A stretch of 53,140 nt of DNA from a virus (taxonomy: Duplodnaviria; Caudoviricetes), in the IMG/VR virus record IMGVR_UViG_3300048575_000211, positions 1-53,140 of that record; one strand, written 5' to 3'. The notes under the pieces are model-generated. The model was given only the letters and a program-made list of their open reading frames with translations. It ran no database searches and was not told the origin of the DNA. Positions 1 to 53,140 of this stretch are shown in pieces (the first letter of the stretch is position 1; every line of letters begins with the position of its first letter). A program made the position numbers and the translations under genes.

Positions 1-147
1 AGAGCAACTCGCCCTTGCCAGCCAACGCTGTGAAATAATTGGCTTCATGTGCTAGAGAGTTGCAGCTAACAAAAGTTCGACTGCTCCCTCAACGACATCG
101 CTCGCATCACCGGGAGTCTCCTTAGCCGGCGTTCAGTTTAACACCGG

Positions 148-612
148 ATTCTGGGCGGCTATGACCTAAAAGGCTTCTATTCGCTCGAAGAGTATTACGC
201 CACGGACCTCCCCTCTTACTATGAAGCATTGGCCGTGGGCCCATCCCATAACTACTACATGGGACGCGCCGAAGCCGACATCACAGGATGGGTTGAATAT
301 TTCTGCCTAGGGATGGCGGAGTCGTTCGACGCCGTTCAAGCCCAAGCCAGGGAGGCCGCTGGTTCGGCAGTCAAGGATCAATCCGCACTCTTGCGGCAGC
401 TCGATGCGAGACAGCGAAAAGCGCTCGCTCTCTTTGAGAAAAACAAACAGATCACGGCCCCGCAGGTTGGCGAGCTATTGAATTTAAAACCACGAACGGC
501 CCGCGAGCTCTGCCACAAATGGACAGAGGGGGGATTTTTACTTGTGTCTGACCCCGCGAAAAAAAACCGCAAGTATGTTTTGCACAAAAAATTCGCCGGA
601 CTGATTTCTTGA
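148..612 (+). pseudogene. 5'-truncated Fic-family protein (C-terminal part with winged HTH)
   Basis: Fic-like GGYDLKGFYSLEEYY...GPSHNYYMGR...DITGWVEYF starts just after an in-frame TAA (139-141); no HPFxxGNGR catalytic motif; C-terminal HTH (ITAPQVGELLNLKPRTAR). Confidence 0.75.
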
Positions 613-940
613 TCCGCTGGGCGTCCGTGATTGAGAAACCCGATAAGCCGCACTTTAAAAAAGTCGAAAAGGCCGCTCTTAAGAAGAGAAAGTCGCGATT
701 CTTGCTGCGATCATTAGCAGGGCGCCAACCTCTATTTACCAGTTGGCACAGCTGGTGGAACGCGATTTCGCCAATGTCCAGCGCGATTGCACGGCACTTG
801 AAGCGATGGGGCTCATTCGCCTGGAAGAAACCGGCGGCGTGAAAAAGTCCAAAATGCCCAAGCTCGCTTTTGATTTCGATCGAATCGAGATTCACAGGCC
901 CTATGTCACCTATTCGCATAACTTAGGTGGCGCGGCATAA
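609..940 (+). pseudogene. Frameshifted/degenerate HTH regulator or antitoxin (HVO_A0114-like)
   Basis: SQLAQLVERDFANVQRDCTALEAMGLIRL HTH in ORF 743-940; the upstream part lies in another frame (609-842). Confidence 0.55.
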
Positions 941-1147
941 GCAGGGATCCGTTCGCACACAAAAAAACGGTAGAGCAGCCGTCCACGTCGAAATTTTCGA
1001 GGAGATCGCCGGTCGTGGTCAACCGATGCGCGTTCTCAAACATTTTTTATCATGTTCGCACCTCTCATCTGACCGATGGTCTCCCGGTGTCCCCGCGCGG
1101 AATCGCTCGTATTTGAACCGCCTAGAATCTTTGAATTTATGAGGCAA

Positions 1148-1984
1148 TCAATTTTCTGTCGTAAATAATTGTTCACAAATAATGGAGCGAACTCGGCTGC
1201 GGCTGATATGTGTCGAAAATGGAGAGTTCACTGACAGCGTGGCATTTAGTGAATTACTTCGTGATCCCTTTTGGGGATTCGTATTGAATCGCCCATCAGG
1301 CTCTAAATTTTTTCGGGCAACGTATCGCCAAGCTTGAACCGGGATACCTCTCGCCCCAGCTTCGAGCTCCACGTCCACCAAGTTCTCTGCGCTATCATCG
1401 ATGATCACGATCTTCCGTGGCTGAATTCGAGTCTTATCGAGAAAGAGTGCAAGTGCGCGGCCTTTCCTTGAGCCGGTAGAAAAGATCACGCCATCACTCA
1501 TAAGAACACCGTGACCCAATCTTGAGATATCATTGACGGAGTCCCGGCTTGTGACAATGCCTAGCGAATGCATTTGGGCCAGCGTAAAAGGAATCATCTC
1601 TGGATCTCGCGCAGTCAGTGCATGCAGTCTGATACCAGCGATCACAAGATTGTTTAGGATATCGGGAGTGTTCTCCTCAATCAGCCAAAGTCTTGAATGA
1701 TTGTTCAATTGGTCAAAAACCCGTTGGATTACCTTCGTTAGAAGCTTGCCTCTTACGCCAAGACTAATGGCTTCACGAGTAAGCTGTCGGAACCAACGAT
1801 TTGAACCAACACCGTCGATTGAGTGAAAAAGAGTGCTGTCGATGTCAACGAGAACAAGCGTGTCCGGCTCGACCTCACTCAAGGCCTCTTTCATCGAGCT
1901 TGTTGTTCTGGGACTCGCCAGACACAATGCCGAATACATCTGTACAAATAAAAGCAGTACGCTGACATAAGAGCGAAACTTCAT
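1148..1984 (-). CDS. Secreted HAD-superfamily protein (DUF2608-like)
   Basis: Signal peptide MKFRSYVSVLLLFVQMYSALCLA; HAD motifs LVDIDSTL, LTAR, K, IIDDSAENL. Confidence 0.75.
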   Translation of the reverse strand: MKFRSYVSVLLLFVQMYSALCLASPRTTSSMKEALSEVEPDTLVLVDIDSTLFHSIDGVGSNRWFRQLTREAISLGVRGKLLTKVIQRVFDQLNNHSRLWLIEENTPDILNNLVIAGIRLHALTARDPEMIPFTLAQMHSLGIVTSRDSVNDISRLGHGVLMSDGVIFSTGSRKGRALALFLDKTRIQPRKIVIIDDSAENLVDVELEAGARGIPVQAWRYVARKNLEPDGRFNTNPQKGSRSNSLNATLSVNSPFSTHISRSRVRSIICEQLFTTEN

Positions 1985-2590
1985 GGCATTTCCTCGCGGA
2001 ACGAAAGTTGATAGCCAGACGTCGAAGCTATGACCACTCAACACGCATTATTTCAAGATGGGCTCCCAAGCCATCTCACAGTTCGTAAACTGCAAGACAT
2101 GCGCTCACCGGTGAACCGTCTCATTTTAAGTCATTGATATCGACGAGCACGATATTCGGAGATGGGCTTTGCCCATGCCGGTCGGCAATGGATGTACGCC
2201 GAGACAGTCAGTTCCGCGATTGTCTTTGTCTTATTGCTTTTCGCTGCCGCAACAACGTCGTAAGAAGTCGAGACTGCGAAGATCAGGAAAATCATGGGTA
2301 TGTGACGCATTCTCACCTCCGATGAGATCGTTCATCGCGTTCATTTTTTGGGTCAACAAGGAGATCGCTCCTGGGGGCCTGAGCGCGTTCAAATGAGCGC
2401 TGAATAGCAATATTGCAGGATCAAGCTTCGCTTTTATCGAAAGTTGAAATCGACTTCTACCAGGAAGTCAGTATTCAAACAATTTCCTTCAGGTGGCCAG
2501 AATGGCGGTGCATTTCAAGACAAATTGAGGAAGTAGGAGAATTTCATGAGCCCGGCATAATGTTGTCAGGCTCGCATACAAGATCGAAGT

Positions 2591-3575
2591 TTACGGGGAA
2601 CCCTTGGACGGAATCCACGTTAAACTAGAAGTATTTGCCATTAGAAGCGTGGCAGGCACCCAGACGCTGCCGTTTTCACAAGGATAGCTATACCGAGGCT
2701 TTCCGTGCTTGTCGAAGCAGGTCTTCCCGAGACTATCTCTCAAGAGAAGTTCACACTCTTTGGTGGCGGAGTTGAACTTTCGACCGATGATGACAGATGC
2801 ATGGCTATTTAAAGGGCCATCTGTACGCCCGTGCAAGACTCCAGGCATGTACGAAATCGCAATCGGGATGGGATGAGGGCCGCTAAGTAGTTCTTGGACT
2901 TTGCCCTCGCGAGCTTTGGCCTCTTGCGCCTGTGTGGCTTTGCCCACTGAAACCATGCGCCTCCGAAGCAGCGGTATCCGCGTTCGATCGAGGTTGGGAG
3001 ATACGACTTCATCAACTATTGCCCAGTATTCAGCGTCGAGTTCCGGATCAGCTTTTGCGATGAAGATTTGGGGCGTTGGGAATTTGATTTGAAGATCATG
3101 GCTTTCACAAAAAGCGACGAGGAATGTTTCTGTCGATGTGACCGGATCGTTGAGCTTTGCTCCAGCTATGACGGCTCTTAGATTGTCAGCGAGATTTTCG
3201 CCTTGAAACGAAGCGGTGCCAGCCGCGAAAGTGGTATTGGCTGGACAGGAGAGCGCGCTGGAATTGCCTTCTTTGGAGGTTCCTCTTTCGAGTCCTGACA
3301 ACGCTGATTGCCACTCATGGATTTGATCGAGTGAATTCCGTAGGAACTCGACCGTCGATCTGGGTTGTGGTTTACGGTTTGTTACTTGAGATTGTAGTGC
3401 AGCATAGCTTTCAAGCCAACGTTGATCACAGACACGGCGCTCGTTACTTCTCGAAGGGACCACCGTTTTGATCCAAACGGACAGTCGAGCAAGCATGATC
3501 GGACGCGGCCGCATGATCACAAGCAGCAATATTGAAAAGCACGAGTGCGGTTGTTATGGCCGTCGCACGAGACAT
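2591..3575 (-). pseudogene. Internally deleted/frameshifted secreted papain-like (C1-type) cysteine peptidase
   Basis: MSRATAITTALVLFNIAAC...CSTVRLDQNGGPFEK* starts at 3575 and stops early; a second frame (2591-3529) carries HASVIIGR...LLRDSLG (His and Asn/Asp segments) but no catalytic Cys segment. Confidence 0.55.
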
Positions 3576-3896
3576 TAAACCCATTCTAATTGATAGATTC
3601 GCTTATCAAGATATGCAAAGTGCTGCTGAAGTATTTCTTCTGGCCAAGTGGCGAGGAGGTTAATTTTCAATAAGCCGTTGGTCGAGTGCTGTGCCCTCCA
3701 GCCTCTCGCAAATTGAAAATTCGCCTTTTGGGGCGGACTTTGATGGTGATTTCGGACTGCCCCTACTCGCGCGCCTTCTTCGCAAGAGCTTGGTCGATTT
3801 CCCAGACGGATTCGGCGATCAGTGCGTAATACGCCTTTTGCCTTTGGGGGCTTCGATTGAATTCCAAACACGGCTGGCCCCGGAAGCGGGTTCGAG

Positions 3897-4310
3897 GTGA
3901 TGGCAACACCCTCCCTCGCATCCACACATAGCTTCTGTCTCCCGGGAGCCGTCCCACTCAAAGTTCTTGTGATCGACGACACGAAGGACATGCATGAGTT
4001 ACTTCGGGTGTTCCTCAAGAGGGAAATGAACGTCGACGTAACCGAAGCTCCGTCAGGCCACGCCGGGATTAAACAAATTCAGACCAATCACTTCGATCTC
4101 GTTGTCTGCGATCTTATCATGCCAGACAGTAGCGGCCTTGATGTCATGGCGTATCTCCGAGCCCGCCTCGAAATCGACACATGGTTCATTCTTTTCACCT
4201 GCGCGAAAAACACCTTAAGCCACCGCCAACTCGAAAACATCGTCGCCATCGAAAAGCCAGGCTACGAAGAACTGATCGAGACGATTAAATGGCTGGTGTC
4301 GACGCGGTGA
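3897..4310 (+). CDS. Single-domain response regulator (CheY-like receiver)
   Basis: VLVIDD, phosphoacceptor DLIMPDSSGLD, FT and KP motifs; true start may be downstream. Confidence 0.85.
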   Translation: MMATPSLASTHSFCLPGAVPLKVLVIDDTKDMHELLRVFLKREMNVDVTEAPSGHAGIKQIQTNHFDLVVCDLIMPDSSGLDVMAYLRARLEIDTWFILFTCAKNTLSHRQLENIVAIEKPGYEELIETIKWLVSTR

Positions 4311-4361
4311 CTATGTGGTGATCCCGAACGCGGTGGTGGTATTCGGCAATTGAAATTCGGA

Positions 4362-4805
4362 TCAGTTACGCGAATTAGGCAACAATTCAGACATCAGGTC
4401 TTTTTTGAATTTGTCGTCATCTTTATCTGGGCATCCGGGCACGAGCCGCTCGTAGTCCTTCATGGCGGCAATCATATCAGTCATCTCTTGAATGAGGTCG
4501 ATCTTCGGATAAGCGACATACCCTTCTTCGTTCGCGTCTGGATGTTGCGGTTCATATATCAGACGTTCACCATGAACCGCCGAAATGGTACATTGGGTGC
4601 CTGCGCAATCGAGCTTCTTTCTCTGATAAGCACCGCCTTGCGGGATGCGGGTCGAATTGATGTTCACGATATTGGAAGCGATCACATCCATTCGCATGCG
4701 TTGCTGCTCCTTTAACTGACATGCACTCAGCGACTCAGTTGCTGAAGAGCTGACCGCCGGGATTACAAAGAGGCAAAAGACAGAAAGTACACATCCCAAC
4801 TTCAT
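4362..4805 (-). CDS. Orphan FlgC-like basal-body rod protein with N-terminal signal peptide
   Basis: RMDVIASNIVNINSTR...YQRK...YEPQHPDANEEGYVAYPKIDLIQEMTDMIAA is FlgC-type; GGAGGG RBS; hydrophobic leader. Confidence 0.8.
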   Translation of the reverse strand: MKLGCVLSVFCLFVIPAVSSSATESLSACQLKEQQRMRMDVIASNIVNINSTRIPQGGAYQRKKLDCAGTQCTISAVHGERLIYEPQHPDANEEGYVAYPKIDLIQEMTDMIAAMKDYERLVPGCPDKDDDKFKKDLMSELLPNSRN

Positions 4806-5189
4806 TCGTCCCTCCAGCATTATTGAGCAAAGTTTCGAAACCTAATTTTACACCGACTCAGTATCCACCAAAGTAGTCCTGTTTGGTTGGCTCGAGCTGC
4901 TTCTCATCCTTGGTCCTGCCCATGGTGACGACAAGTGGGCACCTGAGACATCCCGCACATTCGGATTGGTGCTGATGACACGGTGATGCTTGTCGGTGAT
5001 CAACCGGCTATCTATCGCCTCAGGACTCTTCGTCTCAACGAAGCGGGGTCAAGGGCGAGCGCTACTCTTACTATCGGCTTACGCTGTTAGGCTCGCGCAC
5101 GAGGACAAAGTGTCATTCGATTACTCGACGGGCCCATGCATAATTTTTCTTATACCATCCTCGGAAAGGTCGCACGTCGACACCCGGAC

Positions 5190-5589
5190 CGGTAGAATCA
5201 ATAATTTCGTCGGGGCTAATATAGGACATATTCTCACCAGGCGAGAACTCTCGGACAGTGAACGCTACATTGCTGCATTTGGCGTCGCAACGCTTGGTGG
5301 GATCGAGATCATCGCGGCGGGTGCTCGGCTCGCAAAAGACGCTGATCGCCTGAGAGCTAACTTCTCCGCGATCGAAGGCCTTTCACCAGCTCAAATTGCG
5401 GAGAAATTCTCGTTGGATAAAATCCCTAATAAGATCATAGATATTATTATTCCAGCGGGGACCCGGCTTCGAAAAGGGACTCCCGCGAAAGTGATGTTAG
5501 GCAAAGAATCTCGAGAGGCGCCTCGTCAGTGGGAAATTGTCGACAAGGCCAAACCAGAATGGTTTAAGAATTTCCGGTTATTGAAATGA
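5190..5589 (+). pseudogene. Polymorphic toxin C-terminal remnant (pre-toxin TG-like segment plus toxin tip)
   Basis: RELSDSERYIAAFGVATLGG resembles a pre-toxin segment; GLSPAQIAEKFSL..IPAGTRLRKG..QWEI resembles toxin tips; no delivery domain. Start approximate. Confidence 0.5.
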
Positions 5590-5933
5590 GGAGCGCTATG
5601 ATGTCATTTAAGGGAAATAAACTTATATTCTACGGGCATGTGGTTACTCTCATGCACAAGATCGATAAAATTGTAGAGATCCCTCAGGGCCTTCTGGTTC
5701 TCACGGAGTTCAGCTCATGGAAGAACGATCGCAATGCGTATCTTGTGGGTCGCGATGGTGTTGTGAAATGGCAGATCGAACAAGTCGGCACAGATCCAAA
5801 GGCCGGACCACAGCCGTATACAGGAATAGGCATCGATAAAGACGGAAACATTCACGCTCACAATTGGGCTGGATTCGCATGCCTGATCGATATAGAAACG
5901 GGAAAGATCATCAGCAAGAAGATGGTGAAATAA
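5586..5933 (+). CDS. Putative immunity protein
   Basis: ATGA overlap with the toxin-tip stop; small beta-rich protein (NAYLVGRDGVVKWQI...NWAGFACLIDIETGKII). Confidence 0.6.
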   Translation: MRSAMMSFKGNKLIFYGHVVTLMHKIDKIVEIPQGLLVLTEFSSWKNDRNAYLVGRDGVVKWQIEQVGTDPKAGPQPYTGIGIDKDGNIHAHNWAGFACLIDIETGKIISKKMVK

Positions 5934-5976
5934 AAAAGGCACAGAACGGGCCAGGAACTTCTTGTTGAATAAAGAT

Positions 5977-6022
5977 TAGCGAGAGGCGGACTTGAACCGC
6001 CGACCTGCGGATTATGATTCCG
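5977..6022 (-). repeat. Displaced 3' half of tRNA-Met (att-like repeat, 46 bp)
   Basis: Matches 7814-7859 with one mismatch. Confidence 0.92.
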
Positions 6023-6134
6023 ACGATGCAGCCGAGCATATTATAACGCATTGAAATTACAGATGGAATCAAGCTTTCAATGGGCTGTATTTTTGATTGG
6101 TAGGAGGCGCGGGAGCGCGATGAAAATCGGGACA

Positions 6135-6171
6135 TTGACAGCGTGGCGGTCGCGTTATAACATGTTATAAC
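6135..6171 (+). promoter_or_regulatory. mazEF promoter with palindromic operator
   Basis: TTGACA (6135-6140)-17 bp-TAACAT; perfect 18-bp palindrome GTTATAACATGTTATAAC (6154-6171) just before the ATG. Confidence 0.8.
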
Positions 6172-6172
6172 T

Positions 6173-6436
6173 ATGAAAACGTCTGTCAGAAAAATTGGTA
6201 ATTCCTTAGGTATCATTCTCGGCAAAGAAATCACTGGGCCTCTTCAGCTTCATGAATCGGATGAACTCGAGGTATCAGTGGCTCGCGACGGACGAACAAT
6301 TTTAATTTCTCCTCTCCTATCGCCTCATGCGGAATGGGAAGCTTGGTTCAAAACTCACCCTAAAATCAAATCGGAAGGCCTTCTTTTAGATGAAGACGAG
6401 GGATTAGCCGCCGATGAGGAAGAGTGGGTTTGGTGA
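6173..6436 (+). CDS. mazE: AbrB/MazE-family antitoxin
   Basis: VRKIGNSLGIIL AbrB motif; acidic tail ending EEWVW; directly upstream of MazF. Confidence 0.88.
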   Translation: MKTSVRKIGNSLGIILGKEITGPLQLHESDELEVSVARDGRTILISPLLSPHAEWEAWFKTHPKIKSEGLLLDEDEGLAADEEEWVW

Positions 6437-6771
6437 TGAAGCGAGGCGAAGTCTACTTAGTCAGTTTGAAACCGACCGAGGGCCGAGAAATCATGGGAAA
6501 GGGTCGCAACGAAGCTCGGCCTTGCGTAGTTGTTTCGCCAGATATTTTAAACGAGCGGTTGGGTACAGTCATGGTGGCTCCTATGACCTCTAAACGGAAG
6601 AACTTCCCATGGCGAACGAAAATAAAGTTTGATGGAAAGCAGGGCGAAATCGTGACCGAGCAAATCCGCACCTACGATCGAACGAGCCGTAGATTTATAA
6701 AAAAGCTGGGATCTCTTACTGCCTCCGAAATGCAAGACTGCCTTTCGCAGCTTCGACTGATCTTTTCATAG
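6436..6771 (+). CDS. mazF: PemK/MazF-family endoribonuclease toxin
   Basis: MKRGEVYLVSLKPTEGREI...RPCVVVSPD..N...VAPMTS...EQIRTYD. Confidence 0.92.
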   Translation: MKRGEVYLVSLKPTEGREIMGKGRNEARPCVVVSPDILNERLGTVMVAPMTSKRKNFPWRTKIKFDGKQGEIVTEQIRTYDRTSRRFIKKLGSLTASEMQDCLSQLRLIFS

Positions 6772-6936
6772 CGATAAGAAAGATGAGATCCAGAGATGCG
6801 TCGTAATTTTAAATTTCTAAACTACCTCTTTCTTTCTCTTCTGCTCTCTTGCGCGACGACCTCTAAAAATCCGGCATTGGTGCCGGAAAAGCCCGCTTCA
6901 GCGAAGTCGAACAAAAAGCCCAGGATTATATAAAAA

Positions 6937-6952
6937 TGGTAGCGAGAGGCGG
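6937..6952 (-). repeat. Short tRNA-Met 3'-end repeat (16 bp including CCA)
   Basis: TGGTAGCGAGAGGCGG, identical to 7811-7826 and likewise preceded by an A-run. Confidence 0.8.
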
Positions 6953-7058
6953 TATTGCCTACCCATGATAAGTACCTAAAATGACGTAAATCGATTGTGC
7001 GCGATTCGCCAGAAGAGGAAATTCGCAGCATCTGCGTCGATTTGTTTAAACCCTGAAC

Positions 7059-7331
7059 TCAAGCCTTTGCCTTAAGCGGAAACTTCGCGGGCTCCTGAAG
7101 AGAGGCGAGGCTTAGATCAATATCTAAACTTTTCCAATAAAGATGGCGGCCGTGGACCAGTTCAAAGTCATAAACCTGCTCGATCGTCGCCGATTTGAAC
7201 CACGGAAACTCCTCGTAGTTCAAAAAATACTCCCGCCCCAACACAAGCATCCAAATGCCGAATTGAGAGATGTGAAGGATTTCAGCTTTCGAAATACTTC
7301 TTCCACGCTTTAACGATTTCATGCTGATGCT
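7059..7331 (-). CDS. DUF2442-family protein (putative antitoxin)
   Basis: FLNYEEFPWFKSATIEQV...HLYWKSLDIDLS; coupled to the DUF4160 gene; start uncertain. Confidence 0.8.
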   Translation of the reverse strand, partial: SISMKSLKRGRSISKAEILHISQFGIWMLVLGREYFLNYEEFPWFKSATIEQVYDFELVHGRHLYWKSLDIDLSLASLQEPAKFPLKAKA

Positions 7332-7521
7332 CCTCAACGACTTTTTGCAACTCAACAAGCTGACGTTTGGAGAGCCCGACAAAGTCTGCTAACGAAACTG
7401 TTGGCTCCAACCAAAACTTCGCTTCACCATCAGGACATGTGACATGCACATGCTGTCGAGTCTCTTCCCGCGAAAAGAAAAAGAACCGATACGCCTTATA
7501 TCGAAAAACCGTCGGACTCAT
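7282..7521 (-). CDS. DUF4160-family protein (putative toxin)
   Basis: MSPTVFRYKAYRFFFFSREE..HVHV...EAKFWLEP...WKKYF; GGAG RBS. Confidence 0.88.
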   Translation of the reverse strand: MSPTVFRYKAYRFFFFSREETRQHVHVTCPDGEAKFWLEPTVSLADFVGLSKRQLVELQKVVEEHQHEIVKAWKKYFES

Positions 7522-7724
7522 TAGTTAGCTCCGGCTTACGCCTACGCCCATTCGCGACAAGCGCTCATTCATTAGTTAGCTCCGGCTTACGCCTACGCCC
7601 ATTCGCGACAAGCGCTCATTCATTAGTTAGCTCCGGCTTACGCCTACGCCCATTCGCCTATGAGCTTCGGCCTCTGGCCTTCGCCCGCTCGCACCGAGTG
7701 CTCGCTCATGACAAGCGCTCATTC
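7520..7724. repeat. 51-bp tandem repeat x3, third copy interrupted by a 52-bp insert
   Basis: ATTAGTTAGCTCCGGCTTACGCCTACGCCCATTCGCGACAAGCGCTCATTC at 7520, 7571 and 7622; insert at 7658-7709. Confidence 0.95.
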
Positions 7725-7810
7725 GTATTCATAGTTTTCAATTGTTCGACTTCAGAATGAAGTCTTTTTCTTCAAAAGATCCATCATAACCCCGCCGGAG
7801 CGACAAAAAA

Positions 7811-7859
7811 TGGTAGCGAGAGGCGGACTTGAACCGCCGACCTACGGATTATGATTCCG
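7811..7859 (-). repeat. Integrase-proximal prophage att site (3' 49 nt of tRNA-Met)
   Basis: 47/49 identical to 52096-52144; adjacent to the integrase. Confidence 0.95.
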
Positions 7860-7954
7860 GATAAACCACGGACGCAAGCGAATGACTTCGCTTTTTTCGA
7901 CCTCAAATGAGGTGTGATTTCATATGTTTGGCATCCATTCTGCCTTGTCGATCC

Positions 7955-8003
7955 TGGAATCATACCTGCCGCAGGCCTCCTGCCTGGAATCACAGTGGAA
8001 TCA
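7955..8003. promoter_or_regulatory. Putative integrase arm-type sites (TGGAATCA x3)
   Basis: TGGAATCA at 7955, 7985, 7996; matching pair at 51904 and 51915. Confidence 0.7.
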
Positions 8004-9242
8004 GTCCTTTTTCTGACGCTCAATGCTAACAACGTTGGCTTCTGGCGCGCCGATCTCGAAAACTGTCGCCTTCGATACAATGTGGTCTTTCGAAAACTTC
8101 GCGTACCGCTGAGTTGTTGTGAGTGACGCGTGCCCAAGAATCTCGCGAAGCTCCTCGAGTGATCCACCAGCCATCACGAACTGGCTCGCGTATGTGTGCC
8201 GCATGTCGTGCGGTCTGATGTACTTGACTTTCGCGATCCGGCAGCACAGCCGGTGGAGCTGGTAAATCCGAAAGCAGCTCTCCGGCCGCCCGTCCGGACG
8301 CGGGAATACAAAGTCGCCTGGATCCGTGAACGGGACGGAATTTCTGCGCAGTAGAAATGCATCAACCACAGACTGGTTAAGACCAAGGGTCCGAGACTTC
8401 TTACCCTTCGTACGCTCGCGAATCGCAAACCCGTCTTTTGGGTCCTGAATCTTGCTTATCTCGTAACGACTCTGATCAAGATCGATGTCTGAGTTATAAA
8501 GAGCGAGGGTCTCGTTCTCCCTGGGACCACCGTTGAGAGAAAAGATCGCCCAACAGAAAAACACTGGCCCAAAAAACTTGCCGACTGATACGCGGTATTC
8601 CTCACGCGAGTTGGCGAGACTCTCAAGATCCTTTGCGATTGCGAGGTAACGCGCGCACTCCTCTTTCGTCCAAAACGTGCCCTTGTCTTCCGGACGTCCT
8701 TCATCGCGAGAGGCTACCTTCGCGACCGGGTTCGCGATCGCGTGATTCTCCAAAATCGCATCCTCGAAAAAGCGGCTCAGCAAAGCACGAATCCGATTGA
8801 GATACGCATCGGAGAGCACATCCTTTCGTTTCTTCGGATACTTCGCCGTCTTTGCGCTCTCAATAAGATCTTCAATATGATCTGGCGTAACCGTATGCAT
8901 TAGAAGAGTTCCGAAGCGCACGCCGCTGACAACACCTGGATTGATGTAGATCTCGAACTTCGCTCCTTCGTCAATCCACGTTCCTTTGACTGCCGGCTTG
9001 CGGCGACGGCCGCGAATCATTCCGATGACCTCGCCTCTCTCGCGGCGACGCATGAAGACCTTGGAGTAGGTCTCGACGGCGATCGGAACCAACACAGCTT
9101 TCGGAAGTTCGAGACCATTTCGTATCAGTTCGCGCTTGTCTTGCTCAAGCGCCTGCCACTTGCGCGCGCTCTTTGCGTTCTTGAACCGCTTCTGAATGAG
9201 CTTGCCGCTCGCATCTCGCACCGCATACTTGCGATTAGCCAT
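8001..9242 (-). CDS. int: Tyrosine integrase
   Basis: GPRENE (R), PHDMRH (HxxR), LGH, TQRY catalytic residues; next to att. Confidence 0.95.
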   Translation of the reverse strand: MANRKYAVRDASGKLIQKRFKNAKSARKWQALEQDKRELIRNGLELPKAVLVPIAVETYSKVFMRRRERGEVIGMIRGRRRKPAVKGTWIDEGAKFEIYINPGVVSGVRFGTLLMHTVTPDHIEDLIESAKTAKYPKKRKDVLSDAYLNRIRALLSRFFEDAILENHAIANPVAKVASRDEGRPEDKGTFWTKEECARYLAIAKDLESLANSREEYRVSVGKFFGPVFFCWAIFSLNGGPRENETLALYNSDIDLDQSRYEISKIQDPKDGFAIRERTKGKKSRTLGLNQSVVDAFLLRRNSVPFTDPGDFVFPRPDGRPESCFRIYQLHRLCCRIAKVKYIRPHDMRHTYASQFVMAGGSLEELREILGHASLTTTQRYAKFSKDHIVSKATVFEIGAPEANVVSIERQKKD

Positions 9243-9609
9243 TTCTCAGGCCCTCTTTTTGAAGACGGCGCATCTCGCGAATCGCTTCGAGCGTCGTCTC
9301 ACCGCTCGCGATTTTCTCGCGAAGCTCGCGACATTCGGCGATGTGACGAGCAAGGAAGCGCACGTCGCGCCCTTGCTTCTTGCAGTCGATGAGACCGATA
9401 GACTTCCAATGATAAACCGTGAACGGGTTGACACCGAAGTGCTCGGCGACCGCGTTGACTGTGTACATCGGTTCAAGATCTTCGATTCGCATGATTTCAG
9501 CTTTCGCCGGCGCCGGCGTCGCTGCTACACGCGGCTGGCGAATTCGCGGCATCGGCTTCTGCTGTTCTTCCTCGTGCCACCATCTGGCCTTCCCTGTTTG
9601 AGCTCTCAC
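9235..9609 (-). CDS. xis: Excisionase-like HTH protein
   Basis: MYTVNAVAEHFGVNPFTVYHW...GRDVRF; overlaps the int start. Confidence 0.75.
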   Translation of the reverse strand: MRAQTGKARWWHEEEQQKPMPRIRQPRVAATPAPAKAEIMRIEDLEPMYTVNAVAEHFGVNPFTVYHWKSIGLIDCKKQGRDVRFLARHIAECRELREKIASGETTLEAIREMRRLQKEGLRNG

Positions 9610-9738
9610 TTACTCCCTCCACTACTTTCAAGAATTCGTTTTTCGTCGTTTGTTCTGGCAGCTTTATTTGAGTCTTCGCGTTCCGGTGCGAGAGCCAGAT
9701 CTCGCCGAGAACTTTCGTCAAATCGAACCGAATGATCG

Positions 9739-10170
9739 TCATTTCCTCTGATACGCCTTTCGAATAATCTCGCGCGCCTCAAAGATTTCGTTTTTTACAA
9801 GAGGATTCGGTGATGCCAGAAGCTTATCGATACGCTCAAGAGCTACGCCAAACCGAACGACTCTATCTCCACGCCGCTCGACCTCAGCCTCAAGCTCCTT
9901 GATATACTCTTTCGCCGACGCCAATTCAGCTCCGTTTTTGTCTGCAACACGAGCGTGCATGGAGATATCTTCTTTCAAGCGATTGATAGTCTCTGCTTCA
10001 GTCATTTTGCTGACCGCTAAGTGCCGCTTCAGCGCCTCATCCCAGCCCCACTCTGCGTATGCCATAAGCTTATTGGCCAGATTCGATCCTCTCTCGAATC
10101 CGTTCGCGATGATGTAGTCATAGCAGTCTTTGTTCGGGAACGGGACCCGTGTCGATTCTGCGTCGGTCAT
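9739..10170 (-). CDS. Phage hypothetical coiled-coil protein
   Basis: Overlap-coupled in the early operon. Confidence 0.6.
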   Translation of the reverse strand: MTDAESTRVPFPNKDCYDYIIANGFERGSNLANKLMAYAEWGWDEALKRHLAVSKMTEAETINRLKEDISMHARVADKNGAELASAKEYIKELEAEVERRGDRVVRFGVALERIDKLLASPNPLVKNEIFEAREIIRKAYQRK

Positions 10171-10355
10171 CTCTCGTCCTTCGTCGGCTTATCATCGGTA
10201 CACGCGAAATGTGAATCATCATCAATATCAAGCGCATCTATCGCAGCATTAAATCCCATCACGAATGCGAAAGCCTCGCGCTCAGTATCGAACTTTTTTT
10301 CAACAATAACGCCCTCGTCTTCATGGCAAATCTTGGCGTAAATCTTCTTGCTCAC
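10167..10355 (-). CDS. Phage hypothetical protein
   Basis: 4-bp overlaps on both sides; RBS. Confidence 0.6.
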   Translation of the reverse strand: MSKKIYAKICHEDEGVIVEKKFDTEREAFAFVMGFNAAIDALDIDDDSHFACTDDKPTKDER

Positions 10356-10672
10356 TTCTCACCTCCTATAAACAAATTACGCAGCATCTTAGCGATCAGC
10401 TCTTGATCATGCTGGGCATCCCACCACGCGATACGCCGTTCAAAAGGTATTTTGAGGCACTCGGAACATGTGCACGGATTCCCTCCTATGTGATCGCCGT
10501 GGTTGGTGTACGTAAATGCGAAGGTGTCTCCGACTTTAATCTCAGCCCTGCATATCTGACACTTTGCCTCTCGCAAGCCATCGCGAAACCATTTCTTGTG
10601 CGCTTCTTCGTCGGCTACCATTGGCTCGATGATCAATCCAGGGGTCCGCTTGGTCTCTCTCCATTCAGTCAT
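10352..10672 (-). CDS. Phage hypothetical Zn-finger protein
   Basis: CQIC...CSEC; operon coupling. Confidence 0.6.
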   Translation of the reverse strand: MTEWRETKRTPGLIIEPMVADEEAHKKWFRDGLREAKCQICRAEIKVGDTFAFTYTNHGDHIGGNPCTCSECLKIPFERRIAWWDAQHDQELIAKMLRNLFIGGEK

Positions 10673-11135
10673 GACTCACCCCCGGCAGAAGTGCCGGCAT
10701 ATTTCCGACTGAGTATGCTGATTCAAGTTCCGACTTCGCCCAAGCACCGAACGTGCGACCATCAGGCAAAACAATGTGCGCGAGGAACTCCTCCTCGAAC
10801 GTCGTGATGTTGCTACCAACGGCTTCGAGTTTCGCTTTGACGACAAGAGCAAGAGCACGCCAACGTTGACGGCATGCTTGCTCCCATGCCTCGATAGCAT
10901 CATCGTGAGATCGATTCCGGCGCCCACCAGGCGTGCGTAGGAATTCGCGAGAGCTTCGATCTGGAAGCGCAAGTTCAAAGCGAATCATTCTCCCGTGCGC
11001 GCGGAAGCCGATCACCGCGCGTTCATTCTGCCATCCATACATAAACTGATCAGCGCCGTAACGCGCGAGCGTGCGCTCGATCTCGTCGCGCGATTTTTCT
11101 TTACTTACCTGCGTGCCTTTTGCGTAGCTGCTCAT
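10665..11135 (-). CDS. Conserved phage hypothetical protein
   Basis: KSRDEIERTLARYGA...WRALALVVKAKLEAV..FEEEFLAHIVLPDG pattern. Confidence 0.75.
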   Translation of the reverse strand: MSSYAKGTQVSKEKSRDEIERTLARYGADQFMYGWQNERAVIGFRAHGRMIRFELALPDRSSREFLRTPGGRRNRSHDDAIEAWEQACRQRWRALALVVKAKLEAVGSNITTFEEEFLAHIVLPDGRTFGAWAKSELESAYSVGNMPALLPGVSHD

Positions 11136-11557
11136 CGCCTCTCAACTCCTTTTCTTGTCATCGTGTCGACCGAGCGATTCATATATGATCTGATGTCTTT
11201 TCTTCCGGTGTGCGCTTTCACGTGCTTTGCCCGAATCCATCGATCGCCGATCAGAGTATTGATCTCGGAAAACACCTCAACGGCCGGGCGCGGACACTTA
11301 TTCTTTGAAAATGTCCAAAACGCTTTTACACAACTTAGGTTGTCAGCATTCACGAAGAATCCATCAAGGTCCGGATAGCGCTCGATCGCTGCAACGATCG
11401 CGTGCTTGATCGCACTCATCTCAGCATGATTGATGTCATGAGAGTCGATCTCGACCGCGCCTTCAATCACTCCCGCGTGGCACTTTCCACGCCACGCAAT
11501 TCTAGCTCGGCGCCTTGAAGGACTAAACGATGCATCGGTGTAAAGCGTGATGAACAT
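11132..11557 (-). CDS. Phage ribonuclease HI
   Basis: LYTDAS, NHAEMSAI, ADNL, HVKAH, NRSVD give the D-E-D-H-D RNase H residues. Confidence 0.88.
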   Translation of the reverse strand: MFITLYTDASFSPSRRRARIAWRGKCHAGVIEGAVEIDSHDINHAEMSAIKHAIVAAIERYPDLDGFFVNADNLSCVKAFWTFSKNKCPRPAVEVFSEINTLIGDRWIRAKHVKAHTGRKDIRSYMNRSVDTMTRKGVERR

Positions 11558-11565
11558 CTGCGCTC

Positions 11566-11934
11566 CTACTCGCCGGCAACACGCGGAGCCCGCGCATCTC
11601 GCTCTCGATATGCTGCGACCTCAAACAGATCGCTAACATAGAAATGAGGGCCGAAGATCGGCTGACCATCGAAGCGAAAGCATTCGCGCGTCTCATGCTC
11701 CTCAGCGGTCATAACGGCTTTGAATGCCGTTTGTATGATCTCAGAAAGCGTCATGTGCTCAGAAAGCAGCCACTTGCGGCCGAATTGTGTTTCAATGACT
11801 CCACTGTCGGCGCACGCGGCAGGAAACTGGGCCTGAATGTACAGGTGCCCATCGGCCAATTGACCGAGATAGAACGACCAATTTTTGTAACGGATTCGGT
11901 TCAGAATCGTGCGAACTTTGACGATGTCCATCAT
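11566..11934 (-). CDS. Conserved phage hypothetical protein
   Basis: GRKWLLSEHMTLSEIIQTAFKAVMTAEEHETRE motif. Confidence 0.7.
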   Translation of the reverse strand: MMDIVKVRTILNRIRYKNWSFYLGQLADGHLYIQAQFPAACADSGVIETQFGRKWLLSEHMTLSEIIQTAFKAVMTAEEHETRECFRFDGQPIFGPHFYVSDLFEVAAYRERDARAPRVAGE

Positions 11935-12191
11935 GATATCACCTCTGGTGCCGGCCAGTTTTCTCGAATCCAACTGCCATCGACTTCCTGCCAGTGTTCA
12001 TCGCAAAGATCGGCTGGCAGAATGTGCAGCCCCTTTAAATAGGTTTCTGGGTATCGAAAGTACGCCACAGCTCTATCAACTTTCTCGATGAAGACCGGGC
12101 GTGACATAAATGAACGATCAACATAGCCGTTCCGTGTGACCGGCTCCGTTCTTATGATCGCTTTTCCAATAAACTTTTCTAGTTGATTCAC
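11931..12191 (-). CDS. Phage hypothetical protein
   Basis: GTG start overlapping the upstream stop; RBS AGGAG. Confidence 0.55.
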   Translation of the reverse strand: MNQLEKFIGKAIIRTEPVTRNGYVDRSFMSRPVFIEKVDRAVAYFRYPETYLKGLHILPADLCDEHWQEVDGSWIRENWPAPEVIS

Positions 12192-12445
12192 GATGCTTTC
12201 TCCTGTTGGTTGTCGATGAATTGAATTGTTGTAGGAGTCGGTGTCTCGATCTTGCCGTCTGGCAATTCGACGATCGCGACGGTAAAGTTGTGCCAACCGT
12301 CATGCCCGTCGTCGGCGCTTTCGAGGCCCCATCTGTGAAACATGCCGTATCTGATGACGTCTTCGTAAACGGTATTATAGCCACTGCCACTGACGTACTT
12401 TCGTGTCGTAATCTTGCATGGTCTTCCCTGATTTTTCACTTTCAC
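12188..12445 (-). CDS. Phage hypothetical protein
   Basis: FHRWG...TVAIVELPDG motif; coupled. Confidence 0.65.
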   Translation of the reverse strand: MKVKNQGRPCKITTRKYVSGSGYNTVYEDVIRYGMFHRWGLESADDGHDGWHNFTVAIVELPDGKIETPTPTTIQFIDNQQEKAS

Positions 12446-12705
12446 CCCTTGTGGTTAATCTCTGCATACACCATTTCGAGAAATCCGATGCAGTTCTTAT
12501 AAATGTCGAGCCAATAAGGCTTGTGCTCTGGATCTGCGTCTTTGAACCCATTCCACGCTTTGATCAAGTGTCCGATTTTCTTGTTCAGTTCTGGCGCACG
12601 AGCAACAAAGCGCTCATGCGCACGCGGCGAAAGAGACTCGAACTTACAGAAGTTTACTGGAAGCTCTTCGACCGGAGTCTTGCTCTTTCGCCTGCGCTTG
12701 CTCAT
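12442..12705 (-). CDS. Phage hypothetical protein
   Basis: Coupled; RBS AAGGAG. Confidence 0.55.
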   Translation of the reverse strand: MSKRRRKSKTPVEELPVNFCKFESLSPRAHERFVARAPELNKKIGHLIKAWNGFKDADPEHKPYWLDIYKNCIGFLEMVYAEINHKG

Positions 12706-12923
12706 TTCTTCGTTGCTCCTTCTTGAATAGCTCGATCAAACGCAGCTTGCTCCTCAGGAGTCTTAACGTAGAGCGCAGCTCCAATGCCGCCGAACAGGAC
12801 GCTAGCAACGACTCCAAGGGCCTCGTCGACTGTCAGCATGTCTGCGCGCCGATTGTCGACTTGGACATTGAAGAGGTAGGCGCTCTTCTCTCTCTCAATG
12901 GTGATCCGTTCAAACCGCGCCAT
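12702..12923 (-). CDS. Phage hypothetical protein
   Basis: MARFER start in a TAATG overlap. Confidence 0.55.
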   Translation of the reverse strand: MARFERITIEREKSAYLFNVQVDNRRADMLTVDEALGVVASVLFGGIGAALYVKTPEEQAAFDRAIQEGATKK

Positions 12924-13630
12924 TAGAGCGCCACCCGCACGTCTTGATAGATCCGCACGCCGGGAATCTCGCGCGTACCGGCGACGACGGCCGCACGAAG
13001 CGCCTTGTCGTTCTTCATAAGGTACTCTCGCGGAAGTTTTGATTCGTCTTCGACTTCGAAGACCCACGGCCGGCGAGTGTTGCTCACCTTCATCCCGCCG
13101 ACCTCTTTCAGAGCTTCTTTGTGTTCTTTGCGGATCTCGGTAACTGCGCGCTCGGCTTCGGCTTCGGCAACGAGATTGCTTTTCGCGAGTTCGGTTGCGT
13201 CAGCGGAGCCGAACATTTCGGCGATCGCGTTAGCTTCTTTTTCTTGTTCAAGCTTCGCTCGCGCCTCTTCTTCTTGTCGCTTGCGCTCGGCCTCTGCACG
13301 CGCGAGTTCCTCGCGACGGACGTTTTCGAGGTGGCGCTCCCACTTCACGAGTTCTTTTTTGATATGTTGCTCGGCATTCTCGAGCGGCAAAGCGATCTTA
13401 TCTGCGTAGTCACGAATCCGCTTCACTTCGTCATTTAGCGGCTTTGTGAGCGCTTTTTTTAGGTCCTCAACCTTTTTCAAGTATGATTTGACCTGCTTTC
13501 CGACCGTGGTCGCATTCTGCGCACCATCTTGATCAGTAACCGCAATCGTCATCACGGGTTTCACGAAAAGCGTTACATCCGCTTGAAGTTGATCGAATTG
13601 CTGGATCTGTTTATTTTGCTGGGCTTGCAT
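12923..13630 (-). CDS. Coiled-coil Gp157-like recombination-module protein
   Basis: Long coiled coil; C-terminal SKLPREYL...REIPGVRIY. Confidence 0.65.
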   Translation of the reverse strand: MQAQQNKQIQQFDQLQADVTLFVKPVMTIAVTDQDGAQNATTVGKQVKSYLKKVEDLKKALTKPLNDEVKRIRDYADKIALPLENAEQHIKKELVKWERHLENVRREELARAEAERKRQEEEARAKLEQEKEANAIAEMFGSADATELAKSNLVAEAEAERAVTEIRKEHKEALKEVGGMKVSNTRRPWVFEVEDESKLPREYLMKNDKALRAAVVAGTREIPGVRIYQDVRVAL

Positions 13631-14582
13631 TTTCCACCTCGTTTTTTAGGATGTCTCGAAGTAGCTCGAGTTCCTGCGTTGTTAATTGGAAGGCTTCTTC
13701 TTTTCCAAAAAATTTTTTGGACTTCGCTTTCATCTGCGTCGCAGTTAGTTTGAGCTTCACAGCCAAAAGCCCAATGTCTTTACCGATAATCGCTCGCTTG
13801 TCCGGAGACGGAGGCGGCTCGGCCGGCGGCGGCTCTTTAGGCTGATCTTTTCGCGGATCAGAATCACCGGGCTTCCAGTTCTTAGCCTCTTCTGCCGTCT
13901 GAGGAGCGTAGTTCTTGAGTGGAGCGGGATTGGCGCCCGCTGCCGGCGCAGCCTGCTTTTCTTCAACCGCGGCTTCTTCGGATTGAGCAAAAGACTGGAT
14001 CACGACCTCGCCACTTTCAGTTTGCGTGGCCTGCGGTGCTTCAGCGCCTTTCGGAGTGACATCACGAGTGAGCTCAAGCTCTTCAGCGGTATGGTCAAGG
14101 CCCATCAGAACTTCAGGGAAAATGGCGCGCTTCATACGCGTGATCGCACGAGCGCGGAGCATATCCGTCGGATAATTCTTCCAAACGTCTTTGCCGAGAA
14201 GGCCAGCAGCTTTCGCCTCCTCAATCGTGAACTGGAACTCGTTGTAGAAATCATCGTCGGGACGCTTGACTTTGATCTTGCAAATCTTCTCGTTGCTCTC
14301 AACGTATTGGATCGAGACTTTTGGATATTCTTTTCGAATGCCCGCGAGCAGCAGTTCGGCTGAACAGCCGGGTCTCCCGTTGACGACGTGAATATGCGAA
14401 AACCCAACCATCGGCGGCAATCCGAGCTCATAGGCTTTCAGAGCGATGATTGTTGCGGCTTCCGCATTTTTGATCGTCGACGGTATCAAACCTGATTTGA
14501 ACGCGTTCGAACCAACTTCCTTCAACTTTGCCCATTCGCTATCGCTCGGAAGAAGCGCGAGCGCCTTTGATGCGTCACTCAT
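13611..14582 (-). CDS. RecT-like single-strand annealing protein
   Basis: ELGLPPM...IHVVNGRP...AGLLGKDVWKNYPTDMLRARA; follows the exonuclease. Confidence 0.8.
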   Translation of the reverse strand: MSDASKALALLPSDSEWAKLKEVGSNAFKSGLIPSTIKNAEAATIIALKAYELGLPPMVGFSHIHVVNGRPGCSAELLLAGIRKEYPKVSIQYVESNEKICKIKVKRPDDDFYNEFQFTIEEAKAAGLLGKDVWKNYPTDMLRARAITRMKRAIFPEVLMGLDHTAEELELTRDVTPKGAEAPQATQTESGEVVIQSFAQSEEAAVEEKQAAPAAGANPAPLKNYAPQTAEEAKNWKPGDSDPRKDQPKEPPPAEPPPSPDKRAIIGKDIGLLAVKLKLTATQMKAKSKKFFGKEEAFQLTTQELELLRDILKNEVENASPAK

Positions 14583-15427
14583 TCAAAATCTCCTGCGTTA
14601 AAAAAATCTGGAATTTCAACTTCATGAATCCCGAGCGGATATCCGCGCCAGAATTTCGGATTCTCTTTTGCTGCTTTGATTGCTCGAAGCGCGCGCCGCA
14701 CGTTCTGCTCGCCGGCATATAGAGAGGCGCCTCCGATGCGATAGACTTGCACGCCCCAAGGGTCTTCCTTCTCGCACGCGATGAGATTGAACCGGTCGAG
14801 AAATGTTCCGAGGCACTCGCTCATAGTCTCGAGATAGTAGGCCGCGCTGATCGGGTAGCCGTACTTCGCAGCATCGAAAATGAACGGCCGTCGGCTGGCG
14901 TCCGTCGTGCTCTTGAGATCGCTGACCTCGCGGCCCTTCCATGCGTCTGCACGGCATTTCTTGATGATGCCGGTCTCCGCATCACGAGAGAAAAACGTGT
15001 GCTCAACTTTCGCGCCATCGAGTAATTCACGTGCGACCGGATGCTCTGCGAGCCGCTTGTCCATCGCTTTGATTTGCTCGAAGTCGTCCCAAGAAATCGC
15101 GATACGGCCATCTAGCGGATCTGGGTCCTTGCGATCCTTTTTTATGTAGTAGGTCCGCAAGAATTTTTCGGGTTCGAGCTTGAACGTGTGAAATGCATTG
15201 CCGAATCGGAAGTGTTTTTTGTCGCCAGCGAAGAACCGGCGCTCAGCATGATCGAGCGAGCGGAGAACGGCTTTGATCGTCGTCGATGACACTCCTGGAC
15301 AATCCGGGTGGTGGTAAACACGGATCGGTATATCTGCGTAAATACCCGGCAGCGTTCCGTTTTCGGCGCGAGCGATCAACTCGCGCAAAACTTCTTGCTC
15401 ATGCCTGTTCAGTGTGTGTATTGACAT
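14579..15427 (-). CDS. RecE-like PD-(D/E)XK exonuclease (DUF3799 type)
   Basis: YH..PGVSST, FGNAFH, KCRAD, DLKST, YPISAAYY. Confidence 0.88.
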   Translation of the reverse strand: MSIHTLNRHEQEVLRELIARAENGTLPGIYADIPIRVYHHPDCPGVSSTTIKAVLRSLDHAERRFFAGDKKHFRFGNAFHTFKLEPEKFLRTYYIKKDRKDPDPLDGRIAISWDDFEQIKAMDKRLAEHPVARELLDGAKVEHTFFSRDAETGIIKKCRADAWKGREVSDLKSTTDASRRPFIFDAAKYGYPISAAYYLETMSECLGTFLDRFNLIACEKEDPWGVQVYRIGGASLYAGEQNVRRALRAIKAAKENPKFWRGYPLGIHEVEIPDFFNAGDFE

Positions 15428-15525
15428 CGAAAATCCTTACGTTTACGAAGGGCGCACGTCGGCCCTACGATTTGACAACGTGTCAAGTCGGTCGCTAGAT
15501 TCAGATCTGTCGTGTTGTTACCTGG

Positions 15526-15750
15526 CTACGCCCTGCAGTCGTTGGAGACGCCTTTGAGAAAATCCTCCGTGCATTCCAAGAAGATCGACATCAGTCGAAG
15601 TGTTGGTGGCGGAGGGACTCGGTGTCCCGAGAGGTATTGGTCCATTGACCCCTTCGAAACCCTGCTCTCAAACGCAAGCCATTCCCGCGTGCGCCCGATT
15701 TCTCGAAGTCTTTGCTTTGCTCTGTCTGCTCTCCAAAGTGTCGCTTCCAT
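15526..15750 (-). CDS. Cro-like HTH regulator
   Basis: TREWLAFESRVSKGSMDQYLSGHRVP; divergent from the repressor. Confidence 0.8.
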   Translation of the reverse strand: MEATLWRADRAKQRLREIGRTREWLAFESRVSKGSMDQYLSGHRVPPPPTLRLMSIFLECTEDFLKGVSNDCRA

Positions 15751-15843
15751 ACCTTTGGATGTAAATCTCACTGTCGATACTGTCAATATGAGTTTACTAT
15801 CCGAAATGATAAACCGTGCGTTTCTCCCATGCGGGGCCTGCGC
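15751..15843. promoter_or_regulatory. Divergent cI/cro control region
   Basis: Imperfect inverted repeat GTAAATCTCA...TGAGTTTAC flanking a minus-strand TTGACA (15781-15786). Confidence 0.55.
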
Positions 15844-16299
15844 ATGAAGTCTAAGTATGCGTTATTTCTAGCAGAAAACTTAGATGAGCTAATGAAGCGG
15901 AGCGGCGAATACAAGTCTTCATTGGCGAAGACACTCGAGATTTCAAGACCTCACCTGGATGACATCCTCAACGCTGCGACGAATCCAACCCTTCAGACGA
16001 TCGAGAAAATCGGTACTCACTTCGAAATAGACCCGGCACTGCTTTTGATGAAGGCCATGGGTAAACAACGAGCCGATGGTTTTGTTGAAACTCCAGGCCG
16101 TTTGCTCGAGCGAATCGCCACCGAGACAACAAAGCTCCGTGCTGCCGTGGGCGACATCCCGGCCGACATTCTTGACCTGCTCGTGAAAGAGGCCGCAAGC
16201 GGAAGCGATGGCATTTTCGTCGCGATCCGTGAGCAACTCGGTGCCACGAGCGTTCACGCTGGGAAACAGAAATCAACAGACCGCTCCTCAGGTCGTTGA
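15844..16299 (+). CDS. CI-like XRE-family repressor
   Basis: LAENLDELM...SSLAKTLEISRPHLDDILNAATNPTLQTIEKI; no recognisable S24 peptidase domain. Confidence 0.82.
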   Translation: MKSKYALFLAENLDELMKRSGEYKSSLAKTLEISRPHLDDILNAATNPTLQTIEKIGTHFEIDPALLLMKAMGKQRADGFVETPGRLLERIATETTKLRAAVGDIPADILDLLVKEAASGSDGIFVAIREQLGATSVHAGKQKSTDRSSGR

Positions 16300-17244
16300 T
16301 TCAGATCTCTTTGGCACGAGATTAATGATGTCATCGTTCAATCGCTTGAGAGCGGCGACCAGCTGGTCCCGGGTCTCCTTCTTCTTCAAGCCAGCAAGCA
16401 CTTCGAGAACATCGATGTCGGGCGTGATCACCTTTCGTGCGTAGATCGTTGCCACGATCGCCGGAATCAATCCAACCCATATCGGCCCTGGCGCCAGGGC
16501 GCTAACGGCAACGCCGATGCCGGTGATCGTTACTCCTCTCACCATCGCCTTCTTGCACACCAGCGTGTTGTAATTGAGAGCTAGCATAACGACCACGGCA
16601 GCAAGAGCGAGAGGGTTCAATGCGATGGCGCTCGTCAAGCCAACGGCGGCCAGCACTTGCGAAAACTGCTCTTTATCTTCCTTCGACCAAGCGAGTACGA
16701 GGGACACGGACGCGATCGTTCCACCCAACACGGTCTCGATCGCTTCTTGGCCGTTGATCGTCACGAGATCACGTGCCAACTCCTCTTTAATGCCAAAACC
16801 TCTCAGCATCTCATAAATGTCATCGGTGAGCTGTCCAAGCATTGGCATTCCGGCGGGTGAACTGAGATCCGAGAAATAGGCTCTCGTGCCCTCAGAGAAA
16901 GACTGAATATCCGACCACCCGTTCTTCTCTCCGACCTCGAACGCGCGCGAAAGTGCTTCCCCAATCGTATGACCACCATCGAGAACGCGGTGGTTGCTAG
17001 GAAACATGCCTCCGGAAATCCCGTTCTTAAGCCAATCAGAATCCATCGCCTTCGTGACTTCGTTTGAGAGAGAATTCAGCGAGCGAAACCACTCGGTCCC
17101 CGCTATCGAATTCGAGATGTCGCTCGCCGCGACGACACCAGAGTTCCAGGTCTTCTGAACAGCATCCGCGACGTGGTACTTATCTGCCTTCTCTGAAATT
17201 TGAGCTTTCACGCTTGCCAGAATCTTCGTCGCTTTGTTTTTCAT
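16288..17244 (-). CDS. Accessory (moron) membrane protein
   Basis: Soluble N-terminus, then several hydrophobic Gly/Ala helices; sits between the lysis and immunity modules. Confidence 0.7.
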   Translation of the reverse strand: MKNKATKILASVKAQISEKADKYHVADAVQKTWNSGVVAASDISNSIAGTEWFRSLNSLSNEVTKAMDSDWLKNGISGGMFPSNHRVLDGGHTIGEALSRAFEVGEKNGWSDIQSFSEGTRAYFSDLSSPAGMPMLGQLTDDIYEMLRGFGIKEELARDLVTINGQEAIETVLGGTIASVSLVLAWSKEDKEQFSQVLAAVGLTSAIALNPLALAAVVVMLALNYNTLVCKKAMVRGVTITGIGVAVSALAPGPIWVGLIPAIVATIYARKVITPDIDVLEVLAGLKKKETRDQLVAALKRLNDDIINLVPKRSESTT

Positions 17245-17467
17245 GGTTCCCGTATCGGGAACCAAACGACCTAGCTTTAATTTCAATCACGTTCCCCGGA
17301 ACTCGCGCAGCCGAAACCATACGTTCTCTCATCAAATCCAAAATCACTTTTACGTTCCTCGATTCGCGTCGCAGAAGAAAGACCAGCTGGTCGTCGTCCA
17401 AAAACTCGATCCCATCACGCATGCGCCGAAGCACGAGCGCATGATACCGCTCAAAATCAGAATCCAT
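17180..17467 (-). CDS. Hypothetical protein
   Basis: MDSDFE start with G-rich RBS; overlaps the moron start. Confidence 0.4.
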   Translation of the reverse strand: MDSDFERYHALVLRRMRDGIEFLDDDQLVFLLRRESRNVKVILDLMRERMVSAARVPGNVIEIKARSFGSRYGNHEKQSDEDSGKRESSNFREGR

Positions 17468-17635
17468 CTCGCCCCCAACAGAGGGAGGTCTCATAACAAG
17501 TCGGATTTTGAGTGTGTAGAGAAATGCGAGAAAACTTTTTCGCTTTGCTTAAGAAGCTACGGAACTACTCAATCAAACTTGGAAATTCGCCGATAACACT
17601 CAGTGATTAATATGACATTATAATGAGAGAGAGCG

Positions 17636-17872
17636 ATGCAGGTCAGAAAGCGGATGACGAAAGTCGGTACATCTTATGCGATCATAATCGACAAGCCAGT
17701 GCTTGAGCAGAGCAAACTCAAGCCAAGCGAGGACCTGATTCTCGACGTGAGTAGCTCCTCGATTATCATTTCACCGATTGATCCGAAACGAGACATTCCG
17801 CTATCGCAAGCCTCCGAAGAAGACATCCTCAACGAGTTGCGCATGCGATTTCACACGCTGAAGGGTCACTGA
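17636..17872 (+). CDS. Orphan AbrB/MazE-family DNA-binding protein
   Basis: TKVGTSYAIIIDKPVL; upstream palindrome CATTATAATG containing TATAAT. Confidence 0.8.
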   Translation: MQVRKRMTKVGTSYAIIIDKPVLEQSKLKPSEDLILDVSSSSIIISPIDPKRDIPLSQASEEDILNELRMRFHTLKGH

Positions 17873-18558
17873 CAAAACGGCAGCTTCTTCACCATCGCAG
17901 TGATCTCCGCGATTTTTTGATATCGTCCGCCATCGCGCAGGACGGCCCAGTAAACGTTCGCGCGAATGATCGCCCTTTTGTACTTCTTCATCTGTCGATC
18001 CATGATTCTGATGCCGCAGTCGAGATTGAGAAGTGGGTTCGTGATCGAGCGCTGAGCGAGCGGAAGATTTTTGTCCTTCGCCCAGTCGAAGGCGCAGAAC
18101 TTCGCCCACGTGATGTCCTGATAGCTCAACTGCAAGAGCCCTTCGCTCACGACTTGGCGGCCCGTGATCGGATCGGTTCCCATAGTGCTTTCGGTGTACT
18201 GAGTCGCCGGGTTCCAGTTCGATTCAAATTTCGCCGTTGCTGAGAACATCTCACCCCACGCGTTCACTCGCTGATCGACCGTGAGTGAGTGATACTTAGG
18301 ACAGAACCTCTCGGCGTCTTCCGCCTGATCAAACGTCGGCAGCAGCTCGGCGATGATCTTGAAGGTGTGATCGCTCCAAGCCTTGCGCTCCGGATGTCCT
18401 TTTTCCCACGAGAGCGGCACGAAGCCAGCGGCCGGCGGCATCGGTGTAGATGCCGGGACCGGAGTAGCGGTCGCGACCGGCGTCGGGGCCGGAGGCTTCG
18501 ACATTGCGAAGCTGGTCATTGATACGATCAAGGCGAAAACGAAAGTCAGGAATTTCAT
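17866..18558 (-). CDS. SLT lytic transglycosylase (endolysin) with signal peptide
   Basis: AKFESNWNP catalytic Glu, GLLQLS, NLDCGIRI; signal peptide and Pro/Thr/Ala linker. Confidence 0.85.
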   Translation of the reverse strand: MKFLTFVFALIVSMTSFAMSKPPAPTPVATATPVPASTPMPPAAGFVPLSWEKGHPERKAWSDHTFKIIAELLPTFDQAEDAERFCPKYHSLTVDQRVNAWGEMFSATAKFESNWNPATQYTESTMGTDPITGRQVVSEGLLQLSYQDITWAKFCAFDWAKDKNLPLAQRSITNPLLNLDCGIRIMDRQMKKYKRAIIRANVYWAVLRDGGRYQKIAEITAMVKKLPFCQ

Positions 18559-18998
18559 GTTGAACTCCATGGAAGCCCGTGCGGGCGAATCACATAAAGA
18601 AGATCTGAACGCCGGAGAACGGAAACGATGCGAACCTCAGCGCCCTGGGCCCGTGCGATCTCGACTGATGTCGTCGTAGATCCGCCGCCGCCAGCTTCGA
18701 TCATGAGCCCATCGCCAAGAGCAATTGCGACGTGAGTGACTTTGCCGTCTTTGCCGAAGAAAAGAAGATCACCCAGGTCCGAGTCCACCACGCAAGCAAT
18801 CAAAATTCCGTGATCAAGAAAATGCATCGCAAGAGCGTGAGCAGTCTGATCACCAGGAGGATCGAGCTTCAAAAAATTTAGTGCGAGCTGCGCGAAGCCC
18901 GAGCAATCGAGGCCCGTCTTCATGCTTGACCCGGCCCACACATATGGAATGCGAATGTAGCCAGCCAAATGAATCAAAAACCGCTCGCGTGCCGTCAT
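18555..18998 (-). CDS. NlpC/P60 (C40) peptidase
   Basis: PYVWAG..GLDCSGF...GDLLFF...THVAI. Confidence 0.92.
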   Translation of the reverse strand: MTARERFLIHLAGYIRIPYVWAGSSMKTGLDCSGFAQLALNFLKLDPPGDQTAHALAMHFLDHGILIACVVDSDLGDLLFFGKDGKVTHVAIALGDGLMIEAGGGGSTTTSVEIARAQGAEVRIVSVLRRSDLLYVIRPHGLPWSST

Positions 18999-19447
18999 GC
19001 CGCAACCCCTCGCATCAGCTCGATTGCCTGTTTTGGATCAATGAAATCAGCGTCAGATTTCAAATCGAGACCGCAGCAATATTTGCCAAAAAGCACGACG
19101 GCTTCAGAGCAGATCAATTGGCGCTCACCGTTGTCGCCAAGAGACCGCAGCGCGCTTGTGATAAAGCCTGGATACTGACTTTTCGCATACGATTTGCCGT
19201 TCGCTCCATGAAGCCAACCAAGCGCATACTCCTCGCTTCGCACTTTGAGCGCAAAGCGATGAGCGAAAAGATGGTCACGCAAAAACTCGTCGACCGCCGT
19301 CGAATGAAATCCGACACCTGTCGCGTGCCAAAGAGTCTTTCCGTCCACTATAATTCCGACGTGCGAAAACTCCGCCTTCGTAGCGAGCATAATCGCACGC
19401 GAAACGAGATCGGGTTTTAGTTCGCGACTTGCGAAAACCTCGAACAT
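18995..19447 (-). CDS. Permuted NlpC/P60 (YiiX-like) enzyme
   Basis: FSHVGI precedes LICSEAV (His before Cys). Confidence 0.78.
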   Translation of the reverse strand: MFEVFASRELKPDLVSRAIMLATKAEFSHVGIIVDGKTLWHATGVGFHSTAVDEFLRDHLFAHRFALKVRSEEYALGWLHGANGKSYAKSQYPGFITSALRSLGDNGERQLICSEAVVLFGKYCCGLDLKSDADFIDPKQAIELMRGVAA

Positions 19448-19815
19448 CAGTTGCCTCCGATTCGACAGAGTGGCTGGCTTTTTAAATCGTTGAGCTCGCG
19501 CTCGAGCTGGAGATATCGCTCTTTCCACTGAAGCGCGTAGCGCACAAGGTCTTCTTTCGTCGCCGCGTCCATACACCAGGCCTTATGGAGGTCATCGAGC
19601 GAGATTTCCTTCTTCTCGCCCATCGCGCCATCCTTGAGCCTCAGATTTCCGTCGAAGTCAGTTTCAAGGTTGAACGAAAGCGCATACGGCTTCGGGGCCG
19701 ACATCGGTTTTGCGTTAATCGCCTTTATAGCGCCAACCGGCGGCTTCGGCGCGTGAGCGCACGAAATGATGACGCTACTTAAGAGAATCGCGAAAAGCGT
19801 TATCAAGGTCTTCAT
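19447..19815 (-). CDS. Lipoprotein, putative o-spanin
   Basis: Lipobox IISC, Pro-rich start; overlaps the upstream gene in the lysis cassette. Confidence 0.65.
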   Translation of the reverse strand: MKTLITLFAILLSSVIISCAHAPKPPVGAIKAINAKPMSAPKPYALSFNLETDFDGNLRLKDGAMGEKKEISLDDLHKAWCMDAATKEDLVRYALQWKERYLQLERELNDLKSQPLCRIGGN

Positions 19816-20062
19816 CGGTCGTTGTTCCCGCAATTTTATCAGCATTTGCTTTGGCCCTGGCTTCAATCTCTTGGTCTTTGATCGACACGTCGAGATTGTC
19901 CTCGCCTTTTTTGATTTGCTTATCGATAACCTTCTCGACGATTCGCATTGCGATACCGCCGAGAAAGCGAGCGCCCCAGCCGAACCCCGTCAGGAACGTC
20001 TTACCGATCGCGGTAAGATCGATCTCGCGGATAAAGATGAGGACGCTCTTTAAAAACTTCAT
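19775..20062 (-). CDS. Putative i-spanin/membrane lysis protein
   Basis: N-terminal hydrophobic segment plus helical tail; precedes the lipoprotein. Confidence 0.5.
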   Translation of the reverse strand: MKFLKSVLIFIREIDLTAIGKTFLTGFGWGARFLGGIAMRIVEKVIDKQIKKGEDNLDVSIKDQEIEARAKANADKIAGTTTDEDLDNAFRDSLK

Positions 20063-20334
20063 TGACCGATGGCTTTCTCGACCATCTTCTCGAGAGCTTC
20101 AACACCAGCTGTAAACACCGGCTTATTGATTTTCTTTGCGAGAAGCTTAAGGCCAGCGAGCGGTTTGATGTTGAGCTTCAAGCCGGCCTCGACACCAATC
20201 AATCCCTCGAGAAATGATTTATTTAGACTTGCCGCTGCTTCGACGGTGGTGTCGGATTTCGCGTCGACGCTGTACGAGCCAGCCTCTTCGCCGCCAATGT
20301 GGATTTTACCTTGGACTTCTTTTCCTTCAAGCAT
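20059..20334 (-). CDS. Phage hypothetical protein (lysis region)
   Basis: RBS AAGGAG; ATGA coupling downstream. Confidence 0.6.
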   Translation of the reverse strand: MLEGKEVQGKIHIGGEEAGSYSVDAKSDTTVEAAASLNKSFLEGLIGVEAGLKLNIKPLAGLKLLAKKINKPVFTAGVEALEKMVEKAIGQ

Positions 20335-20400
20335 GTTCACTCCTTGCAAATGTTCTCAGAACAAGTGAGGAGTATTCGACCGCCTGGCGGATTTCGGAAA

Positions 20401-20715
20401 TCAGCGGCAAAGCTCGCGCGATCTTATCTCGCGTATCTGGTCTTCGACTTTTTCAATACGAGTCCACTGCACGCGCTGGCTTTCGGCGATGTGCTCAATC
20501 TTCGTCGCATGAACGTTTTTTACTTCGGTCATCTCTGTCGTGAGCGCGAGTAGGCCGCGGTTCGTCGCATTCAGTTCGTCTTTCATTTCTCTGAGCGGAA
20601 CGAAGACGAGCGAGTGAAGAAGGACCCAGGCAGCAGCAACAGCGGAAACAAACAGCGTTGCCGAGATCCCCAAAATCAACTCGACTGAAAGTTTTAAAAC
20701 CTGCGGCTCGGGCAT
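20401..20715 (-). CDS. Single-TM coiled-coil protein, holin candidate
   Basis: One long TM segment then a coiled coil. Confidence 0.55.
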   Translation of the reverse strand: MPEPQVLKLSVELILGISATLFVSAVAAAWVLLHSLVFVPLREMKDELNATNRGLLALTTEMTEVKNVHATKIEHIAESQRVQWTRIEKVEDQIREIRSRELCR

Positions 20716-21134
20716 TACTCGCCAACCTTTGCTGTGATCATCGCCACAATCTCATCCACTTTCGATTGCGGATAAACCGAAGGCCCGGCCGCTGCGATCA
20801 CTGCACGTGCGGTTTTCGGGGCTCCCGTGAGAAGCGCCATTGCGATGGCTTGGAACGACGGATTCGCAAAAAGCACCGACGGCTCAATGTCCATTTCCTT
20901 ATTGTAGGCCGCAATTTCGTCGAGGATCGACAAACAGAATTCACGCTCTTCGCGCCGGCTCATAACCGCCTGCTCGTGCGCGAACGCCGCCGTGATGTCT
21001 GTTTGCTCGACGGTATACGTGCCAGGCTCGCCAAACCTTTCACTCGCAAGCCACTCATCAGCTGCCTCTTGAGAATGAAACACTCCAAGGTTCGTTACAT
21101 TGCCGGCCAGATTTTTGACTTCGATTTTAATCAT
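20715..21134 (-). CDS. Tail fibre assembly chaperone-like protein
   Basis: TAATG-coupled downstream of the fibre gene; size and position. Confidence 0.5.
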   Translation of the reverse strand: MIKIEVKNLAGNVTNLGVFHSQEAADEWLASERFGEPGTYTVEQTDITAAFAHEQAVMSRREEREFCLSILDEIAAYNKEMDIEPSVLFANPSFQAIAMALLTGAPKTARAVIAAAGPSVYPQSKVDEIVAMITAKVGE

Positions 21135-23095
21135 TAGTAATTCCCAACGCGCTCGATCGCGATAAAGTTATGGCTGGCCGACGGATAGAGAGATATTGTG
21201 CTGGTGCAAGCCGCGCCTATTTTTAGGGTCTCGCCGGCGAGAAGCCGAATCGTGTCAGATCCACTAACTGCATAGCTAAGCGTCGCACCGCTGCCGACGA
21301 CACGCCCAAGCTCCGAGTAATTAGTGCCGTTTTTAAGGGTCCAAAGCTCGATGATTGATGACGTCGAAAGTGCGGTTGCGGCCGATAGAATAGATGCTTT
21401 CACGGAATACCGACCGGGCGATGGTGCGGTGAAAATACCTGTGGCCGGGTCATATGCAGATACACCATGCGTAGACTCAACGTTTTGTCCGAAAACAATC
21501 GTTGTCAGACTGCTTGTAACCGTTTGTCCAGCTGACGTCGCGGCTCTTGCTGCAACCGAATCACTCGCCGCGATCTGCTGGCTTCCTGTTGGCAGCTTCT
21601 CAATATTGATAACGCTTGCTGCCGATACAGTCGTACCGGCTGCGCCGGCTGTCGAGCCGTAAAACGTCAGTACATCACCGGCTTTTAGATCATATTGGTC
21701 GGCGAACTGTACGTATGCAGTTGCTACGGTTGTGTATTGAACGAAGCCTTTTTGCGCAACGCCGTTAATGTATGCAGCAAAAGCGCCATTCGTTACGCCG
21801 CCGCCGCCGACGCGGAGTTGGCCGTAAATCTTATAAAGCCCTTGTGACGGTATATTGACCGAATTACCAGATACAATTCCTGCTTTGTCGAAAGCAACGC
21901 TTCCAAACGTGATTTGTGTATCAGTAGTATTGATCGTCTGTGCATTGGTCGGAATGATCTTCGCTGATACTGGTCCAGAATTTCCGGCATCGCTCGACAT
22001 CGTGACAGACGAAGACCAGCCAGCAATCGGCACTCGTATCCGCATCGTGATGATATCGCCGGCAGCGAGAGTGGCCGGGCTTGCCTGGTTTACAGCTATG
22101 CCGTACGAGATGCCGACGGGGTTCGTTCCACTGGTCGTTCTTGCTTGATAGACAGCGACCGAGGTAGCGGAGTTAAAAAATGCCGTAAGACCATATTGAA
22201 CAGTCGCAGAAACATCTGCGAGTTCTCCGTCGCCAATCTTTTGGTATGTCGAATCGACGAGCTTGGCGGTATCGATTGAAAGACCAGGCGGAAGATTAAT
22301 TACTAAGTTTGCCGCCGTGGGCGCACCACTAAGTGCGACCTTAACCTCCATCTCGAGCATGTCGGTGTCTTGGCGCCATTTTCCGCTATACGTCGCGTTT
22401 GTTGTCCACGATCCAGTCGGCGTGAAGCTCTGAAGAGAACCAACCGGCGGTCCTTGCGATTTCTGCTGAAGACCGACTTTGATCTGATCGACTTTGAGCT
22501 GAAACGACGCGGTCGTTGCCGTTGCGTTGTGGAGGATCAGGCGGTAGTTGGTCGACGTCGCAGAAGCTTGAAATGTTGCTGCTAAACCGTATTGGACACC
22601 GATGACACCGCCGTCGAGCTTGTAACCGGACGGTTGAATCACTTGCGCGGCATCAACGTCATAGATGTATGCTTCGACGTCGGAGTCGACGCCGGGTGAG
22701 CCGCCCGAATAAGTGCCGGCCACGATCTCATATGCGAGAGAAATCGTGATCATTTTTGTGCGGGCTAGGCGGTCAATTTTAAAATCGTATGACCAACCCT
22801 CGCCCTGCACGTTGGATGCGGGATGCGTGAGAATGCCGGACGACTTTCCGGCCAATGGCAGGTTTGTCGATGTTCCAATCGTCACACTTGGGCTGCCGGC
22901 CGCACCATCGACCGGCATCGCTTGCGCAGCGTCTTTGTATGTCTTCCAGCCTGCGGCTGACGATTCAAAGCCGCCATTCAAAATGTAATTTACATCTGTA
23001 ACCGACTGCTGAAGAATCGGAGTTACCTGAGCCCGCGCTGGTGTGACCAGTGCAAGCGTCAGGACAAAGGAAAGGAGCTTTTTAAGCATTTTCAT
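21134..23095 (-). CDS. Tail fibre/receptor-binding-like protein (CBM-like and C1q-like domains) with signal peptide
   Basis: NYILNGGFES; YDPATGIFTAPSPGRYSV C1q-like pattern; Ser/Thr/Ala/Gly-rich. Confidence 0.75.
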   Translation of the reverse strand: MKMLKKLLSFVLTLALVTPARAQVTPILQQSVTDVNYILNGGFESSAAGWKTYKDAAQAMPVDGAAGSPSVTIGTSTNLPLAGKSSGILTHPASNVQGEGWSYDFKIDRLARTKMITISLAYEIVAGTYSGGSPGVDSDVEAYIYDVDAAQVIQPSGYKLDGGVIGVQYGLAATFQASATSTNYRLILHNATATTASFQLKVDQIKVGLQQKSQGPPVGSLQSFTPTGSWTTNATYSGKWRQDTDMLEMEVKVALSGAPTAANLVINLPPGLSIDTAKLVDSTYQKIGDGELADVSATVQYGLTAFFNSATSVAVYQARTTSGTNPVGISYGIAVNQASPATLAAGDIITMRIRVPIAGWSSSVTMSSDAGNSGPVSAKIIPTNAQTINTTDTQITFGSVAFDKAGIVSGNSVNIPSQGLYKIYGQLRVGGGGVTNGAFAAYINGVAQKGFVQYTTVATAYVQFADQYDLKAGDVLTFYGSTAGAAGTTVSAASVINIEKLPTGSQQIAASDSVAARAATSAGQTVTSSLTTIVFGQNVESTHGVSAYDPATGIFTAPSPGRYSVKASILSAATALSTSSIIELWTLKNGTNYSELGRVVGSGATLSYAVSGSDTIRLLAGETLKIGAACTSTISLYPSASHNFIAIERVGNY

Positions 23096-24405
23096 TAGAA
23101 CATGACCTCCGTTGCGGATGGAATAAATCTAGCGTCGTTTGTGTCTTCTGTGCCGGATGGCGCCACGCGGGTTAGCTGCACTTTGATCAGATCTCCAGGA
23201 GAGACCGCAAAACCGTTGATCACTCCGACGGCTGATGAAAGATCGTGCTCAATTTCGATGTACTGATTTGCAACCGATAGTGTTTTGTCACCATTCGTCG
23301 ATGTGAATGTGTTTGCCGTCGAAGTGATGGCGTCCTGGTTTTTGCGGATCAGGGTTGCGACCGTCTGCATCTTGAGTGCGTTCGCCGAGCCGGGTGAATA
23401 GTACCCGAGGCGTGCCTTAATCGGTCGACCAGCAATGTAGGACGAGGGAACCTTCAACCACAACACCACAAATTGAGACTGTCCCTTTTCAAAGAGCCAG
23501 ACCTTTTCGTCGTTTTCATACGACTCAACCGGAGCAGAGCCACCGCCGGGCTGCCAATTTGCGCCACCACCGCCACCACCGCCTGAGCCAATCGGGATCT
23601 TGGTTCCGTCAGATTGCTGATGATAAACAGTGCTGTTGTAGACATACAGGCGCCTTTTCGTGGCACCTGGTGCCGCCGGATGACCTGCAAGTTCATCAAC
23701 ATCAAAATATTCGAAATGCCCACGCTTCAGAAGAGCATCGACATCAGCGACGATTTGATTAAGACTCGTTTCTATTCCGGCAGTTACTCTCTCGAGCCCA
23801 AGTGTATTGAGCAGAGCTTTGCCGGCAACGGGGAGCCCCGCTCTGTTGTCAGTTACCGCCCCAGCCCCAGACAATCCCGATACAGCAGAGACATCGAGCG
23901 TTGCGATCTTCAGATATCCATCCGGAGTCGCCGGCGCAGTTGGCGAACCACCTGGTATCCCGGCAACGATCAAGATCTCAGAAAGCCAGTCGGTCTGAAC
24001 GTCTGAATCTTCAGACGCGATCGTACCCGCGGTTGACTTGACTTTTCGTGTCGCCTGAATGGATGTCACGCGTCCGGCTTTGATGCAGACGATGTCCTTT
24101 CGCGCGAGCGATGCGTGAGGAGCATTGATATTGCTCGTGACTTGCGACGGCCGATATAAGAGACGATTTTTAGGCTCAGGATCGGCTTGAGAGGAATCAA
24201 ACTGAAAGCCTAGACCGGCTCGAATCGTGACCGATGTCGGCGTGGCGTACTCAACGAGAAAGCTATCGCCAAACACCGCATTGGTCTTTCGTTGCAGGAT
24301 CTCATAAACGACCCGATCGTACAGCTCCCGCTCTACTGCCGCACCGATCTTGTTGAAGTCTTCGAAAACAACCTCGACTCCATCTCCAAAATTCCTACGT
24401 GGCAT
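23095..24405 (-). CDS. Tail fibre, baseplate-proximal protein
   Basis: Follows baseplate wedge genes; RKDIV..PTAPATPDGYLKIA pattern; poly-Gly hinge. Confidence 0.7.
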   Translation of the reverse strand: MPRRNFGDGVEVVFEDFNKIGAAVERELYDRVVYEILQRKTNAVFGDSFLVEYATPTSVTIRAGLGFQFDSSQADPEPKNRLLYRPSQVTSNINAPHASLARKDIVCIKAGRVTSIQATRKVKSTAGTIASEDSDVQTDWLSEILIVAGIPGGSPTAPATPDGYLKIATLDVSAVSGLSGAGAVTDNRAGLPVAGKALLNTLGLERVTAGIETSLNQIVADVDALLKRGHFEYFDVDELAGHPAAPGATKRRLYVYNSTVYHQQSDGTKIPIGSGGGGGGGANWQPGGGSAPVESYENDEKVWLFEKGQSQFVVLWLKVPSSYIAGRPIKARLGYYSPGSANALKMQTVATLIRKNQDAITSTANTFTSTNGDKTLSVANQYIEIEHDLSSAVGVINGFAVSPGDLIKVQLTRVAPSGTEDTNDARFIPSATEVMF

Positions 24406-24407
24406 TG

Positions 24408-25016
24408 CTACTCCAAGCGCTCGATAATTCTGTATGGCACGCCAAACGCTTTCTCGCGATCGACGGCCGCTTTGATGAGTTCAAAAAGTTGAAGAGGAGA
24501 CTCGGTCGTACCCATGAAACATTCTCGACCGAAAAAGTATTCACGCGAAAAATGCGAATAAGGTTCATGAAGCTGTTTGTCGACCACGATCGAAAATGCG
24601 TTCATAACTTCGACCGTGATGATGTCACCGCGGCTGAAGAAAGCACCGCGGCTGAAGAACATCGACGACTCGTAGTCCTCCTTTATCGAGCATTCACCGA
24701 CGATCAAAAGCTTATCGACGATCGACTTGATCGCCGGATGGTTCGACTTATTTGAGATATTCTGAACGCGGACGGCATATTGCCGATCCTGCTCGCCATC
24801 GACCTTCTCAACATCTCGTTCGGCCGCATGAGCCGCAAGTGCTTCACCGCGGGCTCGCGTAATGAACGTATCGTCAAGATGCGCTTTGATGTCGCCGTCA
24901 AGGGACTCGAGAGCTGCCGAGATACCGCGCAAAACGGCTGCCTGAAGGCCTTCATTTTCGAAGAACCAGGCCGGCAGAAACGTCTTGAATTTTGCGTACC
25001 ACGCATCTTTTGTCAT
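24408..25016 (-). CDS. Baseplate wedge protein (gpI-like)
   Basis: ARGEAL...GEQDRQYAVRV; ends KAFGVPY; follows gpJ. Confidence 0.72.
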   Translation of the reverse strand: MTKDAWYAKFKTFLPAWFFENEGLQAAVLRGISAALESLDGDIKAHLDDTFITRARGEALAAHAAERDVEKVDGEQDRQYAVRVQNISNKSNHPAIKSIVDKLLIVGECSIKEDYESSMFFSRGAFFSRGDIITVEVMNAFSIVVDKQLHEPYSHFSREYFFGRECFMGTTESPLQLFELIKAAVDREKAFGVPYRIIERLE

Positions 25017-25017
25017 A

Positions 25018-26196
25018 TCAGTTTATCGACATGGTTCCAGAAATCAGTTTTTGTCCGGCGACTCCCGCAATCGATCCAGTCGGTGCGTTCGTAAGAAAAT
25101 CAGTAATGTCGTTCGTTCCGGCCGGCCCGAAAACCGCGAGCATTGCGGTATTCGCAGAGATCCGATCAAAACCCAGCCCCGTCGGGATCGCATCGATATA
25201 CTTCGCCATCGCTTCGGTAATGAGCGACGAATCGTCTTGAAGAGATTCGTAGTTGGGGCCAGCAGGGTTCAACGTATATTGCGCCGACCAGTCAAGAGCG
25301 TAAGCGACGGCCGCAGCAACATCGACTCGAACGCCGCCGGCGCGAACTGATTTGATAGAGCTAGCCACGTTCGCAAGCAGCGCCGAATTCGCCGTACCAT
25401 TCGCATCAGAAATGTAGAGCTTCGCGCGCGGGATCAGAAACGATAAACCGCTGGGGCTCTCAGTCGCGTCGTCCCATTGGATGACGCGAATAACCTCTTC
25501 AACCGGAGTCGCCTGCACAACGCCGGAGACAGTAAGCGCCTTGGCTTTGATCGCCGCGATCGTTGCTCCCTTAAGCTGCCTGATGAGGTTCTTGATGGTC
25601 TTTCGATATGTCGGCGTATCTTGTTCTGCGGCGCCGCCGCTGAATTCAGCGTCGTTCGTGACCTTAATGGTCGGGTCAAGGAGAGTTGACTCGATAAGAG
25701 TCGCCTTTCCTTCTGCAACGTTGCCTGCCACTCCCGCCTCGACGGCTTCAACTGAGGCATTGACGGAAGTGCCAATCATCGTCACATCGAGAAGTGTTTT
25801 GAAGCGAATTGACTGACCGTTCGAGTCGAGCGGCGTCTTAACGATCGTTCCGGCCGCAATCAACACGTCGCCGGCGGCCGCCGATGTTCGAGAGAAGATC
25901 ACGATACCGACGGCCGGCTGAGCATCCGGCCGCGCGAATTCATCACCGAAGTGATCAACAGCGAGGTCCTGAATGTCATCTGGTCCGCCTGTCTCCGCTG
26001 GCCCTCCGGCAAGATCGATAAACGTCTTCTTAAATTGATCAACGATGAGACCCATCGACTCGCTTATTGCTGTCGATGCGGCCCCGGCGATGCAGTCTAG
26101 AATCGAACCTTCCGAAAAATCGGTCAGAGATTCGTTGCCGCTCTGAATCTCGTTCTTAATGATGTCGTAAAGTTCTTGCCGCGAGCGCGCGCTCAT
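25018..26196 (-). CDS. Baseplate J/gp47-family protein
   Basis: TDFSEGS, AVEAGVAGN, GGAAEQD..YR, VRAGGV. Confidence 0.9.
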   Translation of the reverse strand: MSARSRQELYDIIKNEIQSGNESLTDFSEGSILDCIAGAASTAISESMGLIVDQFKKTFIDLAGGPAETGGPDDIQDLAVDHFGDEFARPDAQPAVGIVIFSRTSAAAGDVLIAAGTIVKTPLDSNGQSIRFKTLLDVTMIGTSVNASVEAVEAGVAGNVAEGKATLIESTLLDPTIKVTNDAEFSGGAAEQDTPTYRKTIKNLIRQLKGATIAAIKAKALTVSGVVQATPVEEVIRVIQWDDATESPSGLSFLIPRAKLYISDANGTANSALLANVASSIKSVRAGGVRVDVAAAVAYALDWSAQYTLNPAGPNYESLQDDSSLITEAMAKYIDAIPTGLGFDRISANTAMLAVFGPAGTNDITDFLTNAPTGSIAGVAGQKLISGTMSIN

Positions 26197-26600
26197 CAGA
26201 ATGACCCCTTGTCGAGGTTAAAACCAAATTCCTGCTCTCCGTATCCAACGAGCTTCACGCGAACGACGATCGTCACTCGGTCGGGCTGCAAGTCATCAGA
26301 CATCATCGACACGCCAAGGACCGACTCAACACGTGGGTCGCGCGGGAACTGCTCGCCGATCCTAAGCGCGAGCGCCTGTCGGGTCGCGAGCGTCCCTGGA
26401 GCATTCAAGAATCGTTTGATCCCGACGCCATAGCTCGGACGATGAATGAGCGACCCTGGCTCCGTGATGAGTCGCCTCAGCAGCGCCTCCTTGACGTTCT
26501 CGAGACCAGAGATCGCCATGAGATCACCACCATCATCTTTTTTTACGAAGTCCGACTTATGCATGATGTCGGTGAGGAGAATTTCATTGAGCAATGCCAT
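26196..26600 (-). CDS. gp25/gpW-like baseplate protein
   Basis: GLENVKEALLRRLITEPGSLIHRPSYGVG...DPRVESV. Confidence 0.88.
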   Translation of the reverse strand: MALLNEILLTDIMHKSDFVKKDDGGDLMAISGLENVKEALLRRLITEPGSLIHRPSYGVGIKRFLNAPGTLATRQALALRIGEQFPRDPRVESVLGVSMMSDDLQPDRVTIVVRVKLVGYGEQEFGFNLDKGSF

Positions 26601-26824
26601 CAGCTCACCGTGCCCGTCGTCGAAACGTTACCGCCCGTGCCGGGGCCACTGATTACCGTTCCTGTCGTCGAGACAACCGCATTCGCTTTGATCTCATCGA
26701 CAACGGCCTTTGCAACCGCATCGCAGAACTTCTTTAAAACCGTGGCGTCGTCTGGATTTCCAAACTTGCCCTTGATCTCGGTTTCAATTTTTGAGGAGAG
26801 GCTCGACTGCGTCAGCGCCATCAC
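26600..26824 (-). CDS. Small spike-associated protein
   Basis: Between spike and gp25; AVAKAVVDEIKANAVV. Confidence 0.55.
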   Translation of the reverse strand: MMALTQSSLSSKIETEIKGKFGNPDDATVLKKFCDAVAKAVVDEIKANAVVSTTGTVISGPGTGGNVSTTGTVS

Positions 26825-27453
26825 TTCTCCGTTTTCGATAGATCAGAGAGCATCGCATTGTCATCGACCGGAGAGCTCTTAATCGATAAAAACTCAGCCG
26901 CGTTGTCAGGAACGGACGTGTAGTAGCCGAGATTTCCGATGTGTTTATGCTTCGCCGTTTCATCGAGATCCTTCGAGTACCCAGCCTTAAAGACGTTGCC
27001 GAGAACAATCGGCTCTGTTGGATCATCTCCACCTCGTCCGAGCAGCACGGCGGTGTCGGAGAGCAAATGCGCCTTCTTGCCTGCAAGCGCTCGCACTACT
27101 GTGTGACCATCGATTGCCTGAAGTGGAATGCAGTCCTCTCGTGAGGTCAGACGGCGAATGACGAATGCCTGGTCAGGATCTCGATCTGCGAAGGCGATGA
27201 GAACAAGGTCATTCACGACTGGAAAGCCGAAAATCCCGGCATTTGGCCCCGTCTGATCCCAAGTCATTCGCGCGACCGCCGGCTCCATTTCGGGGAAGAT
27301 GTCAACTTTCACACGCAGCACCGAGCGATCAGTCGCGAGCGCCAATCCCGTAATTTTCGCAATCGCGATGTGAACGCTTTGATCAGAGAAAAAGCTTCGA
27401 AAGGCTTCTAGGTCGGCTGGCCCCATGTCATCCACCCTTCTTTTTTTCGCCAA
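26821..27453 (-). CDS. Baseplate central spike (gpV-like)
   Basis: OB-fold FPVVNDLVLIAF; HxH (HKH) tip motif. Confidence 0.8.
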   Translation of the reverse strand: MAKKRRVDDMGPADLEAFRSFFSDQSVHIAIAKITGLALATDRSVLRVKVDIFPEMEPAVARMTWDQTGPNAGIFGFPVVNDLVLIAFADRDPDQAFVIRRLTSREDCIPLQAIDGHTVVRALAGKKAHLLSDTAVLLGRGGDDPTEPIVLGNVFKAGYSKDLDETAKHKHIGNLGYYTSVPDNAAEFLSIKSSPVDDNAMLSDLSKTEK

Positions 27454-28834
27454 GATTGATGAAGTTAAGGAATCCGACCTTCATGGAAAATCCTTCATCC
27501 TCAGACATGGTGAACTCAACTGCCTTTGTGTAAAACGTTGTCGAAAATTTTCCAGCCGAATTCGCGAGCGCTTCCGCGACGGAAGGTTCATAACCGTTAT
27601 CCTTAAGAAACTTGATTCGCGCATCGACAGTGGTATGGCGCGAAAAGCTCTTCATATCTCTTTGGTCTATTTCGATATTTATCGGCGTGCCATTGCGAAT
27701 TTTTGTAACATCGTATTCAACGCCCCTTGAACCGACGGCAATCACCATCTCCTTAGTGGAGAAGCTACCTTCAATCTGCTGCCTCCAGATCTCTTCAAAT
27801 GTCTTTTCTCCAACCTTGATAAGCTGTTCCTTAGAAACAATATTGGTAATGAGGAACCCAATATATGGGGCAATGTCCTTCTTCACTTCACCTTTGGCAT
27901 TGAGCTTTTCAATTTTGACCTCGTCCTTCGGAAGTCCGATCGCTTTCAACCACTCATCTGTTGCCTCAAGCGGAATTTTCGCCTCAAGAACCTCTTTTTT
28001 TTCGATATTCAACGAGCGAAGCGATACATTGAATCCTTTTTGGCGTCCGAGCTTTCGCTTGAACTCCAGTTCTTTGATATTTTTGCCGTATAGGAACTGG
28101 TACTGCTTCAAGCCGTCATACAGGTTCTGAGGCTTTGAAATAACGAGCTTGTCGAGTTCAATAAATGCAATGAGCCCAGCGCGGCGAATAAGATCTTGAA
28201 TGACATCCCAGTAGGTATCGTGTTTGTGAGAGTTTTTATGCGCGCCGAGTTCGTTAAAGTCCGGAGCGAATTTACCAAGAATTGGAAGCTCTGCTCCGGT
28301 CCGATTATCAATCGTGATGTCGCCGATCGTCTTTAATCCAGATAGTAATTCTTCGAGAATGGACTTGAGCGGTCGGCTTAAGTCCAAAGTACCTTTATCA
28401 TATTTTGCATCAATCAACAGAGCGGTGTAGTCGCGCCCCTCGAAACTGACTGTGCGGGAGTTCTCATCGAGCTTGATCGACTCTTCATCTGCAAAGCCAA
28501 GAAAGACTGTGTTGCCATCGCTTGGTACGATTTTAGAAGGAACCCCTCCGTTGTCGCAAAGCTTTTTCATGTCCTCGAAGTGAATGGATACTCCGAGCGA
28601 TCGAATGCATCTTGGATCAAATGGGAAGCTCTTATAATCAAGATCAGCGGAAAACGTATCGGCCGTGCTGTAATCATTGATGCTGACAGCTACACGCTTG
28701 GCTCGAACTTTAATCCTATATTCCTTTTGTTTTTTCGGATCAGACTGAAATTTGAAGTCCTCCCATACAACCCGAAGGACCATCGCAGCTTGCGGATAAA
28801 AAAAACTCACCGACCGACTCCCATGCGCAGTCAA
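27428..28834 (-). CDS. Baseplate hub (gpD-like)
   Basis: FEGRDYTALLID; position between LysM protein and spike. Confidence 0.75.
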   Translation of the reverse strand: MTAHGSRSVSFFYPQAAMVLRVVWEDFKFQSDPKKQKEYRIKVRAKRVAVSINDYSTADTFSADLDYKSFPFDPRCIRSLGVSIHFEDMKKLCDNGGVPSKIVPSDGNTVFLGFADEESIKLDENSRTVSFEGRDYTALLIDAKYDKGTLDLSRPLKSILEELLSGLKTIGDITIDNRTGAELPILGKFAPDFNELGAHKNSHKHDTYWDVIQDLIRRAGLIAFIELDKLVISKPQNLYDGLKQYQFLYGKNIKELEFKRKLGRQKGFNVSLRSLNIEKKEVLEAKIPLEATDEWLKAIGLPKDEVKIEKLNAKGEVKKDIAPYIGFLITNIVSKEQLIKVGEKTFEEIWRQQIEGSFSTKEMVIAVGSRGVEYDVTKIRNGTPINIEIDQRDMKSFSRHTTVDARIKFLKDNGYEPSVAEALANSAGKFSTTFYTKAVEFTMSEDEGFSMKVGFLNFINLGEKKKGG

Positions 28835-28883
28835 TGCGCTCGAAGTAGTCGACTGAATCTAGCTTTATCGAAAACGTGGCGAC

Positions 28884-30080
28884 CTACAGCCGAGGGATCT
28901 CGAGAATCTGAGTACTCACGAGCTCTGTTGAGGTTAGATGGTTATGATCATAGATTCGTTTCCACTCGTCTGGCGTGCCATAGAAGCGCGCTGAGACCTT
29001 TTGGAGTGAGTCGCCGGCGATCGGGCGATATCGAGCAAGTGGTACTGTCTGGACAATCGACGCGAACCGAGTCCGCATTTCTGCAAGCAACGATGCGACA
29101 TCCACGAAACTCGACTGGACCGTTGAGATATACCCAAGGGCCTGATATTTCGCCGTCAGCGCACTTGAAGATCTCGAACCAGACCCGGATGCAGCGCCGG
29201 TTGACGCTCCAAATGAGTTTTCTATTGAGCCCAAGGCGGCGTTAAATGAGTAATTGATTTGACCAACCCGACGCTTCGCTCTCAATACTTCATTTTGAGC
29301 ATACTTGATCAGGCCGGCCGCGCGATTGACAGAATTCGCAACGCCTTCAACCGTCGAAAGAACGCTATCCACAAATCCAGTCACGGCCGCCACCGCCGTC
29401 GCAACAGATCCAATTGCATCGTTTAATACTTCGCCGATCGAGGCTGGAACTGATGACGGAACTTCAGACCGAAGCGCCTCAAGCGCCTGAGCTTTGCCTA
29501 TAAGCGACTTATTTACTTCGTAAGGAATCGCGTTTTGCTTCTCAAGAAGCTGGTAGTTCCTCGGAAGGTGAAAGCCAATGATCGAAAATGTGAGCTTATA
29601 CTTCAAGTCACTGAGGCGCTTCAGATCCCAATCGCTGTTTTGCAAAATGGCGTAGCGCTGCCACTCGCCCATATAAATCCTGAGGACATTACCGCGCCTT
29701 CTGATCTCGTCTAGTTGCTGCTGGAGTTCGGTCGCGACACCATAGTAATCCGTGTCACCGAGCGGATATTTCTTATCCTTGAACCGCCCGTTGATCGTGA
29801 TGTCGTTCTCTTTCGCGCCGAGAACGTGGACCGATGGCTCTTCATTGCCAGGGTAGTAGTCCTTGACGATCCTCTGCTCGCCGCCGAACGAAAATGGGAC
29901 CTCAGGCATCATGTTCCCGACGAGCGCAACCGTGTCTTTCGGACCTGTAAGCTCCTCGATCCTAAAGCCATCTGGGAAGTCATGCCCGCGAAGCGCATTA
30001 TCTGGCTTTCTCGAAAGCGGGTTCCGAATCGCATTCCCAGCGCTATTGAGTGCCTTTGCTCCAGAGTCAAGAAGTCCCAT
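28884..30080 (-). CDS. Tail tube initiator/LysM baseplate protein
   Basis: C-terminal GDSLQKVSARFYGTPDEWKRIYDHN..LEIP LysM. Confidence 0.82.
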   Translation of the reverse strand: MGLLDSGAKALNSAGNAIRNPLSRKPDNALRGHDFPDGFRIEELTGPKDTVALVGNMMPEVPFSFGGEQRIVKDYYPGNEEPSVHVLGAKENDITINGRFKDKKYPLGDTDYYGVATELQQQLDEIRRRGNVLRIYMGEWQRYAILQNSDWDLKRLSDLKYKLTFSIIGFHLPRNYQLLEKQNAIPYEVNKSLIGKAQALEALRSEVPSSVPASIGEVLNDAIGSVATAVAAVTGFVDSVLSTVEGVANSVNRAAGLIKYAQNEVLRAKRRVGQINYSFNAALGSIENSFGASTGAASGSGSRSSSALTAKYQALGYISTVQSSFVDVASLLAEMRTRFASIVQTVPLARYRPIAGDSLQKVSARFYGTPDEWKRIYDHNHLTSTELVSTQILEIPRL

Positions 30081-31952
30081 TTAGAACGCTCCAGCGTTGC
30101 TTGTTGAGAGCGAACGGCCCCTTGCCTGCGTGCGGTTATTCGCAGCTTTCAGGAACTGGCTCTTAAGTGAGAACGCAATGCGATCGGGCTCCATGTTTTC
30201 TTTAAACGAATTGTTGATGTGGACACCGCCATTTACGTTAACGTTCTGCTGAACGATGCCCTTTCCTTCACCGATCTTAGAGAAATACTTCTCAAGAATG
30301 TCATCGACACCCGCATTGAAGGCATCGCCGAGGCCGGCCGATGGAGCGATTGAGTCGAGCCCGAATTTCGACCGAACGTAGTTGATCATGTTCGTGATCC
30401 CTTGAGTGATCGCGAAGTAAAGCCCCTGGAATCCAGCTATCGTTTTAACAGTTGTATCGGCGAGAAGCGTAATAATATCGACGAGCGCTCCGACATAATA
30501 GCTGACCCTAAAGAGCGGGCTGATGAACTCGGCAACCCCATCGAACGCCACCATGAATGCATCCCATAGAAATCCAAACGCCGTCGTGAACTTGTTAAGT
30601 GCAAGACTTATCTCCGGCAACATGGCGGCCAGCGCTTTTGCATCTGCTATCTTTGCGATCGCCGCCGCACGTGAGAACAACTGGAGAGCGCCCCAAATAA
30701 TTCCAAGAGGAATCAGAATGTGCTGAAGAGCCAGGCCAATCGCAGTAAAAACGATCGGGAATCGAGCGCCGGCGGCGATCACTGCAAAGATGATCCCAAC
30801 CCATTTCAAAATGGCGCCGAGATACGGATTGGCCTCCATCATTCCGACAGTTATCGTGCCGAGAGCCGCCGACACGATACCAAGAATCGGATTCGCAAGC
30901 CTCGCGATTCCGGTAAGCTTCGATAAGATCCATCCAAGGAACTGCATTTCACCGGCGAATTTCATTATATGTCCGGCCTGCCTGAGATCCTCCGATGCCT
31001 TTTTGATTTGCATCAGATTCACTATGGCTTTGACTGGATTCTTGATTATGCCCTCAACGACACTCGATATCTGCTTGACGACCTGAGCGCCCTCTCTACG
31101 CAGGTAGTCGTTCACCTGATGAAAAATTGGTAACAGGTACTTCAAAAGCACATCTCCAAGCGGCCTCAAGATTGAGAACGGCCCTTTGATCGCCTCGCCA
31201 AGCCTACGCATTTCACCACTCAGGCTCATCGCATTCGCCTTCACAACATCGACGTTGCTCGAGAACTGAGCGAGTGCTTTCGTGAGCACTTGAAGGCGCT
31301 TCGCAGGCTCCAGAGCGTTGAATTTCTGCGAAGACCCGCCAAACGGCTTCATTGCAGCCGTCTCATTCGAGACGCGCTGAAATAGCGTATCATTCATGCT
31401 AGCGCGTCCCTGGACCATATCGAGAAGCTGACCAGAGGCCAGAGTCGGATCAATGCCAAGAGTCGGAGCAGACTTCAAGAACTGGCGTGAAAGATCGATC
31501 GACTTCGGCATAGCCGACGAGTCGAGTCCGTGCGCCATAAGCGTCGCACCGATGAGTTTCGTCATCTGGAGCATCTCGCCAGACGGAAGAGCGAACTCCT
31601 GCGCCTTTTTGTTGATCGTGTCCATGATCGATTCGCTCTCGGCCATCGCTTGCTTGAAGGTGAACGCATGGCCGACGTTCGACATGATGATGTTCGAGAA
31701 CGCTAGCTGTGACGTATAGAACTTATCAGAAGCCTGGACTGCGGCGGTCAGCATGCCGAGGATGCCCCCAGAGCCAAGACCCATGTTGGCAACGATCCCG
31801 GCAGACATGCGCTGAAACGAAAACAGGGCCTGGTCCGCCGCTCCAGAGAGCGATTCAACCTGGCCCTGAAGTGTTTTCGAGTTCGCAATCGCCGATCCGA
31901 CATCGAAACGAAACTCGGTCAGAACATGGAAAACGGTATCAGCACCGATCAT
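30081..31952 (-). CDS. Tape measure protein (~623 aa)
   Basis: Ala/Gly-rich helical protein with hydrophobic stretches; after the chaperone; MIGAD start overlaps the frameshift-ORF stop. Confidence 0.85.
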   Translation of the reverse strand: MIGADTVFHVLTEFRFDVGSAIANSKTLQGQVESLSGAADQALFSFQRMSAGIVANMGLGSGGILGMLTAAVQASDKFYTSQLAFSNIIMSNVGHAFTFKQAMAESESIMDTINKKAQEFALPSGEMLQMTKLIGATLMAHGLDSSAMPKSIDLSRQFLKSAPTLGIDPTLASGQLLDMVQGRASMNDTLFQRVSNETAAMKPFGGSSQKFNALEPAKRLQVLTKALAQFSSNVDVVKANAMSLSGEMRRLGEAIKGPFSILRPLGDVLLKYLLPIFHQVNDYLRREGAQVVKQISSVVEGIIKNPVKAIVNLMQIKKASEDLRQAGHIMKFAGEMQFLGWILSKLTGIARLANPILGIVSAALGTITVGMMEANPYLGAILKWVGIIFAVIAAGARFPIVFTAIGLALQHILIPLGIIWGALQLFSRAAAIAKIADAKALAAMLPEISLALNKFTTAFGFLWDAFMVAFDGVAEFISPLFRVSYYVGALVDIITLLADTTVKTIAGFQGLYFAITQGITNMINYVRSKFGLDSIAPSAGLGDAFNAGVDDILEKYFSKIGEGKGIVQQNVNVNGGVHINNSFKENMEPDRIAFSLKSQFLKAANNRTQARGRSLSTSNAGAF

Positions 31953-32445
31953 TCTCGACCACCCCCGCCACTGCCATTTTCTTGCTCGAGCAGCCACATA
32001 AGATGCTCGCAAAACTCTTTGAGCTGCCATGGAGTCATCGACATAACGTCGGACGGCCGCAATGACGAGTTATGCGAGATCCAGGCGATCAATCGCCAGA
32101 AATCACGTGCTCGATTTGAGGCAAAAAACCTTTGCCACCGCTCGCATCATCTTCACCCATGATCTGACGCATGACCTTCATGAGCTCCGTGTATTCTTTG
32201 TATTTGAATACTTCGTCGAGCTTCAGAAGCTCCGTTGCCGTCGGCTTTCGGCCATCGACTTGAACGATCAAGAGCCGCAAGAGCTCGGTCTGCATGAGCG
32301 TGCCCATGAGTAGCGCCGACTCCCCTGCCTTGCGCGCGACCGCTTCAGCCGCGAGTTCCTGATGCGCGATTTTCATGTCACGCAGAAGAACGACCTTTCC
32401 ACTCGAGAGCGTCACCTTGTGAACGAATTCCTTTTGCTTTTCCAC
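31949..32445 (-). CDS. Tail assembly chaperone, -1 frameshifted long form (gpGT-like)
   Basis: Slippery T-TTT-TTG at 32128-32122; -1 frame open to TGA at 31951-31949. Confidence 0.8.
32089..32445 (-). CDS. Tail assembly chaperone (gpG-like)
   Basis: Between tube and tape measure; RBS AAGGAGG, GTG start. Confidence 0.82.
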   Translation of the reverse strand: MEKQKEFVHKVTLSSGKVVLLRDMKIAHQELAAEAVARKAGESALLMGTLMQTELLRLLIVQVDGRKPTATELLKLDEVFKYKEYTELMKVMRQIMGEDDASGGKGFLPQIEHVISGD

Positions 32446-32460
32446 CGAGTCCTCCTTGTT

Positions 32461-32487
32461 AAAAACGCCGCCCGTTTGCAGGCGGCG
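32461..32487 (-). terminator. Intrinsic terminator after tail tube
   Basis: CGCCGCC-loop-GGCGGCG-TTTTT on the minus strand. Confidence 0.8.
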
Positions 32488-32499
32488 AAATAATTTCGA

Positions 32500-32919
32500 T
32501 TAAAGCGGCATGCGGCCGTCGAACTGACAATCAAGGCGCTTGGTGATTTTCTCACTCAATCCGCCTTGGCTGCGCGACATCTTGAACTGACCACCGAAGT
32601 ACACGTGTGACTTCGTCTGACCGTTCGGGTAGTTCTCGGTGAGAACTATCGTGATCTCTTCTACGCCAATTCCGTTCAGGTTCGCAGTAACGAGTGCATC
32701 GATAAAGTCGTCAACGCTCGCGTCCTTCACCTCGAGGTCCATGTTTCCAGTCCAGCCCTTATAGGCTGTATCACCCTCGCCGAACTGCGCGCCAACGTAC
32801 TCTGATCGAGAAAACTCAGCATCTTGATCGAGCGAAAACTTTGTAATATGGACGACTCCGGTTTGCTGTCCGCCCTTGAAAATCTTAATTGAACCCTGGT
32901 GCCCGCGAATAGATGACAT
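32500..32919 (-). CDS. Tail tube protein
   Basis: 139 aa beta-rich protein directly after the sheath. Confidence 0.8.
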   Translation of the reverse strand: MSSIRGHQGSIKIFKGGQQTGVVHITKFSLDQDAEFSRSEYVGAQFGEGDTAYKGWTGNMDLEVKDASVDDFIDALVTANLNGIGVEEITIVLTENYPNGQTKSHVYFGGQFKMSRSQGGLSEKITKRLDCQFDGRMPL

Positions 32920-32921
32920 GA

Positions 32922-34364
32922 TTACTCTCCTTCCGTGACGACGACGGACTCACCGATCTCCGCTTGAAGAACGATGAATCTGTTCGAGCTGAAAATCCGG
33001 CGCTTGTAGAGGATCTTGAAAAACCCGGCCGCGATCGAGTCGTCGGTATTAAGGCTTTCGGTGTCGATGATTTTCGCCTTACCGCTCTTCACCTCGGAGT
33101 CCTTCGGCATGATGCCTTCATTCTCCTGCGACTGATCGAATCGCAACATCGCGCCTTTAACTTCGGTGCGGTTTTGCTTCGTGTTCGGCGCGTTCTGATA
33201 GTTTTTCAGGAACTTACCGACCGATGCCGTCAGGTAGTCCGCCATCCGGCGACGGAAAACCATGACCTTTGAGCTATTCGCGATCTGAGTCACCACACCC
33301 GACTTGATCTTGAAACCGATGTCGGAATCGTACTCGAATGCCGAGACACCAGCTTCCATCAACTGGATATAGTCCGCACGGCTCAGTTGCAGCTCAATTC
33401 CGGTCACGCCGGCGAGATACTGAGTGTTAGCCGCGTAAGCCGGATCAATGTGCGGCGACGTTTGTGAGAGAATCGAGGTGTACCAAGACGCTGGGCTCGT
33501 TAGAACCTCGACTCCACCAACGACCGTTTTGAGCCACGGAAATGCGTAGATGATGCGGCCGTCGCCATCACGAAGGTTTGCAGCCGCAGTTTTCACCGCA
33601 GCTACGTCGTCACCGACAGGACCAGCGCAAATCACCATCTTGTCAGGAGCGGCAGCAGCATGCAGCTTCAAGTAGCCATTCCGAGTCTGGTTATACTCGT
33701 CGAGAAAAAGAACGTTCCCAGAATTCTCGACTTCCGCGAGCGCAATCGCATCTTCGTAGTCGGTATTCGCGATCGCGCCATCGGAGCCACCAGCAAGCGA
33801 GGTAAAGACGGCGTTTGAAGGCTCGGCGGCCGTCGAAAGAACCTCAACGGTCACAAGCTTCGATTTTGCAAACGTATCGGACGTGATGCCTGCAATCGCT
33901 ACGTTGTCATATGTCTCAGGCGACATAACAGAATCAAGATTCGCATCCTTGATGGTGTACTTCTTGCCGGACGTCGAACCATCCTCGATTTTTACCTGGA
34001 TGTTGTTGCCATAGGCACCGGCGCCTTGCTTTGCCGTAAACTTGATTCGATCCGTCGCTGTAGACGCGAACGCCTTTTCGGCGACGTCAGCATCTGCGGC
34101 AATCGCGCGGATCAAGCGGAGACGTCCAAATTTCTTATTTTTGAGCGCAAGATTCCCTTTGTAATTCGACTTTCCGTACTTCTCGTGAAGCTCACCGATA
34201 GACCCCACCTCGGTCACAGCCGATGGGCCGCGCTGAAACTGACCGACAAGGAGAGCGACGTTTGTCGAAACGCCCTTGATGTTAGGCGCTGGGGCCGACT
34301 CGTTGATGATGATTCCATCAACGTCGTCAAACTCAGTTGGATTCGTGGTTCTGTAGATACCCAT
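32922..34364 (-). CDS. Contractile tail sheath
   Basis: GVSTNVALLVGQFQRGP, GAYGNNIQV, LAGGSDG, RRRMADY. Confidence 0.92.
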   Translation of the reverse strand: MGIYRTTNPTEFDDVDGIIINESAPAPNIKGVSTNVALLVGQFQRGPSAVTEVGSIGELHEKYGKSNYKGNLALKNKKFGRLRLIRAIAADADVAEKAFASTATDRIKFTAKQGAGAYGNNIQVKIEDGSTSGKKYTIKDANLDSVMSPETYDNVAIAGITSDTFAKSKLVTVEVLSTAAEPSNAVFTSLAGGSDGAIANTDYEDAIALAEVENSGNVLFLDEYNQTRNGYLKLHAAAAPDKMVICAGPVGDDVAAVKTAAANLRDGDGRIIYAFPWLKTVVGGVEVLTSPASWYTSILSQTSPHIDPAYAANTQYLAGVTGIELQLSRADYIQLMEAGVSAFEYDSDIGFKIKSGVVTQIANSSKVMVFRRRMADYLTASVGKFLKNYQNAPNTKQNRTEVKGAMLRFDQSQENEGIMPKDSEVKSGKAKIIDTESLNTDDSIAAGFFKILYKRRIFSSNRFIVLQAEIGESVVVTEGE

Positions 34365-34379
34365 TAGCGTCTCCTCAAA

Positions 34380-34946
34380 TCAAAAATTTTCGTTCATATC
34401 AGCTGCCTCAACGAAGACATCAGTGCTTCCAATGACGTTCTCGACCGTTTCGTAGATCGCTAAACAATTCACAGCGACCGTAAAGATCGCGCGCCACTCG
34501 CGCCTCTGCGATGCGATCTCAGAGTCCTCGTAACCCGTCGCCGTCACGTCGTAACGTGCCCATACGCCGTGATAGCCCGACAATTGGAGCGAGAGACCCA
34601 TCACTGGAAACTGAGACGAGAACGTCGCAGTCAATGCCTGAAATAGCTTGTGTCGCTCCTCTTTCGATCTACACCAGAGATCGAGCTGCAACTTAAATTC
34701 ATGCTGTCCCGTGACCCACTTGACCTGCGCCTCTTGGCCCCCAGAGTCGTTTTCGACCGCAGCTCCTTGCGTGAAAATATACGGAGAGCACGGAGTCGTT
34801 GTCGGGTTTGAGCCCGTGATAGAAATCGACGGATATGAAAGCTTCTCGTTCGACTCCGGGAAATCTTCCGTCACGGCCGCGAGTTCCGAAATCTTCGATT
34901 TCAGGCACGTGCCGAGCGACTTGACGATCTCTTTCGTTACCATCTG
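34380..34946 (-). CDS. Tail terminator-like protein
   Basis: YPSISI, LQLDLWC; just upstream of the sheath; start approximate. Confidence 0.65.
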   Translation of the reverse strand, partial: QMVTKEIVKSLGTCLKSKISELAAVTEDFPESNEKLSYPSISITGSNPTTTPCSPYIFTQGAAVENDSGGQEAQVKWVTGQHEFKLQLDLWCRSKEERHKLFQALTATFSSQFPVMGLSLQLSGYHGVWARYDVTATGYEDSEIASQRREWRAIFTVAVNCLAIYETVENVIGSTDVFVEAADMNENF

Positions 34947-34950
34947 CTGA

Positions 34951-35415
34951 TTAAGCACGCGACATATACTCCGCTTTGATGTTTTCAATGATCGCTGGAA
35001 TCATGTTTTCCATTACACGACGAGGCTTCATGCCGATCGCGGCAATCTTCTTTTGTACCCCGTAAGCAAGATTCCGAACCTGTGGCGAATAATCCGGCGG
35101 CTGAGACGGATCTTGAAGCACGCGCTTCGCCCACTCGAGCAGAGGTTTGATCGGAGGAGTAAACGGACGAGCCCCGTACTCGATGATTGGCGCATAGGGA
35201 GCGGTGTTGCCGAGGACCGCGCCAAATTCTGTTTTTGTGAAACCCCAGCTCTGCGCATAGAGTCCGGTGTCAACAGGCGAAGCCCTCACGAGATCAGGAA
35301 TGGAGCGAGCGATACCGTTGAGAGTCGACTCTTTCAAGACCTCGATGTGACCCTCCGAGTACGCACCGAGTTCGCGTGCGAGGTCTCGCATGTTGACGAC
35401 TTTGGTTGGCATCAA
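34951..35415 (-). CDS. HK97 gp10-like neck/tail completion protein
   Basis: SPVDTG...NTAPYAPIIEYG. Confidence 0.85.
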   Translation of the reverse strand: MMPTKVVNMRDLARELGAYSEGHIEVLKESTLNGIARSIPDLVRASPVDTGLYAQSWGFTKTEFGAVLGNTAPYAPIIEYGARPFTPPIKPLLEWAKRVLQDPSQPPDYSPQVRNLAYGVQKKIAAIGMKPRRVMENMIPAIIENIKAEYMSRA

Positions 35416-35837
35416 TACCTCGATTGATCAGACAAGCGCCGGAGTTGAACGTTCCAAGTGAGATGGGACTCGGTGACTGAAATAACCTGATAAAGCACGC
35501 TGCCGATTTCCCAGAACTTCTCGACCGATCGACTCTCAGACCTACAAGCCGCCTCATCCTCTGTCGGAAGCGTTACCTTCGACACGTGCTTGAGAATGAT
35601 GTCGCCCTGCTGGACGGCTCCGCCTGGAGCGATCTTAAGGCTCTGCGAGAGGTCGACGATTCGAGGTGTCGGAAGAATCTGCATCTTTGTTTCCGATGCT
35701 GTCCCATCCCCAGGCGCTTCGCCAGTCCACGTGCGCGTGACAATCGATACCTCTTTGAGGCCGGCGCCGATCGAGTCGCGCACACCGAGAATCGAATTCA
35801 GGCCCGGAAGGAGCGACGATATCGTACTCACACCCAC
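35412..35837 (-). CDS. Head closure (stopper)-like protein
   Basis: Position and beta-rich pattern (GGAVQQGD). Confidence 0.6.
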   Translation of the reverse strand: MGVSTISSLLPGLNSILGVRDSIGAGLKEVSIVTRTWTGEAPGDGTASETKMQILPTPRIVDLSQSLKIAPGGAVQQGDIILKHVSKVTLPTEDEAACRSESRSVEKFWEIGSVLYQVISVTESHLTWNVQLRRLSDQSRY

Positions 35838-36184
35838 ACCCCTATCATTGAATCATTCGCTGAAACCACCGAGAGATCAAGAAGCTCGGCCATCTCGCGG
35901 ACAACGCGCTTCCTCTCTTTACGAAGGATCTGCATTTCTTCTGGGTTCAAGGTAATGTCACCGACCTGCTTCGTGCTCGCGCGATCGAGCGCACCGTCGA
36001 GACGAGAATCAAGCTTTTCAATTCTCGTCAGCAATGCCCGCGCCTCATCTTCAATCGCGTTATTGAGATTATTAAGTCGACTGTTGACGATATTGCTATA
36101 AGCAGTGTTCGTGGGAATCAGAACGGCGCCTGGATAACCGAGGACGCGAACGATGTTGTGTTTTTCTGCGTCCGTGAACATCAA
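35828..36184 (-). CDS. Head-tail adaptor-like protein
   Basis: FTDAEKHNIVRVLGYP...KQVGDITL; position. Confidence 0.65.
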   Translation of the reverse strand: MMFTDAEKHNIVRVLGYPGAVLIPTNTAYSNIVNSRLNNLNNAIEDEARALLTRIEKLDSRLDGALDRASTKQVGDITLNPEEMQILRKERKRVVREMAELLDLSVVSANDSMIGVWV

Positions 36185-36328
36185 TCACTCCTTCGGTCTT
36201 TTCTTTTCACTCTTCACTTTGTCGTCCGCTCGGTCTCGCTGTTCGCCGGCCTTTTTCATGGCCTCTTCGAGTTCCTTCTTTCGACTCTTGTCCTGCTGGG
36301 CTCTTTTGCGCGATAGAAGCATGCTCAT
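36185..36328 (-). CDS. Small basic head-region protein (47 aa)
   Basis: RBS TAAGGAG; MSMLLSRKR start. Confidence 0.6.
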   Translation of the reverse strand: MSMLLSRKRAQQDKSRKKELEEAMKKAGEQRDRADDKVKSEKKRPKE

Positions 36329-36344
36329 TTGAAACTCCTTAGGG

Positions 36345-36485
36345 TTTGGGGGGAGGACCGCCCGGACATCCGAGCGGCCCCCAAGCACGCCATACGACCT
36401 TGGGCCGCGGCAAACTATCGACGAGGAAGGACGCCGGTATGGCTTGTCCGCATGCACTTTGGCAGCGCGTGCCCCTCCCCCCAAA
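36345..36485 (-). ncRNA. Candidate structured RNA element in the late operon
   Basis: Closed by a perfect 12-bp stem TTTGGGGGGAGG/CCTCCCCCCAAA with several internal stems. Confidence 0.5.
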
Positions 36486-36491
36486 TTTTTG

Positions 36492-36899
36492 TTACGCTGT
36501 TTCCATCCAGTACCCAGAGACGACCAGGACCGCGCTCGTGAGAGCGACGTTCGTGCCGGCATCTGTCTCATCGTAATCAACTGTCAGTGTCGATCCGGCA
36601 GGGACCTCCGCATTTGCATCGACCATAGTCATGGCCTTCGCAGTCTTTGAAACAAGAGCTCCGTTTCCGGCGGCGCGCGTGTCGAGCGACGCAACCGTAC
36701 TTGCTCCAGCTTTCAGATTCAGCAGCACATAGTTTGCATTGTCGGCCGCAATCGCAGCACCGTTGATGATGTGAACAGCCAAGACTTTGAACTTGCGATG
36801 CAGATAAGAAAAACCACCGGCTATACCAGTTGCGTCAGCAGAGGGGCTCGCTAGCGGAATATTTAGCACGGTCAAAACATGTGAAGGAGTCATAATCAC
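36492..36899 (-). CDS. Head decoration-like protein
   Basis: Ala-rich beta protein right after the major capsid gene. Confidence 0.6.
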   Translation of the reverse strand: MIMTPSHVLTVLNIPLASPSADATGIAGGFSYLHRKFKVLAVHIINGAAIAADNANYVLLNLKAGASTVASLDTRAAGNGALVSKTAKAMTMVDANAEVPAGSTLTVDYDETDAGTNVALTSAVLVVSGYWMETA

Positions 36900-36914
36900 C
36901 TCAAGATTGAATGT

Positions 36915-36958
36915 TTAAAAAGCCCCGGCCCCTTGGTAGGGGCGCGGGATTGGCTTTC
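36915..36958 (-). terminator. Hairpin/terminator after major capsid gene
   Basis: GC-rich stem (GCCCCT/AGGGGC) followed by a T-run on the minus strand. Confidence 0.6.
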
Positions 36959-36970
36959 ACGCCGGCGCGA

Positions 36971-37879
36971 TTACGCAGCAGCGAAGTTAGTCGTGAACGT
37001 CATGCGCGCAATGCGCTTGTCGTCGGCCGACACTTTCTTATGGAGAGCCTTCACAGCGCACCACTGCGTGCAAGCAAAGACGATCTCGCGAGCGAGAATG
37101 TCTTTGTCCATCTCCATGTCGTAGTCCTGCTTCAAGAGGAAGCCGAAGGCTTTATCTTTGAATGCGAACGTATGGTACGCCGTCTTGCCGTCGATGGCAG
37201 CGACCGAAGGACACGAATCATCAATGAAGAGCGGCTTACCGAGGATGCGACCCATGAATCCAGGAACGTTGAACCACGGGTCGTTCGCGTCAGCTTTCAT
37301 GAATCCGCTGTTCGTCGCAGTGGCTAGGTTCAGATACACATGCGAGTGCATGATGTAACCAGCGACCTCGTTCGACTTATCACCGAACGCAACGATGTTG
37401 GACTCAAGCATTCGCTCAACGGTGCAGGTATGAGCCGCATCGGTCGCCACGAATCCAGCCTCATAGTTTCCATCCGTGTTGACCTCGGTGATGATGTCAG
37501 CCTCGATCTGCTCCGCGACGACGCGAGCCATCTGCATTTGCACTTCCTGCGAAATGCGCTCTTGGCTTGCAGCCGATTCAAAGAACGCAGCTTTGCGAGC
37601 CGACACCGCTTTCGCAATCTCGTACACGGTTGCCGAGTAGCTGTCGTCTTCGAGCTTATCGACCAACAGCGACTCTTTTGCCGTGGGCTTCTGGGCTCCA
37701 CCGATGTTTTTGAAGTACGGAAATTCGATTGTTGTTCCGGGCTTCGCTGTGAGGTTCATCTCTTCGGGCTTCCATGCGAAGCGCGAAAATCCGAGCTTCT
37801 TAGGAAAATATGCGGAAACATGGTCGCCCCACACCTTACCTCTGAATTTAAAATCTTCCGGCATCGTCGGACCAGACAT
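36971..37879 (-). CDS. Major capsid protein (HK97 fold, N4-gp56-like)
   Basis: PGTTIEFPYFKNIG, YIMHS, GRILGKPLFIDD, EMDKDILAR. Confidence 0.88.
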   Translation of the reverse strand: MSGPTMPEDFKFRGKVWGDHVSAYFPKKLGFSRFAWKPEEMNLTAKPGTTIEFPYFKNIGGAQKPTAKESLLVDKLEDDSYSATVYEIAKAVSARKAAFFESAASQERISQEVQMQMARVVAEQIEADIITEVNTDGNYEAGFVATDAAHTCTVERMLESNIVAFGDKSNEVAGYIMHSHVYLNLATATNSGFMKADANDPWFNVPGFMGRILGKPLFIDDSCPSVAAIDGKTAYHTFAFKDKAFGFLLKQDYDMEMDKDILAREIVFACTQWCAVKALHKKVSADDKRIARMTFTTNFAAA

Positions 37880-37920
37880 AAGAACTCCTTAGCGCATCAG
37901 TGCGCTCAAAAAATCAGTTG

Positions 37921-38652
37921 TTACTTGTAGGCTTCTTTACGGAGTCGCTCGTAGAGCTGCGGGTTCTTTTCGAGGAGAAGCGTTTGTTCAAGGGTCGACA
38001 TCTTCTTGAATTGCTCGACCGTGACTTCACCACCACCGCCTGCCGGAGGCGGGTTTCCTCCACCGTTTCCGCTTCCGCCACCGACGCCGGTGGACGCCTT
38101 CTTGACGCCTCCAAGCGCTTTGACTTCTCCGACAATCTTCGAGACCTGCTCCTCAGTGAGATCCTCACCGTCTTTAAGAGCGCCGACCTGCTCAGACATC
38201 AGAAAGCGGAAGTAACCGTAGTGCTCTTTCGGGATTCCGTGTTCGATCGCACTTTCGGCGATCGCGCTATTGAGAGCGAGAGAGGCATTCGTGCCTTTCA
38301 ACGCTTCGACCTCTTGAGCAGGATCGACATCCTCGTCATCTTGGATGCCAAGCGCGCTCTTAAGGCCCTTTTTCAAAGATGCGATATCGCTCTCGAGCTT
38401 CGAGACCTTTCCTTCGGACTCTTTTGCTTTCGTGCGATGCTTCGCATTCTCTCCACGGAGCTTCTGAAGATATTTCTTCGTCTTCTCCGACAACTCAGAC
38501 TCTTCAACATCAAGCTGATCGTAGTTGTTGTTGTTCTCTCCGCCAGCGTCGTCCTGCACGCCTTTGGCTTTATTCGGGTCCGTCTCATCACCAGGATTTC
38601 CGGAACCGTTTTTGTTTTTATCTTCTTTGCTTTTGTCGTCTGCACCAGGCAC
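37921..38652 (-). CDS. Capsid scaffolding protein
   Basis: Acidic N-terminus, LRGENAKHR coiled coil, C-terminal FKKMSTLEQ..NPQLY. Confidence 0.85.
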   Translation of the reverse strand: MPGADDKSKEDKNKNGSGNPGDETDPNKAKGVQDDAGGENNNNYDQLDVEESELSEKTKKYLQKLRGENAKHRTKAKESEGKVSKLESDIASLKKGLKSALGIQDDEDVDPAQEVEALKGTNASLALNSAIAESAIEHGIPKEHYGYFRFLMSEQVGALKDGEDLTEEQVSKIVGEVKALGGVKKASTGVGGGSGNGGGNPPPAGGGGEVTVEQFKKMSTLEQTLLLEKNPQLYERLRKEAYK

Positions 38653-38697
38653 GGCGAATCTCCTTTGTTTAAGGAGTCATCGACCACGTGTCAGAAA

Positions 38698-39552
38698 TTA
38701 CGAAACCCAGCTTTCGCGGAATGGGATTAGAATGCTTCGATCGTTTGGGCGATCGGGCGGGACCATGTAACGACGAAGCTCGCGCTTCGGGCCTGATGGT
38801 GGCCAATAATATTCGAATGGTTGATCAATAGGGACGACGAGATCGAGGACGGCGACGTGCTTGCTGTCGTTCCCAGTCCGTTTGTCCATCGGGTGATAGA
38901 GTGTCTTCTTCAGGTCTGGAATGTCGCTCTCTACGATGTCGCGCATTCCGTTCAGCTTTCCTAGATTGTAGACGTTGTGGAGTTCTGTTCGAGCGATCAT
39001 TTGTAACCGCCACTCTTCCCCCTGCATGAATTGACCGAGCCTGCGGATCGTTTCAGAAAGGCTCACCTGCTCAATCATCGCATTCGTGATCCCTTGAGTA
39101 ATTCGCTGACGGATGAGTTCGCTATAGCTGTCGATCGAAGACTCGTATCTGTTGATAAGAAAATTCTTCGTATCGAGACCAACCTCAACGGCGTTGATAT
39201 TGATCGGGACGATCGCGCCACCAAATTTCTTGTTGAACTTGTTGAGTTCCGCCACAAGGTCGCCGATTCCGGCTTCGGCGGCGACTGTAGAGGCATCATC
39301 CATGCTTTCTTTGAGGCTCTTCGACATCTCGACGATAGCAAGGTCGACCTGCAAAAGCGTCCCGCGAAGCTGCTGCGCTGAAAATGAATCTCCCGAGAGC
39401 GTATCGAGACGATCGCGTAGTTCATGCCTGATCTCACGATATCGCTTCAGGAGCTTTTTCGCCTCACGCTCCTCCATCGAAACAGTTTTCTCAATATGGA
39501 GTTCGGCGATGTCCTGGACTTCTGGATCAAAGTGAAAATCCTCGAGTTCCAT
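38698..39552 (-). CDS. Minor head protein (SPP1 gp7/Mu F-like)
   Basis: IARTELHNVYN, DKRT, PPDRPNDRS. Confidence 0.85.
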   Translation of the reverse strand: MELEDFHFDPEVQDIAELHIEKTVSMEEREAKKLLKRYREIRHELRDRLDTLSGDSFSAQQLRGTLLQVDLAIVEMSKSLKESMDDASTVAAEAGIGDLVAELNKFNKKFGGAIVPININAVEVGLDTKNFLINRYESSIDSYSELIRQRITQGITNAMIEQVSLSETIRRLGQFMQGEEWRLQMIARTELHNVYNLGKLNGMRDIVESDIPDLKKTLYHPMDKRTGNDSKHVAVLDLVVPIDQPFEYYWPPSGPKRELRRYMVPPDRPNDRSILIPFRESWVS

Positions 39553-40157
39553 CAGCGCATGAATTTCATTTTAGTTCTGATGAGCTCACGTGCGACAGGG
39601 ACCGCTTGCTTTGCCACTTTGACGAGTCCCTTACGGCCGAGAATGCCGGCGGCGAACGATGCGCCAGCAACTGAACCGCCTATCGACCATGACTCCGAAT
39701 CTGAAAGCTTCCGTCCGACCAAAGATTCAGTAATTTTCGACGCCCCAACACCGATGAGAGCCGAGCCCGCCGCAAGCGCACCACGCCGGACCCACGGCGC
39801 CGTGGCGCTGAGTTTCGAGGCCCTCGAAAGCGCCTGGTCGACGAGACCCTGCGCCTTCTGCTTCCTGATGAGTTGATCAAATGTGATTTGAGAACCAGCT
39901 CCGCTGGCAAATCGCCTAGAAATGCTCTCGGCCGTCTTCCAGGCCCGTGATGACGTTCTTGTAGAAGATCCGAGAATGGCTTTATATAACTTACCAGCCG
40001 ATGCGCTAACACCAACTCCAGCAGCGCCCAGGGCCAATCCCTTACCTGCGCCTTGCAAATCAACCGAATGATTTTTGCTGACGCCATCTTTAACGCGAAT
40101 CGGAATAACACGGCCGCCGACACGTCGGAAGATCACCGCGGGCTTATTGGTCTCCAT
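39552..40157 (-). CDS. Basic Gly/Ala-rich protein, candidate ejection protein
   Basis: Between portal and minor head; three glycine-zipper-like helices. Confidence 0.6.
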   Translation of the reverse strand: METNKPAVIFRRVGGRVIPIRVKDGVSKNHSVDLQGAGKGLALGAAGVGVSASAGKLYKAILGSSTRTSSRAWKTAESISRRFASGAGSQITFDQLIRKQKAQGLVDQALSRASKLSATAPWVRRGALAAGSALIGVGASKITESLVGRKLSDSESWSIGGSVAGASFAAGILGRKGLVKVAKQAVPVARELIRTKMKFMR

Positions 40158-41650
40158 CAGAAGCCTCCAAACGGGTTAATGACTGGCTGTGCATCGATCT
40201 TCGCACGCTCGGCCTCAATGTCTTCAACACCGAAGTCCTTCGCGACGTATCGTGTTCCAGTTTCGTAAGAGATGAGGCGCGAGTTCGCGGCCGACGATGC
40301 GGCCGACACTTTGTCTTTGAGATCAGATAGCGTGAGCTGGAAGACAGGAGGCCATGTCGCATCGACAGCAAGACTCTTCGGGCTCCATCCGGACGGGATG
40401 TCGATCGGGGCCGCAATGCCCTTCTGGTTTGAATCCCAAATCGCCACCGACATCTTGATAACGAGCGAGCGAAGGCGAACTTCGAGCCACGGCCGCAATT
40501 CCTTGATGAGATCAAGCATCGGGCCGTGAAGAAGCTCGAGTGCCCGCGCGCTTTGCGCATGGCCAACGAATTTTTCAGGGTCCATCAGCATGATTCGGGC
40601 CGTGTCTTGGATCACCAGGCGGCAGTTGTCCCGAAGCTCTTTGGCTTTTTCGACACCGACGAGGCTCGACTCAACGAATTTCGCTTCACCGTCGCGGCCG
40701 AGGTTCCACGCACGCATTGAAGACCTGATAAGGCCATCGACGCCTTCAGAGTCGATACCTTTAATCGTGAGCTGCGGGTCCTGGTTGTACGAAACTGCCT
40801 GCGACGATTGAGAGAGCGAGTAGTTGAGTTCATCAATGAACGAGCGCAGGTCATCGCCCATCGCAAAGCCGTCTGGAGTCTTCTCAAGCTCGATCGTGCG
40901 GAGCCACTCGCCCTGAACGAATCCAAGACCGTGGTCAACACGCTCGACTTCGCGAAACTCCGGCTCTTCCTTTGCCTCTGGATCATACTCCGGATTGTCG
41001 AAAAGGATCTCGCTCTCGATCCCGAGTTCCATCTTGAACCATTTCTTTTTTGGGTCGCCGTGTTGGTTCAGATCGCTGTGGTCGTCAAAGAGGTACTTGA
41101 TAACTATCGACTCAAGATCGCCGCCATCGTTGAAAACTGGGTAGCAATATTTCGACTCGAACGACTCGATCTTGATAGCGCCAGCAACGATATAAAAGCG
41201 AATGAAATGAGCGCCGGAATTGATCATACGACGGCACGGTTCCAGAATGCGCGCTTTCAAAAGCGATACCTTCATTACGGCTTTGAGAAACTCAGTTGTG
41301 TCCGGATCATCGGCTATCGTGAAGCTCGGGAAGACATCATCGCCAACAAGCTTCGACGCTACTCGTGCCGAGAACGATCGCGCAAAACCGCCTTTAAAGC
41401 GCGGCTGCCGGCGGCGTACCGGAATGTATCCGGATGCTCCATAAGCCTCATCCCACTCAGGCAGATGTGCGTACTGACGGTTCTCGAAATACGCGTCGAG
41501 GACTTCGAGATGAGGATCGCGATAAACGAGATCCATGCGCGCTCGGCCGTATGGGATAACTCCCAAATTGTTCGCCTGCCGCTCTGCCGACCGCGAACGA
41601 ATATAAGCAAAAAGCCGCTGTGGAACTCCAAGAATGCCATCGTCTCTCAT
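40157..41650 (-). CDS. Portal protein
   Basis: 497 aa; HGLGFV, DELNYSLS, SARALELL, C-terminal EAERAKI; upstream of head genes. Confidence 0.85.
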   Translation of the reverse strand: MRDDGILGVPQRLFAYIRSRSAERQANNLGVIPYGRARMDLVYRDPHLEVLDAYFENRQYAHLPEWDEAYGASGYIPVRRRQPRFKGGFARSFSARVASKLVGDDVFPSFTIADDPDTTEFLKAVMKVSLLKARILEPCRRMINSGAHFIRFYIVAGAIKIESFESKYCYPVFNDGGDLESIVIKYLFDDHSDLNQHGDPKKKWFKMELGIESEILFDNPEYDPEAKEEPEFREVERVDHGLGFVQGEWLRTIELEKTPDGFAMGDDLRSFIDELNYSLSQSSQAVSYNQDPQLTIKGIDSEGVDGLIRSSMRAWNLGRDGEAKFVESSLVGVEKAKELRDNCRLVIQDTARIMLMDPEKFVGHAQSARALELLHGPMLDLIKELRPWLEVRLRSLVIKMSVAIWDSNQKGIAAPIDIPSGWSPKSLAVDATWPPVFQLTLSDLKDKVSAASSAANSRLISYETGTRYVAKDFGVEDIEAERAKIDAQPVINPFGGF

Positions 41651-41706
41651 CGTTTATAGTCCTCGACACGTGTGACCAGACACGAAAATCACGTCACCTC
41701 ACCGGC

Positions 41707-41931
41707 TCACACCGGACACGACTCCTGACAGTCGACCATTGCCTGATGATTATCCGTCCACTTGATTGGCAGTTCGGCTCTTCCGGCCGACTCAAGGACA
41801 ATAAATTCCTGCCCTGGGTTCATGCCAGCAAGCCGAATCGCCTCCTTCTTTGCCGAAGAAAGACTCGGGTGCTTATAAGACGGCGACCGGCCGCTTGGAT
41901 TCCATACGAACCAAAATCTATCGTTTCCCAT
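41707..41931 (-). CDS. Phage hypothetical protein
   Basis: FWFVWNPSG..PSYKHPSL..A..EA.RLA..NPG.EFIVL motif. Confidence 0.7.
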   Translation of the reverse strand: MGNDRFWFVWNPSGRSPSYKHPSLSSAKKEAIRLAGMNPGQEFIVLESAGRAELPIKWTDNHQAMVDCQESCPV

Positions 41932-42185
41932 CACATCCCCTCCCCAAATGCGCACTTAAATCCCGCACGGAACCACTGCTTCAAGCGAGCAATCTCCATA
42001 GGACTAAGTTTCACGTTGTTTTTTTCAAGGCGATTTAACTGCCGAAGCAGACCAAGCTCGCAGTGACGCTCCGAAAGCGGCACATTGCGAAGAGCGTGAG
42101 CTTCCTCCTCCGTCACAGGAATCTGAGCATCAGGCGGAGCTTCATCTGACGGGTAATGGTTGATGTTTCCTTGCGCATCCATCAC
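41931..42185 (-). CDS. Phage hypothetical protein
   Basis: Coupled small ORF. Confidence 0.5.
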   Translation of the reverse strand: MMDAQGNINHYPSDEAPPDAQIPVTEEEAHALRNVPLSERHCELGLLRQLNRLEKNNVKLSPMEIARLKQWFRAGFKCAFGEGM

Positions 42186-42394
42186 TCACCCCTCGGAGGC
42201 CAGTTCCAATCAAGAGTGCCCTTAGGCGGCCAACCCACTTTGGTCAGTGAAGTAACCGGCGACGTCGTGCCATCTTGATTAAACCGTGTGACGTTGATGC
42301 AGGCTTCCGAATGCACCTGGGTGACGATCGCAGCGCACTGACTACCTTTTTCGTCAGCGACGTGGACAATTCTTCCGACTGTTGGCTTCATCAT
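42182..42394 (-). CDS. KPTVGRIVH-motif small protein
   Basis: KPTVGRIVH..AAIVTQV..WNWPPR; paralog of 42811-43224. Confidence 0.7.
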   Translation of the reverse strand: MMKPTVGRIVHVADEKGSQCAAIVTQVHSEACINVTRFNQDGTTSPVTSLTKVGWPPKGTLDWNWPPRGE

Positions 42395-42612
42395 TTCACC
42401 TCAAACGCTTTTAAAAACTGATGCCCTGCCTTGTAGACCTCAACGATTGCGCCCGTCGGAGCCTTGCTACCTACGGCCTTCACCTCCTTGAGGCTCACAC
42501 AGTAGTGGTATTTCTCGTGCCAGACCTTTTTCACTGGTCGGCCGACGACAACCACGTATTTGTGAATCTTGATCTTCGGAGATCTCGAGAACGAAACTTG
42601 TTTCAAAGCCAT
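42391..42612 (-). CDS. Phage hypothetical protein
   Basis: RBS GAGG; coupled. Confidence 0.55.
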   Translation of the reverse strand: MALKQVSFSRSPKIKIHKYVVVVGRPVKKVWHEKYHYCVSLKEVKAVGSKAPTGAIVEVYKAGHQFLKAFEVK

Positions 42613-42614
42613 GT

Positions 42615-42827
42615 TTACTGCCTCTTCTGAGCGAATCGCTTAAGTGTTTTGCGCCCTGTAATCATCGCCAAGAACCCGGCCATTCCGAGCTTGGCGATTC
42701 CAGATGGCATGTTGTCGAATTTGATCTTGCGCGGACCAAGCTGCTCGATCGTGCGCCAGCGCTCCGAACGTCCATCCACAACACGGGCGTGAATCCGCTT
42801 CATCCGTTGTTTAATTGCCGGTTGCAT
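42615..42827 (-). CDS. Phage hypothetical basic protein
   Basis: RBS GGAGGT. Confidence 0.5.
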   Translation of the reverse strand: MQPAIKQRMKRIHARVVDGRSERWRTIEQLGPRKIKFDNMPSGIAKLGMAGFLAMITGRKTLKRFAQKRQ

Positions 42828-43224
42828 CTTTCACCTCCGCGCGCGCCTCGACGTACTTCGGCTCGATTCCAGTGAGAACCGCCTCGGCACAAATCAAGCC
42901 GTTCGCCATACCTCGCAGATACTCGTCAGAGACACATTGGCGCTGGATTGCGACAAGCTCCGAGATCTTCTCGACAGCAGACTTTTCCTTCTGCTGCTCC
43001 TTCTGATACGGCATCCATGACCAGTGGCCGGGCTTCGGCTCCACTGAATACGGAGTCTTGTTGAAGTAGCACCCGTTCGGATTCATCACGAACAGGTGAC
43101 ATGTTGATCCGTCGGCATCGACCGCAGTAATGACGGCCGGCGACGGTTCTGGTTTATGCTCGCCGCCAGGTGAGCCAAATCGCATGTAGTGGACGATACG
43201 TCCAATTGAAGGTTTCTGTTCCAT
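42811..43224 (-). CDS. KPSIGRIVH-motif protein with C-terminal extension
   Basis: KPSIGRIVHY..PAVITAV..HWSW; RBS GGAGG. Confidence 0.7.
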   Translation of the reverse strand: MEQKPSIGRIVHYMRFGSPGGEHKPEPSPAVITAVDADGSTCHLFVMNPNGCYFNKTPYSVEPKPGHWSWMPYQKEQQKEKSAVEKISELVAIQRQCVSDEYLRGMANGLICAEAVLTGIEPKYVEARAEVKDATGN

Positions 43225-43353
43225 GGTTCCTCCGGTGTTTGTTGGTGAGACGGAGAGGCAGCGCCCTCGATAGATCGCACTCAAGCGCGACTCAAGATTG
43301 CCGCTTTCCTTCGCCCTCGACTTGTATTCGACTTTTCTACTGATTATGAAAAT

Positions 43354-43602
43354 CTACGCGTGCTGCTCACGCTGCACCGACGGAATTGTCGGCATGAAGG
43401 GCATGCAACTGATGATTAGCTCCGCCCGCGACTTCACGTGCATCTTTTTATAGATGTTGGTCAGGTGATATTTGACCGTCTTGTCGGTGACGTATAGTGC
43501 CTTGCCGACATTGACGTTAGAAAGCCCGCGGCACACCTGTTCAGCGACACTAACCTCAGCTTTCGAAAGGCCATTGGCCTTGAGATATTCAACGAGTTTC
43601 AT
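43354..43602 (-). CDS. Stand-alone LuxR-family HTH regulator
   Basis: LSKAEVSVAEQVCRGLSN..VGKALYVTDKTVKYHLTNIYKKMHVKSRAEL; RBS GGAGG. Confidence 0.9.
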   Translation of the reverse strand: MKLVEYLKANGLSKAEVSVAEQVCRGLSNVNVGKALYVTDKTVKYHLTNIYKKMHVKSRAELIISCMPFMPTIPSVQREQHA

Positions 43603-43722
43603 TCTATCGACCTCCATTTGCATGGAGTCATCGACTCGACAGATGTATGGAGAAAATCGCGAGTTGACTTCATAGATAGTCGGCGGAAACATGAGGTTCT
43701 TAATGTTCGAAGACTTCCGGGG

Positions 43723-44331
43723 CTACAGCATGGTGCTGTGGCCCTTTTCTTTTTCACGCCTCGTCTTCTCGCGATGACAAGCGACGCAGATTATCTGAAT
43801 GTTCTCAAATCCGATTCCGGTCCCGCCAAGGTGAATCGGAATAACGTGATCAACATGAAGACGATCACCGGAATTGTACCCAATCTGATAGTACGTCACA
43901 TCTGGAGATGGGCGCTCATACGTTCGCTTATATCGCTCCGATGCCTTTTCCCAGTTCTCTACGCATCGTTCGTTGAATTCGCGTCGCCTGGCGACTCTTT
44001 CTATAACCCAATCCTCATGAGAGATACCACAAACCGTGCATGCACACGACTGCCTGTTGATCAAAACCCAGGCCTTTGACTGCGGGCTCTGAGGGTAACG
44101 AAACATGAAGCACGAACTTACGCATGCTTTTGAACAATACTTCCGGCGATTCCCTTCGATCTTGTTCACGTTGCACCAGGCACATTTACCGTCATTAGTT
44201 TTCTCAATGCAGTCGGCATTCGCCGTTCGATCTTTGCTACGGCAATTCAGGCGATCTTGCGCAAACGGGCCAGGAGGAACAAAGATGAACGGCTCGATCA
44301 GCTCAAATGGGAAAGCGGCCGACGAACTCAC
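43723..44331 (-). CDS. HNH endonuclease with Zn fingers
   Basis: CAWC, CSKAC, CTVC, HVDHVIPIHLGG...NIQIICVACH. Confidence 0.9.
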   Translation of the reverse strand: MSSSAAFPFELIEPFIFVPPGPFAQDRLNCRSKDRTANADCIEKTNDGKCAWCNVNKIEGNRRKYCSKACVSSCFMFRYPQSPQSKAWVLINRQSCACTVCGISHEDWVIERVARRREFNERCVENWEKASERYKRTYERPSPDVTYYQIGYNSGDRLHVDHVIPIHLGGTGIGFENIQIICVACHREKTRREKEKGHSTML

Positions 44332-44567
44332 TTGGAATCTACCTCCGGTCCTTTGTGCATTTCACGCATGTAGCGCCCGAATTCAACAAGCCCCTCAAGG
44401 AGATCGTCCGGAAGAATCTTCCCCATGGTCGTAGTGCCCAACTGCTTTCCGCAGCGAAGACAAATCCACGCGTGGCCATCGTCGCGGAGAGTGAAACGTA
44501 CGGGATCGTGCTGCTCAGTGCATTTACCGTCATCCACGGCTCGCTCCTTTCCTCGCGTAGCATCCAA
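44328..44567 (-). CDS. Phage hypothetical Zn-ribbon protein
   Basis: C..H...CLRCG; start uncertain. Confidence 0.5.
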   Translation of the reverse strand: MDATRGKERAVDDGKCTEQHDPVRFTLRDDGHAWICLRCGKQLGTTTMGKILPDDLLEGLVEFGRYMREMHKGPEVDSK

Positions 44568-44745
44568 ACGGTTTATCGATCGCCTTTGAGATGGTCTGGC
44601 ATGTGGGGCATGGCCTAGAGCTAGTCATATGCATGTCTGAGCCGATCAGATCAAACATCGCTCGAAGCTGAGCATTCTCCTGCACCACACCTTTGAATTC
44701 CTCCAGGTCTTTCAATTCGACCTTAACCTTAAGCTCTGCCATCAC
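44530..44745 (-). CDS. Phage hypothetical protein
   Basis: RPCPTCQTIS...PFGC. Confidence 0.55.
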   Translation of the reverse strand: MMAELKVKVELKDLEEFKGVVQENAQLRAMFDLIGSDMHMTSSRPCPTCQTISKAIDKPFGCYARKGASRG

Positions 44746-44936
44746 ACACCTTCGCCTTCGATTTTCCAGATCAGCGTCACGCCGAAAAAGCGATACGCTG
44801 TGACCCGCACGCCATCTGACTCACCGAAACGACGTTCGCCGAGCCCGCGCCAGATAAGGCGCTTCCACCAAGGCATTTCTTCCTTCGTACGGAAATTCCA
44901 AAATCGAATGTAATCGGTATTTCCAATGACTCCCAT
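44742..44936 (-). CDS. Phage hypothetical protein
   Basis: TAATG-coupled MGVIG start; RBS GAGG. Confidence 0.5.
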   Translation of the reverse strand: MGVIGNTDYIRFWNFRTKEEMPWWKRLIWRGLGERRFGESDGVRVTAYRFFGVTLIWKIEGEGV

Positions 44937-45280
44937 TAAACACCTCTCGTCTCGACCATCGCCATCAAACGGTCTGTCATTTTCTGCATATCGGCCAAGT
45001 GAGCGCGAATCGCGTTTTTCTCGCTGTCGGAAGCCATTCCGCTCATGCCAAGAATTCCGCTCTCGGCAATAGCATTCACCAAAGCCCGCAGAAACGGGAT
45101 CATCTCCTCCTGTGGCATCTCGATCGTTGGATTTGGTTGGGATTCTACCGGCGTGATCTCCTTTTTTACCATGTCGACCGGCGCGACCCTGTAGCTGCGG
45201 CCGTCTTTCTCGTGCATGAAAATCCAAATGCCGATCGTTCTTTTCCATATCAGCTTCTCAATATGAACATCAGTGAGCAT
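44936..45280 (-). CDS. Phage hypothetical protein
   Basis: TAATG-coupled to TerL; RBS GGAGG. Confidence 0.65.
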   Translation of the reverse strand: MLTDVHIEKLIWKRTIGIWIFMHEKDGRSYRVAPVDMVKKEITPVESQPNPTIEMPQEEMIPFLRALVNAIAESGILGMSGMASDSEKNAIRAHLADMQKMTDRLMAMVETRGV

Positions 45281-46965
45281 TAAACACCTCCCATCGGATT
45301 GAGCGACACTGCGCTCGCCTCGTAACGTTTGTGAATCAGTCCATAAATCATTTCTGCCGCATCGGGGCCGTCATCGTGCTCTGCATGCGGAAAGTTCTCG
45401 AGCATCTGCTTGAAGTCCTCAGAGAGCGCGCGATTGAAGACCATCCAGCCATGCGCCACGCGCGGCTCGAGGCGGAAGATCCGCTCAGTCTTGTTCTCGG
45501 TCTGCTCGATCTCATAGAACGGAATTTTGATCAGACTTCCGCCCTCGGCTTCGCGCCGCGACCGCTCGGCCACGATGTTGTTCATCATGAGCTCGCGGTA
45601 GAGGTTGATCTCGACTCCGAACTTCACGAAGTTGTAACGCTCGTGGAAGTTGAAGATCTCTTCGATTTGCTTCGTCGGCCCCTTGCGCCTGGTCCAATCC
45701 TCATGCACGAGCACACGGCCGCTTGGCGCCTGGTAGGCGGCGAGAAGGCACGCGTAGTCGCCGAGCTTCCCGCCCTTCGCCTTCTTCTTGCCGGTTGATG
45801 GATCGATCACGCCATAAGCGGAGTTTTTGAGGTCTTTCCACGGAATGAAAGCGTCATTCTGCTCAAGCACGATTCCGTCATGCCTAGCGCGATACCAATG
45901 AATCGTCTCAAAGCCAGGCTCGTCAGCACCGAGGGGCGCGTTCTGCTTCTCTTTCATGAATGCCCGCCGGCCGATCTCGACAAGCTCCTTCATGAGATAG
46001 AGGTACGGCTCCTTTTCGGGCCAGAGTACCTTCGTACCCTTGAGCATCTCGCGCTCATGCTCGTCGTAGAAGGTCTGCGATTCCACCTGACGATTCGCAT
46101 TCTCGAGGTCGGTGTAGATCTCACGCCACTTCTGCCAAAGGTCCTCGCGCTCGGACCACGACACGACAGCGCGATAGATCTGACCATCGTATGCTGGGTT
46201 CTTGAGGAGCTTACTCAAAAGCGCTTGCGGGTGAAGGACTGTCCCGACGAATTCGATGTTTGTCTTCTCGTTACCAACTTTGCCAACGTCTTCAAAAAAC
46301 CAGTTTTCCGTTTTGCCGCGGATCTGCTCGTTATTGACCTCTTCCGAGAATTCCACGTCGTCGCAAACAATTTTAGTTGGTCGCCATGGCCCGAAGCGAA
46401 CACCACGAACTTGCGACCCGCGCCCCAGCGCCATAAAAAACGTTTTCGAAGAACCACACTGTAAGAGAAACTGCGTCTCACCTGGCTTTTTAGTAGCAAA
46501 ACGAATTCGATACAGCCGTACCAGATCATCATTCGCCAGAATCTCAGCCCGTATGTCTTTGAGTTTTTGAGCGGCCAGAGGTCCGGTGTTTGAGATGATG
46601 AGAATGAATCTCTCAAGTCCATAACAGACATCATGGATAGGGAAGATAAGCGTGGTGAGCGTTGATTTTGCCGAACCTCGAGGCGCAGCGCGCACCCGAC
46701 GATACGATCGTTGACCAAATTTGAAAGCCGCGAAAATGTCGCGGTGAAACTGGTTAAACGCGATCTCACAGTAGTGCGGAAAAAAGACGATCGAGAAAAG
46801 CTCACGATCCGTCGCCATCCTGAGCTTGAGAAGCTCCAGCGCTGCATCCTTGTCCTCCTCCGTCTTCGCTTCCTCCAGCACGTTTCTGAAGTGCGATTCG
46901 AATTCGCTCGAAGAGAGCTTCCCGATTTCCTCTATCAGATCCGTCTCCGCCTTCGTCATCTCCAT
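45280..46965 (-). CDS. terL: Terminase large subunit
   Basis: Walker A APRGSAKST, Walker B IVCDDVE, GTVLH, nuclease DPS and HDDGPDA. Confidence 0.95.
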   Translation of the reverse strand: MEMTKAETDLIEEIGKLSSSEFESHFRNVLEEAKTEEDKDAALELLKLRMATDRELFSIVFFPHYCEIAFNQFHRDIFAAFKFGQRSYRRVRAAPRGSAKSTLTTLIFPIHDVCYGLERFILIISNTGPLAAQKLKDIRAEILANDDLVRLYRIRFATKKPGETQFLLQCGSSKTFFMALGRGSQVRGVRFGPWRPTKIVCDDVEFSEEVNNEQIRGKTENWFFEDVGKVGNEKTNIEFVGTVLHPQALLSKLLKNPAYDGQIYRAVVSWSEREDLWQKWREIYTDLENANRQVESQTFYDEHEREMLKGTKVLWPEKEPYLYLMKELVEIGRRAFMKEKQNAPLGADEPGFETIHWYRARHDGIVLEQNDAFIPWKDLKNSAYGVIDPSTGKKKAKGGKLGDYACLLAAYQAPSGRVLVHEDWTRRKGPTKQIEEIFNFHERYNFVKFGVEINLYRELMMNNIVAERSRREAEGGSLIKIPFYEIEQTENKTERIFRLEPRVAHGWMVFNRALSEDFKQMLENFPHAEHDDGPDAAEMIYGLIHKRYEASAVSLNPMGGV

Positions 46966-47437
46966 TGAGCAGCCCCAGAATTTTCGCGAGCAGCTCAGCC
47001 GCCCGGTCTTTGTCGTAAAGCTTGATCTTCGGGCCGAACTTACCGCCCGAGATTTCCTTGATAGTCCGCGACACACCCTCAGCGAGCAGGTCGGATGGGA
47101 TCATCCGAATCGACTCCTCATCCCAAACCGCGACATCGCGCAAATCAGAAAACGCAAGCAGCGTGAGCTCTTCAACTAATCGCTCCTCGTCGGCCTTGAA
47201 CTTCCTATGACGGCGCTGATACTCCCTATGGAGCAATTTTCTGACGTCAACATATGTCAACAGCCGATGCCCTTGCTGGCGAGCGCCCCTCTTGCTGTAA
47301 CCAGCTCCCTCAGCAGACTTCGCGGCATTCCCTGTCAAAAGGTATAGACGGACAAATTCTTTCCGCCGAGCCCTCTCCTCTTTCGATTTGTGGCTGGTAT
47401 CGGGCGTCTTTTTGTCGTCGCCGCTTTGTCGCGCCAT
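46802..47437 (-). CDS. terS: Terminase small subunit
   Basis: FVRLYLLTGNAAKSAEGAGYS..A..QGHRLL; KIKLYDKDRAAELLAKILG. Confidence 0.92.
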   Translation of the reverse strand: MARQSGDDKKTPDTSHKSKEERARRKEFVRLYLLTGNAAKSAEGAGYSKRGARQQGHRLLTYVDVRKLLHREYQRRHRKFKADEERLVEELTLLAFSDLRDVAVWDEESIRMIPSDLLAEGVSRTIKEISGGKFGPKIKLYDKDRAAELLAKILGLLNGDDEGGDGSDRGNREALFERIRIALQKRAGGSEDGGGQGCSAGASQAQDGDGS

Positions 47438-48426
47438 CAGATAAGGCTCATTTGTTCCGGAGGAGGCTGTTGCGGCCGATCATTGAGAACCTTCAAAATA
47501 TTTTGCTTTGCTGATACCTCGATCTGAACAGCGCGAAGCGCATCCTCTCTTGTGAAAACGACTGAAACACCACCCAAAAGATCCTTCTGAGCTTGCGCCT
47601 CGGCTTCGTACTTCGCCTTGATCGTGTCCGGATCTATGATTGTCGTAAGTTCGCCATCGACCATGACCTGCCGAAGCTCGCCAGGATCAAGATCAACCGG
47701 TTCCTGTTTCTCCCATCCAAGTGAATGACCAAAAATTTCGCTCGCGTCGCAGTCCTCAATTCCGAGTGCTGATGCAAGACCAAATGCGTAAATGGTCTGA
47801 TATAGCCAGGGGTCGTTTATAAGCTTCGGGCTATCGAAACGCTCGATGAAAGCGGCGAGCATCTGACCGATTCGTGCCGGGCAAAGACGGAAGACACGGC
47901 CGATTTCGTCGTTTTCGTAGTCGCGCAAGTGCAGCGCGTATGCATGGAGAAAGTCATCTGTGCGCGCCATTTTCGCGACAATATCCCACCGGATCGATCC
48001 AGCGGCCGGATCAAATCGTGAGAAAACGCCGTTCGCTCCAAGGATTCGGTCCTCTTGCAGGGCCTCGCCGTCGCGGTCAAAGAGCATCACGCGACGGGTG
48101 AAGCCCTGTGGCCGACGCCATTTCTTTTCGCCAGCCTCATTATCGGCCTTTTCTTCACGCTTGAGACGACGAATTCCTGGCATATCAGCGGTAAGACCAC
48201 GGCCCATTTCGTCGAGAATCGTCCCGCGCATCTTCTCGTACACATACGAAGGCCAGCCGCGAGACCCATCGATTGAGTCGTAGATTTTCACCATCGTTTC
48301 GGATACCGAGCCGACCAGATCCTCTTTCACCTCACGCGGCATGTCGGCGGCGATCTTCTCGAGGAACGCCCAAGCGTTGACGCTCGCGTAGCGGATTACT
48401 TCCTTGATGTCGGGTTTCTGATCCAT
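47437..48426 (-). CDS. Divergent sigma-70-family (FliA-like) factor with C-terminal extension
   Basis: Region-2-like EDLV...IDGSRGWPSYVYEKMRGTILDEM; region-4-like DEIGRVFRLCPARIGQ. Confidence 0.65.
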   Translation of the reverse strand: MDQKPDIKEVIRYASVNAWAFLEKIAADMPREVKEDLVGSVSETMVKIYDSIDGSRGWPSYVYEKMRGTILDEMGRGLTADMPGIRRLKREEKADNEAGEKKWRRPQGFTRRVMLFDRDGEALQEDRILGANGVFSRFDPAAGSIRWDIVAKMARTDDFLHAYALHLRDYENDEIGRVFRLCPARIGQMLAAFIERFDSPKLINDPWLYQTIYAFGLASALGIEDCDASEIFGHSLGWEKQEPVDLDPGELRQVMVDGELTTIIDPDTIKAKYEAEAQAQKDLLGGVSVVFTREDALRAVQIEVSAKQNILKVLNDRPQQPPPEQMSLI

Positions 48427-48624
48427 AGAATCCCCCAAATTGAAAACGTTGGTTTTGTCCAAAACGTTCTCGACCTTCGGATGATTCTGTGAAAATTCGG
48501 CGCGCGCGGGCGCGGTGAAACCAGCGCCAACGGCGATTTGAAGATGTTTTGAGTCCTGGCTGCGAATCCGTCGCATGCTGAGACCGTCCTTGTGCACGAT
48601 GTGATCGACGAAACGTCCGGCTTC

Positions 48625-48978
48625 TTAAATTGCGCGGCGTATTTTTGCTTTCTCAATCCAGCTCTTCATGACGAAACGGATCGTGTTTTCGTTGAAACCG
48701 AGCCGGGCCGATTGCTCGACTGCTGAAACGAATTCCCGTGCGCGGGTGACGGTCTCGAAAATGACGAACTCGTCCGGCCTGAGCCAATCGAGCGTCAGGA
48801 CCTCCATGCCGCACATTTGGTTTGCATGGCCGAAAAGATCGCCCTGCTGCCTCATGCCGTAAGCCGTTCGCCAGGCCGCCTCATTGACGGCCGTCGAATG
48901 ACAAACGACGGCCTCCGGAGGCTTGGCGCTATATGCTTCGGCATCAATCTTCGCTTCGACAACACGATTAACGTTCAT
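48625..48978 (-). CDS. Phage hypothetical protein
   Basis: ATGA-coupled; RBS GGAGG. Confidence 0.6.
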   Translation of the reverse strand: MNVNRVVEAKIDAEAYSAKPPEAVVCHSTAVNEAAWRTAYGMRQQGDLFGHANQMCGMEVLTLDWLRPDEFVIFETVTRAREFVSAVEQSARLGFNENTIRFVMKSWIEKAKIRRAI

Positions 48979-49391
48979 GCTGTTCCTCCGAATATCACCT
49001 TGAGAATCAAACGCTTCCGACCGCCATCGAGCGCCGACTTCATGACCTGCTGAGCAAGCTCGAACTCATCAGCGCCGGCGCTATCGATCTTGATTGGCTC
49101 ATCCTTTTTCTCGGCAGTTCCAAAGTTGGGAACATGCCAATGACCATTCGGAATGGACTGAAGCGGAATCGCCAGTTGCTTGATGTCACGAAGAAGAAGA
49201 CCAGCCGCGCGAGCCTGTCCGCCGATGACATCGCTATCGAGCGGCTCTCCGTTCGGCGCTTTGAATCCCTCGTCCGTCAAAACGGGTACCATTTGGGCCC
49301 AATCAAGCCCCACAGCATGGAGCTTCTTAATTCGCTCTCTAATCGCCTGGCGCTGCTCATGCGTGTATCTCGGATTCTGACCTTCAATCAT
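48975..49391 (-). CDS. Phage hypothetical, possible DNA-binding protein
   Basis: Coupled; HTH-like N-terminal half. Confidence 0.6.
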   Translation of the reverse strand: MIEGQNPRYTHEQRQAIRERIKKLHAVGLDWAQMVPVLTDEGFKAPNGEPLDSDVIGGQARAAGLLLRDIKQLAIPLQSIPNGHWHVPNFGTAEKKDEPIKIDSAGADEFELAQQVMKSALDGGRKRLILKVIFGGTA

Positions 49392-49947
49392 TTCGTCCTC
49401 CTTGCGGTAGTTTCTTCGTCGGCGGGAGCGGCATCTTCTTCTGATCCGCTAGCCCAGCCGCGAGCTTCAATGCTTCTGGCGCCGCTTGTCCGATCAGCGC
49501 CTTTACGTCGCATCTTGTCTTCGACTCTTCCCTACTTTTGGATGAATTCAGAAATTGCGCACGGTAGGCGGTGACGTTGAGATCGTCGCGGCAGAACAAC
49601 CACCAGCCGCCCATTGATTCGATGACGGTCCAAGTCTCCTCGCCAAGAAACGCGCGAGCGTTCGACCGCTGGTTGACTCCGAATCGCGCGCGTGCCTCGA
49701 ACGCCTTGCCGATCGCCACCTCTGCGCGCTCGTGCATGGTGCCCTTTCCATACTCGAGGAACTTCGCCGGCGGCGGAAACCGCGTCTCTTTAATGAGAAC
49801 CTGGCGGCACGCAGTGAGGAATTCCTCATCAGTGAGCTCTTCAGAAAGAAGGCGGCCGACACGCTCGGCGCGATCAGCGTCGATTGCGTCGCCGAGATCG
49901 ATCGCGAGGCGGTTCAGATGGAGAGCGAATTGAAGTGTGCGGCTCAT
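49384..49947 (-). CDS. Replication-module helicase-loader-like protein (DUF6475-like)
   Basis: RFPPPAKF and IESMGGWWLFC motifs; downstream of the initiator. Confidence 0.7.
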   Translation of the reverse strand: MSRTLQFALHLNRLAIDLGDAIDADRAERVGRLLSEELTDEEFLTACRQVLIKETRFPPPAKFLEYGKGTMHERAEVAIGKAFEARARFGVNQRSNARAFLGEETWTVIESMGGWWLFCRDDLNVTAYRAQFLNSSKSREESKTRCDVKALIGQAAPEALKLAAGLADQKKMPLPPTKKLPQGGRND

Positions 49948-50159
49948 TTTCCACCTTGTGTGGTTTGACCAACGAGCCGTAGATATTCTTCCCAACTCAT
50001 GCCAATCGGCAGATACACCCACTCGCAGTCCCAATGCCACCGCTTCCCATAAGGACGCGACATGCACTTTAGGCAGTAGCGGTTATACGGTGGACCTGCT
50101 TTGAGTTGTCTTTCTTCCTCTGCCTCTAAAATCTGCTTGATCGCTTCACGAGATTTCAT
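49944..50159 (-). CDS. Phage hypothetical protein
   Basis: ATGA overlaps on both sides. Confidence 0.55.
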   Translation of the reverse strand: MKSREAIKQILEAEEERQLKAGPPYNRYCLKCMSRPYGKRWHWDCEWVYLPIGMSWEEYLRLVGQTTQGGK

Positions 50160-50398
50160 GCCACGATCTCCCCTCTTTTGAATTCGCCCGGATACCAACC
50201 AGACGCTACGGATTCGCGGTCTGACTTCTGCATCGCGAACTCGCATTCGAGATGCATCCGACCGGAGTTGAAGTCGCCCTCAAACCGATAGACGCGGTAA
50301 AAATGCAATTCACCTTTTTGAACCGTTTCGCCGCACCACTCGCAGCTATGCGCCGCGCGTGCGACCCGGTACGTGCTACCGATTTCGGAGTAACTCAT
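50156..50398 (-). CDS. Zn-finger phage protein
   Basis: ARAAHSCEWCGETVQKGE...HLEC. Confidence 0.7.
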   Translation of the reverse strand: MSYSEIGSTYRVARAAHSCEWCGETVQKGELHFYRVYRFEGDFNSGRMHLECEFAMQKSDRESVASGWYPGEFKRGEIVA

Positions 50399-50652
50399 GA
50401 CACCACCTCACCGAGCGCAGTCGTTACCTTTCGCCAATCAGGTATCGCCATATCCAAGAGATCGTCCTCAGATATCCCGCTCAGACGCGACGCGAGCGCC
50501 ACCATGTTTTCATGAAGTGTCTTCGGAGAAATGAGATCGAGACCAACAAGGTCTCTCACCTTCGGACTCCTGATGGTGATCAACTCAATCGTTGTTGATC
50601 CGAATAAGAACCGCTTCGACTTAAGTGGCTCGCATAAAACGATCGTCTTCAT
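50395..50652 (-). CDS. P2 gpE/Mu gp41-like tail-assembly-chaperone homolog, outside the tail module
   Basis: ITIRSPKVRDL...ALASRLSGISEDDLLDMAIPDW pattern. Confidence 0.7.
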   Translation of the reverse strand: MKTIVLCEPLKSKRFLFGSTTIELITIRSPKVRDLVGLDLISPKTLHENMVALASRLSGISEDDLLDMAIPDWRKVTTALGEVVS

Positions 50653-51875
50653 TGGCAGACCTCCCCGCGCTCTTGCGCGCGCCGTATGATTTCGGCCTCC
50701 GTCGCGGCCCCTTGGACTTTGGTGTTGAACGACTTCGCGCGGGCATCGGGCGGAATCGGCGCCCCCGAGCGAACCTCGGTGAGCAAGACGGCGCGATCGT
50801 CCATCAACAGCCGGACGTCGTGGGCGCGCTGCTTGTAGTAATTATTGGGCTTCGCGTAAAACCAACCGAGCATGAGCGGAGCCTCGTCGCGGCCGACGGC
50901 TTTGACGAAGTTCGAGAGAATGCCGTTGACGTCGGCGCCCTCGATCGGATCGGCGCCCGAGTATGTCGCGCGGTGAAGCTTCCGGCGAATCTCCAAAAGC
51001 TCCGCCACTGGCGTTTGTGAGACCACCTCTGCGTTCTTACCCTTCCCCCGGCGTTTTGCGGGCGGTGGCGGTATGATGGCGTTTGAATTCGGGGCATTCT
51101 GGATCTCATCCTCGATCACAATTTCAGCCTCAACGAGTTTCGGGGGCGGCTCGTCGGCTGGAGCCGATGAGCAATCCGGTTCGTCGCCAAAGAAACTCGG
51201 GTCGAAGAAATCACCGGTGTCGTCGGCCGGAAATTCGTTCACCGTCGGCGCAACCCCATTTCCAGTTCCATTTCCAGTTCCATTTCCAGTTCCATTTCCA
51301 GTTCCACGACGTAGATTCCGCTCGGGTTCGTCGCTGATTCGTGACGGGTTCGTTGCGGGTTCGTCTCGAGATTCAGGAGAGTCTGCGTAACTGTCGATAG
51401 AGACTGCTTTTCCGAGTTTCACCCATTCAACGAAATCAATTGCCGCGCACGATTCGGCATTCGGATCTGGCAAAACGCTCTTTGCCTCGTCTGTGCGCGG
51501 TTTTTGATGCAAAAGCCAGCTCGGAACGACCCCGAAGGTCTTCTCTTTGACCGACGCACGAATGCGCGACGCTCTCGACCCGAGTTCGTTACGAGGTCGT
51601 GACGAGTTCTCGTCGGATTCTGATTGAACGCGATACCTCTGAACGAACCCGAACTCCCAAAGCAGATCGAGAACGCGAGAGGGATCGCACTTGTCGTGTG
51701 GAAGAACTCGCGATTTATAGGCGTCCGCATCCCACTCGAAGCGCCCCTCCCGATCGCTGATTGTCCACAGGCCGGCGAATGCCACGCGCGTCGGCAGTCC
51801 GGTCTCGAATTCAAGTTTCGCGAGCAGCTCGTGGGTGAAGAATTCAGGTTTGATAGTCCGTATCCATGACTTCAT
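50649..51875 (-). CDS. Phage replication initiator protein
   Basis: RTIKPEFF...GLWTISDREGRF N-terminal domain; low-complexity linker with DNA repeats; RBS AGGAG. Confidence 0.85.
   Translation of the reverse strand: MKSWIRTIKPEFFTHELLAKLEFETGLPTRVAFAGLWTISDREGRFEWDADAYKSRVLPHDKCDPSRVLDLLWEFGFVQRYRVQSESDENSSRPRNELGSRASRIRASVKEKTFGVVPSWLLHQKPRTDEAKSVLPDPNAESCAAIDFVEWVKLGKAVSIDSYADSPESRDEPATNPSRISDEPERNLRRGTGNGTGNGTGNGTGNGVAPTVNEFPADDTGDFFDPSFFGDEPDCSSAPADEPPPKLVEAEIVIEDEIQNAPNSNAIIPPPPAKRRGKGKNAEVVSQTPVAELLEIRRKLHRATYSGADPIEGADVNGILSNFVKAVGRDEAPLMLGWFYAKPNNYYKQRAHDVRLLMDDRAVLLTEVRSGAPIPPDARAKSFNTKVQGAATEAEIIRRAQERGEVCQ
51258..51305. repeat. 12-bp perfect tandem repeat x4 (encodes GTGN x4)
   Basis: (ATTTCCAGTTCC)4. 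Confidence 0.95.
51323..51366. repeat. 11-bp-period iteron-like array (putative origin)
   Basis: CGGGTTCGT at 51323, 51345, 51356 and degenerate at 51334; related array at 51581-51613. Confidence 0.6.
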
Positions 51876-51903
51876 AAAAGGCTCCTAAGTTGTGCGTGCG
51901 GGG

Positions 51904-51922
51904 TGGAATCAAGGTGGAATCA
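51904..51922. promoter_or_regulatory. Putative integrase arm-type sites (TGGAATCA x2)
   Basis: 11-bp spaced pair, same spacing as 7985/7996. Confidence 0.7.
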
Positions 51923-52022
51923 AGACGGATTAAAACGGACCAAATTGCCGCAAAATGGAGCAAATTGGACGCAGTGAGTAAATACAGATTGTTGATTGGA
52001 AAATCGGAGAGCGCAGAAACGC

Positions 52023-52068
52023 AAAAAGGCCCGAAATCACTGATGCTTTTCAGTGAAATCGAGCCTTT
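52023..52068 (-). terminator. Phage-supplied terminator-like hairpin downstream of the tRNA
   Basis: AGGCTCGA.TCACTGA/TCAGTGA.TCGGGCCT followed by T-run on the minus strand. Confidence 0.7.
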
Positions 52069-52095
52069 AAAATGGCCTCTCGGCCGGGGAAAAAA

Positions 52096-52172
<77 letters not shown>

Positions 52173-52475
52173 ACGAGGTTTGAAAAGTCGCAAGAACGAT
52201 GCGCTCGGTTGGCGCATGCGACTGACAAGACACGGTATAAAACCGGAAGCTGCGAATCTAATGGTCACCTCAGATCGAGTCAACCTTGAATCGGAAATTC
52301 CTCAATCAATTCCCACCCAATTGCCTCCAAAATTAGCAGGTGCGCCGCGGCACTGTCGTTTAGTCCAGCCTTAACGTTTGACAGTTCCAGAGCATTTTAA
52401 TGCAATTGAACCCGATAGGAGCGACCGGGAAGGACGCTTCTTATTCCAAATAAAGTAAACCAGGGAGGGCCAGGC

Positions 52476-53140
52476 ATGCTGTTCTTTCAGCAGGGGCGTC
52501 GTTTTTATTCCGAGCTTATTCTGAAGTCGTCACTCACAGCCGGGCTGGCCGCCGTCGCGCTCACATTTTCGGCCTGCGGAAAACCGCCGGCATCGAACCA
52601 AGGTCCCAACCACGCGTTTTTCTTCCCAACGTCGGTCGCACCCGCGATCACGATCACGGACTCAAGCGGCACGCCCATTGCCGGAGCTCGCATTTTGATC
52701 GGGAGTCGTCAAAACGTACCATTCCCCGGAAACCTTCTCGCCACGGAGGCCAACGGCCAAATCAACATTCCGTCGGAGTGGACGGATGCTCAACCGGTGA
52801 CCATTGAAGCGAGCGGCTATGTCCGCGCGACCTTCTTCGGCCGCAAGCCCGGCGAGCAAACCTTCAGCCTTCACCGTGCGATTCCGCCGGCACGAATGGA
52901 GCTGAAAGGCGAAACCAATGGCTTCGGTCCGCTTCCGAAAGATGGCTTCTTGGATATCGGCCTTGTGTTTCCGGCGATGACCCGCCAGCAGATCGGGCTC
53001 TTGCAAGTGCAAGCCTTGATCAGTCCCGAAACCGACACGATGTCGGTCTTCGGGCAAAAGGTAGATGTTCCCAGCAACGTCACCTTTCCCTATCAAAAAG
53101 AAGACTACATCTTCACGCTCACCTTCGATAAACCGACCTA
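52476..53140 (+). CDS. Host lipoprotein, 3'-partial (absent from the ORF track because it runs off the window)
   Basis: RBS GGGAGGG; MLFFQQGRRF...AVALTFSAC lipobox; open to the window end. Confidence 0.8.
   Translation, partial: MLFFQQGRRFYSELILKSSLTAGLAAVALTFSACGKPPASNQGPNHAFFFPTSVAPAITITDSSGTPIAGARILIGSRQNVPFPGNLLATEANGQINIPSEWTDAQPVTIEASGYVRATFFGRKPGEQTFSLHRAIPPARMELKGETNGFGPLPKDGFLDIGLVFPAMTRQQIGLLQVQALISPETDTMSVFGQKVDVPSNVTFPYQKEDYIFTLTFDKPT

Follow-up and report, generated by a model that had tools for sequence, protein, structure and literature searches.

The locus described here is an ordinary example of integrated elements that pile up at one site and decay there, and it shows no new mechanism. 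Two small units, each carrying a single toxin-antitoxin pair, lie between a 44-kb prophage and the outermost of three displaced copies of a tRNA-Met 3' part. It is probable that this layout arose by successive integrations into one tRNA gene, with the older elements deleted down to their addiction modules. The sequence and the contigs of related strains show the repeats, the gene content, the truncation of the middle site, the varying ends and purifying selection on mazF; we infer the order of events, the place of the crossover and the reason why the pairs persist. Throughout, the window is the whole stretch of DNA that was analysed, 53,140 nt in length.

The landing site is a tRNA gene and its displaced 3' parts. 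ARAGORN finds a single tRNA in the window, and three displaced 3' parts lie downstream of it, all in the same orientation:
52096-52172, minus strand: functional tRNA-Met(CAT), from ARAGORN, the sequence and alignment
7811-7859, minus strand: displaced tRNA-Met 3' part of 49 nt, from the CCA through the 5' strand of the anticodon stem
6937-6952, minus strand: tRNA 3'-end stub of 16 nt, comprising the 3' strand of the T stem, the acceptor strand and the CCA
5977-6022, minus strand: outermost displaced tRNA-Met 3' part of 46 nt, with one internal mismatch and no CCA
When up to 3 mismatches are allowed, the 3'-terminal 16-mer of the tRNA is found at four sites in the window (5974, 6937, 7811 and 52096), while shuffled windows hold 0.41 sites on average and four sites in 0 of 100 shuffles. 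A repeat search pairs 5968-6022 with 7805-7859 (91% alike over 55 nt) and finds 21 nt common to both within 6932-6957. No further tRNA-Met 3'-end copy was found in the window by a local-alignment scan. These searches bear out a preliminary description of the locus, according to which the three copies bracket two units of about 0.9 kb.

The 49-nt block at 7811-7859 equals 52096-52144 except for one compensated T-stem pair. The functional tRNA has the T stem GCCGG/CCGGC in its 3' part, whereas the displaced copies have GGCGG/CCGCC, the form usual in the order of the host (126 of the 138 matches listed across the order, counted by hand). Over 55 nt, the region of the 7811-7859 copy also agrees at 100% with the tRNA region of locus L034 from a Bdellovibrionota MAG. 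Because its T stem differs from the displaced copies by a compensated pair, the 3' part at 52096-52144 is taken to be supplied by the phage. The 7811-7859 copy is the distal att site of the 44-kb prophage, and prophages whose tyrosine integrases target tRNA genes are known by such an identity block, which spans the tRNA from its anticodon stem through its 3' end, the element having supplied the 3' part. The T-stem differences between the copies would place strand exchange, and with it the probable crossover, beyond the T stem towards the anticodon, in a region that the stub at 6937-6952 lacks. In 2002 Williams reportedly described sublocation classes for tRNA integration sites, including one with an anticodon-arm crossover.

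The three copies are not equally complete. Both outer copies retain a complete anticodon arm and stop at the identical base of the anticodon stem (6022 and 7859), which is what attP sites of one kind would give. The stub, preceded by AAAAA at 6932-6936, has no T loop, variable loop or anticodon arm. The internal mismatch of the outermost copy is a G at 6008 within the anticodon stem. In this copy GAT replaces the TGG of the others, hence the missing CCA, and the trailer is unlike that of tRNA genes in relatives. The missing CCA and the different trailer are left unexplained by a simple ladder of displaced copies.

Unit 1 (6023-6936, 914 bp) carries mazEF only and unit 2 (6953-7810, 858 bp) carries a DUF4160/DUF2442 (DhiTA-type) pair only. 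Their features are as follows:
6135-6171, plus strand: promoter-like TTGACA-17-TAACAT; a perfect palindrome of 18 nt (6154-6171) overlaps it
6173-6436, plus strand: mazE, 87 aa, Pfam MazE_antitoxin (PF04014), E 5e-5, 23.6 bits
6436-6771, plus strand: mazF, PemK-type toxin, 111 aa from the ATG at 6436, Pfam PemK/MazF (PF02452), E 4e-25
6870-6887, minus strand: terminator-like hairpin with a T run; in the tRNA sense it follows the stub 6937-6952 after about 50 nt
7059-7382, minus strand: DUF2442 gene, Pfam PF10387, E 1e-11, profile positions 3-71 of 72
7282-7521, minus strand: DUF4160 gene, 79 aa, Pfam PF13711, E 4e-16, profile positions 2-65 of 65
7518-7657, no strand assigned: 51-nt tandem repeat, 2.7 copies, 100% matches, from a repeat search and the sequence
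MazE, MazF, DUF4160 and DUF2442 are the only Pfam matches among the ORFs of 6023-7810, and Pfam finds no integrase in either unit, in agreement with the gene content first described. All four genes cover nearly the full length of their profiles, and the two pairs lie on opposite strands. PADLOC returned 0 matches for six small proteins.

In unit 1, mazE lies upstream of mazF and overlaps it at 6424/6436, where mazF has an alternative GTG start at 6424. MazF matches positions 1-109 of 109 of PF02452 with 88.5 bits (cut-off 23.1), and MazE, at 23.6 bits, falls just below the PF04014 cut-off of 24.7 bits. By gene layout and domains mazEF is a MazEF type II toxin-antitoxin pair with a predicted mRNA-interferase function, and 6135-6171 is taken to be its putative promoter and operator. 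The hairpin at 6870-6887 overlaps a doubtful 45-aa ORF (6796-6933) with no Pfam match. In unit 2, the DUF4160 gene (59.5 bits) comes directly before the DUF2442 gene (45.3 bits) and overlaps it. The longest ORF of the latter is 107 aa, and an ATG at 7322 would yield 87 aa. DhiTA is a DUF4160/DUF2442 type II toxin-antitoxin pair of Dickeya dadantii 3937, according to the available parts of PMC8198452 (table 1) and PMC12065111, and it shares with unit 2 the two Pfam domains, their order (as stated in the available text of PMC12065111) and the overlap of the genes. The likeness is one of Pfam families, and here, unlike in DhiTA, the 51-nt tandem repeat precedes the pair and contains repeated copies of the DUF4160 gene's ribosome-binding site and start codon region. 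The DUF4160 protein is the predicted toxin-side partner of this DhiTA-type pair and the DUF2442 protein its predicted antitoxin-side partner.

On the far side of the outermost copy lies another gene pair:
4990-5933, plus strand: two overlapping ORFs of 199 aa (4990-5589) and 115 aa (5586-5933), which abut and converge on the outermost copy
It had been described as a toxin/immunity pair. The two overlapping genes are there as described, but their toxin/immunity nature could not be upheld, as neither has a Pfam or PADLOC match. For the 4990-5589 protein the ESM Atlas yields a weak lead to TNT clusters, with a score of 0.86, below the bar of 0.9. The product of 5586-5933 is predicted to be DUF7957-like, from an ESM Atlas match with a feature score of 0.96 and a structure TM of 0.86.

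The prophage occupies 7860-52095 and ends at the real tRNA-Met (52096-52172). Its integration genes and candidate integrase-binding motifs, together with the one such motif in unit 1, are:
8001-9242, minus strand: tyrosine integrase, 413 aa, Pfam Phage_integrase, E 7e-18
9235-9609, minus strand: excisionase-like MerR/HTH_17-type gene, 124 aa, upstream of int
7955-8003, plus strand: three candidate arm-type sites with the motif TGGAATCA, in the stretch from the att copy to the end of int
51904-51924, plus strand: two TGGAATCAAG motifs in the prophage arm adjoining the tRNA, candidate arm-type integrase sites
6064-6073, plus strand: one copy of TGGAATCAAG, identical to the motifs at 51904 and 51915 and separated from the att copy 5977-6022 by 42 nt
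The excisionase-like product scores 27.7 bits with MerR_1 (cut-off 21.6) and 19.9 bits with HTH_17, under its cut-off of 27. The motif TGGAATCA occurs 8 times in the window against 2.45 expected, and 8 occurrences were reached in 0 of 100 shuffles. Its sites include 6064, 7955, 7985, 7996, 51904 and 51915, which gives three and two in the prophage arms, one in unit 1 and none in unit 2. The exact 10-mer TGGAATCAAG occurs in the window only at 6064, 51904 and 51915, in each case on the same strand and less than 200 nt from an att copy. Its distance from the core is 42 nt at 6064 and 96-145 nt in the prophage. The toxin-antitoxin units had been placed at the phage's own landing site, with the 6064 motif beside the outermost copy, and the adjoining integrase, excisionase-like gene and arm-type motifs agree with both statements. 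A 408-aa gene at the tRNA end (50649-51875) was considered as a second integrase and rejected, as it has no Pfam match or likeness to integrase. A tail assembly chaperone adjoins it, and tail genes lie at the end of the prophage opposite the integrase.

These features fit an accretion model in which the 3' part of the tRNA-Met gene would be the attachment site of elements with tyrosine integrases. Each integration would give the tRNA a new 3' part and push the old one outward, leaving a ladder of displaced copies. The 44-kb prophage (7860-52095) would be the newest arrival. Two older elements would have shrunk to less than 1 kb by internal deletions, each keeping only its tRNA-adjacent end with a self-promoted toxin-antitoxin pair, and one such deletion would also have shortened the middle att copy by 33 nt. 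The pairs may persist while the surrounding DNA erodes if their loss is counter-selected through addiction, and possibly through phage defence. The truncated att stub, the variable ends described below and the one arm-type motif at 6064 would be consistent with an origin from larger elements by deletion; no parent element was found in the contig searches. Comparison of the units with the window by tblastx and blastn detected no likeness to the resident prophage and no decayed piece of an integrase gene or of any other element gene in the units, and the lack of such pieces speaks against the model.

Related strains were found in 9 sequencing runs from 3 studies, each of which holds only 5-11% of the sampled words, and four runs (X1, X2, X4 and X5) were compared. 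The evidence consists of short Logan contigs aligned at 85% likeness, with contigs, not raw reads, as its source. In an X1 contig (side 73, depth 3.9) position 6006 is joined to 6107. This deletion of 100 nt starts inside the left copy and takes its anticodon part and the 6064 motif, and mazEF is kept. An X5 contig of depth 26 joins 6028 to 6120, so that 6029-6119 is skipped, and again keeps mazEF. In X4 (depth 3.5) mazF 6455-6794 is followed by 82 unlike letters and then by 42 nt matching 7806-7847, and therefore the copy behind mazEF is long in that strain. The X1 and X4 contigs, below a depth of 5, may carry errors. The X4 contigs do not cover unit 2 and those of all runs do not cover 7880-9300, so they are uninformative on presence or absence there. 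The preliminary description had set its cassettes against remnants of large islands with variable ends, and such ends were partly found in the 6006-6107 and 6028-6120 joins and in the 82-nt spacer and long att copy behind mazF. mazEF is conserved across the contigs despite the varying end points. Purifying selection on mazF is shown: of the codons that differ from a 94%-identical X5 contig, 23 are synonymous and 3 non-synonymous in mazF, and 5 and 3 in mazE.

Among 384 genomes of the host's order, one (G028) has a similar integrase-less islet behind its tRNA-Met. This islet of 2.3 kb holds only an N6_N4_Mtase+Mrr_cat fusion and a 70-aa ORF, and is followed by a 49-nt 3'-part copy and RecQ. Its cargo, a methylase-nuclease fusion, is also of addiction or defence type. 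Searches of genome, viral and metagenome contigs found no genome of a close relative, and neither an empty site nor an intermediate state was found as a full sequence. With the right-flank protein as query, genome contigs gave 0 confirmed relatives, and in the 384 genomes of the order it was matched in 294, with a best identity of only 53%. In viral contigs the integrase query gave 5 loci, all distant (27-49% over parts), the 30-nt att pattern and the MazF query gave 0 matches each, and the DUF4160 query gave 2 loci at 50-61% identity. At both of these loci an overlapping ORF of 82-83 aa comes next, DUF2442-like by eye, and no tRNA is present.

The closest likeness in the literature is to cis-mobilizable elements (CIMEs) and the accretion arrays of ICEs and IMEs. 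Guedon et al. (2017, PMC5704250), citing Pavlovic et al. (2004) and Bellanger et al. (2011), define CIMEs and set out a three-step accretion scenario, and the available part of that text describes decayed elements that have no integration genes and keep their flanking att sites. Here too 6023-7810 holds no integration or transfer genes by Pfam. In contrast to CIMEs, attL/attR-like flanks with a core (46 and 49 nt) surround the two units together, not each unit, and one internal att is a 16-nt stub. The newcomer here is a tailed prophage rather than an ICE or IME, and the decayed units are below 1 kb and hold toxin-antitoxin pairs only. Tycheposon islands of Prochlorococcus have stacked elements with partial tRNAs between them and degenerate remnants (Hackl et al., bioRxiv 10.1101/2020.12.28.424599). 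In the available part of that source, repeated integration at a tRNA pushes earlier elements inward, partial tRNAs separate neighbours and extra partial tRNAs occur; the cargo described there is nutrient-uptake genes, whereas here it is addiction modules. The host here belongs to the order Bdellovibrionales and the type of element differs, the likeness being one of layout.

The locus had been read as an integron-like stack of separate att-flanked cassettes mobilised in trans, and this reading finds no support. The middle boundary is a stub of 16 nt with no anticodon arm, and therefore the two units would not be separately excisable. Trans-mobilisation of single cassettes is also at odds with the TGGAATCA counts of the units. 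Integron and superintegron arrays consist of small units beside a site-specific recombinase, and some of these units carry only a toxin-antitoxin pair that is thought to stabilise the array. Small units stacked in this way, some with only a toxin-antitoxin pair, are a shared feature. The attC sites of integrons are imperfect palindromes recombined as folded single strands. The boundaries here, by contrast, consist of directly repeated tRNA 3' parts that share one orientation; there are no attC-type sites, and the internal boundary is truncated. The layout is not that of an IntI beside an attI, with promoterless cassettes driven from a common promoter; the only integrase is inside the 44-kb prophage and is accompanied by arm-type motifs. 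mazEF has a promoter-like sequence of its own, and the two pairs are on opposite strands.

A less radical form of mobility is that the two units together (5977-7859, with 1.84 kb between the core-bearing att copies) are a live element, mobilisable in cis or trans, which the resident integrase and excisionase would excise alone or with the prophage, so spreading the toxin-antitoxin pairs. The outer copies have the complete anticodon stem-loop and the same end base, exact TGGAATCAAG lies near att copies only (one of its three sites being 6064), the adjoining prophage has an integrase and an excisionase-like gene, and co-transfer of CIME-ICE tandems is in print, according to the available part of PMC5704250. 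We nevertheless consider this reading unlikely. Unit 2 would have to supply the other arm and has no TGGAATCA, the spacing of the 6064 motif departs from that in the prophage, and the left copy has its mismatch within the anticodon stem. X1 has lost this motif and part of the left copy, and X5 skips 6029-6119, yet both kept mazEF. Viral and metagenome contigs yielded no other close copy of either unit. The MazF query gave 86 relatives in metagenome contigs; among the best 80 of these 86, the best full-length match is 50%, and a tRNA within 3 kb of mazF was found at 0 of the 80 distant loci (17 of which have 3 kb on both sides). A narrower version, in which the 1.84-kb double unit is retained at the phage's landing site as a minimal hitch-hiker and occasionally excised with the prophage by the resident integrase, is conceivable because its outer att copies keep the core and it has one arm motif identical to that of the prophage, but we give it little credence. 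If it were true, two addiction modules would be loaded onto the phage genome, a case of gene capture by accretion, or cells losing the whole array would be penalised.

It is very unlikely that the array is wholly or partly an assembly artefact in which repeats of 49-55 nt joined pieces of different strains or loci. The window is a metagenome-derived virus record, and assemblies are known to be mis-joined at repeats of about 50 nt. Among the independent contigs, none runs from unit 2 across 7811-7859 to the integrase side, and none from unit 1 into unit 2. Against this, the repeat at the boundary of unit 1 and unit 2 is only 21 nt, and assemblers working with longer words would not be misled by it. 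An X1 contig ties the 5586-5933 gene to the left copy and mazE, X4 ties mazF to an att copy, X2 has unit 2 with 1 difference in 277 nt, and X1 and X2, from one study, both hold the left-flank gene. The layout is also biologically coherent, with int and the arm motifs adjoining the distal copy.

The least credible alternative is that the tRNA tails belong to some structured RNA, or are what remains of tandem tRNA genes (RtT-like repeats, or a second tRNA-Met now decayed), and that the toxin-antitoxin genes were inserted later. The Rfam tRNA model does span 5977-6050 end to end (24.3 bits, E 0.0045 in a 251-base stretch), but the score is under the gathering score of 29 and is contributed by the 3' part, and 3 of 7 acceptor-stem pairs are non-standard. 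With E values up to 1 allowed, no RtT or other Rfam family appears in 5500-8100. Both long copies break off at one and the same anticodon-stem base, an end that suits a recombination boundary rather than gene decay, and the distal copy directly adjoins the integrase with its arm motifs. A whole pseudo-tRNA at 5977-6050, with its 5' half unconvincing and its score below the Rfam threshold, was likewise rejected.

Read as accretion followed by decay, the locus is a small, clean record of the history of an integration hot spot and of which genes outlast the elements that carried them. The survivors here and in one relative genome are two toxin-antitoxin pairs and a methylase-nuclease fusion, which fits the view that addiction and defence genes resist deletion. 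The locus adds a case from a poorly sampled lineage of Bdellovibrionales and provides concrete att pairs for a recombination test.

The window, the complete 53,140-bp virus record, includes host flanks, and tRNA-Met is the sole tRNA that ARAGORN finds in it. Three extra copies of its 3' part, all oriented alike, lie at lower coordinates.

52096-52172, minus strand: tRNA-Met(CAT)
7811-7859, minus strand: distal copy, 49 nt, CCA through the anticodon stem's 5' strand
6937-6952, minus strand: middle copy (the stub), 16 nt plus an AAAAA flank common to the copies
5977-6022, minus strand: outermost (left) copy, 46 nt, one mismatch, within the anticodon stem

The 16-mer of the tRNA 3' end has four matches in the window against 0.41 expected, a count reached in 0 of 100 shuffles, and local alignment over the full window adds no other copy. 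The outermost copy has GAT instead of the TGG that encodes CCA, so it has no CCA, and its trailer also differs. Positions 5977-6050 (minus strand) align end to end with the Rfam tRNA model (24.3 bits against a gathering score of 29), and the 28 nt past this copy contain a GCTCGGCTG stretch that is D-arm-like with the real tRNA as reference; both likenesses are probably due to chance. An RtT-like RNA, as an alternative identity for the repeats, is without an Rfam match.

The copies delimit two units, unit 1 (6023-6936, 914 bp) and unit 2 (6953-7810, 858 bp). As the preliminary description had it, Pfam finds only MazE and MazF in the first, only DUF4160 and DUF2442 in the second, and an integrase in neither. 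The units resemble no part of the resident prophage.

6135-6163, plus strand: promoter TTGACA-17-TAACAT, overlapping an 18-nt palindrome
6173-6436, plus strand: mazE (PF04014, 23.6 bits, slightly below the cut-off of 24.7)
6436-6771, plus strand: mazF (PF02452, 88.5 bits, entire profile covered)
7282-7521, minus strand: DUF4160 gene (Pfam)
overlapping the DUF4160 gene, minus strand: DUF2442 gene (Pfam)

Unit 1 also contains a doubtful 45-aa ORF that overlies a terminator-like hairpin. In Dickeya dadantii, the DUF4160/DUF2442 domain pair makes up the toxin-antitoxin system DhiTA (PMC8198452), and a second report describes it as a common two-gene arrangement (PMC12065111). Immediately upstream of the DUF4160 gene, at 7518-7657, a 51-nt unit is tandemly repeated in 2.7 copies with 100% matches, and each copy duplicates the ribosome-binding site and ATG of that gene and opens an 8-codon mini-ORF. 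A related longer unit of ~103 nt lies ahead of these repeats (7658-7724 region). In a contig of the public metagenome run X2, 7524-7567 recurs with 6 of its 44 nt changed and with surroundings unlike the window.

Two overlapping ORFs abut the outermost copy and converge on it.

4990-5589, plus strand: 199-aa ORF, start not clear, sub-threshold Atlas TNT lead (0.86)
5586-5933, plus strand: 115-aa ORF, Atlas DUF7957 (score 0.96; structure TM 0.86)

The Atlas structural matches of the 115-aa protein are beta-propeller proteins (PQQ/WD40-type). The larger ORF may encode the C-terminus of an orphan toxin, accompanied by an immunity gene. The pair claimed for this position is present, but its toxin/immunity label stays a guess, because neither ORF has a Pfam or PADLOC match and the TNT lead is sub-threshold. 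Farther left, positions 1-4900 hold a mixed gene set, with some ORFs without a Pfam match, and may be a variable region rather than core chromosome.

1148-2044: DUF2608/HAD-like protein
3897-4310: orphan response-regulator receiver
4362-4820: short FlgC-like rod protein (weak matches)

The prophage occupies 7860-52095, from tRNA-Met to the distal copy.

8001-9242, minus strand: tyrosine integrase (Pfam E 7e-18), at the prophage end far from the tRNA
9235-9609, minus strand: MerR/HTH_17-type excisionase-like gene, same end
50395-50652: tail assembly chaperone, one of the tail genes at the tRNA end
7955, 7985 and 7996, plus strand: TGGAATCA, between integrase and distal copy
51904 and 51915, plus strand: TGGAATCA, near the tRNA
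6064, plus strand: TGGAATCA, within unit 1

This candidate arm-type motif has 8 sites in the window against 2.45 expected, and zero in unit 2. The motif noted earlier beside the 5977 copy is present, and its exact form TGGAATCAAG recurs at 51904 and 51915 only.

The T stem reads GCCGG/CCGGC in the functional tRNA and GGCGG/CCGCC in the displaced copies, a compensated difference. A 33-nt tRNA pattern is carried by 135 of 384 genomes of the host's order, with the CCGCC form in 126 of 138 among the matches listed. CCGCC being usual, the distal copy has the T arm of the order and the working tRNA that of the element. The prophage-supplied T stem is altered on both strands (52096-52144 against 7811-7859), so the lysogen's tRNA-Met is unlike the usual form with its pairing kept. 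Because the T arms differ in origin, strand exchange would fall past the T stem but before identity ends, within 7840-7859, which covers the anticodon arm and variable loop. The stub retains the T-stem 3' strand, the acceptor strand and CCA only and is without the whole exchange region. Units 1 and 2 therefore cannot be separately excisable cassettes, contrary to the att-flanked mini-cassettes proposed before; core-bearing sites would bound at most the pair (5977-7859).

The names given to MAGs and the conserved synteny of the tRNA and right-flank gene assign the host to Bdellovibrionales/Bdellovibrionota. The right-flank protein has a best identity of 53% among the 384 genomes, and the viral, genome and metagenome contig collections searched yielded no close relative. 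Small parts of 5000-9300 are present in nine public runs from three studies. Four of these were aligned to the window, as contigs only (likeness threshold 85%), which are unable to reveal rare circles or empty sites; two contigs have a depth below 5. In run X1, 5655-6006 is followed by 6107-6179 (side 73, depth 3.9), and the 100-nt gap begins within the left copy and takes out the 6064 motif; a second contig carries mazEF (6214-6592, 3 differences). In X4 (depth 3.5), mazF (6455-6794) is followed by 82 unlike letters and a 42-nt match to 7806-7847; here mazEF is backed by a long tRNA copy instead of a stub, across a different spacer. In X5, a 1,233-nt contig (depth ~26) carries 6120-6876 at 94% identity with 6028 joined to 6120, and another contig, 7,249 nt long and equally deep, joins a diverged DUF4160 fragment to a tRNA copy. 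X2 carries 7139-7415 of unit 2 with one difference. Among the 39 window-X5 differences listed, 23 of 26 changed codons in mazF and 5 of 8 in mazE are synonymous. From these layouts and codon counts, selection conserves the toxin-antitoxin genes, and the DNA between genes and repeats varies by strain. Cassette changes at exact repeat boundaries had been proposed as a check; the end points do not match those boundaries.

Two pattern copies occur in only 3 of the 135 pattern-bearing genomes. In the complete genome G028 both are on one contig, 2.38 kb apart, in the order tRNA-Met, a 495-aa N6_N4_Mtase+Mrr_cat fusion, a 70-aa ORF, a 49-nt 3'-part copy and a RecQ gene; the islet behind tRNA-Met is without an integrase. 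This islet spans 2.3 kb (1455-3911 of locus L141, G028:C1:501000-509000), and its closing copy includes at least 10 nt more of the tRNA than those of the window do. In G040 an integrase adjoins the tRNA at a contig end, with the displaced copy on a different contig. From these layouts, this tRNA-Met is an attachment site in other genomes of the order too.

Most simply, successive elements would have integrated into the single tRNA-Met gene, and the older ones would have decayed. This account corresponds to the three-step scenario outlined for CIMEs and accretion arrays (PMC5704250), and also to tycheposon islands, in which elements are stacked with partial tRNAs and degenerate remnants among them (bioRxiv 10.1101/2020.12.28.424599). 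Both long copies stop at an identical base, which together with TGGAATCAAG at 6064 suggests an integrase related to the prophage's for the element from which unit 1 derives. There is a small chance that the pair of units is still movable together with the prophage, as the exact match of 6064 to the prophage sites would favor, but unit 2 is without the motif, the 6064 site is dispensable (missing in X1 and X5), and the left copy carries its mismatch in the anticodon stem. Under repeated integration and decay, the toxin-antitoxin pairs possibly persist by addiction, defence or both. At least one other integrase-less islet in the order, that of G028, also holds an addiction/defence-type gene.
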